Assembly: GCA_963815455.1 (NCBI GenBank)
Contig: CAWFGO010000001.1
Location: forward strand, 416,001 to 480,000
DNA: 64,000 nucleotides
Source: an uncultured Verrucomicrobiae bacterium
GTDB taxonomy: Bacteria; Verrucomicrobiota; Verrucomicrobiia; Chthoniobacterales; UBA10450
Direction: 5' to 3'
Part shown: piece by piece, positions 1 to 64,000 of the stretch
Position numbering within the stretch: position 1 is the stretch's first letter
Layout of the letters: each line of letters begins with the position of its first letter
The notes under the pieces: model-generated
The model's input: the letters and a program-made list of their open reading frames with translations, nothing else
Told to the model about the DNA's origin: nothing
Database searches by the model: none
Made by a program: the position numbers and the translations under genes

Positions 1-60
1 CATTGTTTCAGCCCGCAATTATGCGGGGACTGCTGGCAGCTATCAGCCGCATCTAAGACT

Positions 61-1437
61 TTACCCGACAACGAATTGATAATTACATAAATATTGTCTT
101 GCCCGGCAATCTTGTAGAACAGCGCATATCTGTCCAGCATATGCAATATTGATTCCTTGCATATTAACATTGCCACCATCCTGATTGATACCTTGTCCAT
201 CGCTGTCTACCACGGGCACTTCCATGTTAAATACAACCCTGTTACCCCAGGAGTCTGTCTTTCCAGTGGCCATTTTTATCCGATATCCAACCGGAAGCTG
301 CTTTTCTATAGTGAAAATATTATTACCGCGATCGCTGCCAATCTTCCACGTTTCGAGTCCCGATTCAGGTGTAGCGTTGTCCTTATCGTGCCAACGCCAG
401 TTGAGAGCCCTATACGATTGATTTCTAAAGGCGTAACATTTTATTATATATTCACCCTCGGGTACGGCAGCCCCGGTGAAATTATTGAGAAAATTGATGG
501 CGCTCCATGCTATCGCGTCAGATGCGGGTCCAAGCACTGGTGGTATAAGAGTCTGATCGCCCGTCGATTGATTGAACCGAAGCTTGACATCGCCCGCCGC
601 CTTCATGAGGGACGTTTCCATTCGATTCTTGATTCCGCCCGTGCATTTATCGTCTTTTGCGAACGGCGTGTCCCAGCCCATGTGAAATAGCAGTTCCAGA
701 TTCTGCCAAACGGACTTTGCTTCATTAAATGACTCGGTCACCGCTGTGGCAACCTGCTTGTTCTCTTTGACATATTTATTGAGAAAGAAAGCAATCATCG
801 GTTCTGTCATCATCTGGTCGCAAGGCGTGCCCACGGACGTTCTGGCGCCGATTGCCAACCAGTCATCGTTACAGGTGGCGGCATGGCAATTACACATATA
901 GACAAGTCGCAAACTCCGAAGTTGAAGTTTTTACCTTTTTGGGTCCTCGGCGTCCGTTAATAGCGAGCGGATTGTTCCGGAGTCGCCTCCCTCTAGCAGT
1001 AAACTCGATTACGCCAGCTCCAGTCTATCATCGCCGCCGTGCCCGAGAATCGAACAAGCTCAATTCTGATTGCCGGCTACGGTTTCAGCAATCAAATTAG
1101 TCAGCAACTTCTGCCTGGTGCAGTTCACATCCGTTAGGGGAATGATCTTGTCATAACGATCGGCACCCTGGGCAAAGGTTGCGTCAACATTTTCGAATGT
1201 TTCAGCGATTATTGTATCGCACGGCTCTAGAGAAGAACGTGGATCAACTGCGTGTTGTTCGCTATTTCGTCCGGGAAGTTGAAGATCTCAAGCATGGTGG
1301 GATTTTCGAGCCCGCCGTTTTCCTGTAGTGCCATCGGTTACTCTGTGAGTGGCCCCTTGAGCAGAAGGTGAGAAGGGGATCATCATCGCTGTCAAAAAGG
1401 TTAGAATAACACTCGTTGTCTTCGGATTTATTTTCAT
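61..1437 (-). CDS. Secreted protein with clan CD (caspase/gingipain-like) peptidase-type motifs; frameshifted, 3' end uncertain
   Basis: Signal-like start MKINPKTTSVILTFLTAMMIPF at 1437; hand translation across frameshifts gives ILGHG (~1040) followed by RLVYMCNC at the start of ORF 61..912. Confidence 0.45.
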
Positions 1438-1445
1438 TATTGTCT

Positions 1446-2618
1446 TCATTTTGTCGTTTGTTCTCCGCGCCCCAAGACCATGCTTGCTCCGTGTCCTGAT
1501 GCCTGCATATCGTTAAAAGCGGATTTCATTATCGTTTTCTCTGTTGCCCTCGTTAATTTGGTTGTTTGGATCAACTTTGAGCAGCAGGGCTCTTGGGTCG
1601 AGCAACTGCGTGCTGCCCGGTTCGGCAAAGCAACCTGATGAAGGTTTGCGTCGGATGGGCCAACCTTGAATCTTGGATCACTGATTGACACGAATCGAGG
1701 TCGGGCGACCAGTGTCAGTTATCCTTTTGAACGACGGGCGTACTTCCTGCTCGGGAATCCCTGCGCTAGAGTCAACGTATCAAGCACAAGGGGGTGTTTG
1801 GAATTAGTCACATCGATCAGTTGCACGTCAAATTGAGTGTTGGCCGGGAGCTGTATGATGTTGTTACCCGATACGCCCCAAATGAGTTTTGGTATGGGAA
1901 CAGTAGTAACGACATTCCTCGGCAAGCCGCTGCAGAAGAAACTCATCTGACTTGAGTCATCCCTCCGCGAGTGGTCGGGACCACTTCCTGTGTCAAGTTA
2001 ACCGGGCGTGTAAGCGTCACGGGGGTGCCCAGAGCGGGCGTTAAATTTGGCGAAGACGGCACTATAACGGCCATTCCTCCGGATAGAGCTTCCGGAGCTT
2101 CCCGGCGAGACATGCGTGCGATAAGTAGCGTTCGCCAGAGAGGTGCAGATCGGCGGCCACGATCTTCAGATCTGAACCTCTCACTACCAGTCGGCCATGT
2201 TAACGGTTACTGTGCGGTTACCGAGTCCGTGAGAAGACGCAGCTCTTGACATCGACTACGACGTATCCCTCAGACACCACATTGCCCAATACGATCGCGC
2301 GCATTCGGAGAGCTCTGTCGCTGGTCCCCCTGCCGCTTATCCATTCATAGATATTGGAGCCTCATCGGCATCCTGCGCAAAATCTGCTCCGTGCCCATAT
2401 AATCTGACCCTGATTGTCTCCCCCGAAGCGATCTTAATTCGAGCACGCTCGGCCCATAAGAAGTGAAGTGTCGAGAAATGAGCCTCGCTGCATGGACCTG
2501 AGATGTGGTCAATAGTGAAAGTGTCGATCGTCGCTGACGCCGGGACCGCCGTTGCCAGTAACATCATACCCGCAGCAAGCCAAGCGAGCGGGCGTTCTAG
2601 AGTAAGAGTTAAAATCAT
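1446..2618 (-). CDS. Hypothetical secreted protein, split over ORFs 2337..2618, 1719..1946 and 1446..1691
   Basis: Signal peptide (LAWLAAGMMLLATAVPASA) and co-oriented protein-like fragments; the join is inferred. Confidence 0.35.
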
Positions 2619-2639
2619 TTTAGTTTCCTTGTTAACTTA

Positions 2640-3266
2640 TAGAGGATCACGTCGCGACGCTGGAACCGACTACTGTGTGACGGCTGGGCGCACGACGAAC
2701 AGCTCGACGATGCCAATTCTGTTTCCCGACCTGCTCTGGATGGCGTCAATGCGTTTAAGGCGCGTGGCTGGAATGTACGCGTACGGCGAGTGCTGATTAC
2801 CGAGGCCGAATGGCTAGAAGTTAAGCAGGAGGACGACTTCATATTGTTAGGGCCAAGGTAGGAGGAGCACGCTCGCGAATGTGCTCGTACAGACAGTAAA
2901 AACAGTGAACGGGAAGTGGATGTCCCCGACCGATTCGCAGCATGCGTGTTGCTTCTGCGCAAACTCCGGTAACGGAAAGGTGTGGCGTGTGTTGATCGTT
3001 GCGCATGGGAGGGTCCGCGCTCAAATCATCGAAGTCAGCATTGCTCACGTCGATATCGCTGGACGAATCGGAGGGGGGCTATCTTGTGAAGGTTGCCCTT
3101 TTTCGTTCTTTGGCACTATGCAGTCGGCGCCGTCGATCGAGCGGCTGGCGAGGACCTCGGTCGAGATGATTACCGTCTGGCCCAGAGCCGCAGAGGGGAT
3201 TTGCCAGCAGGCCGCGAGAAGCACTAATGGGAGAAACGACTTTATCTGAGCTGAGGGCTTCGGCAT
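2640..3266 (-). CDS. Hypothetical secreted protein, frameshifted; 3' end approximate
   Basis: Signal peptide MPKPSAQIKSFLPLVLLAACWQIPSAALG, continuing into ORF 2839..3048. Confidence 0.3.
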
Positions 3267-3533
3267 AAACCAGGGGATCGCGTTTGGCGATGTCCCAGCT
3301 AAGGTCCAGCCCCCTTATTAGCCCTGCCGAAGATGCGTTGAGACGTCGTGTCTACGTAATCGGTAAGTCGGTAAGTAAGGAAATTTCGTTAGGCTGTCAA
3401 GCTTTGGTTTCAACCTTACGATTTTTGTTATTCTATATGGCCCTCCAACACGTCTTGGAGCCCCACTTCGTGTCCTGCGTACGTCCAGTCCCACGGGCCC
3501 GGGAGTGGAGCGAAAGACCTACGAGCTGCCGAA

Positions 3534-3914
3534 CTACCACCGGAGGTGAATCTTCGCGCAGAAAGAAACCGTACACATCTCGATTCTGATCGCAAAATCA
3601 GAGTTGATCTCCTCAATCGTTACCTGCGATTTTCTGACGCCAGCTTCACGAATCAGCCCGAGAAGCTGTTTCTTGTCTTTTCTCATTGTTGCTTCCTCGA
3701 ACCGTTGCACGAAATCCCCGCCTTTTTCGAGACGATCTAAGAGCAGAGACACCTCCTTGTTGACCAGGGCCATCGCTTGCTTTTCCTTTGCTGTCGCGGC
3801 AGCCAATGCCTTTGGATTTGGCTTAGTGCTGCCGGCTACGGCCTCGCTAACGCCTAATGACATGTGACGGTTAATAGGTACCGCCCCGAATGTCCACATA
3901 TTTCTTGTTTTCAT
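3534..3914 (-). CDS. Hypothetical 126-aa protein, weak resemblance to Bacillus YuzC-like small proteins
   Basis: Clean ORF with AGAAAGG upstream; helical core LLLDRL..F..RFEEA..K..L..LIREAGV and C-terminal C-x4-C..LRW. Confidence 0.55.
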   Translation of the reverse strand: MKTRNMWTFGAVPINRHMSLGVSEAVAGSTKPNPKALAAATAKEKQAMALVNKEVSLLLDRLEKGGDFVQRFEEATMRKDKKQLLGLIREAGVRKSQVTIEEINSDFAIRIEMCTVSFCAKIHLRW

Positions 3915-4276
3915 TATGTTGCCTTTCTATTGAAGGCATTTGACCGCCTTGGTCCAGACTATACAAGTCATTTGGGCGGTCCTTTCTTTTCAACTATCTC
4001 TCGTGTGGCAAGCAAGAAAACTGCGATCTGAAAAGCACTACTCAAAGCCGAACGCGTGTTTGGTCACTAATCCCTCGAGATAGCGCTGGTTGCAGTTTTG
4101 CAGTCCGCGATTATCGGTCCACCCGTTTCGCCCCCCTGACGCTGGAAATTCGGTCTACTCCTGTCCAGAAATGTCCACACGATTGTGCAGAGTTAATCCA
4201 ATCGGAATTCTTTTAGCGTCCGCACGTGTCTAGCAGTGTCCTGACACGTCGGGAGTAGTCGCAAACTAGCAAAAAA

Positions 4277-4317
4277 TCATTGCGAACGAGACGCTCTACC
4301 AACTGAGCTATACCCCC
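4277..4317 (-). pseudogene. 5' half of tRNA-Ala(CGC), truncated just after the anticodon loop; probable att junction
   Basis: GGGGGTATAGCTCAGTTGGTAGAGCGTCTCG-TTCGCAA-TGA followed by unrelated TTTTTTGC; no T-arm or 3' acceptor strand nearby. Confidence 0.8.
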
Positions 4318-4370
4318 GCCGGAACCGGCCGAAATTATCACGAGACCCGGATTTTTCATCAAGGATTGTT

Positions 4371-4436
4371 TGTAGCCGGAATCGGTGATCTCGGACGAAG
4401 ATGACGAGAAAACCGGCATCGACGATGCCGGCTACA
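4371..4436. repeat. REP-like palindromic element downstream of the DUF885 gene
   Basis: TGTAGCCGG...CCGGCTACA terminal inverted repeat with internal hairpin CCGGCATCGACGATGCCGG. Confidence 0.7.
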
Positions 4437-4437
4437 A

Positions 4438-6167
4438 CTACAACCCGAGCAACTCGCGAACGTATTTCGGCGGCGGGCTGCCGAAGCTCAGAACACTGTC
4501 GTGATAGTCTTTCCTTTGAAATTCTCCTGGCTTTTTTCTTCGCCAGGTCGCGGATCTCCAGCATTTCGCTCACGCCGACAAAATAGGTGGACAATTGCGC
4601 GGACGTCAGCTGGGCGCGTTTCCATTTCGCCACCGCTTCGCCTTCCTGCTGGTAGCCTTCCTTCATCATCAGATCCATCGCTTCCTTTTCGGTCATGTTT
4701 CCCGCATGAATGCTTTGATCGAGAATGGCGTTGCAATCGACGCGCAACCGCATTTTCAACTGCTGCATCTTCACATCCGGCCCCCCATAGCCTTTTTCGG
4801 CCATCATCTGCTCGCAATAGACCGCCCAGCCTTCAATGAACGGGCCGTTTTCGAAAATCGCGCGCACCAGGGTCGGCGCGCGAAACTCATTCGCATGCGC
4901 CAGCTGCAGATAATGTCCGGGCATGGCTTCATGCACCGTAAGATCGCGTATCATGTAATCGTTATATTCGCGAAAGAAAGATTCCTTCGTTTCCTTCGAC
5001 CAATCTTTAGGCGTCGGCGCCACTGCGAAAAAAGTTTTGCCATGCTTCTCGAGCGGCCCGGCTGCGTCGCAATAGGCAATGCCGCGCCGCGCTTGAACTC
5101 GGGCATCACAATCACGTCGAGCGGCGTGTTCGGAACGGTGACCAGATTGTGCGATTTCACAAAATCGGTCGCCTCCCTGACGACTTTCTGGCAGAAACCG
5201 ACAATGGTGTTGTCGTCCGGGTGTTGCTCCGCCAGCTTGTTCAAAACCGCAGTCGTAACTTTCTTTTTGTCGTCAAGCGCCGCCTGGTCGGCTTTCGGAA
5301 AATATTTTTTGTAAAGCGGCAGGGCCGTTTCATAGAGAGCATCTTGCGTTTGATGCAGATCGGCCTGCGCCCGTTTCATGATTTCTTCCATCGACAAGTC
5401 CGAGGCGAGCGCGAAATGCAGATTTCTTGCGAAACTTCTCCGCGCCGATGCGAAAATTGCCGTCGGAACGTTTTAGCAGATCGTTTTTCAGCCATTTCTT
5501 GTAGTCCTCCAGCGCCTTCGCGGTTTTTTCCTGGATCGGCGCGAGGTCCTTCTTCATTTGCGGCGCGCGATCGAGAAGCGGTCGAAAGCCCCTCGCGCAC
5601 CAGTTTGATGGCGCCTTCGGTCTGTTCGATGGCCGTCTCCGTGTGAACGCGCGGCGGATGCTGCAGGTTCTTTTTAGCCTCGGCGATCACGAGCGGGATC
5701 GCTTCCATGCGTTTGCGCAGATTCGGGATGCGATTTTCCGGCGTATCGAAATCGCGCGCGACAATGAGATAGAGGCTGTCGGCAAGGCTCCGAGTGTAAA
5801 CCAGCGGGTTCCAATCGGGTTCCTTCATTTCCTCCAGTTGGAAGATTTCGCTATCGACGTTTTCCCGCAGGATGCGCACATCGACCCGGTTCGGGCCGGT
5901 CAGCTGTGAAAAATCGTCGAACTTCTTGAGCTCTTCGCGAAATTGTTTCGCCCGGGCCAGTTGCCGGGTCCGCGTCGCGGCCGAGTAATCGCTCAGTTGA
6001 CCGTCGAATCGATGATCGCCCAGTTCGGTGGCTCGTTCGGGATGCTCGGCCAGATAGCCTTCCACATAATCTTGGCGATCTTTTCAAATTCGTCGTCCTT
6101 GGGATTCGCGTTGGCGTTCGAATGATCGACAGGACAACAGGAGACCAGCCGGCAAGAATCTTTTCAC
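4438..6167 (-). CDS. DUF885 family protein (several frameshifts)
   Basis: HPERATELGDHRFD, HEAMPGHYLQ, FIEGWAVYCE and QLSTYFVG motifs across ORFs 5376..6065, 5330..5557, 4951..5397, 4277..5023. Confidence 0.88.
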
Positions 6168-6178
6168 CTTACTTAAAG

Positions 6179-7671
6179 CTATGCCTCCGGTTGAACCGCA
6201 AATCCCACCGCCGGCTCCGCATCGCCGGTAACTTTCGTCTGATCCTGCAGATACGTCCGGCCTTTGTAAAACGGCGTCACGATGGCAAACAGCACCGCCG
6301 TTCCCAGCATGACCCAGAAAAAGAACATAAAGTAACTCGCTCCCTGCAGCTTCACCGATCCGTCCGGATTTTCGATGAAGAAATTGACTCCGGCTGTGAA
6401 AGCATTCCCGAGTGAGACTGCGAGCAAATAGGTGCACATGCAAAGCGACTTGAGCTTGACCGGTCCTTGCGTGTAGGAAAACTCAAGGTGAGTCGGCGAA
6501 GCCAGCGTTTCACCGGCCGTCAGGATCACAAACGCCCAAATTTGCCAGATAATGTTGGGCCGCGCGCCGCCGTCAATGCGCGTCTGAATCATCGCGACCA
6601 AAAAAAACGATGCCGCAGTGACAAACAATCCGGCGCCCATCTTCCGCAGCGGGGTCAGCGGAATCAGCTTCTCGACGGCGGATAAAGCAAATAGGAAAAG
6701 AGCGGCAGCATGACCAGAATGAAAATCGGATTAACGGTCTGGATTTGCGACGACAGCCAGTTCATTCCGAAGAAATGCCGATCCATCGACTCCGCTTGAA
6801 CGATCCACGAGGAAAAATTCTGCTGCCACAAAGCCCAAAACATGGCCATGAACGGCACAGGCATCAGAATGTTGAGCAGGATCTTGCCTGTTTCCTTGTT
6901 GAAAATTTCGCGTCCGTACGTTCGCAGGCCAACTGGCGGGATATGGACAAATTTCTTGCGTCCCATCCAGAAAATGATCGTGGCGAGAGCCATGAAAACG
7001 CCTGGCAAGCCCAAAAGCGAAGTCCGGGCTGTGCAGTCGCGGACTCACCAGAAAATTTGAGACGGAAGTGGGCAACAAATTCGTGAGCCAGTTGGGAAGG
7101 CCGCTTGCGGCGCCAGGAGCCATGGAATGAGCAACGTCGACATGGCCGACCCGGCATTAATCGAAAAATAAAACCAGTTAAACACCCGGGTCAGCAAGTG
7201 CTTGTTTGTCTCGCCAAATTGATCGCCGACGTTCGTTGAGACGCAGGGTTTAATTCCGCCTGCGCCGAGCGCGATCAAGAGAGACCGATGGCAAGCAAGT
7301 AGCGTGGCTCAATGGCGTGTGCCACGCCCGTGCCCATCAGCGCAAGAGTGAGATGTCCGCCGCAATAAACGATCGACAGCCAAAAGACGACCCAGAATTT
7401 GCCGAAGATCGCATCGGCGAGAACCGCGCCGAGAATTGGCAGAAGTAAAGCGAGGTAACGAAAGTGTGATACCACGCTTCGGCTCTTGCCGGGGCCATTA
7501 CATCCAGATGACCCACCTTGTTTACAAGATAGGTGGTCATGAAAATGGTCAGGACGGAATTCATCCCGTAATAGGAAAATCGTTCTGCCGCTTCGTTCCC
7601 GACGATGTACGGCACGCCAGGCGGCATGGTGCCGATCTTCGGCGGCGTAGTCAGGTATTGCGTTTGGCCAT
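6179..7671 (-). CDS. POT/PTR family proton-dependent oligopeptide transporter (frameshifted)
   Basis: [10 protein letters not shown] (ExxERFxYYG), [22 protein letters not shown], multiple TM helices. Confidence 0.92.
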
Positions 7672-7683
7672 GTTCTTATTTGC

Positions 7684-7914
7684 CTAACGGGACTTCGCGG
7701 GGAAGAATTCAGCCGGCGTTGGTGTCGGCGAAGCCGGTTGGGCCGCAGGCGCAGGCGCAGGCGATGTCGATGTTTCGGTGACCGCCTCCGCGCTTTCTTC
7801 ATGCCCGTCGATAGGATCGACATGTTCCTTTTGCACCTCGGGCATTTCGCCCAGGTGATGTTTTCGCAGGAACAAATCAGAATCAGTGCGGCGCCCCCCA
7901 AAATCGCCGCGCAT
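7684..7914 (-). CDS. Small putative lipoprotein with Pro/Ala-rich tail (frameshifted start)
   Basis: Hydrophobic AILGGAALILICSC then acidic/Pro-rich region ending PAEFFPAKSR. Confidence 0.5.
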   Translation of the reverse strand: MRGDFGGRRTDSDLFLRKHHLGEMPEVQKEHVDPIDGHEESAEAVTETSTSPAPAPAAQPASPTPTPAEFFPAKSR

Positions 7915-7993
7915 TTCCCAATCGAAAGTTGCATAAGGCGCAGCGACAATAATCGCCCTTCGGCGTGATGCGCAAGGTGAAAGCACAGCAGAA

Positions 7994-8042
7994 GTGGCAT
8001 GGGCTTCCACCCATGTCCCCATCGGCAAGATGCCGATGCCAC
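7994..8042. repeat. GTGGCA...TGCCAC double-hairpin REP-like element, intergenic copy
   Basis: GTGGCATGGGCTTCCACCCATG-TCCC-CATCGGCAAGATGCCGATGCCAC; related copies at 12909 and 19426. Confidence 0.85.
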
Positions 8043-8099
8043 GATGCGCTACGCTAACAGCTATTGACAGGAGCTCCCGCAGGATTGCTACGGCACGGC

Positions 8100-11000
8100 T
8101 CATCCGAGGTGCGATTTCACCAAACCAACGTCCGAACCGTTAATCGTCCCGTTGAGTGTCACGTCTTCACGGAAATTAGCGTTCGTAACTGGCGCGCCGA
8201 TCTGCCCCTTGGTTTGGGCAACATCAGAAGCATTTACCGTTCGGTTTCCGTTGGTATCGCCAATGAGCATGTTCACGCTCACCACCGTGTCGGCCAGAAC
8301 CTGACCGAAACTGTCGGTTACGTTGCTCAAAGTGACCGTGATTTTCTGGGCATTATCTACGCCGGTCAGATTCACCGTCATGGTGTTAGCGGAAAACGCA
8401 GGTGTGCCCGACACGCTTCCTATGCCAGTCGTTACGTTCGCGTCGCCGCTGACAACGTCACTGCTATAGGTGATGACCAGGGTGTGATCGCCATTGATTC
8501 CGCCGGTGCGGCATTCTACGCCAGGCTGACCACTGAGAGGTCGATTGATGGGAAAAACGCCGGCCATGCCGTGATTTTTTTGTGAGACTGCGCTGAGCAG
8601 TTGTGTCGGGCACTCCAGCGTCAGGACGAGGTCCGCACGGGCGGTGGAATTTGCAGAATGGCTGTCTCAACTACTCCATTACAACCCGCGTTTTGTGCGC
8701 GCACTTTGTAAAAACCGGAGAGCGCGTCCCAGCCGAAATGGCCGTCGGTGTCGGTCGTATCGGGGTTATGCCGATTGCCAGGAGACATGACGGCGCTGCC
8801 ATCGGGCACGATATCGAACGGACCCATTGGTGTATCCGAGCGAAGCAGCGTTACGGTCGCGCCTGAAATCGGTGCGCCATGATTATCCCGCACTGTGCCG
8901 CTGGGATCGATGTACAAATCGAAGCCGATTGTGGTGGTGCTGCCTCCGCAATCTATCGTCATCGACACCGTAGCAGCGCCATGCGCAGGAAGAGCGCCGG
9001 AACTGATGCTGTAAAAGTGCCGCTGCCTGCCGGTGTCTCCGTCATCGGACCGCTGGCGAAGATTGAAAATCCGCGTGAGATAATATACGACGCCGTCCCG
9101 TTCGGACAGCCGGTTGTAGTGAGGGTGAGGGGCGATTGCCAGTAGACGGTCGGCACATCGCCGCCACCGTTATTGTGTGGCTCAATGCTCGTCCCAGAGG
9201 GTGGCGGAGCCGGTGCTTGCAACATCAGGTCTTGGTTCGTGAGCGCGCTGCTACAGCCCTGCACCGAGCGATCGAGAAGTTATCCCGGCACATCAACCGA
9301 CCCTTGCGGCGGGAAAATGGTTAGATCGAAAGGCGTATTGAGCGGCAACCCAGTGATTTGATAATTCCCGCTCGCATCCGTTGTCGCATTAAAAGAACAC
9401 GGGCCGTTGTTAGGTTCGCAGGCCTGTAGAGTTCGCCTTGGAGTGGGCCTTGCGCGTCTGTGATTTGCCCAGATATCATCCCGCAAAAATTAGGCGATGG
9501 CGACTTGCACTGACCGGCGACACCGGCATCGAAAATGGCCTGCACTTCTGACGGTGTGAGTGCACGATCAAAGACTTGAGCCTCATCGATGAGGCCGTTA
9601 AAAAGACGAGGTCCAAAGAAAGGGTGATTGCCAATCATCAAAGGTTGTCCGCTCTGTCCGCGCGTAAGGTTCGTAAAAGCGTTGAGGTTCTCCAGCTGGC
9701 CGTTGATATACATCCTCAACCCGGACGCGTCCCATGTGCCCGCGACGTGATACCAGACTCCAACTTGAATGACCGTCGTCGAAGCAACGTTGATACCGCC
9801 CGAAATGTGGAAGAAGAACCGGTCCTGGGTGCCGGCCTGCAAATCAAAATCCGTATTGAGACCGCCCTTGCAGATGATCGCCATGGTGTGCCCGGCAGTA
9901 GAAGGCAACTGGTTGAACATGACCCAGGCATCCATGCTGCCGGCGGTGGTCGGGTCCTGTGCGGAAACGGCAGCAGCTTGCACGTAAGTACTGGAGCCAT
10001 TAAGACTAAACGCCTGCCCGACTTTTCCGGGCGCGAATGTTGCGCCGCCTTGCAGACTGCCGTTATTGCCGGTTTGAATATCAAATGCGTTACCGTCGCC
10101 TGGATACCATCCGACTAAATTAGTTGGTGGCGCGATGCAGCCCGGCACAATGGTCATCGAGTAAGCTCGCTGCGCCATCGTGTTATTCGAGTCTGCCGCT
10201 TGAACGGTGAAGTTGAAACCACCCATTGCCTGCGGCGTGCCGCTGATAGTTCCGCCATTAGACAAACTGAGACCGGTCGGCAAAGAGCCGTTGCTGACGG
10301 TAAAAGTATACGGCCCCGTTCCGGCCCCAGCGGTAATGGTCTGGCTATAAGCCAAGCCTACGGCTCCATCGGGCAGCGACGTCGGGCTGGATAACAAGTG
10401 CCGGTTTGCACTGGCCCGCGCTTCCGGCGGCGAAGATGGCTTGGACCTCCGAGGCGCTCAGCGCGCGGTTGAAGACTTCGAACTCGTCAATGTCGCCGTT
10501 GAACGGCTGCGGGCCATTGCCTGACCCTGCCCGATCGTGAAGAGATCACTCGTGCGGAGCGAGTTTGTGCCAAGGTTGTTGTCAATAACCACCATGGTGT
10601 CCAGCACGCCGTCCACGTAAAGCTTAACTCCTGATGCAGATAAACTTCCGTCATACGTGGCCGTAACATGGTGCCATTGACCGTCATTAACGCCGGTGCT
10701 GCCGCGAACGATCATGGCATGATCCCTGGGCAATTTGCGGTCGCGCTGTTGTCCAAGAAAAATGAAAGGAAGCCTGCCCCCGGCGGCGTCACAGGCGTCG
10801 GGTAGCAGGCTGGAGTTTGGCCATTGTCGACTTGGAGACCGTAACCCGTAAACGGGGCGTTGATCTGTCGCTTCGCGGCGATGAACATGTTAACCGAGGT
10901 CTCGGTCGTACGGAGCCATGCGTCGATACTGAATGGATTCGTTCTCTCAAAGTTTACGCTGGACCCGTTCGTAACTTGGATGAATTGGTTCGTGCCGTTG

Positions 11001-11242
11001 AAGTGAAACGCCTGTCCGACCTTGCCGGACGCAAAGGTCGCGCCGTTTTGCAGCGTTCCGTTGCTGTCGCCTTGATAGTCCAAGGTGTTGCCGTCGCCCG
11101 GCCACCACGCGACCAAATCCGAGGGCGGCGTGATGCAGGCCTGGCCAAGCGGCGAGCGCCGGGCGAGTCCAACGCTCGTTAACGCGAGAGTGATGAAGAT
11201 CAATTTCAGGAGCTGATTCGTTTTCATAGTTTTGTCCTTCAC
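8100..11242 (-). CDS. Large secreted protein: 2x LamG-like, putative Ig, carboxypeptidase-regulatory-like domains, C-terminal dockerin-like domain (frameshifted)
   Basis: Signal peptide; twice (WW/WY)PGDGN..GATFA.GKVGQAF..WxHV..T(Y/W)D..FNGxIDE; SLPDGAVGLAYSQTI..GSLPTGLSL; GDTNGNRTVNASDV..DVTLNGTINGSDV. Confidence 0.85.
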
Positions 11243-11341
11243 CTAGAAATGGCGAAAACGGGGGGCGTGAATGGACATTCGTTAGAAAAAAAGCTCGCTT
11301 TTGTTCAGCTCGCCGCGTAAAAAGCGGTCGAGGCAAAGCTC

Positions 11342-11914
11342 GTGAATTCCAACTCCCCACCGGACGTTACCCAGGTTCTGAAGAATTGGCGTGAGGGCGA
11401 CACCACCGTGCCAGACAAATTGATGCCGCTCGTTTACGAGGAATTGCGCGGCCTCGCTCGCAAATATCTCTCAAACGAACGCTCCGATCACACGCTGCAG
11501 GCGACAGCGTTAGTTCATGAATCCTATCTCCGGCTGGTTGACGACACCCGGATGAGCTGGAAGGACCGCGCCCATTTTTACGGGGCGGCCGCGAGCGTGA
11601 TGCGGCGCATTCTGATTGATTACGCCCGCGCGCACAACGCGGAGAAGCGCGGCGGCAAATTACAAAAACTCTACCTCGACGAAACCAAGGAACTTTTGCA
11701 GGAGAGCCCGCCGGATCTCGTCGCGCTCGACGATGCGCTGCAGAGTTTTGCCGCCACGTTCCCGCGCGAGAGCCAGGTGGTGGAAATGAAATTCTTTGGC
11801 GGAATGGAAGCGCGCGAGATCGCGGAAGTGTTGGACGTTTCGGCCAAAACCGTTTCGCGCGATTGGGATTTTGCGAAGATCTGGCTTTGCCGCGCGCTGA
11901 GCAATGCAGCCTGA
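11342..11914 (+). CDS. ECF sigma factor, kinase-associated (TIGR02999-like) type
   Basis: LMPLVYEELRGLA, HTLQATALVHESYLRL, MRRILIDYAR..KRGG, TVSRDWDFAKIWL. Confidence 0.92.
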   Translation: MNSNSPPDVTQVLKNWREGDTTVPDKLMPLVYEELRGLARKYLSNERSDHTLQATALVHESYLRLVDDTRMSWKDRAHFYGAAASVMRRILIDYARAHNAEKRGGKLQKLYLDETKELLQESPPDLVALDDALQSFAATFPRESQVVEMKFFGGMEAREIAEVLDVSAKTVSRDWDFAKIWLCRALSNAA

Positions 11915-14696
11915 GCCAAAGAGTGGCGCGAGCGTCCCGCTTGCGAAATCCGAGGAAGAACACAAGCGGGACGCATGCGCTAGTCCCGAGCGAGCGACAC
12001 GAGCCGCGGAGCTGCTCAAGTCCGCCTTGGAACTCGGCCCGAAGGATCGGTCGTCCTTTTTGGATGACGCTTGCGGGTCAGATGCCGCCTTGCGCGCGGA
12101 AGTCGAATCGCTCTTGCGATTTCGGGGACCCGCGCGCGCTTTCATGCAACAACCTGCGATCCATCTCGCCGCCGATGTCTTTCCCGATCGGGAATTGAAA
12201 GCGGAAGAAACGATCGGCGATTACAAAATCATCTCGCTCATCGGCAGTGGCGGAATGGGCGATGTCTATCTGGCCGAAGATCGACAACTGCATCGTCAGG
12301 TAGCGCTCAAGATCGTCCGTCGTGGCATGAACAGCGATGACGTCATTCGCCGGTTCCAGCGCGAAGAACAAATTCTCGCTGGTCTGAACCATCCAAACAT
12401 TGCGCGACTCTACGGTGGTGCGATCACAGCCGACGGCATGCCTTTTTTTGTCATGGAATATGTCGATGGCACGCGTCTCGACGAGTACTGCGATGAGAAG
12501 CGGCTGCCGTTAAAAGAACGACTCACACTTTTCCGGAAAGTGTGCGGCGCTGTCGCTTACGCGCATCAACATCTCGTCATTCATCGCGACCTCAAACCGA
12601 GTAACATTCGAGTGACGCCCGAGGGCGAGCCGAAGCTGCTCGACTTCGGAATCGCCAAACTACTCGATCCAGCAACCTCGATCGGTCGCGAAATGACGAT
12701 GACGTTTCCCGGCGCGATGACGCCGGAATACGCCAGCCCTGAGCAGATCCGCGGCGAAACCATGACCACGACGAGTGATGTCTACAGTCTCGGCGTTGTT
12801 CTTTACAGATTGCTCACCGGCCAAAGTCCCTATCGCACGAAGACAAATCGTCCCGACGAGATCGCGCGAGCGATTACCGAGCAGGAACCGACGCGCCCGA
12901 GCACAGTCGTGGCATCGGCTTCCAGCCGATGGTCCATGGGCTGGAAGCCCATGCCACAACTCCGGGGTGATCTCGACAACATCATTTTGATGGCGCTGCG
13001 CAAAGAACCAGCGCGGCGTTATTCATCGGTGGGACAGTTTTCCGAAGACATTCGTCGCCATCTCGACGGGCTTCCAGTTATCGCTCGCAAAGCTACTTGG
13101 AATTATCGCGCGGCCAAGTTCGTCAAACGAAACAAAACAGCGGTCTTCGCGGCCACGCTTATCGTGACAACTCTGTTTGCCGGAATGGCAATGACAATTT
13201 GGGAGAAGCGCAGGGCGGAACGGCGTTTCAATGATGTGCGCGAGTTAGCCGCGGGATTCGTGTTTGAGATAAACGGCGCCATCGAGCACCTCCCGGGCGC
13301 CACCTCCGCGCGGGTGCTTCTGGTCCAGCGCGGGCTAAAGTACCTGGACAGCCTGGCGCAGGAATCACGGGGGGATCGTTCGCTCCAACTCGAATTGGCC
13401 GTAGCCTATCTTAAGATTGGCGACATTCAGGGCAGACCTTACCGGCCGAATATTGGCGACGCGGCGGGAGCGTTGGTGAGCTATCGCAAGGCGCAATCAA
13501 TCTTAGAGGACTTGTCTCATTCGGAAATGAAGGACTCGAAGGTGTTATACGAGTTAGCAACATCTTACGAAAATATTGGCCGTCTCCAATTGCTGGAGAC
13601 GAATCGAACTGAGGCGATCGAGAACGCGCGGAAAGCAGTCGCGACCGCGGCAACGTTGGACGCAGCGGCGCCAGCAGACTTGAAATACCGCAAGCTTCTT
13701 GGGGACAGCTATGTCCATCTAGGCATGGCTCTATTCGGGGAGGAATGGCAGAGTTTGTCTATTGGCATCGAAGAGACCCAGCAAGCACTGGAGATCTTCC
13801 GCAAGGCACTCTCGATCCACGAAGCCTTAGCCGCCGCCAAGCCAGCAGACGGTTTTTTTCAGTGGGCGGTCCAGGCAGATTACACCTACATCGGTTATGC
13901 CGAGCGCAGGATGGGTGACCTCACGAGCGACACGGAGCATTATCGCCTGGCGCTGCAGAATCATGTCAAAGAGCTCGAGATAAGCCAAGGCCTGGCCGCC
14001 TCCGATCCAACAAACGCATCCTATCAGCAACTTGTCGGCGAGGGACACATGGATGTCGGCAAATCACTGGCCAAAATGGGCGATACCGCGCGGGCTTTGG
14101 ATCATCTCCGTCAATGGCACTCGATTTGCGAATCGTTGGCCGCGTCCGATCCCAGCAACGTCGAAATGCGAGCACAGATAGGCAACAGCGATGACAACAT
14201 CGGACAGGTCCTAGCGCAAGCAGGTGATGCCAGGGGCGCATTGGAAGCCAGCGAGAAGGCGAAAGATAACTACTCTAAGTTACTCGCTGGCGCTCCAACC
14301 GATCTAGCCCTTCATAACCGGCTGGCCCGCCTATACAGACAGATCGGTGACATTCTAATAAAGGCCGACAATACCGATGCGGCGCTCAAGACGTATGACC
14401 AAGCGCGCGCGCTTTTGGAGAACTGGTTGGCGCTCAAACCGACGAGCGTAGAAGCGCGGCACTTGCTCGCGCTAAATCACGCCACCGTCGGTAAGGTTTA
14501 TCAGAATCGCGCCGCCAACCAGAGATCTGCCGACGAGCGCCAGCAAGCGCTGAGCAAAGCAAAGGCTTCGTTCCAGCGCAGCTTGGAAATTTGGCATGAA
14601 CTGCGCGACCAAGGTCTTCTGACTTCCGGCCAGGCCGGCAAACTTGATGAGCTTAGCAAAGAGATCGCCAAATGTAGTGCGGCGCTGGGGGAATAG
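11904..14696 (+). CDS. Hanks-type Ser/Thr kinase with TM helix and C-terminal TPR-like region
   Basis: GSGGMGDVY, VALK, HRDLKPSN, DFGIAK, TPEYASPE; overlaps the ECF stop. Confidence 0.95.
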   Translation: MQPEPKSGASVPLAKSEEEHKRDACASPERATRAAELLKSALELGPKDRSSFLDDACGSDAALRAEVESLLRFRGPARAFMQQPAIHLAADVFPDRELKAEETIGDYKIISLIGSGGMGDVYLAEDRQLHRQVALKIVRRGMNSDDVIRRFQREEQILAGLNHPNIARLYGGAITADGMPFFVMEYVDGTRLDEYCDEKRLPLKERLTLFRKVCGAVAYAHQHLVIHRDLKPSNIRVTPEGEPKLLDFGIAKLLDPATSIGREMTMTFPGAMTPEYASPEQIRGETMTTTSDVYSLGVVLYRLLTGQSPYRTKTNRPDEIARAITEQEPTRPSTVVASASSRWSMGWKPMPQLRGDLDNIILMALRKEPARRYSSVGQFSEDIRRHLDGLPVIARKATWNYRAAKFVKRNKTAVFAATLIVTTLFAGMAMTIWEKRRAERRFNDVRELAAGFVFEINGAIEHLPGATSARVLLVQRGLKYLDSLAQESRGDRSLQLELAVAYLKIGDIQGRPYRPNIGDAAGALVSYRKAQSILEDLSHSEMKDSKVLYELATSYENIGRLQLLETNRTEAIENARKAVATAATLDAAAPADLKYRKLLGDSYVHLGMALFGEEWQSLSIGIEETQQALEIFRKALSIHEALAAAKPADGFFQWAVQADYTYIGYAERRMGDLTSDTEHYRLALQNHVKELEISQGLAASDPTNASYQQLVGEGHMDVGKSLAKMGDTARALDHLRQWHSICESLAASDPSNVEMRAQIGNSDDNIGQVLAQAGDARGALEASEKAKDNYSKLLAGAPTDLALHNRLARLYRQIGDILIKADNTDAALKTYDQARALLENWLALKPTSVEARHLLALNHATVGKVYQNRAANQRSADERQQALSKAKASFQRSLEIWHELRDQGLLTSGQAGKLDELSKEIAKCSAALGE
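12909..12957. repeat. GTGGCA-family palindrome in-frame inside the kinase gene
   Basis: GTGGCATCGGCTTCCAGCCGATGGTCCATGGGCTGGAAGCCCATGCCAC encodes VASASSRWSMGWKPMP. Confidence 0.85.
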
Positions 14697-14894
14697 GTCG
14701 CCACGGCAGTTACTCAGAGCGTGGCGCTTCCTTTGGGATTTTGGGATTAGCGCGCGTCGCGCGAAGGAGCGCCACAAATGGCCGCGATGGCAGCGCTGAG
14801 ACGATCGAAGCGGCCGACCCTGCTGTCCCCACCTGACGCGTGATCCATAGATCGCTTGACATCGTCGTATCATTCAATCATCGTTTCAGCGAAT

Positions 14895-15125
14895 ATGCGA
14901 ACCACCCTCACCATCGACAATGATGTCTTTGAAGCCGCTCGGGCCATGGCGGCATCCTCGGGGAAGAAACTCGGCGAGGTCATTTCCCATCTCGCTCGCC
15001 GTGGACTGAAGACGCGGCCGGAAACGGCAAAGAAAAATCGCCTGCCCGTTTTCCGCGTTTCAGAGAACGCTCCAGTCATTCCCAGCGATCGGGCCCGCGA
15101 AATTCTGGCGCGGGACGAAAAGTGA
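14895..15125 (+). CDS. vapB: VapB-type RHH antitoxin
   Basis: MRTTLTIDNDVFEAA..LGEVIS.LARRGL; GTGA overlap with the PIN gene; TTGACA at 14856. Confidence 0.85.
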   Translation: MRTTLTIDNDVFEAARAMAASSGKKLGEVISHLARRGLKTRPETAKKNRLPVFRVSENAPVIPSDRAREILARDEK

Positions 15126-15539
15126 AGACCGCGCTCCTCGATGCCAACGTGCTTCTGGCGCTGGCCTGGCCGAATCATCAGCATCACAGCGCAGCGCACG
15201 ATTGGTTCAGCGCCCAATCCCGCCATGGCTGGGCCAGTTGCGCGTTCACTCAAGTCGCTTTCATTCGGCTCTCCGCGAATCCTGCTTACACGCCGAGCGC
15301 GGTTTCACCGCAGGAGGCGGCGGCACTGTTGGAAGAATTTCTTCTACACAAACATCACCGGTTCTGGCCATCCCCGCCCGCGGCAATGCCGAAAGTCTAT
15401 TCGCGCGCGCTGGGACATCAGCAGGTGACTGATGCTTATCTGGCGATGATCGCCCATCATCAGAAAGGACGTTCTGGTCACGTTTGATACGCGCGCCGCT
15501 GCGCACGCGCCGGACGTTGTCGATCTTATTCCGTCATGA
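15122..15539 (+). CDS. vapC: VapC PIN-domain ribonuclease toxin (frameshift near 15470)
   Basis: LLDANVLLAL, QVTDAYL, LVTFD in the shifted frame. Confidence 0.9.
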
Positions 15540-15583
15540 CCTGGCATTGAAACGCGCGGGGAGCGCATTACTATCATCGCAAA

Positions 15584-18039
15584 GTGGCACGCAGCGTAAA
15601 AAACAACCCCTGGAACGAGGTCTTCGCCCTCGTTCTCCTTTTCATCGGGACGCTGCTTTTTCTCGCGCTCATTTCTTATACGCCGAAGGATGTCCCGTCA
15701 TGGGTCTGGTTTAGCCACATCTCTCCGGCCAATCATCCGGCCCAAAATTTTATCGGGCCAATCGGCGCGATCATAGCCGGAGTCTGCTACCACCTGATCG
15801 GTGCCGCTTCCTATTTGCTAGCCGCAGTGCTGCTCGGTTTTGGCGGGGCCAAATTGTTCCATTCCACTTTGCGGGTGACACCGCGGATTCCGTGGATCGT
15901 TTTGTTCGTCGTTTCCGGCGCGTGCCTGTTGCAGTTGCAAACGAGCCATCTTCAAGGCTGGAAAGCGCTGTTCAACATTCAGGGTCCAGGCGGCTGGGTC
16001 GGTTATTTTTTTGGAAGAACACTTCTGCTCAACTCCATGGGCGAGGTTGGCTCGGTCATTCTTCTCACGGGAATGTACCTGGCCGCGTTGATTCTCATGA
16101 CCGGCTTGCGACCGATTCATATCGTTAGGGAAACGCTGGCCGGCACACGCAGCGGTATCGTCCGGTTCCACGAATGGCGTTTGCATCGACAACTGCGCCG
16201 GGCGGACATCAAAGGCCAATTGGAAATCAGCCAGAAAGAGCTGGCCAAACAACGGCGTTCGATCGAGAAGCAGCTCAAGAAGAAGGGCGCGCCCGTTTCC
16301 GAACCGTCGGCTGCATTTATCTCGCCGGAGGAACTGGCCAACCGGCCAAAGCCGAAGGTGGTCGATACCACGGCGTTGCCAAACGATTCGGCTCCAGCGC
16401 GCAAGAAGCCATCCCTGGCCGAGCTTCGCCTCGGCACTCACAAATCGACGGCCCCATCCGGCCTGGCGAGTCGAACATGGGACGCAAGTTCGTACCGGCT
16501 TCCCGGGCTCGATTTGCTGGACGAGCACGACCCGGAAGGCCGCGGCGCGGCCGATCCTGCCGAACTCGAGCGGGTTCAACAAATCCTGATCGACACGCTC
16601 GGGCAATTCGGCATCGCGGTTGCCGCGGGCGACATTACTAAAGGCCCAACGATCACGCGTTACGAAGTTTATCCGGCCAAAGGCGTGCGCGTAGACAAGA
16701 TCGTTAGTCTGGAACGCGATCTGGCCCGCGCCACGCGGGCGGAGCGAATCAATATCCTCGCGCCGATTCCCGGGAAAGACACGGTGGGCATCGAGTTGGC
16801 GAACGCGCGTAAGGTCACCGTGACATTGCGCGAACTTTTGCAGTCGCCCGGTTGGGACGAAGCAAAGACGAACGCGAAAATTCCGTTAGCCATTGGTAAA
16901 GACGTTTACGGCAAGACCATTATCGCCGACCTGGCCCAAATGCCGCATCTGCTGGTGGCCGGCACAACCGGCGCCGGTAAAAGCGTCTGCATCAATGCCA
17001 TGATCGCCAGCATGCTCTTCCGGTTCACGCCGGAGGAACTGCGATTCATCATGATCGATCCGAAGGTGGTCGAGATGCAGGTCTACGAATCGCTGCCGCA
17101 CCTGGCGTTTCCGGTCGTTGTCGATCCTAAGAAAGTGCTCCTGGCGTTGCGCTGGTTGATCGATGAGATGGAGCGACGTTACAAAATTTTCGCGCGCGCG
17201 GGCGTGCGCAACGTCATTGGGTTCAACGGGCGGCCGAAGAAGAAAACACAGAAAGAACTGGATGCGGATGTAGAGGCGGGCGTGTCGCCCGCAAATTTCG
17301 GAGCTGCGGCCGACACGGCCGCCTCCATACCGGTTAAAGTTCCGCGCGACGATGAAATTCAAATTCCGGACAAACTTCCCTATATCGTCGTGATCATCGA
17401 CGAGCTGGCCGATTTGATGCAGACCGCGCCGGCGGATGTGGAAAGCGCAATTGCCCGGATCACGCAAATGGCGCGCGCCGCCGGTATTCACATTATTGTC
17501 GCGACCCAAACGCCGCGGGCCGACGTCATTACCGGAGTGATCAAAGCGAATATCCCGAGCCGGATTGCGTTTCAGGTGGCGAGCAAGATCGACAGTCGCG
17601 TCATTTTGGATGAGAACGGGGCCGATCGCTTGTTAGGCCAGGGCGATATGCTTTACCTGCCGCCCAGCGCTTCCCGATTGATTCGGGCCCAGGGCGTCCT
17701 GGTGACCGACCACGAAATTCAGCGCCTGGTCGATTTCGTTACCGCCCAAAGCCCGCCCGCTTTCGACGCCGTTATGCACCAGAAATTGCAATCCGCTCAG
17801 CGTCCGCCACCGAAGAAGAAGTAACGGACGAAGACGAAGAGCTGGTGGAAAAATGCATCGACATTATCCGGCAGGAAAAACGCGCCTCCACTTCCCTGCT
17901 CCAACGCCGGCTGCGACTCGGTTATACCCGGGCCGCTCGGATCGTTGATATTCTCGAACAGCGCGGTATTTTGGGTCCCGGCGAAGGTGCGAAGCCGCGA
18001 GAGATTTTGGTCGATCTCGATCTTGACGCCGCTGTCTAG
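15584..18039 (+). CDS. ftsK: DNA translocase FtsK (frameshift near 17800 separates the gamma domain)
   Basis: N-terminal TMs, GTTGAGKS, IIDELADLM, GADRLLGQGDML, ASTSLLQRRLRLGYTRAARIVD. Confidence 0.96.
17269..17329. repeat. TGTAGAGGCG-family palindrome in-frame inside ftsK
   Basis: TGTAGAGGCGGGCGTGTCG...CGACACGGCCGCCTCCATA encodes VEAGVSPANFGAAADTAASI. Confidence 0.8.
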
Positions 18040-18053
18040 CCGGCATTTACGCC

Positions 18054-18977
18054 ATGACAATTGAAGGTCTCGGTAAAAAATTTGAAGAAGCGAGGCTGGC
18101 TCGAAAGCTGACCCTCGATGAAGCGGCCCGCCTGACGAAAATTCGGCCGTCCCGCCTGGCCGAAATCGAGGCGGACGATTTTTCGCAGTTCCCGAGTCTC
18201 GCTTATGCGAAGGGGTTCCTGCTCATTTACGGAAAATTTTTGGAGGTCGACGTGACACCGTATCTGGAAGCATTTGAAAGTTCGGAAAATGTCACCGTCG
18301 ATGGTTATTCTTATCTTCAGGAAACTCCGGCGCCGAAGCCGGCGCGCACGCCCATTGTTCGAACGCCGAAAAAAAGGCAGACATCGGTATGGCCATTGGT
18401 GGTGGCAGTCTTCGTTCTGGTGATGGGTTTTTCCGTGATGAAACTGGTCTTGAACCTCAAACGCCTTTCGTCCGGCAACGAGAAAATGATGATCGGCATC
18501 CCGCAGCCTTCGCCGGCGGAATCGGTTGCACCGAGCCCGCCAAGTGTCGCGACGGTTCCCACTCCGCAACCGACTGCGACCCGATCCAGGAAAAGTGAAT
18601 CGACCACCGGTGGCCTGGTATCGGCCGCAACACCGGTAGCAGTCAAGCCCAAGGCGCCTGAGCCGGAGGTCCGCCGGGCCCAACCGGTAGTCCGGGAGGA
18701 AGTCGCCAAAGAAAATGTTGCCGAGACATCTCCACCCGCCGAAGCGCCGGGTGAAACCCGATGGGACATCAAACCGCTGAAAAAAACTTATATTAAGGTG
18801 GTCGTCGATAACGGAGCAACCACGCCTCCAGTTGAACGGTGGATCTCGCCGTCCGATGGGGCGATGGAATTTCGCGGCAAACACATCGCGGTCCGGGTTC
18901 TGGATCGAGAGGCGATCCAGGTCAGGAAAAACGGCCAGCCGCCGGCCGAGAACGACAGCGACGTCGTCATTCAGTAG
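18054..18977 (+). CDS. RodZ-like HTH membrane protein
   Basis: HTH (LGKKFEEAR..YAKGFLLIYGKFL), TM helix, Pro-rich linker; ftsK-rodZ-rimO order. Confidence 0.8.
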   Translation: MTIEGLGKKFEEARLARKLTLDEAARLTKIRPSRLAEIEADDFSQFPSLAYAKGFLLIYGKFLEVDVTPYLEAFESSENVTVDGYSYLQETPAPKPARTPIVRTPKKRQTSVWPLVVAVFVLVMGFSVMKLVLNLKRLSSGNEKMMIGIPQPSPAESVAPSPPSVATVPTPQPTATRSRKSESTTGGLVSAATPVAVKPKAPEPEVRRAQPVVREEVAKENVAETSPPAEAPGETRWDIKPLKKTYIKVVVDNGATTPPVERWISPSDGAMEFRGKHIAVRVLDREAIQVRKNGQPPAENDSDVVIQ

Positions 18978-18983
18978 CGCTTC

Positions 18984-20460
18984 ATGAATTCGCCAGCTGT
19001 AGCGGCAGCCGTGTCGAACCGCAGATTCGAATGCCCAGAGAAAAGAGCGGCCGACACGGTCGCCTCTACACCGTCCCAAAGTGGGCATGATCAGCCTCGG
19101 CTGCGCCAAAAATCTTGTCGATGCGGAGATCATGCTCGGCAGCGTTTTGCAGCGTGGGATGGAAATCACATCGCGGGCGGATGAGGCCGACGTGCTCGTG
19201 ATCAACACCTGCGCCTTTATCGATTCAGCCAAGGAGGAATCGATCGAGGCAATTCTGGAAGCGCATCAGCAGCGCGGTCTAAACAAACGCCCGAATCAGA
19301 AACTGATCGTGAGCGGTTGCATGTCGCAGCGATTTTCCAGCGAGCTGCGCGCGCAGATGCCGGAAGTCGATGCGTTTATTGGGCTGGACCAGGTGAGTGA
19401 GCTAGGCGCAATCGTCGAGAGAGTGGTGGCACGGGCTTCCAGCCCGTCTCCCATCGGCAAGATGCCGATGCCAAATCGCGATGTCGATCTTAACTTCGTC
19501 ACCGCACGCCCGACTTACATTCCCAATTACGACACGCCGCGATTTAGGCTCACGCCCGCGCACTCGGCCTATCTGAAAATTGCCGAGGGATGCAACCATC
19601 CCTGCAGTTTTTGCGTGATCCCGCAAATGCGCGGAAAACATCGCAGCCGACCGATGGACTCGGTGTTGGCGGAGATGCGCGGTCTGGTTCGCGAAGGCGT
19701 CCGAGAAATCAATTTGATCAGCCAGGACACGACGTATTACGGAATGGATTTGTGGCCGGAAAAAGCCGGTCCGCGGCAGCCGGTCGATTCCACACGCGGT
19801 CCCACGCTGACGAAGCTCCTACGCGAAATTCAACAGATCGAGGGCGACTTCTGGGTGCGCCTCCTTTACACGCATCCGGCGCATTGGAGCGACGAGCTGA
19901 TCGAAACCATCGCGCAATGCGGCAAGGTCGCGCGTTACATCGACATCCCGTTACAGCACATCGATGAATCGATGCTCGGACGGATGCGCCGGGAAACGTC
20001 GCGGGCGCATATCGAGAACTTGATCGGCAAACTTCGCGCAGGAATTCCCGGTGTCGCCCTGCGCACCACCTTCATCGTCGGATTTCCAGGCGAAACCGAG
20101 GCCGAGTTCGAGACATTGATCGAGTTCATCGAGCGAACACGATTTGAGCGCCTCGGCATTTTCAAATACTCGCAGGAGAAAGGATCGCGCGCAGCCAAGA
20201 TGCCGGGTCAGATTTCCGCCAGGGTCAAGAACGCTCGTTATCGAAGGGCGATGTCGATCCAACAACGGATCGCGCACGAAATTGCCACGGAAAAAATCGG
20301 ACGCGAATTAAAGTTACTGGTCGATCAACCGCACGTCGCGCGGACCGAGGCCGACGCGCCTGATATCGATACGCGCGTTATTTTGTCGAAGCCGGCGCCG
20401 GTCGGCGAATTCATCTGGCGAACGATCACCGGCAGCCGCGGCTACGATTTGCTGGCGTAA
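18984..20460 (+). CDS. rimO: Ribosomal protein S12 methylthiotransferase (start 18984 via a 1-nt frameshift, or 19081)
   Basis: SLGCAKNLVDAE, INTCAFI, AYLKIAEGCNHPCSFC, LRTTFIVGFPGETE. Confidence 0.95.
18998..19070. repeat. TGTAG-family palindrome at the rimO 5' end
   Basis: TGTAGCGGCAGCCGTGTCG...CGACACGGTCGCCTCTACA. Confidence 0.8.
19426..19473. repeat. GTGGCA-family palindrome in-frame inside rimO
   Basis: Right arm CCCATCGGCAAGATGCCGATGCCA identical to the intergenic copy at ~8018-8041; encodes VARASSPSPIGKMPMP. Confidence 0.85.
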
Positions 20461-20588
20461 CATTATCGCCGTTTGGCAAACGCTGTGAATAACTCACGCG
20501 CGCGCAAAATTATTCGCCGCGCAAAGTTAACAAGTGACAATCCCGCCATTTTCGGTCAGTCTTTTTCACCACCGATTCGCCACGTCTC

Positions 20589-21164
20589 ATGGCCGACTCC
20601 ACCGAACCAAAAAAGGAAACTGTCCGCATCGCCCTGCCGCCAAAACCTCAGCCGCCCGGGGCGGGGGTTGAATCGCGCGAGACGGCAAGAATCAATCTGC
20701 CAACGCGTCCGCCTACCGTTCCTCCGCGGCCGCCCTCGGCGCAATCACCTTTGCCGCCGCCTCCGACCAGGCCAATCGCACCTCCGCCCTCGGCGGCGCC
20801 ATTAATGCCAAAAGGTGCAGGCCCCGGCGCCGCATTCCCTGCTTCCGTTGCCATGCCGGCGATTAATCCCTCCCCCGAGCCGAAAAAGGAAACCGCGCGC
20901 ATCCCAGTCCCGGGTCCAAAAAAAGAGACTGCTCGCATTACGGTTTTGCCCAATCCTCCACCGGCGCCAACTGTGCAGATGAAAAAGACTCAGCCCCTCA
21001 GCCGGATGCCTGAGATGGCGCCGCCGAGCATGCCGGTGAACGTCGCCACCAGCGCGCCCGAACCGGAATTGGTTGTCGCTGAAATGCCGATGTCGTTCTA
21101 CTGGGCCGTGCTGGGCGGTGCCGCCGCGATTTTGATTATTCAGATTTGGATTTACGTTTCTTGA
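20589..21164 (+). CDS. Pro-rich tail-anchored membrane protein with repeated ETxRI motifs
   Basis: KKETVRI, SRETARI, KKETARI x2; C-terminal hydrophobic helix; 3 nt before trxA. Confidence 0.75.
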   Translation: MADSTEPKKETVRIALPPKPQPPGAGVESRETARINLPTRPPTVPPRPPSAQSPLPPPPTRPIAPPPSAAPLMPKGAGPGAAFPASVAMPAINPSPEPKKETARIPVPGPKKETARITVLPNPPPAPTVQMKKTQPLSRMPEMAPPSMPVNVATSAPEPELVVAEMPMSFYWAVLGGAAAILIIQIWIYVS

Positions 21165-21167
21165 TAT

Positions 21168-21497
21168 ATGGAGAATTCAGCGACCGTTAAACTTGATGAA
21201 TCCAACTTCGATCGCGAAGTGATGCAGAACGATAAGCCGGTGATTGTCGATTTTTGGGCCGAATGGTGCGGCCCGTGCAAAATGATCGCGCCATTGCTCG
21301 ACGAAATCGCGCGCGAAAAAGCCGGCAGCGTCAAAGTCGCAAAAGTCAATGTGGATGAAAACCAGAGCCTCTCGTTCAAATACAACATCCGGGCGATCCC
21401 ATCCCTGCTCTTCTTCAAGAACGGCCAGGTCCGGGACCAGGTCACTGGCGTAGCCAGCAAGAAGGATTTGCTCGGCCGCCTCGAAGCGCTGGCGTAG
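21168..21497 (+). CDS. trxA: Thioredoxin
   Basis: DFWAEWCGPCK. Confidence 0.97.
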   Translation: MENSATVKLDESNFDREVMQNDKPVIVDFWAEWCGPCKMIAPLLDEIAREKAGSVKVAKVNVDENQSLSFKYNIRAIPSLLFFKNGQVRDQVTGVASKKDLLGRLEALA

Positions 21498-21589
21498 AAA
21501 TTTTCGCTACGCGAAAATTTCCAGTGACCAGTGATGAGTGACGGGTGACGAGCTAATTACAAACTCGGGTCGTTGTTCTGTACGACACC

Positions 21590-22155
21590 TGGACTGACCC
21601 CCTCATCCGAGCGCGTTGCAAAAGCACCGTGATGCGACGATACCCGTATCGGGGGTGCGCTTCACTCAACTTCAACACCTCTTGATGGATGCTTCGACAC
21701 ATTGCACTCACCCGGCTCGGCCGATAAAAACTCGCGCGGTTGAACCTCAGAGCCCGACAAGCAGGCGCCGTCTTGCCCCAACCCTCTTCCACACTGCGCT
21801 GCACCGCCCGTCTTTTACTCGACGGGCTTACTATTTTTTGCGTTCACCTCTTTCAATATCTGGTTCTGCACCGTTAGATCCGCCACCACTCGTCGCAGCC
21901 GCCGGCATTCCTCTTCCAAGGCGTGCAGGCGGCGCGCCTCGCTCCCTTCCATCGTCCCATACTTGCGCTTCCACCGTAATAGGTTTGCACCCCAATGTTG
22001 TGTTACGCACACACCGCCTTCACCCGCGCTCCCCGCACGTACCTGCCTCATTATCCCCGATCTTCTGCTCTTCGCTGAATCGACTCTTTTCATCTGCCTC
22101 CTTTTGTGGAGGCAGAATTATCGCTATGCCATGTCCACTTTTTCGGGTCAGGCCA
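21590..22155 (-). mobile_element. Internally deleted IS3-family element (orfA plus start of orfB, both ends retained)
   Basis: OrfA RWKRKYGTMEGSEARRLHALEEECRRL; OrfB HPRYGYRRI; ends TGGCCTGACCCG (22155, minus strand) and TGGACTGACCCC (21590); no DDE domain. Confidence 0.8.
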
Positions 22156-22172
22156 CCTTCATCCAAGTCACG

Positions 22173-22442
22173 CTATTCTGAGAGCAACTCTTTCAATTGG
22201 CCGACCCTTCGCCGTAATCGTTCTTCCGCCGCGGCAGCGTAGCTTGGGCGATCTGATCGCAGGTCTGCGTCATCCATGTAATGATATAGCTCATGCCAAG
22301 TATTCTTCATTAAATGATTAGTCTCAGTATCAATAGACGGCCACTGAGAGACGGCTGAGTTAGCGTCGAGCGAGCCGTCGAGAACGGACTCAAGGAGCCG
22401 TATCGCGAGTTCAATACGCATCTTGAGATCGTGATTTTTCAC
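22173..22442 (-). CDS. Putative cytoplasmic immunity protein for Rhs-1
   Basis: Small helical ORF (GTG overlapping the Rhs stop, or ATG 22421) directly downstream of the toxin; WHELYHYMDDAD.R. Confidence 0.7.
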   Translation of the reverse strand: MKNHDLKMRIELAIRLLESVLDGSLDANSAVSQWPSIDTETNHLMKNTWHELYHYMDDADLRSDRPSYAAAAEERLRRRVGQLKELLSE

Positions 22443-25400
22443 GGGCCTGGAGGAAATGTTGGATATCGTGAATCGTAAAGAGGGATGTGGAATCCACTCG
22501 GGCCTACGTTCAGATGCAAAACTGGCTGGTCGCCAGAACCCGGTATTGGGGCGTAGTCCAGTCGGAGAATTGGGACGTTGGCATAAAGTAGCCCTACGAT
22601 TCGGCCTTCGCCATACTGCAGAAACCCCGTGGAGGGTCCGACAATCCGCACGTTTCCCACTACATCCGCACCAACTGCGATGGCGGTCGCGACAGTTGAC
22701 GTTCCAATGAGCCCCCATTCGGTAGCATACGCAGCTGGATTATTCTCCACTTGACCCAGCGGCCCGTAACCCGCATCCCGAGCTATATTCCAGTTGTTTC
22801 CGTACCACCAGTCACCCCAGACATCACCTATTGACGTGGCCGTGTCCGCGAGGGAGTCCGCGAGCCCTTCATTGAACCACGTTCTCGGATCCCACCAGTC
22901 GCCCGGGCAAAGGCCGAGCGGATCAGCGGAATTCAAGGGATCGTTAGCAACATAAGCATACAGATTCGCTCCTTGACTCGTCTCGGCGTTTTTCAATGGA
23001 TCACGGCTGATCCAACGTCCGAGAGTAGGACTGTAGGCGCGATTAAGAGATAGATTCAGTCCGCTAGGCTGGTGGAAATAATGACCGGTGTATCCGAAAT
23101 CGACAGTCATTTTCCCGCTCACCACAACTGATTTGCCCCAGGCATCGTAGTCGTATTTCGCTACCAACCCACCGCCGGAATCGGTTACTTCACGGATGCT
23201 GCCTAAATGATCGCGCGTGTAGTAGTAATTTCCCCCGTCGCCGCCTATTCGTTTTTCTCCTTCGGCGAAAAAGCGCTTCGTTACATTTACTCCCGTACCG
23301 TCACGTTCCTCGCAAATTTGATTCCCACACCAGACAAAATTCCGGGTTGCCGTGGCGACTGAGTACTGCCGAAGCGAGGCTCGCAATTGCTGAAAGCTGG
23401 CGTTGAAATTGCCGCGTTGCGCTGCCTGGAAGCTCAGGGCGTAGGTGCCGGCCGAGAGGCTTAATTCCTGCAGGATTGCACCGTTGGACTGGACGAAGCT
23501 GACCTGCACTCCATCGGGCGCATTGGGATTACCCGATGTAAAAGCGGTGCCGTTTCCGCTTATACCCGTGGTTCCTTGAAAGCTCCACGTGCTGTCGGGA
23601 GGATTAAACTGGTAACCCGGATAACCGATCACGGGGCTCTCGAAGCTGCCATTTGAAACCGGCGTGCTGTTGAGTTCTACCGCATCTACGAATGCGGTGT
23701 TGTCTCCACCGTTGGGATTAATTCCTTCAAAACTCAGTGTATAATCGCCAGCCGGCAGGGCCATAGCGCCCGTCTTGAACGAATCGTAATTTGCGCTGGC
23801 TGGCTGCACAATTGCAGTAAATCCCGGTCCTTTCTCGGTAATTCTCACCCGCCGCCCAAGTCCATCATAAGCAAATTCCGTGCGATTACCGGTGTCGCTG
23901 TAATCAATCGCCACCAATCGGTTGGCCGCGTCCCAATCATAGGTCTCATTCGCACCGTCATAGGTCATGTTGCCATTCGCGTCGTAGGCGAGCGGCACCG
24001 GCTCACTCTGCGAATTCCCGTCCAGGTGGGAAACAGTAGCAATTTGATTTAGATTGTTGGCTGTATAAACGCTGCCGAACTGAGTATACGGAGTGAAGTA
24101 TACATTCCTGAGCCGGTTCCCAGCGAGATCGTAATCATATTGGAACCCATACGATCCCTCGCCGATTATAGACCCGAGCGTCGTGCGAACCAGCTGGTTG
24201 GCAGCGTCGTAATCGTACGTCGGCATGACGGCTGGCGCCAAGGTGGTCAAGACCTGTCCCTCAGCGTCATAAGTATAATCGAATCTCGAAAGAGTGCTGG
24301 AACTGCCGGTAAGATGCAGCAGCGTTTGCAGGCGATGATCGTTGTCGTTGCCAAAATAAGCGTGGTTTTCAGTTTGCCCGTTTGGATAATTCAGGGTCAG
24401 CAGCCGCGAAGTCACGGTGTCATAATTACGAGTGAACGATCCAAGCGCGTTGGTTGTCGTCTCAATTCGACCCAGCGAATCGTAAGTCATGCTCGACGAA
24501 ACACCATCGATCGATTGGTTTTCGATTCGCCCAAGCTCGTCGTAGGTATATTCGATCGTGTCGTTCGAGAAAATACCATCGACGCTTTTCAGTTGGTTGG
24601 CCCCGTGAGTACCGGGAGAAACAGTGACCGGATGATACTGGTAAGTGGTCGGTCCTAGATCAGGGCTCGTGATCGAAGTGATTCGATCATAATATTGATC
24701 GTATGCGTAATTAACGGCGGGTGTCGGATTTTGGGCGTTGGTGTAAAATATCTGCTTCAACCTGTCATCTAGAAAGTAACGGTAATTCGTTGTTTGGCCG
24801 AGCGCATCGGTGGTCGATTTTAGACGGCTGGTCGAGTTTTCGTATGTATAAGAAATGGATGTGCTGTTCGGCGCACCGAAGGCAAAAGTCTTGGAAAAAA
24901 CCCTGCTCTGCAAATCACGCTCGAATTTCGTAATATTCTCATTTGCGTCAGTGAGACTCGTGAGTGATCCGCAAGCGCACCAATCGTAAGAGGTAGGCCG
25001 GCCAAGTGGGTCTATCATGTGATCGAGCTGCTTGATGCTGTTGTAGTGTCTCAGCGTCCAGCGACCGAGGCGATCCTTGCTCGCGGTAAGATCGAGTATC
25101 GGTTCGATTCCCCGGCCGAAATCTTGTTCGTATTGGAATTGCCGAGTTGTGCCATCCGGATACAAAATCTGCATCGGACGATCGAGATCGTCGTAATCGG
25201 TCGTGGTCTGATACCCGTCTGGATTGTTTGTGACCGTCCGGACGCGGTGCGCACTGTCGTAGGTGAAGCTCGTGACGGCTGAAGCGCCATTAACGGAAGG
25301 AAACGGAGGACTCGTAATGGAGGCAAGATAGCCGTCCGGGACGTTGCTGCCATTGCCGTAGCCGTAGGTCGTGATCTCGCCCTTGGGATTCTGTATCGTC

Positions 25401-27246
25401 ATGACCTGGCCCCGGCTGTTGTAGGTTCTAATCGTGGTTTGACGCGCTGCATCTATGGACGTTATGGGCAGATGCTTTGAATTGTATTCGTATTCGGCTA
25501 TCTTATCTGCATTCTTTCCGTCCGGATCGGTATTCTCACCTGCCAGATTCCTTTGATAAACGCGCAACACGTCGACTCCGCCTGAAGCATACGCATAGCT
25601 GGTCACTGTGTGGGTGTGCTTTTATTTGGCTAGTTGTATAGGGAGACTGTGTGGTGAGCGCGCGATTGATGGTGGGTGAGTGCTAGCGAGAATAGCGGTT
25701 GGTTGGTTGTGTACAATAGACTTAGTGGTTTTTTTGCTGCTGATAACGTAGAAACTGCGGAATATCGCTGGTTAGAAGTTAGTGCAATATTGGTTTTTGT
25801 GTAGTTGTAGGCATGTTATGGGTGGGTAATTACTACGGGTTTTTGTAATAGATGTGTTACGGTGTTGAGCTTGGAATTGTAATTGTTAAGCGCGATAGGC
25901 TGCGATGGATGGTATTTGATGGAGCTTGTGCGATATTAGCGCTAGATTGCTGGTTTTTTTTTTATATTAGCATGATTTGTGAGATGTGTGTGAAGTAACG
26001 CATACGGTGTGGTAGAGAATTGATGAAATTACTGTTGTTGATAGAAAATGCGAAGAATAGATGGGATGGTGGTAAGTTTGCTGTGTGTATGAAAACAGCG
26101 GTGCGCGAGAAGGGTTGTATTGGTTATTTGTTTGAGTGTTTGTTTATAGGCAAAGATGTTTTGCTAAGCGTGTTATTTGTGATGTATTGTTTATAGTATG
26201 AATCTATGGATTGTGCTGGGTGATTCGCTCAAGATGAGCTGCGGAGTGAGGAGCTTTCGGCTGAGCGAATTTTAGAAATCGCGGTAGCGCTTATAGCTAT
26301 GGAGATGTTGGCAGAGGAGCGTGGCTTGCGCCAGGCAGGTACTGTTGCGAGTGTTATCGATCTGGTATAGCGTGTGCTGCACACGGACATACACGCTGAC
26401 GTTGGCCGTAAGGTTCATCGGATCGTCAGTGACAGGATAGCCAATTGAATGTCCAATTTGGCCCCAGTTTGAATATTGTTGGCTCGGAGATTGATCGCTG
26501 TCCCTTTGGCCGTAGGTCACAACAAAATCAATCCTCGGCCCCGCGGGCGGAGTGTATTCCAATGGCGTGTCAGTAATTCGCAGGCTGGCCGTGGCGAGAT
26601 CGACAGTATAGCGAGCCATGCCATGAGTGTTTCCGCAATCGTCTCCGCCGCCGGTCACATTCTCGTTGCGGCCGCCGTCGTCTGAACCTGTTCCACCGTC
26701 GTCAGCATCATTGGGTTTATGGCTCTCGTCGCTTGGCGTTGGCTCAGGAGTTGGCGAAGGGGGCGGCATATTGATATAGATGTCCAAGTAAGCGACCTTG
26801 TCCTCAGGCTCCGGCAGGGTCCCCGGATACGGTTCTCCTAGCTCTCCAAAATACACGTCCCTTCGTGTCAACGACGCCGACGCACCATTGGTCGTCACTA
26901 GTTCAACTCCCTCGTACGAAAGCTCCGTTCCACGAGTCTGGGACACAATAAGCGTTGGCGACCCAACGCCATTGGCAACATATGCTGTGAATCCCTCATA
27001 GGGATAGCCCGTATGCGTCGTAAATGTCACAGGATATCCTCCATCCGGTGTTCCAGGGGCAATGTGATAGACAGCGATAATGGTTCCCCTGTCGGAAGAG
27101 AATGCGACCAGCACCGAGCCAAAGCCGCACGGGGCGATATTAACGTTTAACTCGACTGAGGAGGCGGCGGCGCGTGCCGTTGCTATTACCAGGAATGCGA
27201 GCGCGGCTGTGAAGGAAGTTAACGACGACAGGTGGACGTGTTTCAA
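22439..27246 (-). CDS. Rhs/YD-repeat polymorphic toxin Rhs-1 with N-terminal signal peptide; middle (25607-26400) garbled
   Basis: YD repeats, TRDHLGSIRE, RWISRDP..NLYAYVANDPLNSADPLGL; ORF 26272..27246 matches the Rhs-2 N-terminus (GMARY..DTPLxYTPPxGP..VTYxQRD). Confidence 0.88.
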
Positions 27247-27355
27247 CCAGATCGGGTGGTGTGACTAGTAAAGCAGTTTTGCATATTCGGGGAAGATTAG
27301 GCGTGTTTGGTCTTGCACTTTCCGAAGCATCCTCTCGGGAGAGTCGGAAAACCCG

Positions 27356-27384
27356 AGTAGACAAAATTGTTAGTTTTGTGTCAA
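27356..27384 (-). promoter_or_regulatory. Candidate sigma-70 promoter for Rhs-1
   Basis: TTGACA-17 nt-TCTACT on the minus strand, ~110 nt upstream of the start. Confidence 0.4.
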
Positions 27385-28206
27385 AGATCTTTTTGAGGAG
27401 ATTCTCGCGGCCTGCATCCGCTCTGGCTTGTTGAGGCAATTAGCCTGCGAATTTGTTTCAATGTCGCAACAACCATTACCAAGGCGGGATATGGAGGCGT
27501 GACATCAAAAACAATTTGTCCCAGGAAAAGATCGCATACGCTGACGGCTTTTCATGCTGGTTGGAAATGCGCGAATGGTCTCAGACGATGCACGGTCTGC
27601 CGTTCGACGGCATTCTAATTCATTGGACGGACGTTTCCTCGTGAGCACGCAGCTGTCGGCCCGCAGCTCCGCCCGGATTCGTTGTTGGGCGAGGTCCTCA
27701 GTTGGCCAACGCCTCTGGCGTTTTTCTGACAATCGTTTTTGCCTCCGTTTGACCTGGGAGGGAGGCACGATTTTGAGTTCTTTCTTATTGATCATGCTGA
27801 TGGCCGCGTGTCAAACGCACGTGCCGATCAAAGTTGGCGAGAGACGTCAATCGACAAATCAGGATCGAAAGGATCGACAGACTATTTTCGATGTCTCAAC
27901 GTCGTGACACCGATCTGGGTGACACGTGTCAGCCAGGCGCTTTTGTGACGCCGGCGGCACATCGCGCGAATATGCACGCGGTTGCACATTCGCCGGCGTA
28001 GGGCGGTTAAGACCCTTTTAGCTGCTTCTGGTTCAAGCGCTCGTGCCGGTGGCTGACAGCCGTAGGTATGCACGTGCAGACATCCACTGGACAAATTGGG
28101 GTGTCAGCGTTGCGCCTCAATCGCGTTGCGCATTTCCGATCCGCAGGATGCCAATTCGTCGTGCGAGAATCGTTTACGAGGTGCATTTGGGACCGCAGCC
28201 TCTACT

Positions 28207-28280
28207 TGCGCCCGGCGGGGGTCGAACCCACAACCTTTGGCTTCGGAGGCCAACGCTCTATCCAGTTGAGCTACGAGCGC
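28207..28280 (-). tRNA. tRNA-Arg(CCG), CCA not encoded
   Basis: GCGCTCG/CGGGCGC acceptor stem, TTGGC-CTCCGAA-GCCAA anticodon arm, GGTTCGACCC T-arm. Confidence 0.96.
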
Positions 28281-28320
28281 GCAAGAAGAAGCGACTATAT
28301 TCGCAGGATCGACATCTACA

Positions 28321-28379
28321 ACTCCTGCTCCTGCTCATTCAATCGCGATTACGAGCATGAGCATGAGTAGGAGCACGAG
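28321..28379. repeat. Hexamer-based imperfect inverted repeat (CTCCTG / GAGCAT-GAGCAC)
   Basis: ctcctgctcctgctc ... gagcatgagcatgagtaggagcacgag. Confidence 0.6.
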
Positions 28380-28462
28380 GAAGGGAGCGATATCTTCCAT
28401 TTGCAATTTCACCCCGGATATTGCAAGGTGTCCGCCCTTCGTTCAGCGAACGGGAGGCCCTT

Positions 28463-28804
28463 ATGAACCGCATCATCGACGCTATTGAAAAAGAACAGCA
28501 AAAACCCGGACCGATAGAGTTTTCTGTCGGCGATAGCGTGAATGTCCATACTCGCGTGGTCGAGGGCGACAAGGAACGAATCCAGATTTTCACCGGCATT
28601 GTGATTGGCCGAAAAGGGCGCGGTCTCAATGAAACCGTCACCGTCCGCCGCATTTCCTATGGCGAAGGAGTCGAGCGGGTGTTCCCCGTCCATTCGCCGC
28701 GCATCGCCAAGATCGAAGTGGAAAAGAAAGGCCAGGCCCGCCGGGCCAAGCTGAACTATCTCCGCGGCCGCAAAGGCAAGGAAGCGACGGCCGTTCGCGA
28801 GTAA
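28463..28804 (+). CDS. rplS: 50S ribosomal protein L19
   Basis: [54 protein letters not shown]. Confidence 0.98.
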
Positions 28805-28815
28805 ACTCGCGAACG

Positions 28816-28880
28816 AAAAGCTAAAAAACTGACATGCTGAAATCATTTCAGCTTTTCAGTTTTCAGCATTTCAGTATTTT
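28816..28880. repeat. Octamer-based inverted repeat (GCTGAAA / TTTCAGC)
   Basis: aaaagctaaaaaactgacatgctgaaa ... tttcagcttttcagttttcagcatttcagtattt. Confidence 0.65.
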
Positions 28881-28888
28881 AGCAGCCG

Positions 28889-29587
28889 ATGTATCGGCGT
28901 TGCGGATTCCGGCATGAAAAGAAACTGCGCGCCATCGGTGTCGCGCGGATTGCCGGAATCGATGAGGCTGGACGGGGCGCACTGGCCGGCCCGGTGGTAG
29001 CGGCGGCGGTGATTCTTCCGGAAAAGTTCCGGCACAAACGCCTAAACGATTCCAAACAGCTCGCGCCCGAACTGCGCGAGGAAATCTATGTCGATCTTAC
29101 CAGCAATCTCGAAATCGCCTGGGCCATCGGAGTTGTCGATCATGTCGAGATCGATCGAATCAATATTCTGCGCGCCAGCCACCGGGCCATGCGCGCGGCG
29201 ATTGAGGCGCTAAACGCCTTGCCCGATCACGTTTTGATCGACGGCCTGCCGGTTGTTCCGTTTCCATTTCCCCAAACGGCGATCGTCGAGGGCGATTGCG
29301 TTAGCCTGAGCATCGCTGCCGCAAGCGTTATCGCCAAGGTGACCCGCGACCGAATGATGCGTGACTTTTGCGGGCAATTTCCCGAATATTACTTCAGCCA
29401 GCACAAAGGCTATGGCACTGAACTCCATCTGCTAAGGCTCCATGAATTCGGCCCTTGTCCGATCCATCGCCGGTCTTTCGAACCGGTGGCGCAACCGCTT
29501 CTCGCTCTCGAAGGCCTGGTCCCGGCCGGAGCATCTCCGGCGCGGCGCGCACGGCGAGAAGTTAGCGTGCCGATTTCTGAAGCGTAA
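28889..29587 (+). CDS. rnhB: Ribonuclease HII
   Basis: GIDEAGRGALAGPVVAAAV, DSKQL, IAAASVIAKVTRD, HKGYGT, HRRSF. Confidence 0.97.
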   Translation: MYRRCGFRHEKKLRAIGVARIAGIDEAGRGALAGPVVAAAVILPEKFRHKRLNDSKQLAPELREEIYVDLTSNLEIAWAIGVVDHVEIDRINILRASHRAMRAAIEALNALPDHVLIDGLPVVPFPFPQTAIVEGDCVSLSIAAASVIAKVTRDRMMRDFCGQFPEYYFSQHKGYGTELHLLRLHEFGPCPIHRRSFEPVAQPLLALEGLVPAGASPARRARREVSVPISEA

Positions 29588-29906
29588 CGGCTACAAAATT
29601 CTTTTCCGCAATTTTCGGGGCCATAGCGGCGGCGAGATCGACATCGTCTGCCGCGACAACGACACCCTGGTTTTCGTGGAAGTGAAAACGCGGACCAGCG
29701 AGGATTTCGGACGGCCTTTCGAAGCGGTCAATCGACAAAAACAAAAACGAATTGCCCGCGGCAGCCTGGCTTGGCTGCGGATGCTGGACAATCCCGATAT
29801 TCTTTTCCGCTTCGATATCGTGGAGGTAATCCTCGTCGAGGATGCAAAACCGCGCATCGAAGTGATCAAGAACGCGTTCCAATTGCCCGCGCCGTATATT
29901 TATTAG
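29442..29906 (+). CDS. yraN: YraN family putative endonuclease
   Basis: GEIDIV..LVFVEVKTR..RFDIVEV; overlaps the rnhB 3' end; start uncertain. Confidence 0.92.
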   Translation: MNSALVRSIAGLSNRWRNRFSLSKAWSRPEHLRRGAHGEKLACRFLKRNGYKILFRNFRGHSGGEIDIVCRDNDTLVFVEVKTRTSEDFGRPFEAVNRQKQKRIARGSLAWLRMLDNPDILFRFDIVEVILVEDAKPRIEVIKNAFQLPAPYIY

Positions 29907-29990
29907 AGACCCGACTCCGCGCGAGGCTACGGCGCGGCAAGGGGGTGGTGGAAAGTGACACCTGACAGAAAATCTGATTCAATCGGAAGA

Positions 29991-30437
29991 ATGAAAGCCA
30001 CGATCTACCTCTTCTTTTGCAGCGTCATGATTTTCTCATTTGCCGTTCCGGCAGACGCGGGCAAACCGAGAAAGAAGAAAATAACGATTGTGACGCCGAG
30101 TCCGACGCCCGGGCCTGCCTCTTCGGCGGATCTCTCCCGTTTCATGAGCGCTCATCTCGAACAAATTCTCGGACCGCTCGACCAGAAGGTCGATGTGCCT
30201 CGCACCGAACTGGATCAGATCCGCGACTCGTTTTCGAAAGGTTTTAGCAAGGCTTCACTGGCCGAAAGGTCGCGATTCCAGCTGGGCCTGGCAGTCTGTG
30301 ACGCGATCTCCCAGGCAATGGCGGAGCGAAATAAAGCGGTTGCGATGGGGGCGGCGGCCAACTGGTCGCAACAAGCTGCACAACTTCGACAACGGATCGA
30401 CCAACTAGCGGCCCAGCAACGGGCCGCGGAACACTAG
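29991..30437 (+). CDS. Hypothetical secreted helical protein
   Basis: Signal peptide MKATIYLFFCSVMIFSFAVPADA, PTP linker. Confidence 0.65.
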   Translation: MKATIYLFFCSVMIFSFAVPADAGKPRKKKITIVTPSPTPGPASSADLSRFMSAHLEQILGPLDQKVDVPRTELDQIRDSFSKGFSKASLAERSRFQLGLAVCDAISQAMAERNKAVAMGAAANWSQQAAQLRQRIDQLAAQQRAAEH

Positions 30438-30469
30438 TCGGATTCGAAGATCGGCCGGGACAAGATATC

Positions 30470-31720
30470 TCACGCGTCGAGCACGAGATCGCTCGCCGGG
30501 GCCCCGATACATGTGAGCCGCGTGCCGGGGTTTGTGTCGAAGTCGGATTTCGCGACGTAAGCAATCTCTCCGGAAAAAACGGCGACCTGACAGGTCCCGC
30601 AGCTGCCGGCACGGCAACCGCACGGAATATTAATTCCGTTCGCCTCCGCGAACTCGAGAATATTCCCGTGCTCGCCCGACCAGTTCACGGTTTTCCCGCT
30701 CTTCTTGAATTGGACCGCAAAGCTAACGGGGGCGGCGTCGGTGGAAGCTCCGGCCGCGGCAACTTTTCTCACGGTGGATGGACCGAATGTCTCGTAGTGA
30801 ATATTCTGATCCGGCACACCCCACTCTTTGAGGCCTTCCGTGATGTCCTGCATCATTGCGCCCGGGCCGCACAGATAGAAATCGAAGTTGCTCGAGGGCA
30901 GCACCTGTTTGAGGGCGTCCACCGAAACGCGGCCTTCATAATGGTAATCGCGTCCTCGCTCGTAATCGAGGCCCGGTTGGCTGCAGAAGACCGTCAGATG
31001 CACGTTTGGATTTTCCTTCACGATCGCTTCCAAATGCTCCCTCATGATATGTTCCGAACGGTTCCGCACCCCGTGGAAAAACCAAACCTCGCGGCGCGAT
31101 CCCTGAGCGACGAGCGTGTTCAACATCGCCAGAACCGGCGTCACGCCTATTCCGCTTCCGATCAGAACAACGGGGCGTCCGCCAGCCGGTTCGAGACAGA
31201 ACTGCCCAGCGGGCGCTTTTACATCGAGAATGTCGCCTTCCTGAATTTGATCGTGGAAAAAGGACGACACGATTCCCGGCGGTCCGCCTTTGTCTCGGGG
31301 CGGAATGCGTTTAATTGTGACACGATAAGCGTCGCCATGCGTCGCGTCGGAAATACTGTAGCAGCGGATGGCCCGATTTCCGGAGCCAGGAATATCCAGT
31401 TGAAACGTCAGGTACTGGCCGGGCAGGAAATCTGGCAGCGGCTTCTTATCGTGCGGCGTGAGATAAAATGAGCAAACGTCATCGCACTCCATGACTTTCT
31501 TGCTGACGAGAAACTTCCGATAGCCATTCCAGGGTAGAGCGTCTTCAGCGCGTTTGCGCCGAAGATCGCGCATCATCGCCAGCTCCGTCTTTAGGAGCTC
31601 AAGGTCGAGGTCGGATTGCCGCCGCTGCCCAACAACACGACGAACGTTCTGGACAGTTACCAGGCCGAGCTGAACAAGGACGCCGCCTATGAGGATGCCG
31701 CCGATTGCTTCGGGAATCAT
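30470..31720 (-). CDS. Membrane-anchored FAD/NAD(P)-binding reductase with C-terminal [2Fe-2S] ferredoxin domain
   Basis: N-terminal TM; FLPGQYL, RCYSIS, GIVSSF, GSGIGVTP, YLCGP..M, YETFG; CRAGSCGTC..LTC. Confidence 0.92.
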   Translation of the reverse strand: MIPEAIGGILIGGVLVQLGLVTVQNVRRVVGQRRQSDLDLELLKTELAMMRDLRRKRAEDALPWNGYRKFLVSKKVMECDDVCSFYLTPHDKKPLPDFLPGQYLTFQLDIPGSGNRAIRCYSISDATHGDAYRVTIKRIPPRDKGGPPGIVSSFFHDQIQEGDILDVKAPAGQFCLEPAGGRPVVLIGSGIGVTPVLAMLNTLVAQGSRREVWFFHGVRNRSEHIMREHLEAIVKENPNVHLTVFCSQPGLDYERGRDYHYEGRVSVDALKQVLPSSNFDFYLCGPGAMMQDITEGLKEWGVPDQNIHYETFGPSTVRKVAAAGASTDAAPVSFAVQFKKSGKTVNWSGEHGNILEFAEANGINIPCGCRAGSCGTCQVAVFSGEIAYVAKSDFDTNPGTRLTCIGAPASDLVLDA

Positions 31721-31749
31721 GAGCGGGCCGGGAACGTGAAAACTCCTTG

Positions 31750-33258
31750 TTAGAACTTTACCAACAGCTCGGAGCGAAAGCCGTAGGCGGTGTCGCGATC
31801 CTCGGGAAAGCCGACGAAAGCGTCAAGGATCAGAACCGTATGTTGATTCATCTTCATCTGATAGCGCCCTGCCATCGCGACCCCGTCCGGCTGATTAAAG
31901 AACTGTGGAGTCTCAGTGCGAACGCGTCCGCCGAATTCCAGAGTGAGCTGGCGATCGCTGCTGCCAAGGAATCTTTGGTAGCCAACGGCCCCGCCGCCAG
32001 CGTCATTGGCCCGATTACCCAAAGGCGCACCGTAGGCGCCCAGGCCCTGCGCCGCAAAAAGAATCCCGGTTTGTCCGAGCGGCCCGCCGCGATCACCGCC
32101 GCGAGCGGCGGATGAATAATCGCGGATGCCCAGGAAAGCGTCGATGTAAACAACATCCTTACTTTCCGGAAGGGTAGTAGAGAGCTGCTGGAACAACAGC
32201 ACACCCGTGCTAACGGCAGGCGTCTCGTGACCGAGTGCGACGGAACCGTTGACGCGTGTCGTGGAATTGATCAGACCAAAGCGCTGGATGTTGCCCAGGC
32301 CGGCGTAGAAACCATCGCCGCCGGTCGCGGCCTCAGCTTTTACGTAAGCGAAATCGAGGTCGATGGTCCTGGCGGCGTAATCGGCGGTGTTGAAGAGTCC
32401 GAACAATTTCGCGCTGCTTTCGCGGATATTGTTGTTCCGGTTCAACTCATTGAAGGCAAAAATGGCAGTGGTGCGCAATGAGGAAGCGCCCAGGAAGAAA
32501 AGCGATGTCCGCGTTATGCCAACGGCGTCGATCACGTCCTCGTTGATCATGATGCCGTCCTGGAAACTGAGCGGCTGGCGGCCGACCGCGAAGCTGAAGT
32601 CGAAGCTCTTCTTGTCGTCACGGTCGAGATTCGGGAAAAGCTCGCCAAAGTCCCCTTGAAAAAAAAGCGTGGTGACCGTTCCATTAACTTCGTCCGTGAT
32701 CTTATGTTCGGGGTCGAAGCGGTAACCGCTGTAGGCGAGTCCATCGCGATCGAGGGGGCGAATGCCGACGAGCACGCGCTCGGTCGGCGTGAGATAGAGA
32801 TTTCCGTAAATGTCGGCACGATTGGCCCATTCGGTGATCTGGCCGGCGCCTGAGCCATTGTCGAAAGTCTGGTAGGCGGTGCGGAGAGTGCCAAAAACGA
32901 TGAAGACCGGTTGCCAGACCGCGCCGGTGGGGAGGTTAATGCCGGGAGCGATCGGGCCGCGGCCGAGAAATGGATTTTGGCCGATCTCGATGATGGGCTT
33001 GGGTCGATCAGGAAATCCTTCGAGCTTGAGCGGGACCGGGTTCTCGCTGAGAGCGCTGCCATGGTTCTGGGGCGTGCCTTGGAAGAGGCCGAAAAAACCG
33101 CTTTTCTTCTTTGGCGGAGCAGGCATTGCCATGCCGTCGGCCGTCGTCGTTGCGCTTGTAGTCGTCTCTTCTCCAGATGCGGTGTCCGCCGCCAGCGCAC
33201 TGGAGGCGCTTGTTAGGGCAAAACCGGCGGCGAAAACGGTGATCAGGATCGTGCGCAT
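31750..33258 (-). CDS. Putative outer-membrane beta-barrel protein
   Basis: Signal peptide, amphipathic beta-strand pattern, C-terminal ..FRSELLVKF. Confidence 0.72.
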   Translation of the reverse strand: MRTILITVFAAGFALTSASSALAADTASGEETTTSATTTADGMAMPAPPKKKSGFFGLFQGTPQNHGSALSENPVPLKLEGFPDRPKPIIEIGQNPFLGRGPIAPGINLPTGAVWQPVFIVFGTLRTAYQTFDNGSGAGQITEWANRADIYGNLYLTPTERVLVGIRPLDRDGLAYSGYRFDPEHKITDEVNGTVTTLFFQGDFGELFPNLDRDDKKSFDFSFAVGRQPLSFQDGIMINEDVIDAVGITRTSLFFLGASSLRTTAIFAFNELNRNNNIRESSAKLFGLFNTADYAARTIDLDFAYVKAEAATGGDGFYAGLGNIQRFGLINSTTRVNGSVALGHETPAVSTGVLLFQQLSTTLPESKDVVYIDAFLGIRDYSSAARGGDRGGPLGQTGILFAAQGLGAYGAPLGNRANDAGGGAVGYQRFLGSSDRQLTLEFGGRVRTETPQFFNQPDGVAMAGRYQMKMNQHTVLILDAFVGFPEDRDTAYGFRSELLVKF

Positions 33259-33268
33259 GGGCTCGCGA

Positions 33269-35512
33269 TCAATGTGGAGAAGGCGTTGCGGCCTCAGCCA
33301 CTTTTAGGGCCTGATGCGCGGCTTTTGATTCCGGCAGAAAAGGCTTTTCCGGTGGCGCCATGATTTCGTCCTCGGTCGGCTTGAGGCTAATGACCGTCGG
33401 AGCCGAAGGCAGAGTAATCGCCTTGTTCCAGAGTATTTGCGAGCGTTCGACTACACTGTCGGCAATGCCCTTGGGCGACATGTTGTAATCGAAGCCGACC
33501 TCAACGATGTCGCTGATCAGATTTACTGGAATCATCTGGGCGACGAATTTCACGTTCACTTTGTAAGGCCCCTGACCGGTCAGAAACTTGGCATCTACTT
33601 TGTAAGGCGCCCAACGATAGCCGCCCGGCGGCAATACAATGCTCTGTTTACGAGCGCCGTTCGGCCGTGCCAGCAGCGCGTCGGCGTTCGTCGCCGGCCG
33701 CACGTACGGGAGCGGATCGACGCTCTTGTTCGTGGGAAGCACCTGCACGCGCTCGCCGCCGCGGATCAGCGTGACTAAAAACTTCGATTGCAGGCTGAAG
33801 AGATATTTATCCAACGGCAACTTACGATCGTGAACGTAACTTGACTCCTCGTCGCGATAGTCGCCATTCGGATCGCGATCACCGGAAACGAAGATCACTT
33901 TGCCGCGCTGATCGGTAACCGTGACCTGGAGAAAATTGGCGCGTTCCGCATCGAAGCCGGTCGGCGTGCCGTGGCCGTCGGTGCCGTTTACCACCTTAAT
34001 CTTGAATTTGATCCCACGCGCATCGTTCCGTTGAAGGACAAAATCGTGCAATTGAAAGCCGCGCCGCAAAATTTGGTAACGCTGCAAGTTCGCCTCCTCC
34101 AGTTTCGCGAATTGATCGTCGAGAATGGCTCGCGCGTCGTATCGATCGTCGATCGATTGCCAGCGCGCCGGAAATTTGAAACCGGCCGGTGCGCTATTTT
34201 CAAAGGCATCCGTGCCCCAGCCGGCGCGATAATCGAATTGCAGCCATTCCCGCATCGTGGCGAGCGCCTGCGCCTTAACGTTAAAGGGGAACAATCCGGG
34301 ATGAATGACAGAGTAATCGGGGCCGGCAAAACGATGATCGGTCAATTTGCGCGATGGCGTGGGTTTATCGCCGACTGTGGCGGCGGGACCGAAAGCGTAA
34401 TCGGACTTCAGACCTGGGATTTTAGCCATATGACAATCCTGGCAGGTTTCGCCGCGCTTGTTAGCCTGCGAATTCTTGAATTGGGAAAATGCTTCTTCCA
34501 ACCGGAAACCGTTGAGCAAATTCACATCGTGGCAGGTGCCGCAGAAGCCCGATTTTTCCAAGGGATCGAACTTGACCACGTTCGTGTGGATAGCGCGGCC
34601 GACTTCGCCTCGTTTTGTCACGACCTGGAATTGATCGGGCTCGGAAATGACCTCTTTCAGAATCTTGTTTCCCTGCGGCCCATAGACCGGCTCGAAAAGG
34701 TCACCCTCTTGAATGGCGGTGCGCCCGCTGACCTTGCCGTAGTTGTTTTTCACCCGATGGCAGACGATGCAACTGATCCCTTCGCGGGATGTGGGATTGC
34801 GGTCCATGTTGCTGACGAAAATCGGCTCCTTTAATTGCATGCCGACCTGGGTGTGGCAACGGATGCAAAAGTCGCCGTTGCTTCCCGAGGTGCGTTTTTC
34901 GATCGTCGCCTGCATCGTGTTAAACACCGGGCTGATCTGCGCGTAGGCGTGTTGAGAAACCGACCATTGCCGGAACTGCGTGGGATGGCAGGTCGCGCAG
35001 GTCGAGGCTGATGGAAACTTGTTTTCCACGAGCAACTTTGCGTGCGCAGCAGCAGCATCTGCCGGTGGCGCGGCTGCGGTTGATCCTCCTGCCCTGGGAG
35101 GGAGCTTCAGTGGCTCCGGGGGCAGCAGGCTGTCGGGCTCGACGGGGATCTGCTCCTCGGTCCCTCCAGGCGCGAGCAGATCGTCATCCGATGAAGGCTT
35201 GGCTGCCGGGTTTGGTTTCTCAGGAACCAACAAATCGTCGTCAGATGATGAGCTTTGTCCTGGTGTTGGTGTTGCCGGTTCCAGCAAATCATCACTTGAT
35301 GTGGAAGCTGCCGCCGGACTCTCAACGGCTGAGGCCGATGGTGAACTCACCGGCGCAGGACTGGATGATTCTTCTGCCGTTTCACCCGATTTTTCCGACG
35401 TGGCTGCAGGCGTATTGGCCGCATCCTGCCCGAATGTGGTCCGGACAACCGCCGCCAGAAACAAACAGCAGCAGCAGCCGACCAAAACCGCGGTATGCCG
35501 TTGTGCGAGCAT
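33269..35512 (-). CDS. Exported pentaheme cytochrome c with C-terminal beta-rich domain
   Basis: CATCH, CIRCH, CIVCH, CGTCH, CQDCH; signal peptide; acidic disordered N-terminus. Confidence 0.9.
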   Translation of the reverse strand: MLAQRHTAVLVGCCCCLFLAAVVRTTFGQDAANTPAATSEKSGETAEESSSPAPVSSPSASAVESPAAASTSSDDLLEPATPTPGQSSSSDDDLLVPEKPNPAAKPSSDDDLLAPGGTEEQIPVEPDSLLPPEPLKLPPRAGGSTAAAPPADAAAAHAKLLVENKFPSASTCATCHPTQFRQWSVSQHAYAQISPVFNTMQATIEKRTSGSNGDFCIRCHTQVGMQLKEPIFVSNMDRNPTSREGISCIVCHRVKNNYGKVSGRTAIQEGDLFEPVYGPQGNKILKEVISEPDQFQVVTKRGEVGRAIHTNVVKFDPLEKSGFCGTCHDVNLLNGFRLEEAFSQFKNSQANKRGETCQDCHMAKIPGLKSDYAFGPAATVGDKPTPSRKLTDHRFAGPDYSVIHPGLFPFNVKAQALATMREWLQFDYRAGWGTDAFENSAPAGFKFPARWQSIDDRYDARAILDDQFAKLEEANLQRYQILRRGFQLHDFVLQRNDARGIKFKIKVVNGTDGHGTPTGFDAERANFLQVTVTDQRGKVIFVSGDRDPNGDYRDEESSYVHDRKLPLDKYLFSLQSKFLVTLIRGGERVQVLPTNKSVDPLPYVRPATNADALLARPNGARKQSIVLPPGGYRWAPYKVDAKFLTGQGPYKVNVKFVAQMIPVNLISDIVEVGFDYNMSPKGIADSVVERSQILWNKAITLPSAPTVISLKPTEDEIMAPPEKPFLPESKAAHQALKVAEAATPSPH

Positions 35513-35665
35513 GGCCAGCCCATGATCAAGCTATCTTTCGCGACTCTGGTCAACTCGAAAATTCTTGATCGTCCAAGACAAGAAGCTTGCTCTTTAACAT
35601 CGATTGCATTACGCAGTTCTATCGCGGCAAATTGATCCTAAGAAAAAGGAGGAGGAGAATTCGTT

Positions 35666-36667
35666 ATGCATGTTCGAAGACTCAAACTCAGCGCAGCGTC
35701 GGTCGTGTTCGGGCTCGTATTGAGCAGCGGCGGCGCGTATGGCGGCCAAGTCCACGAAATTGATCCGGCAAAAGTGGTGGGCGCCACAAAATGCGGCGAG
35801 TGCCACAAATATGAAGTCGAAGCGTGGAAGCTCACTCCGCATTTCCAGACCTTCGATACCATGCATCGCAGCGCTGACGGCCAGAAAATCTCGACCGCCC
35901 TCGGGATCAAACGGATCAAATCGGAAAGCCTCTGCTTAACCTGCCATTACACTGTCCAGGCCAAGGGCGGCCAGGCAGAGCCGATCTCAGGAGTGTCTTG
36001 TGAATCGTGCCATGGCGCCGCGGCCGACTGGATTAATGTCCACAATGACAAGAAACTTTCGCGGGAGGAGCGCCGGACGAAGTCCGCCGCTGCGGGAATG
36101 ATTCGTCCCGACAATGTTGATGCGGTGGCGGCGAATTGTTATCAATGCCATCTCGTTCCTAACGAGAAATTAGTGAACACTGGTGGACACACCGCCGGCA
36201 CGCCCGGATTTGAACTGGTGGCCTGGTCGCAGGGGATGGTGCGGCACAATTTTCTCACCCCCGAGGGCGAGGAAGGCAAAACGAACAAGGAAGACGACGC
36301 CAACCGCAAACGCATGATGTTTGCCACCGGCGCGATTCTCGATCTTGAATACAGTCTCCGCGGCGTGGGCAGTGCCACCGAAAAAGCGACTTACGGCGTG
36401 ACCATGGCTCAGCGCGTTGCCGGACTAAAAAAGAAGGTCGAGGAGATCCAGAAGGCGGCACCCACTGACGAGATGGCGCAGATCATCACCACGGTCGGCG
36501 GTGTTGCCCTTAAGCTGAACAATAAGCAGCCGCTGGATGAAGCGGCGGACAAAGTGGCTGAGCTGGCCAAGAAGTTTTCGGAAAACGTGACCGGTGATAA
36601 ACTGGCGGGACTCGACCCCTTGTTACCGAAGCCAGGGCAGTATCGCGGGAAGCCGTATCAACCCTAA
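35666..36667 (+). CDS. Periplasmic tetraheme cytochrome c (c554-like N-terminal domain)
   Basis: VGATKCGECH, CLTCH, GVSCESCHG, CYQCH; signal peptide. Confidence 0.9.
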   Translation: MHVRRLKLSAASVVFGLVLSSGGAYGGQVHEIDPAKVVGATKCGECHKYEVEAWKLTPHFQTFDTMHRSADGQKISTALGIKRIKSESLCLTCHYTVQAKGGQAEPISGVSCESCHGAAADWINVHNDKKLSREERRTKSAAAGMIRPDNVDAVAANCYQCHLVPNEKLVNTGGHTAGTPGFELVAWSQGMVRHNFLTPEGEEGKTNKEDDANRKRMMFATGAILDLEYSLRGVGSATEKATYGVTMAQRVAGLKKKVEEIQKAAPTDEMAQIITTVGGVALKLNNKQPLDEAADKVAELAKKFSENVTGDKLAGLDPLLPKPGQYRGKPYQP

Positions 36668-36722
36668 ACAATTGACGGTCGCTGCTTGCCAGTTCGGGCG
36701 GCAATTGTTTCAATTGTAGATC

Positions 36723-38460
36723 GTGGCTGAATCCTTGACGCGAATCTCCCGTCCGCACCGGTGGGATGTTCCTTTCGGGGGAGCGATGTCGGATGCAGAT
36801 GTCGATCGTCTTCTCACGATTCCGCCATTTTCCACTACCGATGCCAGCCGTTTTCCGCCGGCCATTCCTCTGCACGGGGTTCTTCGCAACGACACCCGCA
36901 TTCGCAAATTCGAGCACGGTGACATTATTGTTCGTGAAGGCGATTATGGGAGCTCCGCGTTTTTTATTCTGAGCGGAGCGGTTCGAGTGGTGTTGGATTC
37001 GTTACCGGCCGAGTTGCTTGGCCGGCGCAAGCCCGAGAAAAAGAGTTTCTTTGGCTCACTGGCGCAGCTCTGGAACCGGCCCGTTTATCCCGAGGTGCGT
37101 GACTATTCGAGTAACCGAGCCGCCAGGGGCTCGGCCTCCGCCGCTGTGAAAGCCCGCCAGGCGGACGGCGAAGACATTCACATTTTTCTTCAAGATGTAC
37201 CCGGCGTATTGAAAAAGAATCGCACCGCACGAATAGGATCGGGTGAATTGTTTGGAGAGATAGCAGCTCTCAGCCGGACGCCGCGAACGGCGACTGTAAT
37301 CGCCGACGAACCGGCGGAATTACTGGAAATACGATGGCAGGGGCTACGCGAAATACGCCGTTATGCGCCGGAATGGAAAGAACATATCGATCGGCTGTAT
37401 CGGGAGCGAAGCCTCCTGGTCCATTTGCGCGAGACTCCGTTCCTGGCTGGCCTCTCGCCTGAAGCGCTTCAGGCCATCGCTGATCACACCATTTTCGAAG
37501 GTTTCGGCGACTTCGAATGGAACGTATCATACCGGACGGCTCGCGGTGGATCGGCTCAACAACGTCTTCAAAAGGAACCGATCGTGGCCCGGGAAGGTGA
37601 TTACCCCAATGGGTTAATTCTGATTCGCAGCGGCTTCGCGCGCCTCAGTCGAAAATACAATCATGGCGAACGCACGATCAGTTATCTGGGCAAGGGTGAT
37701 GTCTACGGTCTCTCGTCGCTGCTTTGCAATTCAAAGTATCCTGAACCAACCGGCCTGGAGTTCTCGCTGCGTGCCATCGGTCACGTTGACGTTCTCGTCA
37801 TCCCGACGCCCATCGTGGAAAAGTTCATCGCGCCGCGTTTTAGCGATGCCGAGGTCTCTGCTATCCGCGAGCGAACAAAGCGCCAGAGTGAGATCGACGT
37901 GGAACGCGACGCCATGGCCACCTTTGGACCGGAGATGATTGAGTTTTTAGTGGAAGAACGTTTCGTCAACGGGACGGCCACAATGTTGATCGATCTCGAT
38001 CGCTGCACGAGATGCGACGATTGCGTGCGGGCTTGCGCCGCGGCTCATGATAATAATCCGAAGTTTATCCGTCATGGCCACGCTAATAGCGGGATCATGG
38101 TAGCCAATGCCTGCATGCATTGTGTCGATCCAGTTTGCATGATCGGCTGTCCTACCGGGGCCATCCATCGTGAGTCGATCCAGGGCCAGGTTGTGATCAA
38201 TGACCTCACCTGCATCGGCTGCGCGACCTGCGCCAACAGTTGCCCGTACCGATAACATTCAAATGGTCGAGATCCGCGATCGAAACGGCAGGTTCTTTCT
38301 CGATGAAGCAACTCAGGCACCGATTTTAAAGGCGAGTAAGTGCGACCTGTGTGTGGATCAACTCGGGGGGCCGGCCTGTGTTCGGGCCTGCCCTCATGAC
38401 GCTCTGATCCGTGCCGACATGGGCGAGATCGACAAACTATCGAGGTGGATGAACCGGTGA
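36723..38460 (+). CDS. Tandem cNMP-binding domains fused to a DmsB/NrfC-type 4Fe-4S domain (frameshift ~38250)
   Basis: REGDY x2, FGEIAALSRTPRTATV; CTRCDDCVRAC, CMHCVDPVCMIGCP, CIGCATCANSCP, KCDLC..PACVRACP. Confidence 0.9.
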
Positions 38461-39277
38461 GCCCGCTTGTTGCCCGCCGCACCGGCTTCATTGCCGGTCT
38501 CGCCGTTATCTCGGCTCTGACTCTTGCCGGATGGCAACTCCTGCGGACCGCGTTGCGACCGGATGCGACTTATACTGGCGTATCCTTCTGTTGCTGGTCC
38601 TAGCGCTCACTCTTTTCAACGCCCGGAAAAAACTGCCATTCTTGCCTCTGGTGAAGGCCGCGACCTGGCTTCAGATACATATCTACGCGGGTTGGTTCTG
38701 CCTCTTTGTTTTTCTGCTTCACATTCGTTTTCGCATCCCGACCGGAGTAATGGAAGTGACGCTGGCTGTGGTTTTTTGCGTTGTTGTTCTGAGCGGTATT
38801 TTCGGTCTCTACATTAGCCGCAATCTGCCGCCACGCATGACTGCTTCGGGCGAAGCGTTGCCTCACGAACGCATCCCTGCTTATCGCTTGCATATCCAGC
38901 ACAACGTCGAAGCCCTCATTCGCAAAGCCGAGTCCGAAACCGAATCATCGACCCTGGGCGATTTCTACGTGCAACGATTGCGCGATTTCTTCGCGCGAGT
39001 TCCGGCGGCGTTCTACGCTTTATCCGGCGCCGGCCGCGGTTTGCACACGCTATTGGCGGAGATGGAGGCCCTGGATCGATATCTAAACGAACAGGAAAAG
39101 ACCATCGCCCGTGATATTCGCGATTGGATCGAAACCAAACAGAACCTCGATTTCCAGTATGCGGCTCAGCGTTTACTGAGACTCTGGCTCTTTGTCCACA
39201 TCCCACTCACCTACAGCTTGATTTTACTCGGCGTGGCGCACGGAATTGTTGCTACGCTCTATGCGGGAAGGTTTTGA
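38457..39277 (+). CDS. Integral membrane protein with His residues in TM helices (possible heme b); 5' frameshift
   Basis: WLQIHIYAG, FLLHI, WLFVHIPL, VAHGI; GTGA coupling to the upstream gene. Confidence 0.78.
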
Positions 39278-39278
39278 A

Positions 39279-41570
39279 ATGCAGCGCCCGCTAGATCCGC
39301 TCGGTTTCAAACAAAATCGGTACGAGCGTCCGAACCAGGGTTGGATCTGTGGACGAGCGAGTGAAGGATCTCCTTGCCCGCTCGGACCGGACAAACACGG
39401 CAATTGTCGCGCTACGGGCCAATGTATACCCGCACGAAAGGGCGATCGATGGTTCTGCACCCGCTCCGAAGCCGATGGCGGGAAGTGCAGCGAAGGTCCG
39501 TTGCCACGCGGCGAGTGCTCGCATCCCATTCCTCCCTGCCAGCCGGTTCGCTCTCTGCGACGACTTCGGGCAGCCGGTGTTTGGATGGTCGTGGCCCTTA
39601 CGATCGGCGCGTTGTTGCTTCTCTTTAGCACTGCGTTTCGACGGGAATGGATGAATCCCGGTGAGCTTACTAATGCTCACGCCACCTCGGCGGCGAAATG
39701 CAGCGACTGTCACAGCGTCGATCTCAAAAATCATGCTTCGATCGCGGGGTTCGAAAAACGCGCGCTGGCCGATAGTGCGCTCTGTCTGAACTGCCACTCG
39801 CTGGGCGATCACCCGCTCAATCCCCATGGAGTCGTGCCTGCGTCGCTGGCTGCGCTCGATCAAAAGCTTCAACGGAATCCTGGCTCGGCCAAAGGTCCCG
39901 TTCTGCTCCAAGTCAGCCGAAGCGTCAGTGGACTCGATGCGCACTCAGGGGAAATGGCCTGCTCAACCTGCCATCAAGAACATCACGGCCGCACCTTTGA
40001 TTTAAAACGTCTTTCAAATGCGCAGTGTCAGACCTGCCATTCGGTCCAATTCGCAAGTTTCGAAAACGGACATCCGCAATTTTCCGATTATCCATATCGC
40101 CGGCGCACCCAAATCTTTTTCGATCACAATTCCCATCTGCAAAAGCACTTTGCAGAAATGAAAGAGAAAGCTCCCGGCTCGTGTCAGGTCTGTCATGCTC
40201 CAGATCCGTCCGGTCGATTTATGCAGGTGAAGAATTTCGAGGTCACCTGCGCTGGCTGCCATGGCTCGCAGATTCGTGGGGAAGGAATGACTACTAAAGG
40301 CATCGCATTTTTTACTGTCCCCGGTCTGGATATCGAAACCCTGGTGGCAAAAGGAATCAGCATTGGTCAGTGGCCAAAATTCGCCGACGGTAAAATCACG
40401 CCGTTCATGGAATTGCTGCTCAACCGCGAGCCAATAACTCGGAAGGCCTGGCAAGAACTGCAGGGAATCGATCTCCTGGACCTGAGCAAAGCCGGCTCCG
40501 GTCAAATCGCCGCCGCGGAACAGCTGGCGTGGGGTGTCAAAAGTCTCCTCTTCAATCTGATCGTCGAAGGCCAAGGCTACTTGCTGGAACAGATCAAATC
40601 GCAAATGGCACGGACCGACCAACCGGCGTTGGCCGGACTGGCCGGAGAAATTTCTCCGGCCGTCTTGCTCGCGGCGCAGAAGGATTGGATGCCTGATCTG
40701 CTTACCGAAGTCCCAAATTTTCGCAAAGGCATTAAACCGCCGCTCCCCAAACGCCCGGAACCAACTCCGAGGCCATCGCCGGTTTCGTCTCCGGCAAAAT
40801 CAGGCGGAGGAGATGAATCTCTCCTTGGGGGAGAAAGCCTCGCTTCCGGAGGCGATTTGTTAGCCGCGTCTCCCGCACCGTCCAAATCTGGATCCAAGGA
40901 TGAAGACCTTGCCGGGGGCGATCTTCTAGAGCCGGCGGCAGCAGCGAAGGCGACGCCGTCGCCTGCCGGTACGCCGCCGCCGATTGAACCGAAACAAGCG
41001 GAAGAATGGGCCGCGGCCGGCGGCTGGTATCGACCGCGCGATAGCTTCACCATTTTCTATCGTCCTTCCGGACACGCCGACGCTTTTGTGGTGGCGTGGC
41101 TGACGGCAGCGGCTCAACTCGACCGAACCACGCCGGAGGTGTTTCAAAAGCTCGCCGATCCGCAGACGCCTGGAGTCTGTATGAAGTGTCATACCGCAGA
41201 TCGGTCCGAGGAAGCCATTATGGTCAATTGGCTGCCGGCTCATCCCGAGCCTAATGCGCACTCCTTCACCATTTTCAAACACACGTCGCACTTTAGTTTG
41301 TTAGGCGATAAGGGATGCCAAACCTGCCACGGTCTCAATCCCAATTCCGGTTATCAGAAATATTTTACCGGCGGTTCCGGAGCCCCCCGCAATCCGCGCC
41401 AGTTTGAAAGTAATTTTAAGCCCATGTCCAAGGCGGTCTGTGCTGAATGCCACAGACCGCGAGTCGCCGGAGACAGATGCCTGCTCTGTCATCAATATCA
41501 TACCGGAACTTTCGCCGAAAAATTGGTCGGTGGCGCGAAAATCGAGAGCGTATCTATCAAGAGCAAGTGA
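39279..41570 (+). CDS. Membrane-anchored decaheme cytochrome c with Cys-rich N-terminal domain
   Basis: CSDCH, CLNCH, CSTCH, CQTCH, CQVCH, CAGCH, CMKCH, CQTCH, CAECH, CLLCH; FDHNSH and FKHTSH c3/c7-type motifs. Confidence 0.9.
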   Translation: MQRPLDPLGFKQNRYERPNQGWICGRASEGSPCPLGPDKHGNCRATGQCIPARKGDRWFCTRSEADGGKCSEGPLPRGECSHPIPPCQPVRSLRRLRAAGVWMVVALTIGALLLLFSTAFRREWMNPGELTNAHATSAAKCSDCHSVDLKNHASIAGFEKRALADSALCLNCHSLGDHPLNPHGVVPASLAALDQKLQRNPGSAKGPVLLQVSRSVSGLDAHSGEMACSTCHQEHHGRTFDLKRLSNAQCQTCHSVQFASFENGHPQFSDYPYRRRTQIFFDHNSHLQKHFAEMKEKAPGSCQVCHAPDPSGRFMQVKNFEVTCAGCHGSQIRGEGMTTKGIAFFTVPGLDIETLVAKGISIGQWPKFADGKITPFMELLLNREPITRKAWQELQGIDLLDLSKAGSGQIAAAEQLAWGVKSLLFNLIVEGQGYLLEQIKSQMARTDQPALAGLAGEISPAVLLAAQKDWMPDLLTEVPNFRKGIKPPLPKRPEPTPRPSPVSSPAKSGGGDESLLGGESLASGGDLLAASPAPSKSGSKDEDLAGGDLLEPAAAAKATPSPAGTPPPIEPKQAEEWAAAGGWYRPRDSFTIFYRPSGHADAFVVAWLTAAAQLDRTTPEVFQKLADPQTPGVCMKCHTADRSEEAIMVNWLPAHPEPNAHSFTIFKHTSHFSLLGDKGCQTCHGLNPNSGYQKYFTGGSGAPRNPRQFESNFKPMSKAVCAECHRPRVAGDRCLLCHQYHTGTFAEKLVGGAKIESVSIKSK

Positions 41571-41610
41571 TTACATCCCTCGGTTACGCTGGGGGGATGA
41601 CGGGAATTTG

Positions 41611-43146
41611 CTAGACCCAAAGGGTGCGATCGAACGTGCGGTACTGGACCGCTTCGCTCACGTGCTCGGGTGCGATGTCGATCTTTGCGTCGAGATCGGC
41701 GATGGTGCGCGAGACTTTCAAGATCCGGTCGTAAGCGCGGGCGCTGAGATTTAGCTCCGTCATTGCCACCCGGATCAATTCCTGTGCGTCGGCGCTCAGT
41801 TTGCAATTTTGTTTAAGTTGCCGCGCGGCCATGCGCGCGTTGCAGCTGGTCTTTCGATCTTTCTGGAACCGGTCCCGCTGGATTTGCCGTGCCCGATTCA
41901 CCCGCTCGCGAATCACGGCTGAACTCTCCTCGGCCCGTTCGCTGGCCACGTCTCGATATTCCACCGCCGGCACTTCAATGTGAAGATCGATGCGATCGAG
42001 CAGCGGCCCGGAAATGCGTTGCCGATAACGCTGCACCTGCACCGGACCGCAACGGCATTCCCGTTTTAGATTGCCGAAATATCCGCACGGGCATGGATTC
42101 ATCGCCGCGACCAATATGAATTCGCAGGGAAACGTGAGGCTGCCGGCGGCTCGCGAAATGGTGACCTTTCCGTCCTCGATCGGCTGCCGCATTACTTCCA
42201 GGGCCGATCGTTTGAATTCCGGAAGCTCGTCTAGAAAAAGAACTCCGTTATGAGCAAGGCTCACCTCGCCCGGCGCAGGCGTGGCGGACCCGCCGAGCAA
42301 TCCGACATCGGAAATGGTGTGATGAGGCGAACGAAACGGACGCGTCGCCAGGAATGATCTGTCGCCGTGAAGCAATCCGGCCACGCTGTGAATCTTGGTC
42401 GCCTCGATCGCTTCCTCGATCGACATCGGCGGGATGATCGTGGGAATACGTTTTGCCAGCATCGATTTGCCGGAGCCGGGTGGGCCGATCATCAACATGT
42501 TATGACCGCCGGCCACAGCCACTTCGATCGCCCGCTTTACGTGGCCCTGACCTTTCACATCGCTAAAATCGACATCGTAATCTTGATGCGTGGCAAAAAA
42601 TTCGGTCAGATCGCCGCGCGTCGGCAACAACGGAATCTCGCCGCGCACAAATTGAAATGTTTGCCGAAGATTCTGCACGCCGTAGATGTCGATCTTATCG
42701 ACCATGGCGGCTTCGCGCGCGTTTGCTTCCGGAACGAACAAGGCGCGCTTGCCCCGGCGCCGGGCTTCAAGGGCAACGGGAAGAACACCTTTGACAGCGC
42801 GCACACTTCCATCCAATGCCAGTTCGCCTACGAAACTGAAATTCTCGAAAGCGGTTGTGTCGATCTCTTCGCTCACCGCGATCATTCCCAGCGCAATCGG
42901 CAGGTCGAAACTCGGGCCCTCTTTTTTCACGTCGGCGGGGGCGAGGTTTACGGTGGTGCGTCCGCGCGGCCAATGATAACCGCTATTTTGGATGGCCGTG
43001 GTCACGCGGTCCTTGCTTTCCTTCACCGCGGTGTCGGGCAGGCCGACCACCACGATTGCCGGCAGGCCGCCCGCCCCATTGACTTCGATCTCTACCTCGT
43101 AGGCGTCCACCCCGTAAACGGCAGCCGAATAAAATTTTGCCAACAT
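41611..43146 (-). CDS. comM: YifB/ComM AAA+ ATPase
   Basis: [52 protein letters not shown]. Confidence 0.95.
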
Positions 43147-43469
43147 CGCGCGAATGAGGTTGTCAAAGAATGGGAGGGAGGAAAAGGGGCAATTAGGGAC
43201 TGACGGACCCAGAGACAGCCTGGCGCGGCCAGAGAATGAAAAATCGACCAAACGCGCGGCAAACAAACCAAATGGATAGCGTCTTACTTGCCGAAGATAG
43301 ATGGGGCCGGAAAAAGATTGAACAAGGCGGGACGGGCCCCTGTCAGAATTGCGAATATTTAACCTTGTTAAATACTTGGTAGATGTTTTTATAGGAGAGA
43401 TTTACGAGATCTCGGCGGGGCAACTCGCCGCGACCTTGTCAGTCCAACCCCCGACTCCCCCCACAATTC

Positions 43470-44339
43470 ATGAAACGAAGTTATATGGCCGCCGAAGATA
43501 GCGATACCGGAATAAAGATTTACCTGCGCGAGATCGGGCAAATCCCGCTCTTGACTCCTGACCAGGAGATCGAGCTCGCCGCTAAAATTAAACGAGGCGA
43601 CCGCGAGGCGCGTGCGCTCATGATCAGGTCGAACCTGCGACTGGTCGTGAAGATTGCGCACGACTACGCCAATCTCGGTCTGCCGCTGCTGGACCTGATC
43701 TCCGAAGGAAACATCGGCTTGATGAAAGCCGTCGAGCGTTTCGATCCGGCCAAGGGCGGTAAGCTCAGCACCTACGCCGCCTGGTGGATCAAACAGTCGA
43801 TCAAGCGCGCTTTGGCCAACCAGAGCAAGACCATCCGTCTGCCTGTTCATCTGGTCGATAAAATTTCCAAGATGCGCCGGGTCTCTTTGCAAATGAGCGA
43901 GGAACTTGGCCGCGAACCGACAGATGACGAGCTCGGCGACGAGATCGGCATCGCTGCCGGAAAAGTCTCCCAGCTCAAAACGGTGTCGATCCGCCCGGCC
44001 TCGCTCGACGCTCCCATCAGCGACGATGATTCGACCGAGTTCGGTGAGATCGTCGGCGACGAGGACGCCCAGACGCCGTTCGAACTTTTGCGCGACAAAA
44101 ACCTGCGCAACGAGGTTGGCGGATTGCTCGACGTTCTGGACGATCGAGAGAAGAAGATCATTTTCCAGCGCTTCGGCCTCGATGGCGGCAAACCAAAGAC
44201 GCTTGAGGAAGTCGGCAAGAAATTCGGCGTGACCCGCGAACGCATTCGTCAGCTGCAAAACATTGCCCTGTCGAAGCTCCGCCGCGCGCTCAGCAAGAAA
44301 GAGCGCCCGGTTGACGTCGAGTTGCCGGTCGAAGCGTAA
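43470..44339 (+). CDS. Sigma-70 factor, RpoD/RpoS-like lacking region 1.1
   Basis: YLREIG, SNLRLVVKIA, DLISEGNIGLMKAVERFDP, STYAAWWIKQ, TRERIRQ. Confidence 0.95.
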   Translation: MKRSYMAAEDSDTGIKIYLREIGQIPLLTPDQEIELAAKIKRGDREARALMIRSNLRLVVKIAHDYANLGLPLLDLISEGNIGLMKAVERFDPAKGGKLSTYAAWWIKQSIKRALANQSKTIRLPVHLVDKISKMRRVSLQMSEELGREPTDDELGDEIGIAAGKVSQLKTVSIRPASLDAPISDDDSTEFGEIVGDEDAQTPFELLRDKNLRNEVGGLLDVLDDREKKIIFQRFGLDGGKPKTLEEVGKKFGVTRERIRQLQNIALSKLRRALSKKERPVDVELPVEA

Positions 44340-44350
44340 GCAGACTTCAA

Positions 44351-44410
44351 TGTGGGAGCAGCCTTAGTGCTGCGATCATCGATCATCGGGGCACTGAGGC
44401 CCCTCCTACT
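44351..44410. repeat. REP-like palindrome after the sigma gene
   Basis: TGTGGGAGCAGCCTTAGTGC...GCACTGAGGCCCCTCCTAC. Confidence 0.65.
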
Positions 44411-44411
44411 T

Positions 44412-44483
44412 TCATTTTGCCACGCGCAGCTGCACGCAATCGACCAGCGTCGCGCCCCATTGAATATCGGTGACGATCACCAG
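44412..44483 (-). pseudogene. Displaced, diverged copy of the pyk 3' end
   Basis: Encodes LVIVTDIQWGATLVDCVQLRVAK* versus LVVISDIQWGRTLVDCVQLRIAK* at 53060-53131. Confidence 0.9.
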
Positions 44484-44596
44484 TAATTTCGACCGGTGAG
44501 GTGTCAGCCGGCGAAGAAGAAATCCCCCAAGCGAAAATTGTTGTTGACTTCCCTCGACCTGTTTCAGACAAACGCCGCCTAACGTGCAATCGCCAA

Positions 44597-44706
44597 TTCA
44601 GAGCTTCAGAGCTTCAGAGCTTCAGAGCTTCAGAGCTTCAGCTTCAGAGCTTCAGAGCTTCAGAGCTTCAGAGCTTCAGAGCTTCAGAGCTTCAGAGCTT
44701 CAGAGC
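44597..44706. repeat. Tandem octamer TTCAGAGC: 13 perfect units plus one 6-nt unit
   Basis: Directly counted; lies ~165 nt upstream of the Rhs-2 start. Confidence 0.95.
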
Positions 44707-44871
44707 TCTCGGCACTCGCGCGAGTAAAGGCAAGCCTTCTTCCCAGCCCAGCTTTGGCAGCGCGACTCACAATTCGCCGAGCAACCTTGCTCGCCGCCAC
44801 TCCCCTCTCGAACCGCGCGACAGCGGACCGCTTCACAGAAAATTCACTCCACAACAAACCCAACTACACCG

Positions 44872-47800
44872 ATGAAAAAGACATCATTTAGCCTGCTATT
44901 TGGAATTCTGGTTGTCATCACAGCATCATTGTTATTGCGACCGCCAGTGTCAGTTGCCCAAAGCGTCCCTGAAGGTGTAACCAACGGGAACGACCCCGAT
45001 CGCATCACACCGTGCGATGAAATGGTGGGTGGAAACGGCCCGGGGTGCAACTGTGGTGGCGGGGGAAGTCCCGGGATGGCGCGCTACAGCGCGCACGCGA
45101 TGGATGTCAGCCTGAATATCGTGGATACGCCCCTGTTTTACACACCGCCTCGGGGGCCCGCGGTGAGTGTCACTGTGACATACAATCAACGGGACATGAG
45201 CCAACCATCAACGTTCACTTTTTCGAATTTGGGTCCGAAATGGACATTGAATTGGCTATCGTATCTGGAAGATACGCCTGGGACAACGGACAACATCAAG
45301 CTCTACGCTCAAGGCGGCGGGATGGAGACGTACACGTACGACTTCGCCGCTCAAAATTGGGTGCTTGTAAGCGGCGGCGGGTATAGCCACGCGTATATAG
45401 AAAGACTGACATCCGATCCCAACAAGTACAAGCGCCATTTGCCCGATGGATCAGAGGAGACGTTTGGGTATTATGTTGGGACAACGCCCGGCCGCAGAGT
45501 GTTTTTGACCAAGCTCGCCGATCCGGTTGATCATTCACTCACTTTTACCTACGCGAATTCCAACCTGACATCAGTGACTGACGACATCGGGCGGGTCACG
45601 ATTCTTCACTACGACGATCCAAGCGATAGCCATCGCCTAACGCGTATTGACGACCCATTCACGCCACATCGCTCCGCCACATTCGAGTATTACCCGGATG
45701 GGCACTTAAAGAAGATCACCGACATGGGTGGATTGACCTCGGAATTCACATATGGAACCACCCCTGAAAAGGTTGATTTTATCACTTCGCTGACGACGCC
45801 TTATGGCACGAGCAACTTTGATTTTGGTGAAAACACCGATCCGCAGGTGCAACAACGGTGGTTGGAGATGACCGATCCAAATATGGGAAAGGAGCGCGTG
45901 GAGTTTCGGCACAACGCACCGATCGATGACAGCGAAGAAGATTCTGGAACCCTGCCTGAGAATCTAACGATTACCAACCAGTATCTGAAGCATCGCAACA
46001 CATTCTACTGGAGCAAAAAGGCGATGGCCGTCGCTCCGGGCGATTACACGCAGGCGAAAATCACCCACTGGCTCCACACTACCGACAACAGGGCCTCCGG
46101 CATGAAAGAGAGCGAGAAGGCGCCAAATGAGAACCGGATTTGGTACACTTATGTTGGCCAATCCGCCACATACACAGTCGGCACGGAAAGCTATCCGCAG
46201 GTCGTGGCCCGCAGGTTGGAAACTGGTGTAGCCAATACGACGCAGCGGTACCAATATGTCTACAACAGCAAGGGAAATATCACCCAGCTGACAGATCCAT
46301 CAGGTCGCGTTACGAAGTACCGATACAAGGACAATGGCATTGATCTAGAAAGGGTGCTCCAGGTAAATGCGAGTGGGAATGACGACCTGCTGTCGGAATA
46401 CAATTACGAAGGCGCGCCGTCTCACATGCCGGCCTGGTACAAGGATGCCGCGGGCAAGCAAACAACATACGACTACTATCCTAGCCAGCGGCAACTGAAG
46501 ACCATCACGAATCCGAAGGGCGAGGCAACGAGATTCACATACGATCAAAACGACCGGTACTTAAAGACCATCACGGGCGATAATGGCACTGTGTTAAGCG
46601 CGCCGGTCGATTTCACCTACGACGCCTACGGTCGCGTACAAACGGTTACCGGCCCTCCCGACTCGAACAATGCGAGATACAATACGACCATCGAGTACAC
46701 CGACCTCAACCAAATCCGAAAGATCACTTACCCGGATAATACTTACGAGGAAATCACCTATAATCGGCTCGATCCGGAATGGGTTCGGGATCGCGCGGGA
46801 CGTATGACGCACAACACATTCGACGCCCTCCAGCATCTCCGATTCGTGGAGGACCCCGAACATCGAATTACCGAATATGTCTGGTGCAATTGCGGGCTCC
46901 TCGATTCGATTGTCGATGCGAACCATAACACAACCAGCTTTGATTATGATGGGCAGAGCCGGATGACCAAAAAGACGTACGCCAACAACTTGTTCGACCT
47001 CTACATTTATGAGGACGCAACCAACCGACTAAAATCGATGACCGATGCGCGGAATCAGTCGACAAATTACCGGTATTACGTGGACGACAACCTGAAGCAG
47101 GTCAGCTACTCCAATGCGCAAATGCCCACACCAACGGTGAATTATATCTACGACCCCAAATACAACCGGATCACCTAGGGCGCCACCAGATTGAAAACCG
47201 TGGGCGGAATCTGGGGGGGCGACACGATCACCTACGGTTATGACATGTTGGGGCAATTGAACAGTCAGTCGATTAACGGAATTAGTTCCTCGATTACGTT
47301 CGATGGCCTCGGCCGAGTGGATTCCTCTACCAATCCCCTGGGGTCGTTCACCCGCCTTTACGATGGCAAAACCCCACGGCTTAAGACGCTCGTTTATCCG
47401 ACCGCGACCGGCCTCACCGCGAATTACACCTATGCATCATATCCGGCCGATCCGAGGCTCCAGATTTTGGAGAATAAGAAATCACCCGATACCACCCTTT
47501 CTTTGTTTAACTACACGTATTACGCAGACGGCCAGATCGCGACTTTGATCAAGAATCTGGGCGGCTCCATTAACAACATATCGTTGGAATACGACGACTC
47601 GCAATGGCTGACTTCGGCCCTTCAGGACGATCACGAATTTTACTATGGGTACGACGACGCTGGAAACCGGCTGTCAGAGAGCATGTACTTCGCTGGCCAT
47701 AATCACGCTCATGAAAAGACGACGGCGTTCACGGCGAACATTCTTAATCAGCTCGATAGCGTGAAAGTGTTCTTTGGTTTAGGGCAATGGTCCCAACCTC

Positions 47801-49311
47801 TCCCACTCGTCTACGACGCCAACGGGAATTTGACTAATGATGGTGGGAAAACATATGAATGGGACGCCGCCAACCGACTCACCAGGATTGATTACACCGA
47901 CACCGGCTTTCGCACGGAATTTGCTTATGATGGGCTGGGGCGACGCGTGAGAATTATCGAATACGGTCCGGCCATGGTTGCCGATATTCAGCCAAAAGAC
48001 GGGGGATACACAGAGTTTACCACCGATCCCATTGATCTATCCGATGGCGAATACACCATCAAGATTGAGGGATTGAATCCCGACGGCGGCGAGAACACGG
48101 CGCTGATCGACTCAATAGCGCTCAACGGTTCACTGGTGGAGAATGGCGGGTTCGAGACGCCGGAGGTGACCGACTACGAAGTCGCGCCGGAAGAGAGCGG
48201 TTGGACTTGGACCGGCAGCGCCGGGATCGCGACCGACGGCGGCTTCATCGGCGACGGCCCGTCCGCGCCGGAAGGCAGGCAGGCGGCCTTTGTCACTAAC
48301 GATGGTTCGCTCTCGCAATCGGGAAGCGTCGAGCCCGGTTCTTACACGCTGAGTTTTCAAGCTGCGCAGCGGGCCAACGAAAACAAAAGCGCTCAGACCT
48401 TGCGAGTAACGGTCCGCTCCGTCAACAGCAATAAGACTTTCCTGTGGTCCGGCAACACCATCGCTGAGGAACGCAACAGCGCGGGTGCCACAGTAACGAA
48501 GCGCTTCTTCGCCGAAGGCCAGGCCAGCGTAAACGGGGCCACTACCACGAAATTCTTTTACACCCGCGATCATTTGGGCAGCATCCGCGAGGTGACCGAT
48601 TCAACCGGCACTGTTGTAGCGCGATACGACTACGACGCTTGGGGCAAGCAAGTGGCCACGTTGGGCTTGGTCACCGCATCCGATTTCGGTTACACCGGCC
48701 ACTATCTCCACGGGCCGAGCGGAATGAATTTGACGCGCACGCGGGAGTATAACCCCGTTCTCGCGCGGTGGATGAGCAGAGATCCGATACCAAGCCCGGA
48801 GTTAAAACAGGGCCCAAATCTGTACGGCTATGTGGCCAATGATCCAACAAGTAGCATTGATCCTCTCGGGTTGCTCTCGTATTTGATCACATTGGGTCCC
48901 GATGCGAAAGGAATTCCTCACACGGCGGTTTGGATCGTAGATTCCCGAGGAAGTACTTTCTACAGCTTTGATAGCGCGGGCCTTCATCGATACAATAATC
49001 CATCGTCGTTCCTGGTCGAGGAGGTAACTTTGCACAAGTTCGGGTATGTTGACCTACTTGATCCTTCTCGCGTGGACGATGAGGCTCTGCGAAGTTATTA
49101 CGATCGCCTAATCGAGCAAGATGTTATCTATCTGCGAAATGGAGTTTGTAATAGTCAAGCGAGAGACGCCATAGAATTTGCATCGCAGAGGGCGGATGCG
49201 CCGTATCAACCAACGGATTCTGCTTTTACGCCAGGGTTTCTTCGCATTGATCTCATCAGACAAGACTTTATTGATCCCAATAGAGGATTGCTTCTTGGGA
49301 AACGTCCATGA
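44872..49311 (+). CDS. Rhs/YD-repeat polymorphic toxin Rhs-2 with signal peptide, interrupted by in-frame TAG at 47176
   Basis: ORFs 44872..47178 and 47191..49311 share a frame; TRDHLGSIRE, RWMSRDP..YVANDPTSSIDPLGL. Confidence 0.9.
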
Positions 49312-50180
49312 GAAAATGTGCGTGCTTTTTCGTCGCCATCGCCACTGGCGTCCTCAGCTTTGCCTCTCAGGCAGAGGTGCCAGGAGGAGTGACAGTAAAC
49401 AAAGACAGCCAGATCCGGCTGTCTCCGCAAATCGTACGTTTGTTGAACGTCCAAACACGCAGCCCGGACCGGGAGAAGTACATTGCGCAATACATCGATG
49501 CGCTCAACAGCGGAAATGATGCTGAACGCATTTGGGGCGTTATCGCGCTCGGGAATTTTCAAGCGGACTCGGCCATAAAAGCGCTGATTCGGCAAGCGCA
49601 GGTAGAGAAATCGAGTATAGTAATCGATCAACTATTTGATGAGCTTAACGGGATCTTTGAATTATTTGGTTTCCCACCATTGGAAGCAGCGACGGATGTT
49701 TCAGCTTCCATTCGCCAAGCGCGTATCCAGGAATTAGTCAAGGCGTACGAGAAGTTTGGCTATTTAAGTTTGTTCAAGCGTGGTTGGAACATGGCTCTAA
49801 AACGCGGTCCCGTTGGAGTTCAGCATTTCGTCTCGCAAGCAACAGCTCGCTATGATCCACGATTAACGCCATTCCTTCTCGACATACTGGATTCGCGTGA
49901 TGTGTCCGGAGCTAGAGATCAAATTGAAACTGCAGTTTTGTGTTGGTCCGGGTATGACTTGCGATTCGAAAAATCGTTGGATGTGAGAAAATCGCTCATG
50001 ACGCCCGATAACTTATCCAATGATAGAATTTGTGAACGATACCGTAAGTACTTTGAACGAATGGGCTATCATTCGGCTTCCGCCAGAGACGTTGCCCTCG
50101 CAGTTTTGTTCGGAGAAACCGACAAGAAAGCAGCTTACCGTCGTGAAATGGCTCTTCGTATGCTATTTTGCAGCCCTTGA
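49308..50180 (+). CDS. Putative exported immunity protein for Rhs-2 (HEAT-like helices)
   Basis: ATGA overlap with the toxin; signal peptide MRKCACFFVAIATGVLSFASQA; AT-richer codons. Confidence 0.7.
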   Translation: MRKCACFFVAIATGVLSFASQAEVPGGVTVNKDSQIRLSPQIVRLLNVQTRSPDREKYIAQYIDALNSGNDAERIWGVIALGNFQADSAIKALIRQAQVEKSSIVIDQLFDELNGIFELFGFPPLEAATDVSASIRQARIQELVKAYEKFGYLSLFKRGWNMALKRGPVGVQHFVSQATARYDPRLTPFLLDILDSRDVSGARDQIETAVLCWSGYDLRFEKSLDVRKSLMTPDNLSNDRICERYRKYFERMGYHSASARDVALAVLFGETDKKAAYRREMALRMLFCSP

Positions 50181-50198
50181 TTTGTTTGCATAACAAGT

Positions 50199-51641
50199 AA
50201 TGGGACGCCGCCAACCGCCTGGTGGCCATCAACTACACCGCCACCGGCAATCGCACGGAATTTGCTTATGATGGACTGGGGCGACGCGTGAGAATCATTG
50301 AATACGGGTCGGCGATGGCAGCGGACATTGAGCCAAAAGATGGCGGGTTCACTGAATTTACGACCGATGCGATTGATCTGCCGGACGGCAACTACAAGAT
50401 TACGTTCGAAGGAGTTAACCCGAGTGGGGGCGAGAACACTGCGCTGATCGATCTGGTGGCGCTTAATGGCCAAATGGTCGAGAACGGTGGGTTTGAGACG
50501 CCGGAGGTGGAAGGGGACGAGCAGGCGCCCGAAGAGAGCGGTTGGAGCTGGACCGGCAGCGCCGGGATTTCTGGCACGGGCAGCGCGCTCATCGGTGACG
50601 GCCCGAGTGCTCCGCAAGGCAGTCAAACAGCGTTTATCACCAACAACGGTTCAGTTTCGCAAATGGGGTCTGTCGATCCGGGCACGTACACCTTGAGTTT
50701 TCAGGCAACGCAGGCGAGCGGAAATAAGAACACTCAAGTCGTGCGGGGGACAGTACAGGCAGCGGTAACCAAGACTTTCCTGTGGTCCGGCAACACCATC
50801 GCCGAGGAACGCGACAGCACCGGTGCGATAGTCAAGAAACGCTTTTTCGCCGAAGGCCAGGTGAATTACCCAACGCCATCGAATCCGGTGAAATTCTTTT
50901 ACACCCGCGACCATCTGGGGAGCATCCGCGAGGTGACCGATTCAACCGGCGCCGTCGTAGCCCGATACGATTATGATGCTTGGGGCAAGCAAGTGGCCAC
51001 GCTTGGCAACATCACGTCGTCCGATTTCGGTTACACCGGTCACTATGTCCACGGCCCGAGCGAAATGAATCTGACCCGGACGCGGGAATACAATCCAACG
51101 CTCGCCAGATGGATGAGTCGCGATCCGATCGGAGAAGGGGGAGCGGCAAACCTCTATCGATATGTCTCAAATGATCCTGTCGACCTTTGGGACCCGCTCG
51201 GGTTGAAGGATATTCTTATTGGCATTGCGCCGCGGTGGTTTACGCCAGGCCAGCTCGCGGAATATAACCGTGTATATCACGATGCGCTCACTGTTGACGC
51301 CAACGCCGCCGAAAACAACGGCAATGCTGTCGCGATTCTCTCAGCCATAGACGACTTCAAGAAAAATAATCCGCTGAGCGGGGACACCGTCGACATTGGG
51401 TTGATAACGTCGAAAGCCGACTTGGCATCGCGTTGCAAAAAGTACGACGAGATCATTCTTTTCGCTCACGGAAACACCGCTGGCCCAGTGCAAGGCGTCG
51501 CGCTGGGTTATGATCGGATCCCGACGAGTGAGCTTCCAGGAAACTGTTACTCCGTTCGGATGCACGATTGGTCACCCGCAATTCTTAGGAGACGTCATTG
51601 ATCAGATGCTCCAGCATCTCCGCAAGGACTTACGAAAATGA
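50199..51641 (+). pseudogene. Orphan Rhs core plus toxin module (caspase-like C-terminus; frameshift ~51555)
   Basis: Begins abruptly at WDAANRL, highly similar to Rhs-2 from ~47858; DPVDLWDPLGL followed by a different C-terminus. Confidence 0.85.
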
Positions 51642-52147
51642 AATTGTCGATCTTGATCATGTCTAGCGCACTTGTGATGGCGAGCAGCCTGATCGGTGAA
51701 CAAGAGAGTCCAAGTATCAAGGCTCCGCTGAATCAGGCTTTAGCGGAAACCCCCCGCGCAGCGAGCATTTCCCTTACACGAACAGGTCCAGCGGTGGACG
51801 GGGGCTCCGTTCTTAATGAGATTCGATTCTCTGATGGTCGCGTATATGTATTGAGCCTTGATTTTCCGTTCGACCTGATGAGCGACAAGCTTCTTCACTC
51901 GGAGCTCCACTTTACGATTTTCGCTCCCGGCAACAAAGCTTCCCACATCGAAACAATCGAGCACAACAGCGCCGCAGAGCGGCGGCTCATTAGGCTGCTT
52001 GAATCCTTGGTCGCTACAACCGTGAATCCGCATGAAAAGAAGAATGCATCCTCTCTCGTTACATTCTTGAGAGATCGACATCAGGCATTTCCGAGAGCAC
52101 GCGGAGGCAGCTGGGATATCACGCCTTGGTCCAGCCCGACCAAGTGA
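51638..52147 (+). CDS. Putative exported immunity protein for the orphan toxin
   Basis: Signal peptide MKLSILIMSSALVMASSLIG; ATGA coupling to the corrected toxin frame. Confidence 0.7.
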   Translation: MKLSILIMSSALVMASSLIGEQESPSIKAPLNQALAETPRAASISLTRTGPAVDGGSVLNEIRFSDGRVYVLSLDFPFDLMSDKLLHSELHFTIFAPGNKASHIETIEHNSAAERRLIRLLESLVATTVNPHEKKNASSLVTFLRDRHQAFPRARGGSWDITPWSSPTK

Positions 52148-52155
52148 AGCCAAAT

Positions 52156-52455
52156 ATACCATGTGGAGGAACGCCACACCGCTGGCGCGATTGTAAGAAG
52201 CGCTTCTTCGCCGAAGGCCAGGTGAATTACCCAACCCCGTCCAATCCGGTGAAATTCTTTTACACCCGCGATCACCTGGGAAGCATCCGCGAGGTGACCG
52301 ATTCAACCGGCACGGTTGTAGCCCGATACGACTACGATGCATGGGGCAAGCAAGTGGCCACGTTGGGCAACATCACCGCGTCGGATTTCGGTTACACCGG
52401 CCATCGCGCGCTGGTAACGGGGACTGGCGCAGACATTATTAAATGGACATTTTAG
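52156..52455 (+). pseudogene. Second orphan Rhs core fragment; toxin domain almost wholly deleted
   Basis: KRFFAEGQVNYPTPSNPVKFFYTRDHLGSIRE..FGYTGH, near-identical to 50836-51043, then a short tail overlapping the next ATG. Confidence 0.85.
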
Positions 52456-52742
52456 TTGGATGTTTGATCGGAGTGCTGGCGGGAGGTTTGTTGCTCCGTA
52501 TGAGCTTCGCTTTGAGACATCGTCGAGAACGCCTTGGGAAATGGCTCTTTTTGCTCCTATCCTACTTCCTGATCGCAGGAGTTGCTGTTGCGTGTATCAT
52601 CGTCAACCAATATATCATCGATGAAACTGCTTGGGGGAAAGGACACACTCTAACGGTTACGTGGATATTATTCTATTTTACCGCTTGCACGGTATTGGGT
52701 ATTCAAAACCTTCGAAACCAGCAGCGTGAAAAGCGCGAATAG
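52443..52742 (+). CDS. Small 3-TM protein, putative orphan immunity gene
   Basis: Three hydrophobic segments, AT-rich, follows the Rhs remnant. Confidence 0.65.
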   Translation: MDILVGCLIGVLAGGLLLRMSFALRHRRERLGKWLFLLLSYFLIAGVAVACIIVNQYIIDETAWGKGHTLTVTWILFYFTACTVLGIQNLRNQQREKRE

Positions 52743-52863
52743 AGATGAGCGATAAATTGGCGGTTTCGACTCATTTGGAACCATTTTGGAATCCTAGCGG
52801 GATGCACAGCCGTTCAGTCGGATTCTTCGACTTCGTTTCGCTGCGCTTAACGGAGCCTGTCCT

Positions 52864-52902
52864 GCGCCCGGTCGACGTCGAGTTGCCGGTCGAAGCGTAA
52901 GC
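52864..52902 (+). repeat. 39-bp direct repeat of the sigma gene 3' end (44303-44341), one mismatch
   Basis: GCGCCCGGT(T/C)GACGTCGAGTTGCCGGTCGAAGCGTAAGC. Confidence 0.95.
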
Positions 52903-52911
52903 TTCCACGCC

Positions 52912-53049
52912 GTCATCCCGAGCGAAGCGTAGCGGAGTCGAGGGATCCCGTTGCGCAAACTTTAAGCTCGTTCCCCGGGATCCTTCGACTTCGTTCCGCT
53001 ACGCTTCACGGAGCCTGTCCTGAGCGGAGTCGAAGGGCTCAGGATGACA
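52912..53049. repeat. GTCATCCCGAGCGAAG...CTCAGGATGAC palindromic element; partial copy at ~52820-52864
   Basis: Terminal inverted repeats; related element at 56711-56837. Confidence 0.85.
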
Positions 53050-53059
53050 GACTGCTTTG

Positions 53060-54460
53060 TTACTTCGCGATTCGCAGCTGCACGCAATCGACCAGCGTCC
53101 GGCCCCACTGGATATCGCTGATGACCACCAGCCGATTGCCCGGCGCAGACAATTTGTTCTTCTTCAGATATTTTTCCGCTGCGTCGATCGTCTCGTGTGG
53201 ATCGGTGAAGTCGATCCGGACCGGGACGGTTCCCCAGTAGAGCGCCAGTTGGCGATAGACCTCGTCGCTTTCGGTAAAGGCAAAAATCGGCGCCCGCGCC
53301 GGGCGCATGTTCGAGACGTAACGCGCCATTCTCCCGTGCCGGGTAAAGACGATCAGTTTCGAATCGCGCAACGAATTGGCCAGAACCACGGCCGAAGCGA
53401 CCGTCTTCTGGCGGTCGTCTTCGAGCAGCGCGTGTTCGGCGTAGCCGGCGCCGCCGCTGCGCTCAATTCGCGTCGCCACGCGATTCATTACTTCGACGCA
53501 CTCGACCGGGTAGCGTCCGATCGTTGTTTCGCCGCTGAGCATGATCGCGTCGGCCTGTTCGAACACGGCGTTAGCCACATCGGTGATCTCCGCCCGTGTC
53601 GGCAATGGGTTCTTAATCATCGATTCCAACAATTGCGTCGCCACGATCACCGGTTTGCCCAAACGAATACAACTCTTGACGATCCGCCGCTGAATAATTG
53701 GCAATTCTTCCATCGGGCATTCAATGCCGAGGTCGCCCCGCGCCACCATGATCGCATCCGCGGCGGCAATCATCTTGTCGATCGAACGGACGGCGAGTTG
53801 GTCTTCGATCTTGGCCACGATCAACGCTTTGCTCTTCTTCTTCACCAGGAGTTTGCGCAGTTCTTCGATGTCGCTCTTTTCGCGGACGAAACTGAGGGCT
53901 ACAAAATCGACTCCCATCGCCACACCAAGCCCAACATCGACAATGTCCTTTTTCGTTAACGGCGGAAGATTCACGTGCACCCCGGGCAGATTGATGTGTC
54001 GGCGCGAACCGAGGGCTGCGCGGGTCAGAACCTTGCAGCGCACCCGATTCTTTCCCTTTCCGAGCACGAGCATCTTGATCAGGCCGCTGTCTACCAGGAT
54101 CGTGTTGCCAACCGTCAGGTCATCGACAAACCCGTTGTAATTGACATCCACTGAGTAGCGCTCCTGGCTCTTCGCCTTGCGCACGGTGAACTCGAGAATG
54201 TCGCCCGGCTTCAAGTGAAGATTCGTCTTCACATCGCCGGTCCGAATGGCCGGGCCCTGGGTATCGAGCAGAATCGCAACCGAGCGCCCGATTTTCTGCG
54301 CCAGTCCACGAATTCGCGGCACGATATCGCGAACCCAGTCATGAGTAGCGTGGCTCATGTTCAGACGAAACACGTCCGCGCCTTCATCAATCAACTGGCG
54401 TATTACCTCCGTCTGTTCTGTAGCGGGCCCCAGCGTGCAGATGATTTTCGTCTTGCGCAT
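53060..54460 (-). CDS. pyk: Pyruvate kinase
   Basis: RKTKIICTLGPA, FRLNMSH, LDTQGP, AKIE, MVARGDLG, MLSGET. Confidence 0.98.
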   Translation of the reverse strand: MRKTKIICTLGPATEQTEVIRQLIDEGADVFRLNMSHATHDWVRDIVPRIRGLAQKIGRSVAILLDTQGPAIRTGDVKTNLHLKPGDILEFTVRKAKSQERYSVDVNYNGFVDDLTVGNTILVDSGLIKMLVLGKGKNRVRCKVLTRAALGSRRHINLPGVHVNLPPLTKKDIVDVGLGVAMGVDFVALSFVREKSDIEELRKLLVKKKSKALIVAKIEDQLAVRSIDKMIAAADAIMVARGDLGIECPMEELPIIQRRIVKSCIRLGKPVIVATQLLESMIKNPLPTRAEITDVANAVFEQADAIMLSGETTIGRYPVECVEVMNRVATRIERSGGAGYAEHALLEDDRQKTVASAVVLANSLRDSKLIVFTRHGRMARYVSNMRPARAPIFAFTESDEVYRQLALYWGTVPVRIDFTDPHETIDAAEKYLKKNKLSAPGNRLVVISDIQWGRTLVDCVQLRIAK

Positions 54461-54463
54461 GAT

Positions 54464-54551
54464 GGTGGATCGAGCTCTCCGAGCTCGATGCTAGATGCGA
54501 CGCGGCTCCGCCGCCATTAATTAACATCGCGCTCGGAGATCGCGATCCACC
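54464..54551. repeat. Palindromic element abutting the pyk start codon
   Basis: GGTGGATCGAGCTCTCCGAGCTCGATG ... CATCGCGCTCGGAGATCGCGATCCACC. Confidence 0.8.
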
Positions 54552-54604
54552 AGAGAGCGCGGCTCGTCTCCATGGACGTGCCGCGCTTCGCCGTTCAGCG
54601 TTTC

Positions 54605-55174
54605 TTACTTCAGCTTGCCTTGAGTTTCCTTGGCCAGATTGAGGTGCTCTTCAATCATCTTGGCCCCTTTTTCCGCGAACGCCTTCAGGTCGGGATCGGT
54701 TCCCTCTTTTGCTTCTTCCTGAAATTCAGCCAGATCTTTCTCGTGGTCCTTCACCATCATGTCGATGTAGCTCTTATCCGAGGTCCACGTAGGAGTCTCT
54801 TTGGACTTCGGCATTTTCGCGCCCTTCTTAGCGGCGATAGCCTTGAGCTCGTCATTCGCATTTGAATGATCCGTGACCATTCGTTTGCCAAACGCTTTCA
54901 CGTCGTCGCTCTTGGCGTGCTCGGCCGCCATCTTTCCCAGCTCGACTTCCATCATCCCGCCCTTGGCCGCTTTCCTCATGAACTTCTTGTCCTTTTCATC
55001 CAAAGGACTCTTCGCCGTTGCTTCAGTCGTCGCCGCAAGCTGAGTCGCAGCGGAATCATCCTTCTTTTTCGATTCTGCCTGGCCGAAGGCCGCGCCGCTA
55101 AGGCAAAGGGCGCCAACCGTCAGGCCGATAATCGTAAGCCGTGTAAAAATGTTCGTTTGTTTTTTCATAATCAT
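54605..55174 (-). CDS. DUF4142 domain secreted protein
   Basis: DKKFMRKAAKGGMMEVELGKMA..FGKRMVTDH..MVKDHEKD. Confidence 0.9.
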   Translation of the reverse strand: MIMKKQTNIFTRLTIIGLTVGALCLSGAAFGQAESKKKDDSAATQLAATTEATAKSPLDEKDKKFMRKAAKGGMMEVELGKMAAEHAKSDDVKAFGKRMVTDHSNANDELKAIAAKKGAKMPKSKETPTWTSDKSYIDMMVKDHEKDLAEFQEEAKEGTDPDLKAFAEKGAKMIEEHLNLAKETQGKLK

Positions 55175-55270
55175 GTTCTTTTGAGGTGAGACATCTCGGA
55201 ATGCTCATCCATTCAAAAATCGCACGTTCACGACGCTTTGGATGTGAATACTTGTCGCCCCGGCTCTGCC

Positions 55271-56686
55271 CTACCTTTGCTGGGCGTTTTGCGTATAGGA
55301 AGTCTCGACCCGTTTGGCCACATCTTTATAGCCGTAGTCGGCCTCGTAAATCTGTTTCATGCAATTGAGCGATTTCTCGCCCTCACCCATTCGCTCGTAA
55401 ACAAGCCCCAGATTGTAAACGATCTCCTTTTTCATCGCGTCCATCGACAAAATCTCTTTCGAGGCCTCTTCAAATTGTTTCATCGCCAGATCGAACATTC
55501 CCAGCTCGCTGTGACAAAGCCCCAGCAGATTCATCGCCTTGAGACGCGCATTCGGATTTTGACGGGCCCGCTGCAGTTCCGGCAGGGCCTCGCGGAAATG
55601 TCCGGCGCCGGCCAGACGCTCACCCAGTTCGAACCGGAGCTGAAGATCGGTCGGGTTCCGATCGACCCGCTCGCGCGCGTCGGCGATCAGAACTTCCGCG
55701 TGCTTCAGCCTGGCCGCCTTCAATTTCTCGGCCCTCTTCCCATGCAATTCATGATCGCTCGGATGCGTGGCCAGAAACTCCTCGTGCTCGGCAATCTCGC
55801 GTTCCAAACCCTTGATTCTCAAATCGGAAACCTTTCGGATGAGTCCGGTATCGGCCCCCTTGGTTAGGTCGGCGGCATATTGATACCAGGCGATCGCCGA
55901 TTCGATATCTTCCTTCTCCTCGTTTAACACGCCCAGGCGTCGAGCAAGATCGACATTCTCCGGTTGGGCTTGATGGGCGGCATAGGTCTCGGCGATCTGT
56001 TGATCGATCGATTCGCCGGTCAACTTCATCCGGCTTTGTTGCTCCAGCGATACCGCCACCTCCTTGTCCTTGATCAGGTCCCGATAACTTTCCGCCTGCG
56101 TCCATCCGCCGCTTTTCATCGAAGCCCGGGCCGAAGCGTCTTTGCCCAGACGGAGGGCATCGGCATCGAGCGGATTGATCTCATTGATGCGGTTGTAAAT
56201 TTCGACCTCCTGATCGCTCTGGCCGAGATCGTGATGCAACCGGGCCAATTCGTGCAGAACTTTTTCGTCGCGCGGATTTTCTTCCAGCAAAGTCTGCAGC
56301 GCGAATACTCCAATCTCCGGCCAACCCGCAGCCACCGCCGCTTCCTTCAAGACGAGATTTCCCTGTTTATGATACGGCTCGTCCTCCAGGACTTTCTCGA
56401 TCATCTCCATCGCGTGCTTCGGATCCTTCTTCAATTCCCGTTGCGCTTTCATCACCGCAATCGGCGCTGTCGAAATGTTGAACATGCTTTTTTTGGCCGC
56501 CTTGTTCTTAGTTACTTCCGTCCGGCGCAACAATTGCCGGCCAGTCAGGAACTCCGGCTCCTGTTTCAAGATTCCCTGCAACAGCGAGATCGCGTATCCG
56601 AAATTGCGCATCTCGATCGCCGCTACCGCCTTCAGCCAGTGGGCGCGCTGCGTTTCACTCAATTCTTTTTCGGTCTTAAGGGGCAT
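55271..56686 (-). CDS. Tetratricopeptide repeat protein
   Basis: Repeated TPR-like helices (e.g. YNLGLVYERMGEGEKSLNCMKQIY). Confidence 0.85.
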   Translation of the reverse strand: MPLKTEKELSETQRAHWLKAVAAIEMRNFGYAISLLQGILKQEPEFLTGRQLLRRTEVTKNKAAKKSMFNISTAPIAVMKAQRELKKDPKHAMEMIEKVLEDEPYHKQGNLVLKEAAVAAGWPEIGVFALQTLLEENPRDEKVLHELARLHHDLGQSDQEVEIYNRINEINPLDADALRLGKDASARASMKSGGWTQAESYRDLIKDKEVAVSLEQQSRMKLTGESIDQQIAETYAAHQAQPENVDLARRLGVLNEEKEDIESAIAWYQYAADLTKGADTGLIRKVSDLRIKGLEREIAEHEEFLATHPSDHELHGKRAEKLKAARLKHAEVLIADARERVDRNPTDLQLRFELGERLAGAGHFREALPELQRARQNPNARLKAMNLLGLCHSELGMFDLAMKQFEEASKEILSMDAMKKEIVYNLGLVYERMGEGEKSLNCMKQIYEADYGYKDVAKRVETSYTQNAQQR

Positions 56687-56710
56687 CGTCTAATCAAAGT
56701 ATACTAACGC

Positions 56711-56837
56711 TGTCATCCCGAGCGAAGTCGAGGGATCCATTGTGAATCCTTCACCCCAACCAACGGGATCCTTCCAGCCTTCGCATAAAGCTACGGCTTG
56801 GCAGGCGACCCCGAAAGCTTTCGGGGCTCAGGATGAC
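56711..56837. repeat. GTCATCCCGAGCGAAG-family palindrome with nested hairpins
   Basis: TGTCATCCCGAGCGAAGTCGAGGGATCC ... CCCCGAAAGCTTTCGGGG CTCAGGATGAC. Confidence 0.8.
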
Positions 56838-56846
56838 TAAGGTCGT

Positions 56847-59357
56847 TCACAACAGATCCAATTGCGGTTTTTCCGGCGCCGTTTTCTTTCCTCCCGATCT
56901 CTTCTTTGTTTTCGGCGGGGCTTCGACCGCTCCGTTTGGTTTCTCCAAATGCGAAAGAATATCTTTGGCCCGGTCCAAAATTTCCTTGGGCAATCCGGCC
57001 AATCGCGCGACCTGGATGCCGTAACTTTTGTCCGCGCCGCCGGGCACTATCTTGCGCAGGAAGATGATCTGATCGTTCCATTCGCGGACCGCGACGTTAA
57101 AATTACACACGCCGCTCCGTTCCTCGGCCAGCTTGGTCAATTCGTGATAATGCGTGGCAAATAGAGTGCGCGCCTTGATCTTGTCATGGAGAAATTCGGC
57201 GACGCTCCAGGCAATCGAGAGTCCGTCGAATGTCGATGTACCGCGACCGATCTCGTCCAGGATAACGAGGCTGCGCTCGGTCGCGTTGTTTACGATGTTC
57301 GAGGTCTCGTTCATTTCCACCATGAACGTCGATTGACCGCGGGCCAGGTCATCGTTCGCCCCCACGCGCGTGAAGATGCGGTCGACCAAACCGATCTCCG
57401 CGTTCTCCGCTGGAACGAAGCTGCCGATCTGCGCCATCAAGACGATCAATGCGACCTGGCGAATGTATGTCGATTTCCCCGCCATGTTCGGTCCAGTGAT
57501 GATGGCCAGCCGCATGCTCTCTCCATCGAGCGTCGTGTCGTTGGGCACAAATTTCTCTTCCACCAGATTTTGATCGAGCACCGGGTGACGCCCGTCCCTG
57601 ATCACAAGCCGGAGCGTCTCGTTCAGGACCGGCCGGCAATAGCGGTACAACCGACCCGTTTCGGCCAGCGCACAGATAACATCGACAATCGCAATCGCCG
57701 CCGCCGTTTGCTGAATCGGCCCGAGCTCGAGCAGAGTTTCATCCCGCAACTTTTGAAAGAGTTGGTACTCCAGTTGTCGCGACCGCTCGTCCGCCCCGAG
57801 AATCTTTGCCTCAATTTCCTTCAACTCGGGAGTGATAAAACGTTCGCCTCCAACGGTCGTCTGTTTGCGGGTGTAATGCGCAGGGACACTCGCCAGATTC
57901 GATTTCGTCACCTCGATGAAATAACCGAACACCGAGTTGTAACGCACTTTGAGCGACTTGATCCCGCTGGCCTCGATCTCGCGTTCCTGCAATTGACTGA
58001 TCCAATCCTTCCCCTCGCGCGAAGCCCCGCGCAACGCATCAAGATCGACATCGTATCCATCCCGAAAGATTCCACCCTCTTTCAAAGCCAATGGCGGATC
58101 GTCCACCACGGCGCGCATCAACTTCTCCGCCAGAGAAGGCATCTCTTGAATTTCATTTTGCAAACGCTGGGCCAAATTCGACGGACGGCTCGGAGAGCCG
58201 TCCCTACCTGTGCCGAACGCGAGTCGCTCAAGCAGTTTTCCAAGCTCGCCCTTCAATTTCGGAATTTGTTGCAACGAAGTTTTCAGCGCCACCAGATCGC
58301 GGGCGTTACCCGAGGCCTGGCTCAAGCGCCCCGACGCGCGCTCAATGTCGCGAATCAATTTCAATTCGCCCCGAATCGACGCCAGCAAATCTGTCTCCTG
58401 CAGCAAATCGGAGATCATTTGCTGGCGGCATTCCAGTTCGGCAAGATTGCGGAGCGGTTGCAAGATCCAGTCCCGCAGTTTGCGTCCGCCCATCGGCGTG
58501 ACGGTGCGATCGAGGACGGCCAACAGGCTTGTATCCCGGACGCTGCGTGATTCGACCAGCTCCAGGTTTGTCTGTGTTGCAGCATCGAGCACAACGTAGT
58601 GCGCGGGTGCATCGCAGCGTAACGACGCAAGATGATCGATCTTGCGTCGAAGCTGGTGCTTCAAGTAATGCACAATTGCGCCGGCCGCGGCGATTGCCTG
58701 CGGCATTTGTCCGCAACCGAATCCATCAAGCGATTTGACCTTGAAATGCTCGCACAAGGTAAATGCCGCCTGCTCGGGCAAGAACGCGTAACTGTCGTAT
58801 CCCAGTGCGGCGGCGATCTCTGCGAACGCTTCCTTCTGCTCGTCGCTAACGAGAAGTTCCGTCGGCGAAACCCGCGCCAATTGATCAAGGAGCGATTGTC
58901 GATCCGGCAATTGCGTCAGACGAAACTCACCCGTGCTCAAATCGGCGTAGGCAAATCCGAACACGTTTCCATCGACATAAACCGCGCCGAGATAGTTCGC
59001 CCGCTTGGATTCGAGCAGGTCGAGATCGCTCACTGTTCCCGCGCTGATGATCTGAGTAATGTCGCGCGAAACGATCTTGCCCGGCTGCGGCTCGCTGGTC
59101 TGATCGCAAATCGCCACGCGTCGTCCGGCCTTGATCAGCTTTGCAATGTAAGTCGGCGCCGCGTGGTAGGGCACCCCGCACATCGGAACTTCGTTGCGCT
59201 TGGTCAACGCTACATTCAGCAACGCCGACGCCTCCTTCGCGTCCTCAAAAAACAGTTCGTAGAAATCGCCCAGCCGAAAGAGCAACAACGTGTCGGCCGG
59301 GATGCTGCTCCGCAGCCGCCGGTACTGCTGCATCATTGGAGTAAGCGCGTCGGCCAT
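56847..59357 (-). CDS. mutS: DNA mismatch repair protein MutS
   Basis: TPMMQQY, FRLGDFYELF, ITGPNMAGKSTY, STFMVEM, DEIGRGTST, FATHYHEL, SYGIQVA. Confidence 0.98.
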   Translation of the reverse strand: MADALTPMMQQYRRLRSSIPADTLLLFRLGDFYELFFEDAKEASALLNVALTKRNEVPMCGVPYHAAPTYIAKLIKAGRRVAICDQTSEPQPGKIVSRDITQIISAGTVSDLDLLESKRANYLGAVYVDGNVFGFAYADLSTGEFRLTQLPDRQSLLDQLARVSPTELLVSDEQKEAFAEIAAALGYDSYAFLPEQAAFTLCEHFKVKSLDGFGCGQMPQAIAAAGAIVHYLKHQLRRKIDHLASLRCDAPAHYVVLDAATQTNLELVESRSVRDTSLLAVLDRTVTPMGGRKLRDWILQPLRNLAELECRQQMISDLLQETDLLASIRGELKLIRDIERASGRLSQASGNARDLVALKTSLQQIPKLKGELGKLLERLAFGTGRDGSPSRPSNLAQRLQNEIQEMPSLAEKLMRAVVDDPPLALKEGGIFRDGYDVDLDALRGASREGKDWISQLQEREIEASGIKSLKVRYNSVFGYFIEVTKSNLASVPAHYTRKQTTVGGERFITPELKEIEAKILGADERSRQLEYQLFQKLRDETLLELGPIQQTAAAIAIVDVICALAETGRLYRYCRPVLNETLRLVIRDGRHPVLDQNLVEEKFVPNDTTLDGESMRLAIITGPNMAGKSTYIRQVALIVLMAQIGSFVPAENAEIGLVDRIFTRVGANDDLARGQSTFMVEMNETSNIVNNATERSLVILDEIGRGTSTFDGLSIAWSVAEFLHDKIKARTLFATHYHELTKLAEERSGVCNFNVAVREWNDQIIFLRKIVPGGADKSYGIQVARLAGLPKEILDRAKDILSHLEKPNGAVEAPPKTKKRSGGKKTAPEKPQLDLL
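58183..58208. repeat. REP-like hairpin in-frame inside mutS
   Basis: GGACGGCTC-GGA-GAGCCGTCC-CTACC perfect hairpin; encodes GRDGSPSRP. Confidence 0.65.
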
Positions 59358-59853
59358 GACTCCAGAATGAAATCAGCGCGCTGGAATTGCGAGTTTGGAA
59401 TTTCCAATCCGGAGTATGCACGTCGCCGGCGAGCTTTCCAGTCGGCTTGGCGAAATGAGCTTCATTTTCAGTTCCCGAACGGCTGTTTTCTCTTTTTTGA
59501 ACCGGAAAATCGACCAGGATGAGAATTGCCCGGAAGAGAGCACAACGCGACGCGGCTCAAACAAATAAACTTACGTCCCTATCCTCACGGCGAGAGGCAC
59601 TTACGCGAGTACCCGACCGGGCCAGCTAGACAGGCATGGAAACGGCTGTAAATAGGTATGCAGATGAAAATGATCAACGCGTCAATCCACGCCACCCGCC
59701 GCAGCGGGCAGGCCGGATAAAGCGCGTCGGATCGCACCAAGTTGGAGGCCGCCTTTCGCGGCACCCCAGTGGTCGAACTTGAACCACCCCCGAAGAACTT
59801 CGGGGCGGTATCCCGACCGAAATTTCGGGAACAAACCCCAACAACAAACATTT

Positions 59854-60141
59854 ATGAAATCAACACTCCATGTAGGTCCCCCACCAAATCTTCAGCCAAA
59901 TTTTCCGCTGACCGATTACCATTACCAGTCTACCCTCGAAGCTTCGCGCGCGACTGTTGAGGAAACGCGCCGTGCTCACGACATTCGCGGTTTCTGGAAA
60001 TTGAGTGCCGACTTCATCGGCCTCGAAGGCAAGCTCTACTATGCGACCGAGCTTCTGCTATTCGGTGTTATCGTCGCCTTGTCGGGCATCCAGGTGGTTA
60101 CGATGCTCGTGGCCGTGATACGATTCCTCAGAGGTTACTAG
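59854..60141 (+). CDS. Small membrane protein, hypothetical
   Basis: ATG after an A/C-rich leader; C-terminal hydrophobic helix. Confidence 0.65.
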   Translation: MKSTLHVGPPPNLQPNFPLTDYHYQSTLEASRATVEETRRAHDIRGFWKLSADFIGLEGKLYYATELLLFGVIVALSGIQVVTMLVAVIRFLRGY

Positions 60142-60273
60142 CGCGTTGTCGAAATTATTGGCCTCGAAGAGGTGTTCCCTGCCTTGAGGATTGCGGCCGG
60201 CACGGCCGCCACTACACCGAGGTGGCGATAGTGGTTGCTGCCTTGGAGTCGGTGAATAGTTTGCGTCACGAGT

Positions 60274-61929
60274 GTGAAAACGATGACCAAACTTTTCTAC
60301 GGATGCGTTGTCTGGTCGGCGCTGGCATTGACCGGCTTCGCTCGGGCGGCTGAGGAACCGTTCTACGACGGGCTCGGCTCATACACGCGCAGCATCACAA
60401 CCGGTTCAGAAAAGGCGCAGCGCTACTTCAATCAAGGCCTCGCCTTCGTTCACGGATTCAATCACAACGCGGCCATCCGCTCGTTTCAGCAGGCGGCGGA
60501 GATCGAGCCCGAATGCGCCATGGCGCATTGGGGCATCGCCCTCGCGTGTGGTCCGCACATTAATTTTACGCAGGTACCGCCGCCCGCCGCCGAGCTGGCC
60601 TGGAAAGAACTCGGGCTCGCGCAAAAAAATGCCGCTAAGGCCTCCCCGGTTGAGCGCGCATTGATCGAGGCGTTGAGCAAACGTTACGCGAATCCGCAAC
60701 CCGAAGATCGCGCCCCGCTCGATCTCGCCTATGCCAATGCCATGCGGGACGTTTGGAAAAAATATCCGAGCGATCAGGACGTGGGCGCGTTTTTCGCCGA
60801 AGCGATGATGGACCTGCACCCGTGGGATCAATGGGCTCCGGATGGAAAAGCGAATCCCGGCACCGACGAAATTCTGGCAACGCTGGATGCCGTTTTAAAA
60901 TTGAATCCGAAACATCCGTTCGCGAACCACCTTTACATTCACGCGGTGGAGGCTTCGCCGCATCCCGAACGCGCGGATGCGGCCGCGGAACGCCTGCGCA
61001 GTTTGCAACCTGGTCTGGCCCACAATGTCCACATGCCATCGCACATCGACATCCGCCGCGGCCGCTGGTTGCAAGCGATAGACACAAACGTGAACGCCGT
61101 AAAAGCGGACGCTGAGTATCGAAAAGTGTTCGGCGAACCGAAAGGATTTGTGCCGATCTATGCCGCCCATAACCGGCACATGCTCGCCTACGCCGCGATG
61201 ATGACCGGACAGCGCGCTCTGGCCATGAAACATATCCGGGCCATGATCGCGGAGTTTCCACCGGAACTTTTGAAAGAATACGCCATGCAGTCGGAGGGAT
61301 TTGGCGCCATGCCGCTCGAAGTCATGGTCCGCTTCGGGCTCTGGGACCAAATTCTGGCCGAGCCCGATCAATACGCCGATTACATGCCGTTTACCCGCGC
61401 GTTTCATCACGCCGCCCGCGCGCTCGCTTATGCGGCCAAGGGCGACATTGCCAACGCGCGAAAAGCGCAGGACACGTTCTTGGAACGCGCCAAGCTCGTG
61501 CTGAAGGAGGATTTTCTAGGCAACAACAGTTGCGAAACGATTCTCGATGTCGTGACTCCAATGGTCGAAGGCGAAATCCTGGTCGCGGAAAAGAAGATCG
61601 ATAAAGGGATCGAACAATTGCGCGTTGCCATTGAAAAGGAGGATGCGCTCAAATACGACGAGCCGCCCGGCTGGTTAATCCCGGTGCGGCATTCCCTCGG
61701 GGCCGTTCTGATGAATCACCGGCGCTTCGCCGAAGCGGAAAAAGTCTATCGCGAAGACCTGAAACAATTGCCTGATAACGGCTGGTCATTGCTAGGGCTC
61801 ACGCAGAGTCTGCGAGCACAAAAGAAGCACCCGAAAGAAGCTGCGCAAACCGAAGCGAAATTTCGGAATATTTGGGAAAAAGCCGATCTGAAGATCGAAA
61901 CGTCGTGTCTCTGTCAGCCGCGCGCGTGA
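60274..61929 (+). CDS. Exported TPR-containing protein
   Basis: Signal peptide; AQRYFNQGL..FNH..A.RSF, HLYIHAVE, HMPSHI, YDEPP.W, PDNGWSL. Confidence 0.88.
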   Translation: MKTMTKLFYGCVVWSALALTGFARAAEEPFYDGLGSYTRSITTGSEKAQRYFNQGLAFVHGFNHNAAIRSFQQAAEIEPECAMAHWGIALACGPHINFTQVPPPAAELAWKELGLAQKNAAKASPVERALIEALSKRYANPQPEDRAPLDLAYANAMRDVWKKYPSDQDVGAFFAEAMMDLHPWDQWAPDGKANPGTDEILATLDAVLKLNPKHPFANHLYIHAVEASPHPERADAAAERLRSLQPGLAHNVHMPSHIDIRRGRWLQAIDTNVNAVKADAEYRKVFGEPKGFVPIYAAHNRHMLAYAAMMTGQRALAMKHIRAMIAEFPPELLKEYAMQSEGFGAMPLEVMVRFGLWDQILAEPDQYADYMPFTRAFHHAARALAYAAKGDIANARKAQDTFLERAKLVLKEDFLGNNSCETILDVVTPMVEGEILVAEKKIDKGIEQLRVAIEKEDALKYDEPPGWLIPVRHSLGAVLMNHRRFAEAEKVYREDLKQLPDNGWSLLGLTQSLRAQKKHPKEAAQTEAKFRNIWEKADLKIETSCLCQPRA

Positions 61930-61999
61930 ACATGGTCGTCCCGCGCCCGTAAATTTTCTAAACAAGAGAAACTCGCCATTTTCCGCGCAATCTCTAAAG

Positions 62000-62628
62000 A
62001 TGGCGCTGCAAATGGCCGGATCTTCCCAAGCCCACGACATCTTCGCCTTGAAAGCGCCGGATCGGGCGCTCTGGACCCTTTATCTTATCCGAGCCGCGCT
62101 ATCGGGACCGGGACTGCTCGTGGCACTGCCGTATCTTTATTTCCGGTATCACACCCTGCGTTACACGTTTGATGATGAGGGAATCCATATGCGAGTGGGG
62201 CTTCTTTTCCGACGCGAGGTCAATCTTACTTACGCGCGCATCCAGGATATTCATTTGCGCTCCGGTCTCCTTCAGCGCTGGCTAGGTCTGGCCGATATTC
62301 AAATCCAGACCGCGTCCGGTTCGGCCGACGCGGAGCTGGTGATCGAAGGATTTAAGGAATACGAAGCGATTCGCGATTTTCTCTACACTCGGATGCGAGG
62401 GAGCCGGATGCCGGCAACGGCGGCTAAATCGACAACGCGCGAAATGGGAACGCTTGGCCAGAATGCGACGCCAGCGAGCCCGGCGGCAATCAAAATGCGG
62501 AGCTGGTATCGTTGCTTCGCACGATTCGTGACGAATTGAGACAGGCGCGCGAGATTCTCGAGCGGCGACAGGCGGCGTCGCCTCGACCGGACGCCTCGGG
62601 CAAACCGGATACGTCGGACGATGTTTAA
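62000..62628 (+). CDS. Bacterial PH domain (bPH_2/YdbS-like) membrane protein; frameshift ~62490
   Basis: TM then LRYTFDDEGI..GLLFRRE..YARIQDI..LQRWLGLA.I.IQTA. Confidence 0.85.
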
Positions 62629-63379
62629 GCTCTTCCGAGATTGGTGCGAGCGCTGGTTGCGCATTCCGGGCGATCCGGAACCACCTCCGGGAGATGAAGC
62701 CTGCACGCAACGTTTCCGCGCTGCCCCGAACTTTTACAATTACCTGCTTTTCCTGTGGGGATTAAAAACGGCCGCAGTCCTGGGGATCGTCCTGATATCC
62801 GTTGTTGGACCGATCGTTGCGATCGTGGCGACCGAGCCCACGCCGCGGACCATCATCGAGATTGTCATCGTCCTTCTCCCACTCATTTTTGCGGTGGCAG
62901 TAGCGTTCCGCATCTTCGCCCTTGCGCTAGTTAGGTTGGACTTCGAGAAACGCTGGTATCTGCTCACTGATCGCAGTTTGCGCGTGCGCGAAGGCATACT
63001 AAATGTCCGCGAGATGACCATCACGTTTGCCAACATTCAAAACATCTCGATCTCGCAAGGCCCGCTCCAGCGCGCCATTGGGATCGCGGACCTGCGGGTG
63101 GATACAGCCGGCGGTGCCAGTTCCTCGCGGCATGAGAAAAGCCTGTCGCAAAATTTGCACACCGCATGGTTTCGCGGTGTCGATAATGCAAACGCCATTC
63201 GCGAGCTAATTCAGAAACGCCTGCACACCCTGAAGGATTCAGGCTTGGGCGATCCCGAGGAACGGGTGCACACAGTAGGATCCCAGGAGAGCGAGATTGC
63301 GAGCGGCGAAGTCATTGCCTGTTTGCGCGAAATCGCCGCTGAAGCGGCAGGGCTACGCTTTGCGCTTGTCGAAAGTTAA
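62621..63379 (+). CDS. Bacterial PH domain (bPH_2) membrane protein
   Basis: Two TMs; RWYLLTDRSLRVREG..FANIQNISISQGPLQRAIGIADL.VDTAGG. Confidence 0.88.
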   Translation: MFKLFRDWCERWLRIPGDPEPPPGDEACTQRFRAAPNFYNYLLFLWGLKTAAVLGIVLISVVGPIVAIVATEPTPRTIIEIVIVLLPLIFAVAVAFRIFALALVRLDFEKRWYLLTDRSLRVREGILNVREMTITFANIQNISISQGPLQRAIGIADLRVDTAGGASSSRHEKSLSQNLHTAWFRGVDNANAIRELIQKRLHTLKDSGLGDPEERVHTVGSQESEIASGEVIACLREIAAEAAGLRFALVES

Positions 63380-63402
63380 GCCGCGAATGTCGCGGTAGTT
63401 CA

Positions 63403-64000
63403 TTACCCGACGACCTGAATGCCTTCGCTTGCCGTGCGCTGCGCGTAAAGATCGCTTAGCCGCTTTGTCGTCGGGCCGATTTTCCCGTCGCCAATAACGC
63501 GGTTGTCGATTTTGACCACGCCCGCGAGCTCGCCCATCGTACCGGTGCAAAAGACCTCGTCGGCGGTGTAAACATCAACGGGAGACAAATCCGCTTCTAC
63601 GCAGCGGATTTTTTCGGCAGCGCAGATTTCCATCACGGTGGCGCGAGTGATTCCCTCCGGACAGGCAACAACCCGGCTAGTGGCGAGATCGCCTTTGCGT
63701 ACGATGAATATGTGGGTCGCGTTGGTTTCTGCGACAAGTCCACGGATGTCCAGCATGAGTGCGTCGTCCGCGCCGGCGTTGTTCGCCTCGATCTTGGCCA
63801 GGATCGAATTAAGGAGATTGGCATGATGAATCCGGGCATCGAGAACTTCAGGCGATGGCCGTCGCATTTTGCTCGTGATCAATGTGAGACCGTCTTTCGA
63901 GTAAACTGGAGCCTTGTGTTCGGCGAGGATGATCAGTGTCGGATCGCCCTGATTCAGGCGTGGATCCATTCCGGAAGTGATTTTCACTCCCCGCGTGAGC
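63403..64000 (-). CDS. Aminotransferase class IV (IlvE-like), 5' end outside the window
   Basis: NLLNSILAKIEA, DALMLD.RG.VAETNATHIF, EGITR, ADEVFCTGTMGEL. Confidence 0.92.
   Translation of the reverse strand, partial: LTRGVKITSGMDPRLNQGDPTLIILAEHKAPVYSKDGLTLITSKMRRPSPEVLDARIHHANLLNSILAKIEANNAGADDALMLDIRGLVAETNATHIFIVRKGDLATSRVVACPEGITRATVMEICAAEKIRCVEADLSPVDVYTADEVFCTGTMGELAGVVKIDNRVIGDGKIGPTTKRLSDLYAQRTASEGIQVVG

What the first reader, a model, noticed from the sequence alone, without database searches (positions are those of the whole stretch)
30470..41570. Candidate envelope-spanning electron conduit with a built-in cNMP-binding module
Seen: two divergent, tightly packed operons encode an FAD/NAD-[2Fe-2S] reductase with a TM anchor, a beta-barrel, exported penta- and tetraheme cytochromes, a tandem cNMP-binding/4x[4Fe-4S] protein, a His-bearing membrane protein and a membrane-anchored decaheme (19 CxxCH in total). 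Established: porin-cytochrome pairs (MtrAB, Pcc) move electrons across the outer membrane and are usually fed from quinol; DmsB/NrfC-type proteins normally partner a molybdoenzyme or NrfD, and neither is present here. Inference: a chain from NAD(P)H to the periplasm or outer membrane that bypasses quinone and may be gated by a cyclic nucleotide. I do not recognise this as a characterised system.
Basis: partly seen in the sequence, partly recalled or inferred. Interest (0 to 1): 0.85.

Follow-up and report, generated by a model that had tools for sequence, protein, structure and literature searches.

The report
Known PCC4/ptd multiheme redox cluster
These seven genes are a soil-type copy of a cytochrome gene cluster already described twice but never tested, which likely carries electrons from NAD(P)H across the inner membrane to an enzyme-like periplasmic cytochrome beside a small outer-membrane pore, rather than through a wire out of the cell.

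Summary
The seven genes and 19 CxxCH motifs are real. The cluster is already in print as PCC4 (He et al. 2017) and ptdABCDEFG (Elbon et al. 2024), both untested. This scan found it before on three other genomes. All seven genes co-occur in 29 of 44 long loci from many phyla.

What I add:
(1) The barrel models as an 18-stranded small-solute channel, not a 26-stranded MtrB.
(2) The pentaheme has the fold of T. tepidum c552 and is related to the polysulfide reductase MccSep, but lacks MccSep's catalytic Cys/Sec pair and has a conserved Glu near heme 2. It looks like an enzyme with different chemistry.
(3) The decaheme has a cytoplasm-side 8-Cys domain that is lost together with the FAD reductase at about four places on the tree.
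(4) Only the first cNMP domain keeps its binding cassette.

Best model: NAD(P)H to Fe-S to di-heme b to decaheme to tetraheme to pentaheme enzyme (0.5). Substrate, direction, quinone bypass and cNMP gating are untested.

The parts
30470..31720 (-). ptdC: FNR-type FAD/NAD(P) oxidoreductase with C-terminal [2Fe-2S] ferredoxin and N-terminal membrane anchor (416 aa)
   Evidence: Pfam PF00970, PF00175, PF00111; hydrophobic helix at residues 5-23; four Fer2 Cys invariant in 54 of 54 orthologues
31750..33258 (-). ptdB: outer-membrane beta-barrel, predicted 18 strands, signal peptide, conserved N-terminal segment (502 aa)
   Evidence: AlphaFold pLDDT 92.5; 20 strand elements of which two form a loop hairpin; best folds MOMP/Occ/AlgE/chitoporin, Z 23-26.5 over 320-332 residues; no Pfam match
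33269..35512 (-). ptdA: exported pentaheme cytochrome c with Ig-like domain, c552/MccSep-like fold; lacks MccSep's Cys/Sec pair; conserved Glu339 near the heme-2 site (747 aa)
   Evidence: 5 CxxCH; 5ZE8 E 1.7e-15 and 9WT8 E 8.6e-4 by profile; model to 5ZE8 Z 21.9, rmsd 3.8, 351 aligned; conservation
35513..35665 (.). 153-bp divergent intergenic region; conserved TTGAC and CAAG words in close relatives, probably back-to-back promoters (inferred)
   Evidence: alignment of 11 intergenic regions; the sigma-70 consensus scan found 0 sites
35666..36667 (+). ptdD: exported tetraheme cytochrome c554 homologue with four extra invariant His, so probably an all bis-His electron carrier (333 aa)
   Evidence: 1BVB E 4.9e-8; His59, 126, 175, 194 invariant in 60 of 60 orthologues
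36723..38460 (+). ptdE: cytoplasmic tandem cNMP-binding domains plus 4x[4Fe-4S] ferredoxin; one extra base near 38250 splits it here (ORF 36723-38255, tail 38251-38460)
   Evidence: Pfam; tblastn of an intact orthologue gives 75% and 78% identity on the two sides of the break; 16 Cys invariant in 42 of 42 orthologues
37251..37298 (+). phosphate-binding cassette of the first cNMP domain (FGE...PRTATV); the second domain lacks the Glu and Arg
   Evidence: GE-x6-[P/A/Q]-R found in 43 of 44 orthologues
38457..39277 (+). ptdF: inner-membrane protein with two WX3HX13H motifs and SGXXG (ferric-reductase-like, predicted di-heme b); one base missing near 38575 here
   Evidence: motifs present in the window protein; both His motifs in 47 of 47 orthologues and SGXXG in 43 of 47; Atlas top hit 'ferric reductase like transmembrane component', 0.97; break
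39279..41570 (+). ptdG: membrane-anchored decaheme (6 hemes, long spacer with Pro-rich linker, 4 hemes) with ten extra conserved His
   Evidence: 10 CxxCH; TM at residues 109-127; distal His in 42-43 of 43 orthologues
39348..39539 (+). 8-Cys N-terminal domain of PtdG before the membrane anchor (two repeats of C-x8/9-C-x2-GP-x3-G-x-C-x5/6-C); predicted cytoplasmic metal site; lost together with ptdC
   Evidence: no Pfam match and no usable Atlas hit

Best explanation
The seven genes are a PCC4/ptdABCDEFG cluster that likely takes electrons from cytoplasmic NAD(P)H, passes them across the inner membrane through a predicted di-heme b protein without needing quinone, and delivers them to a predicted periplasmic pentaheme enzyme whose small substrate would enter through the adjacent 18-stranded pore. 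Proposed path: PtdC (FAD, [2Fe-2S]) -> PtdE (4x[4Fe-4S]) and/or the 8-Cys domain of PtdG -> PtdF hemes b -> PtdG (10 hemes) -> PtdD (4 hemes) -> PtdA heme 2. Shown: the parts, motifs, co-occurrence, predicted folds and co-loss patterns. Inferred: the order, the direction, quinone independence, catalysis by PtdA and any cNMP control of PtdE. The substrate is unknown; my guess is a small oxidant or nitrogen oxide, from the acidic residue at the active-site position. This genome's copy is probably intact, with two assembly indels.
For: PtdA lies directly upstream of PtdB in 78 of 78 loci where it is present, and PtdD is in 43 of 44 long loci, while C/E/F/G come and go. PtdF was not found with this query in 5 of 7 genomes whose locus has only AB(D). 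So A-B-D is the core and C-E-F-G an exchangeable feed. PtdA is the most conserved subunit (median 53% identity against 35-49% for the others, 29 distant loci). It has the 5ZE8 fold, and its relative MccSep is a periplasmic enzyme with catalytic heme 2. Four of PtdA's five extra invariant His have counterparts in the MccSep family, which would leave heme 2 without MccSep's Cys; Glu or Asp sits at or next to that position in 71 of 72 orthologues. The barrel matches solute porins; MtrB is not among the 50 top rows of either search, and MtrB has 26 strands. PtdF has all four His of long ferric-reductase domains, which move electrons from NAD(P)H across the membrane. PtdE paralogues sit next to a NuoEF-type NADH module in 4 loci, including this genome. 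The PtdG 8-Cys domain is present in 33 of 34 loci with full PtdC and in 0 of 9 that lack it, with 4 changes on the PtdA tree.
Against: No binding or activity was shown. PtdA has a fifth invariant His (His157) that could fill heme 2 and make it a pure carrier; His counts do not settle ligation, since MccSep-family proteins have six extra invariant His for four ligands. The position of Glu339 is uncertain by one residue between the 5ZE8 and MccSep alignments. Six loci keep F and G but have no E and no full C nearby, and no full-length PtdE was found in those six genomes, so F can be fed some other way, possibly from quinol as He et al. proposed. An 18-stranded barrel does not exclude electron transfer: smaller cytochrome-linked barrels such as Cyc2 exist (recalled). 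The PtdA identity lead over PtdE and PtdB is modest (53 vs 49 vs 47%).
Confidence: 0.5

Rival explanations
1. Extracellular electron transfer: PtdB holds one of the cytochromes (PtdA, PtdD or the C-terminal tetraheme arm of PtdG) and the cluster exchanges electrons with iron, manganese or humics outside the cell, as He et al. and Elbon et al. suggested.
For: Porin next to multiheme cytochromes; found in Fe(II)-oxidising Zetaproteobacteria and in Hyphomicrobium; PtdG's last four hemes sit on a long linker; this fold family resembles an archaeal nanowire cytochrome.
Against: 18 strands against 26 for MtrB; best matches are solute porins; 34 conserved polar residues on the inferred lumen side, 9 of them Arg; no extracellular cytochrome in the cluster; PtdA is globular with an Ig domain; the barrel occurs without PtdG in 8 of 44 long loci (2 of the 8 have F at the locus edge, so G may lie just outside).
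Confidence: 0.22
2. The same chain run inward: PtdA oxidises a periplasmic substrate and PtdD, like cytochrome c554 after hydroxylamine oxidoreductase, passes electrons via PtdG and PtdF to quinone or to NAD(P)+.
For: PtdD is a c554 homologue; ptdAB are highly transcribed in nod-bearing marine Alphaproteobacteria and the cluster occurs in Nitrospirales; F and G persist without C and E in 6 loci.
Against: Ferric-reductase-type domains carry electrons outward from NADPH; two unrelated NAD(P)H modules are paired with PtdE-like proteins; reducing NAD(P)+ from periplasmic hemes would usually be uphill (established knowledge).
Confidence: 0.18
3. In this genome the cluster is decaying: ptdE and ptdF are true pseudogenes, and only A-B-C-D may work.
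For: Two frameshifts about 330 bp apart; the cluster is patchy in the family, 18 of 200 genomes; no reads were available to check.
Against: 8 of 91 unrelated orthologues in this assembly also show frame changes, 0.10 per kb, so 1.1 are expected in 11.1 kb and 2 are seen (P about 0.30); identity after the ptdE break (78%) is no lower than before it (75%); close relatives show breaks at other places.
Confidence: 0.1

Closest known systems
ptdABCDEFG operon (Elbon, Stewart, Glass; bioRxiv 10.1101/2023.11.21.568154)
   Same: All seven components in kind and heme number; homologues of the window's barrel lead to loci in exactly the order ABCDEFG (14 of 38 seven-gene loci) in Alpha- and Gammaproteobacteria, Nitrospirales and Planctomycetota.
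   Different: Here split into divergent blocks GFED/ABC (14 of 38 loci, Chthoniobacterales and some Opitutales) in a non-marine lineage; PtdE has four clusters' worth of Cys, not two as the paper says; the paper mentions no 8-Cys domain in the parts read.
PCC4 (He et al. 2017, PMC5566968)
   Same: Porin, periplasmic 4-, 5- and 10-heme cytochromes, inner-membrane protein with two WX3HX13H and SGXXG, pfam13247 Fe-S gene upstream of it, redox gene.
   Different: The paper models Fe(II) oxidation into the quinone pool; its text does not mention the cNMP domains (0 occurrences of 'cyclic nucleotide') and lists no Verrucomicrobia in the section read.
MccSep/ExtKL polysulfide reductase (bioRxiv 10.1101/2025.11.18.688581; PDB 9WT8) and T. 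tepidum pentaheme c552 (PDB 5ZE8)
   Same: Five hemes plus Ig-like domain, shared distal His, the GH-x-P-x-G loop; in Geobacter the extKL cluster also holds a porin gene.
   Different: PtdA has no Cys after heme 4 (0 of 73) and Phe at the Sec position (66 of 73; none Cys); it scores 32.5 bits against the family cut-off of 250; it has a large helical insertion.
MtrAB/MtoAB porin-cytochrome complexes
   Same: A barrel gene next to multiheme cytochromes, including a decaheme.
   Different: 26-strand barrel with a rod-like decaheme inside, against a predicted 18-strand barrel and an inner-membrane-anchored decaheme here.
Ferric reductase / NADPH oxidase (FRD) superfamily
   Same: Four His in two helices, 14 residues apart; an FAD/NAD(P) dehydrogenase module on the cytoplasmic side.
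   Different: The dehydrogenase is a separate anchored protein with [2Fe-2S]; there is a long cytoplasmic helical insert; no Pfam PF01794 or solved-structure match by sequence.

Membership tests
ptdABCDEFG / PCC4 | porin plus penta-, tetra- and decaheme cytochromes | tested here: met
ptdABCDEFG / PCC4 | PtdA pentaheme with C-terminal beta-sandwich, homologous to T. tepidum c552 | tested here: met
ptdABCDEFG / PCC4 | inner-membrane protein with two WX3HX13H motifs and SGXXG | tested here: met
ptdABCDEFG / PCC4 | cNMP/Fe-S (pfam13247) gene upstream of the membrane-protein gene, and an FAD/NAD(P) oxidoreductase | tested here: met
   the gene is frameshifted in this assembly
ptdABCDEFG / PCC4 | homologous loci with order ABCDEFG in the taxa the papers name | tested here: met
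   14 of 38 seven-gene loci; Zetaproteobacteria and Hyphomicrobium were not among the 80 loci returned (of 466 confirmed)
ptdABCDEFG / PCC4 | direct sequence match to the papers' listed accessions | not testable with these tools
   bioRxiv supplements closed; He et al. Table 5 gave only its heading
MtrAB-type porin-cytochrome | 26-stranded barrel | tested here: not met
   the model has 18 membrane strands against 26
MtrAB-type porin-cytochrome | cytochrome embedded in the barrel | not tested
   the complex prediction could not be queued
PCC3 | extracellular and periplasmic cytochromes with about 21-34 hemes | tested here: not met
   4, 5 and 10 hemes; PCC3 HMMs themselves were not available
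Verrucomicrobial porin-MHC of He et al. 2017 (mSphere) | porin of 20 or more strands next to an octaheme cytochrome | tested here: not met
MccSep/ExtKL polysulfide reductase | five hemes plus Ig-like domain | tested here: met
MccSep/ExtKL polysulfide reductase | Cys ligand to heme 2 (C239) | tested here: not met
   0 of 73 PtdA sequences have a Cys in the 19 residues after heme 4; 24 of 24 MccSep-family proteins do
MccSep/ExtKL polysulfide reductase | Sec/Cys in the GH-x-P-x-G-U loop (U325) | tested here: not met
   Phe 66, Leu 3, Ser 2, Ala 1, Val 1 of 73
FRD (ferric reductase domain), long di-heme type | four His in two helices, HX13H | tested here: met
   47 of 47 orthologues; definition
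FRD (ferric reductase domain), long di-heme type | PF01794 or structural match | tested here: inconclusive
   no Pfam or PDB sequence match; Atlas feature hit 0.97; PtdF was not folded
cyclic-nucleotide-binding receptors | phosphate-binding cassette with Glu and Arg | tested here: met
   first domain, 43 of 44 orthologues; the second domain lacks both; the motif definition is recalled
cyclic-nucleotide-binding receptors | measured cAMP/cGMP binding | not testable with these tools
   needs an assay

The most novel reading that the evidence does not exclude
A second messenger switches a quinone-free electron line: cAMP or cGMP bound to PtdE gates flow from NAD(P)H through a new 8-Cys metal domain and a di-heme b protein to PtdA, the first member of a new class of pentaheme enzymes that use a distal Glu in place of MccSep's Cys/Sec and dock under their own substrate pore.
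Probability: 0.2. Interest if true: 0.8.

Novelty: new member of a known kind. Interest (0 to 1): 0.4.

Why it matters
The cluster is widespread: 466 confirmed barrel relatives among the 600 stretches examined in a one-genome-per-species collection. [quoted passage not shown] It has been counted as a sign of extracellular electron transfer without any test. If the barrel is a solute pore and PtdA an enzyme, PCC4/ptd should not be used as an iron-cycling marker, and a new periplasmic redox reaction awaits identification. Direct control of a transmembrane electron chain by a cyclic nucleotide would be unusual. This copy itself adds little beyond a divergent gene layout in a soil-type lineage.

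Tried and rejected
Barrel-pentaheme complex prediction: the queue was full twice, nothing was run; binding stays untested.

Sequencing runs: none was listed, so the frameshifts and expression were not checked with reads.

The journal version of the ptd paper was not held. He et al. Supplementary Table 5 gave only its heading.

PtdF profile against solved structures: only chance coiled-coil hits. PtdG 8-Cys domain: no usable Atlas hit, which shows neither novelty nor absence. MtrB is not listed among the top 50 rows of either fold search. Plasmid search: 2 partial matches, no PtdA. No sigma-70 consensus site and no CRP/FNR-like box by my patterns in the divergent gap. Flanking genes are not conserved: 1 of 23 close loci had any of six window neighbours.

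Rejected: PtdA as an MccSep-type sulfur reductase (catalytic pair absent); PCC3 and the octaheme verrucomicrobial PCC; counting invariant His as proof of bis-His ligation.

Cyclase co-loss test: class III cyclases were found in 31 of 32 genomes with ptdE, 1 of 6 with F-G but no E, and 7 of 7 with AB(D) only. The five negatives among the six are two lineages of small genomes, so this is only a hint.

A search of the ISME J paper PMC12133095 for strand numbers of other porin-cytochrome barrels gave nothing useful.
Full report
Observation. Two single-base frameshifts were missed. An extra base near 38250 cuts the cNMP/ferredoxin gene after 12 of its 16 Cys, and a missing base near 38575 separates the first helix of the membrane protein. 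As a control I laid 346 ORFs from 400 kb of a 100%-complete relative on this genome. Of these, 91 passed the orthologue filter (60% identity, 80% cover) and 8 of the 91 had frame changes, 0.10 per kb. That predicts 1.1 breaks in this cluster against 2 seen (P about 0.30). They are probably assembly errors; no reads were listed to check. The nearest named relatives are Chthoniobacterales.

It is already in print. Elbon et al. (preprint 10.1101/2023.11.21.568154; parts 1-3 of 5 and passages read; supplements closed) name ptdABCDEFG: pentaheme with beta-sandwich, porin, FAD/NAD(P) oxidoreductase, tetraheme, cNMP/4Fe-4S protein, ferric-reductase-like membrane protein, decaheme; function 'completely unknown'. 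He et al. 2017 (PMC5566968; passages and section 16; two supplements gave little) describe PCC4 with the same parts and define the membrane protein by two WX3HX13H motifs and SGXXG, all present here. That PCC4 and ptd are one system is my inference from matching features; an earlier scan note gave the lead. I could not compare with the papers' own accessions. Searches for follow-up work listed no functional study; they cover open-access papers only, and searches showed 15 of 64 and 15 of 756 papers. This scan noted the cluster on three other genomes.

Distribution. A barrel profile gave 466 confirmed relatives among 600 stretches examined; the best 80 were fetched. All seven genes occur in 38 of 80 loci, and in 29 of the 44 loci of 20 kb or more. 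The other 15 long loci are ABD 5, ABDFG 4, ABDEFG 3, ABCDEF 2 and AB 1. PtdA is directly upstream of PtdB in 78 of 78 loci that hold it. Orders among the 38: ABCDEFG 14, divergent as here 14, DEFGABC 8, others 2. Within the family, PtdA is in 18 of 200 genomes, and flanks are not conserved. PtdF was not found with one query in 5 of 7 genomes whose locus has only AB(D). Conversely, E-F-G-like modules occur without A-B-D, and E paralogues sit beside NuoEF-type NADH modules in 4 loci, one in this genome and one next to a CHASE2 cyclase. The system is thus a core (A, B, D) plus an exchangeable membrane feed.

The barrel. The model (pLDDT 92.5, 94 sequences) has 20 strand elements after the N-terminal segment, two forming a loop hairpin, hence 18 membrane strands. 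Best matches are Campylobacter MOMP (Z 26.5, rmsd 3.2, 332 aligned), Occ/Opd channels, AlgE and chitoporin; that these are 18-stranded is recalled. MtrB has 26 strands (PMC7198977, passages). By strand alternation, 34 polar residues on the lumen side are at least 80% conserved, 9 of them Arg (a rough assignment). An MtrA-like insertion is unlikely. Smaller cytochrome-linked barrels exist (recalled), so outward transfer is not excluded. The complex prediction could not be run.

PtdA. Profile and model match T. tepidum c552 (5ZE8: E 1.7e-15; Z 21.9, rmsd 3.8, 351 aligned) and, weakly, MccSep (9WT8, E 8.6e-4; profile-profile probability 98%). MccSep is a periplasmic polysulfide reductase with His/Cys heme 2 and a nearby Sec (preprint 10.1101/2025.11.18.688581, parts 1-3 of 6 read). 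PtdA lacks both: no Cys after heme 4 in 73 of 73 sequences and Phe at the Sec position in 66 of 73 (the 73 include one duplicate). Glu339 (69 Glu, 2 Asp of 72) aligns with the 5ZE8 Cys and lies one residue off MccSep's C239. Five extra His are invariant. Four have counterparts in the MccSep family; the fifth, His157, is unexplained and could close the site. PtdA is the best-conserved subunit, by a small margin. I read it as an enzyme with other chemistry. A distal Glu recalls peroxidases and cytochrome P460 (recalled, a lead only).

The feed. PtdD is a c554 homologue. [quoted passage not shown] PtdF has the four His of long ferric-reductase domains (PMC3591440, passages).

The 8-Cys domain. 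PtdG begins with two repeats of a four-Cys motif before its anchor; I did not see it mentioned in the parts of the two papers read. Among 44 loci with a near-complete PtdG, it is present in 33 of 34 with full PtdC; the exception is a split gene whose front piece has the Cys. It is present in one locus cut by the contig end, and absent in all 9 that lack full PtdC. Those 9 need 4 changes on a quick PtdA tree, at least 3 forced by well-supported branches (32 against 9 rows; 28 of 69 rows unlabelled; one long branch). Absence of ptdC was judged within 10 kb only. The domain likely links PtdC to the membrane subcomplex.

The cNMP module. The first domain keeps the Glu and Arg in 43 of 44 orthologues; the second has lost them. 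This genome has 14 class III cyclase matches, 13 over the cut-off. Cyclases were found in 31 of 32 genomes with ptdE and 1 of 6 with F-G but no E, but also in 7 of 7 with AB(D) only, and the negatives are two lineages of small genomes. Binding is plausible; gating is untested. Six loci keep F and G with neither E nor full C, so neither cNMP control nor quinone bypass can be universal. He et al. proposed that PtdF is quinone-active.

Verdict. A new member of a named but untested system. Best model: an NAD(P)H-fed line to a periplasmic pentaheme enzyme beside a solute pore (0.5). Rivals: extracellular electron transfer (0.22), inward flow from an oxidised substrate (0.18), local decay (0.1). Signal peptides and topology were judged from hydropathy and by eye, not with a dedicated predictor. 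Unseen supplements of both founding papers may already hold strand counts or verrucomicrobial examples.

Noticed in passing
G000:C1:963200-967860 (L034:6197-10860): Second cNMP/4Fe-4S protein (885 aa) directly after a NuoEF-like NADH module and beside complex I genes; the same pair is in L033, L036 and L037. Already noted by earlier scan findings.
   Followed up: partly
G000:C1:1245980-1248340: A second PtdF-like gene next to another decaheme gene, unlinked to this cluster; a possible partner of the NuoEF-fed paralogue.
   Followed up: no
L100:11299-12990 and L112:12904-14658: PtdC orthologues with an FHA domain inserted between the NAD-binding and [2Fe-2S] domains, hinting at control by phosphorylation.
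   Followed up: no
L086, L089, L094 (between ptdB and ptdD): Nitrospirales copies reduce ptdC to a small [2Fe-2S]-only protein and lack ptdE and the PtdG Cys domain.
   Followed up: partly
L072, L092, L101, L102 (ptdD position): PtdD is extended to 7-8 hemes; where the locus is long enough to tell (L072, L101, L102) ptdC is absent and PtdE's first cNMP cassette has PQS/PQA in place of PRT.
   Followed up: no
L038:9581-11299 and other Chthoniobacterales ptdB: Many close PtdB orthologues carry a four-Cys 'zinc ribbon' just after the signal peptide, so on the periplasmic side; the window's copy lacks it.
   Followed up: no
L024, L025: A divergent PtdA/PtdB pair (38% and 26-29% identity) sits in an otherwise close cluster within the same family, suggesting exchange of the core; the Glu after heme 4 is kept.
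   Followed up: no
L106:2128-6447: Two tandem ptdA copies upstream of one ptdB.
   Followed up: no
L033:977-15081: CHASE2 adenylate/guanylate cyclase, F-like, decaheme, NuoEF, cNMP/Fe-S and an LVIVD-repeat decaheme in one block.
   Followed up: no
window 26272-27246 (-) and 44872-47178 (+): Rhs-like genes on both sides of the region; the one at 44872 matches RHS_repeat, the one at 26272 has no Pfam match and looks frameshifted by eye.
   Followed up: no
window 44501-44875: Short tandem repeat reading QSFRASEL several times, upstream of the Rhs gene.
   Followed up: no
window 29955-30437 (+): 160-aa exported-looking hypothetical protein converging on ptdC; no Pfam or NCBIfam match and not found in 23 close loci.
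   Followed up: partly
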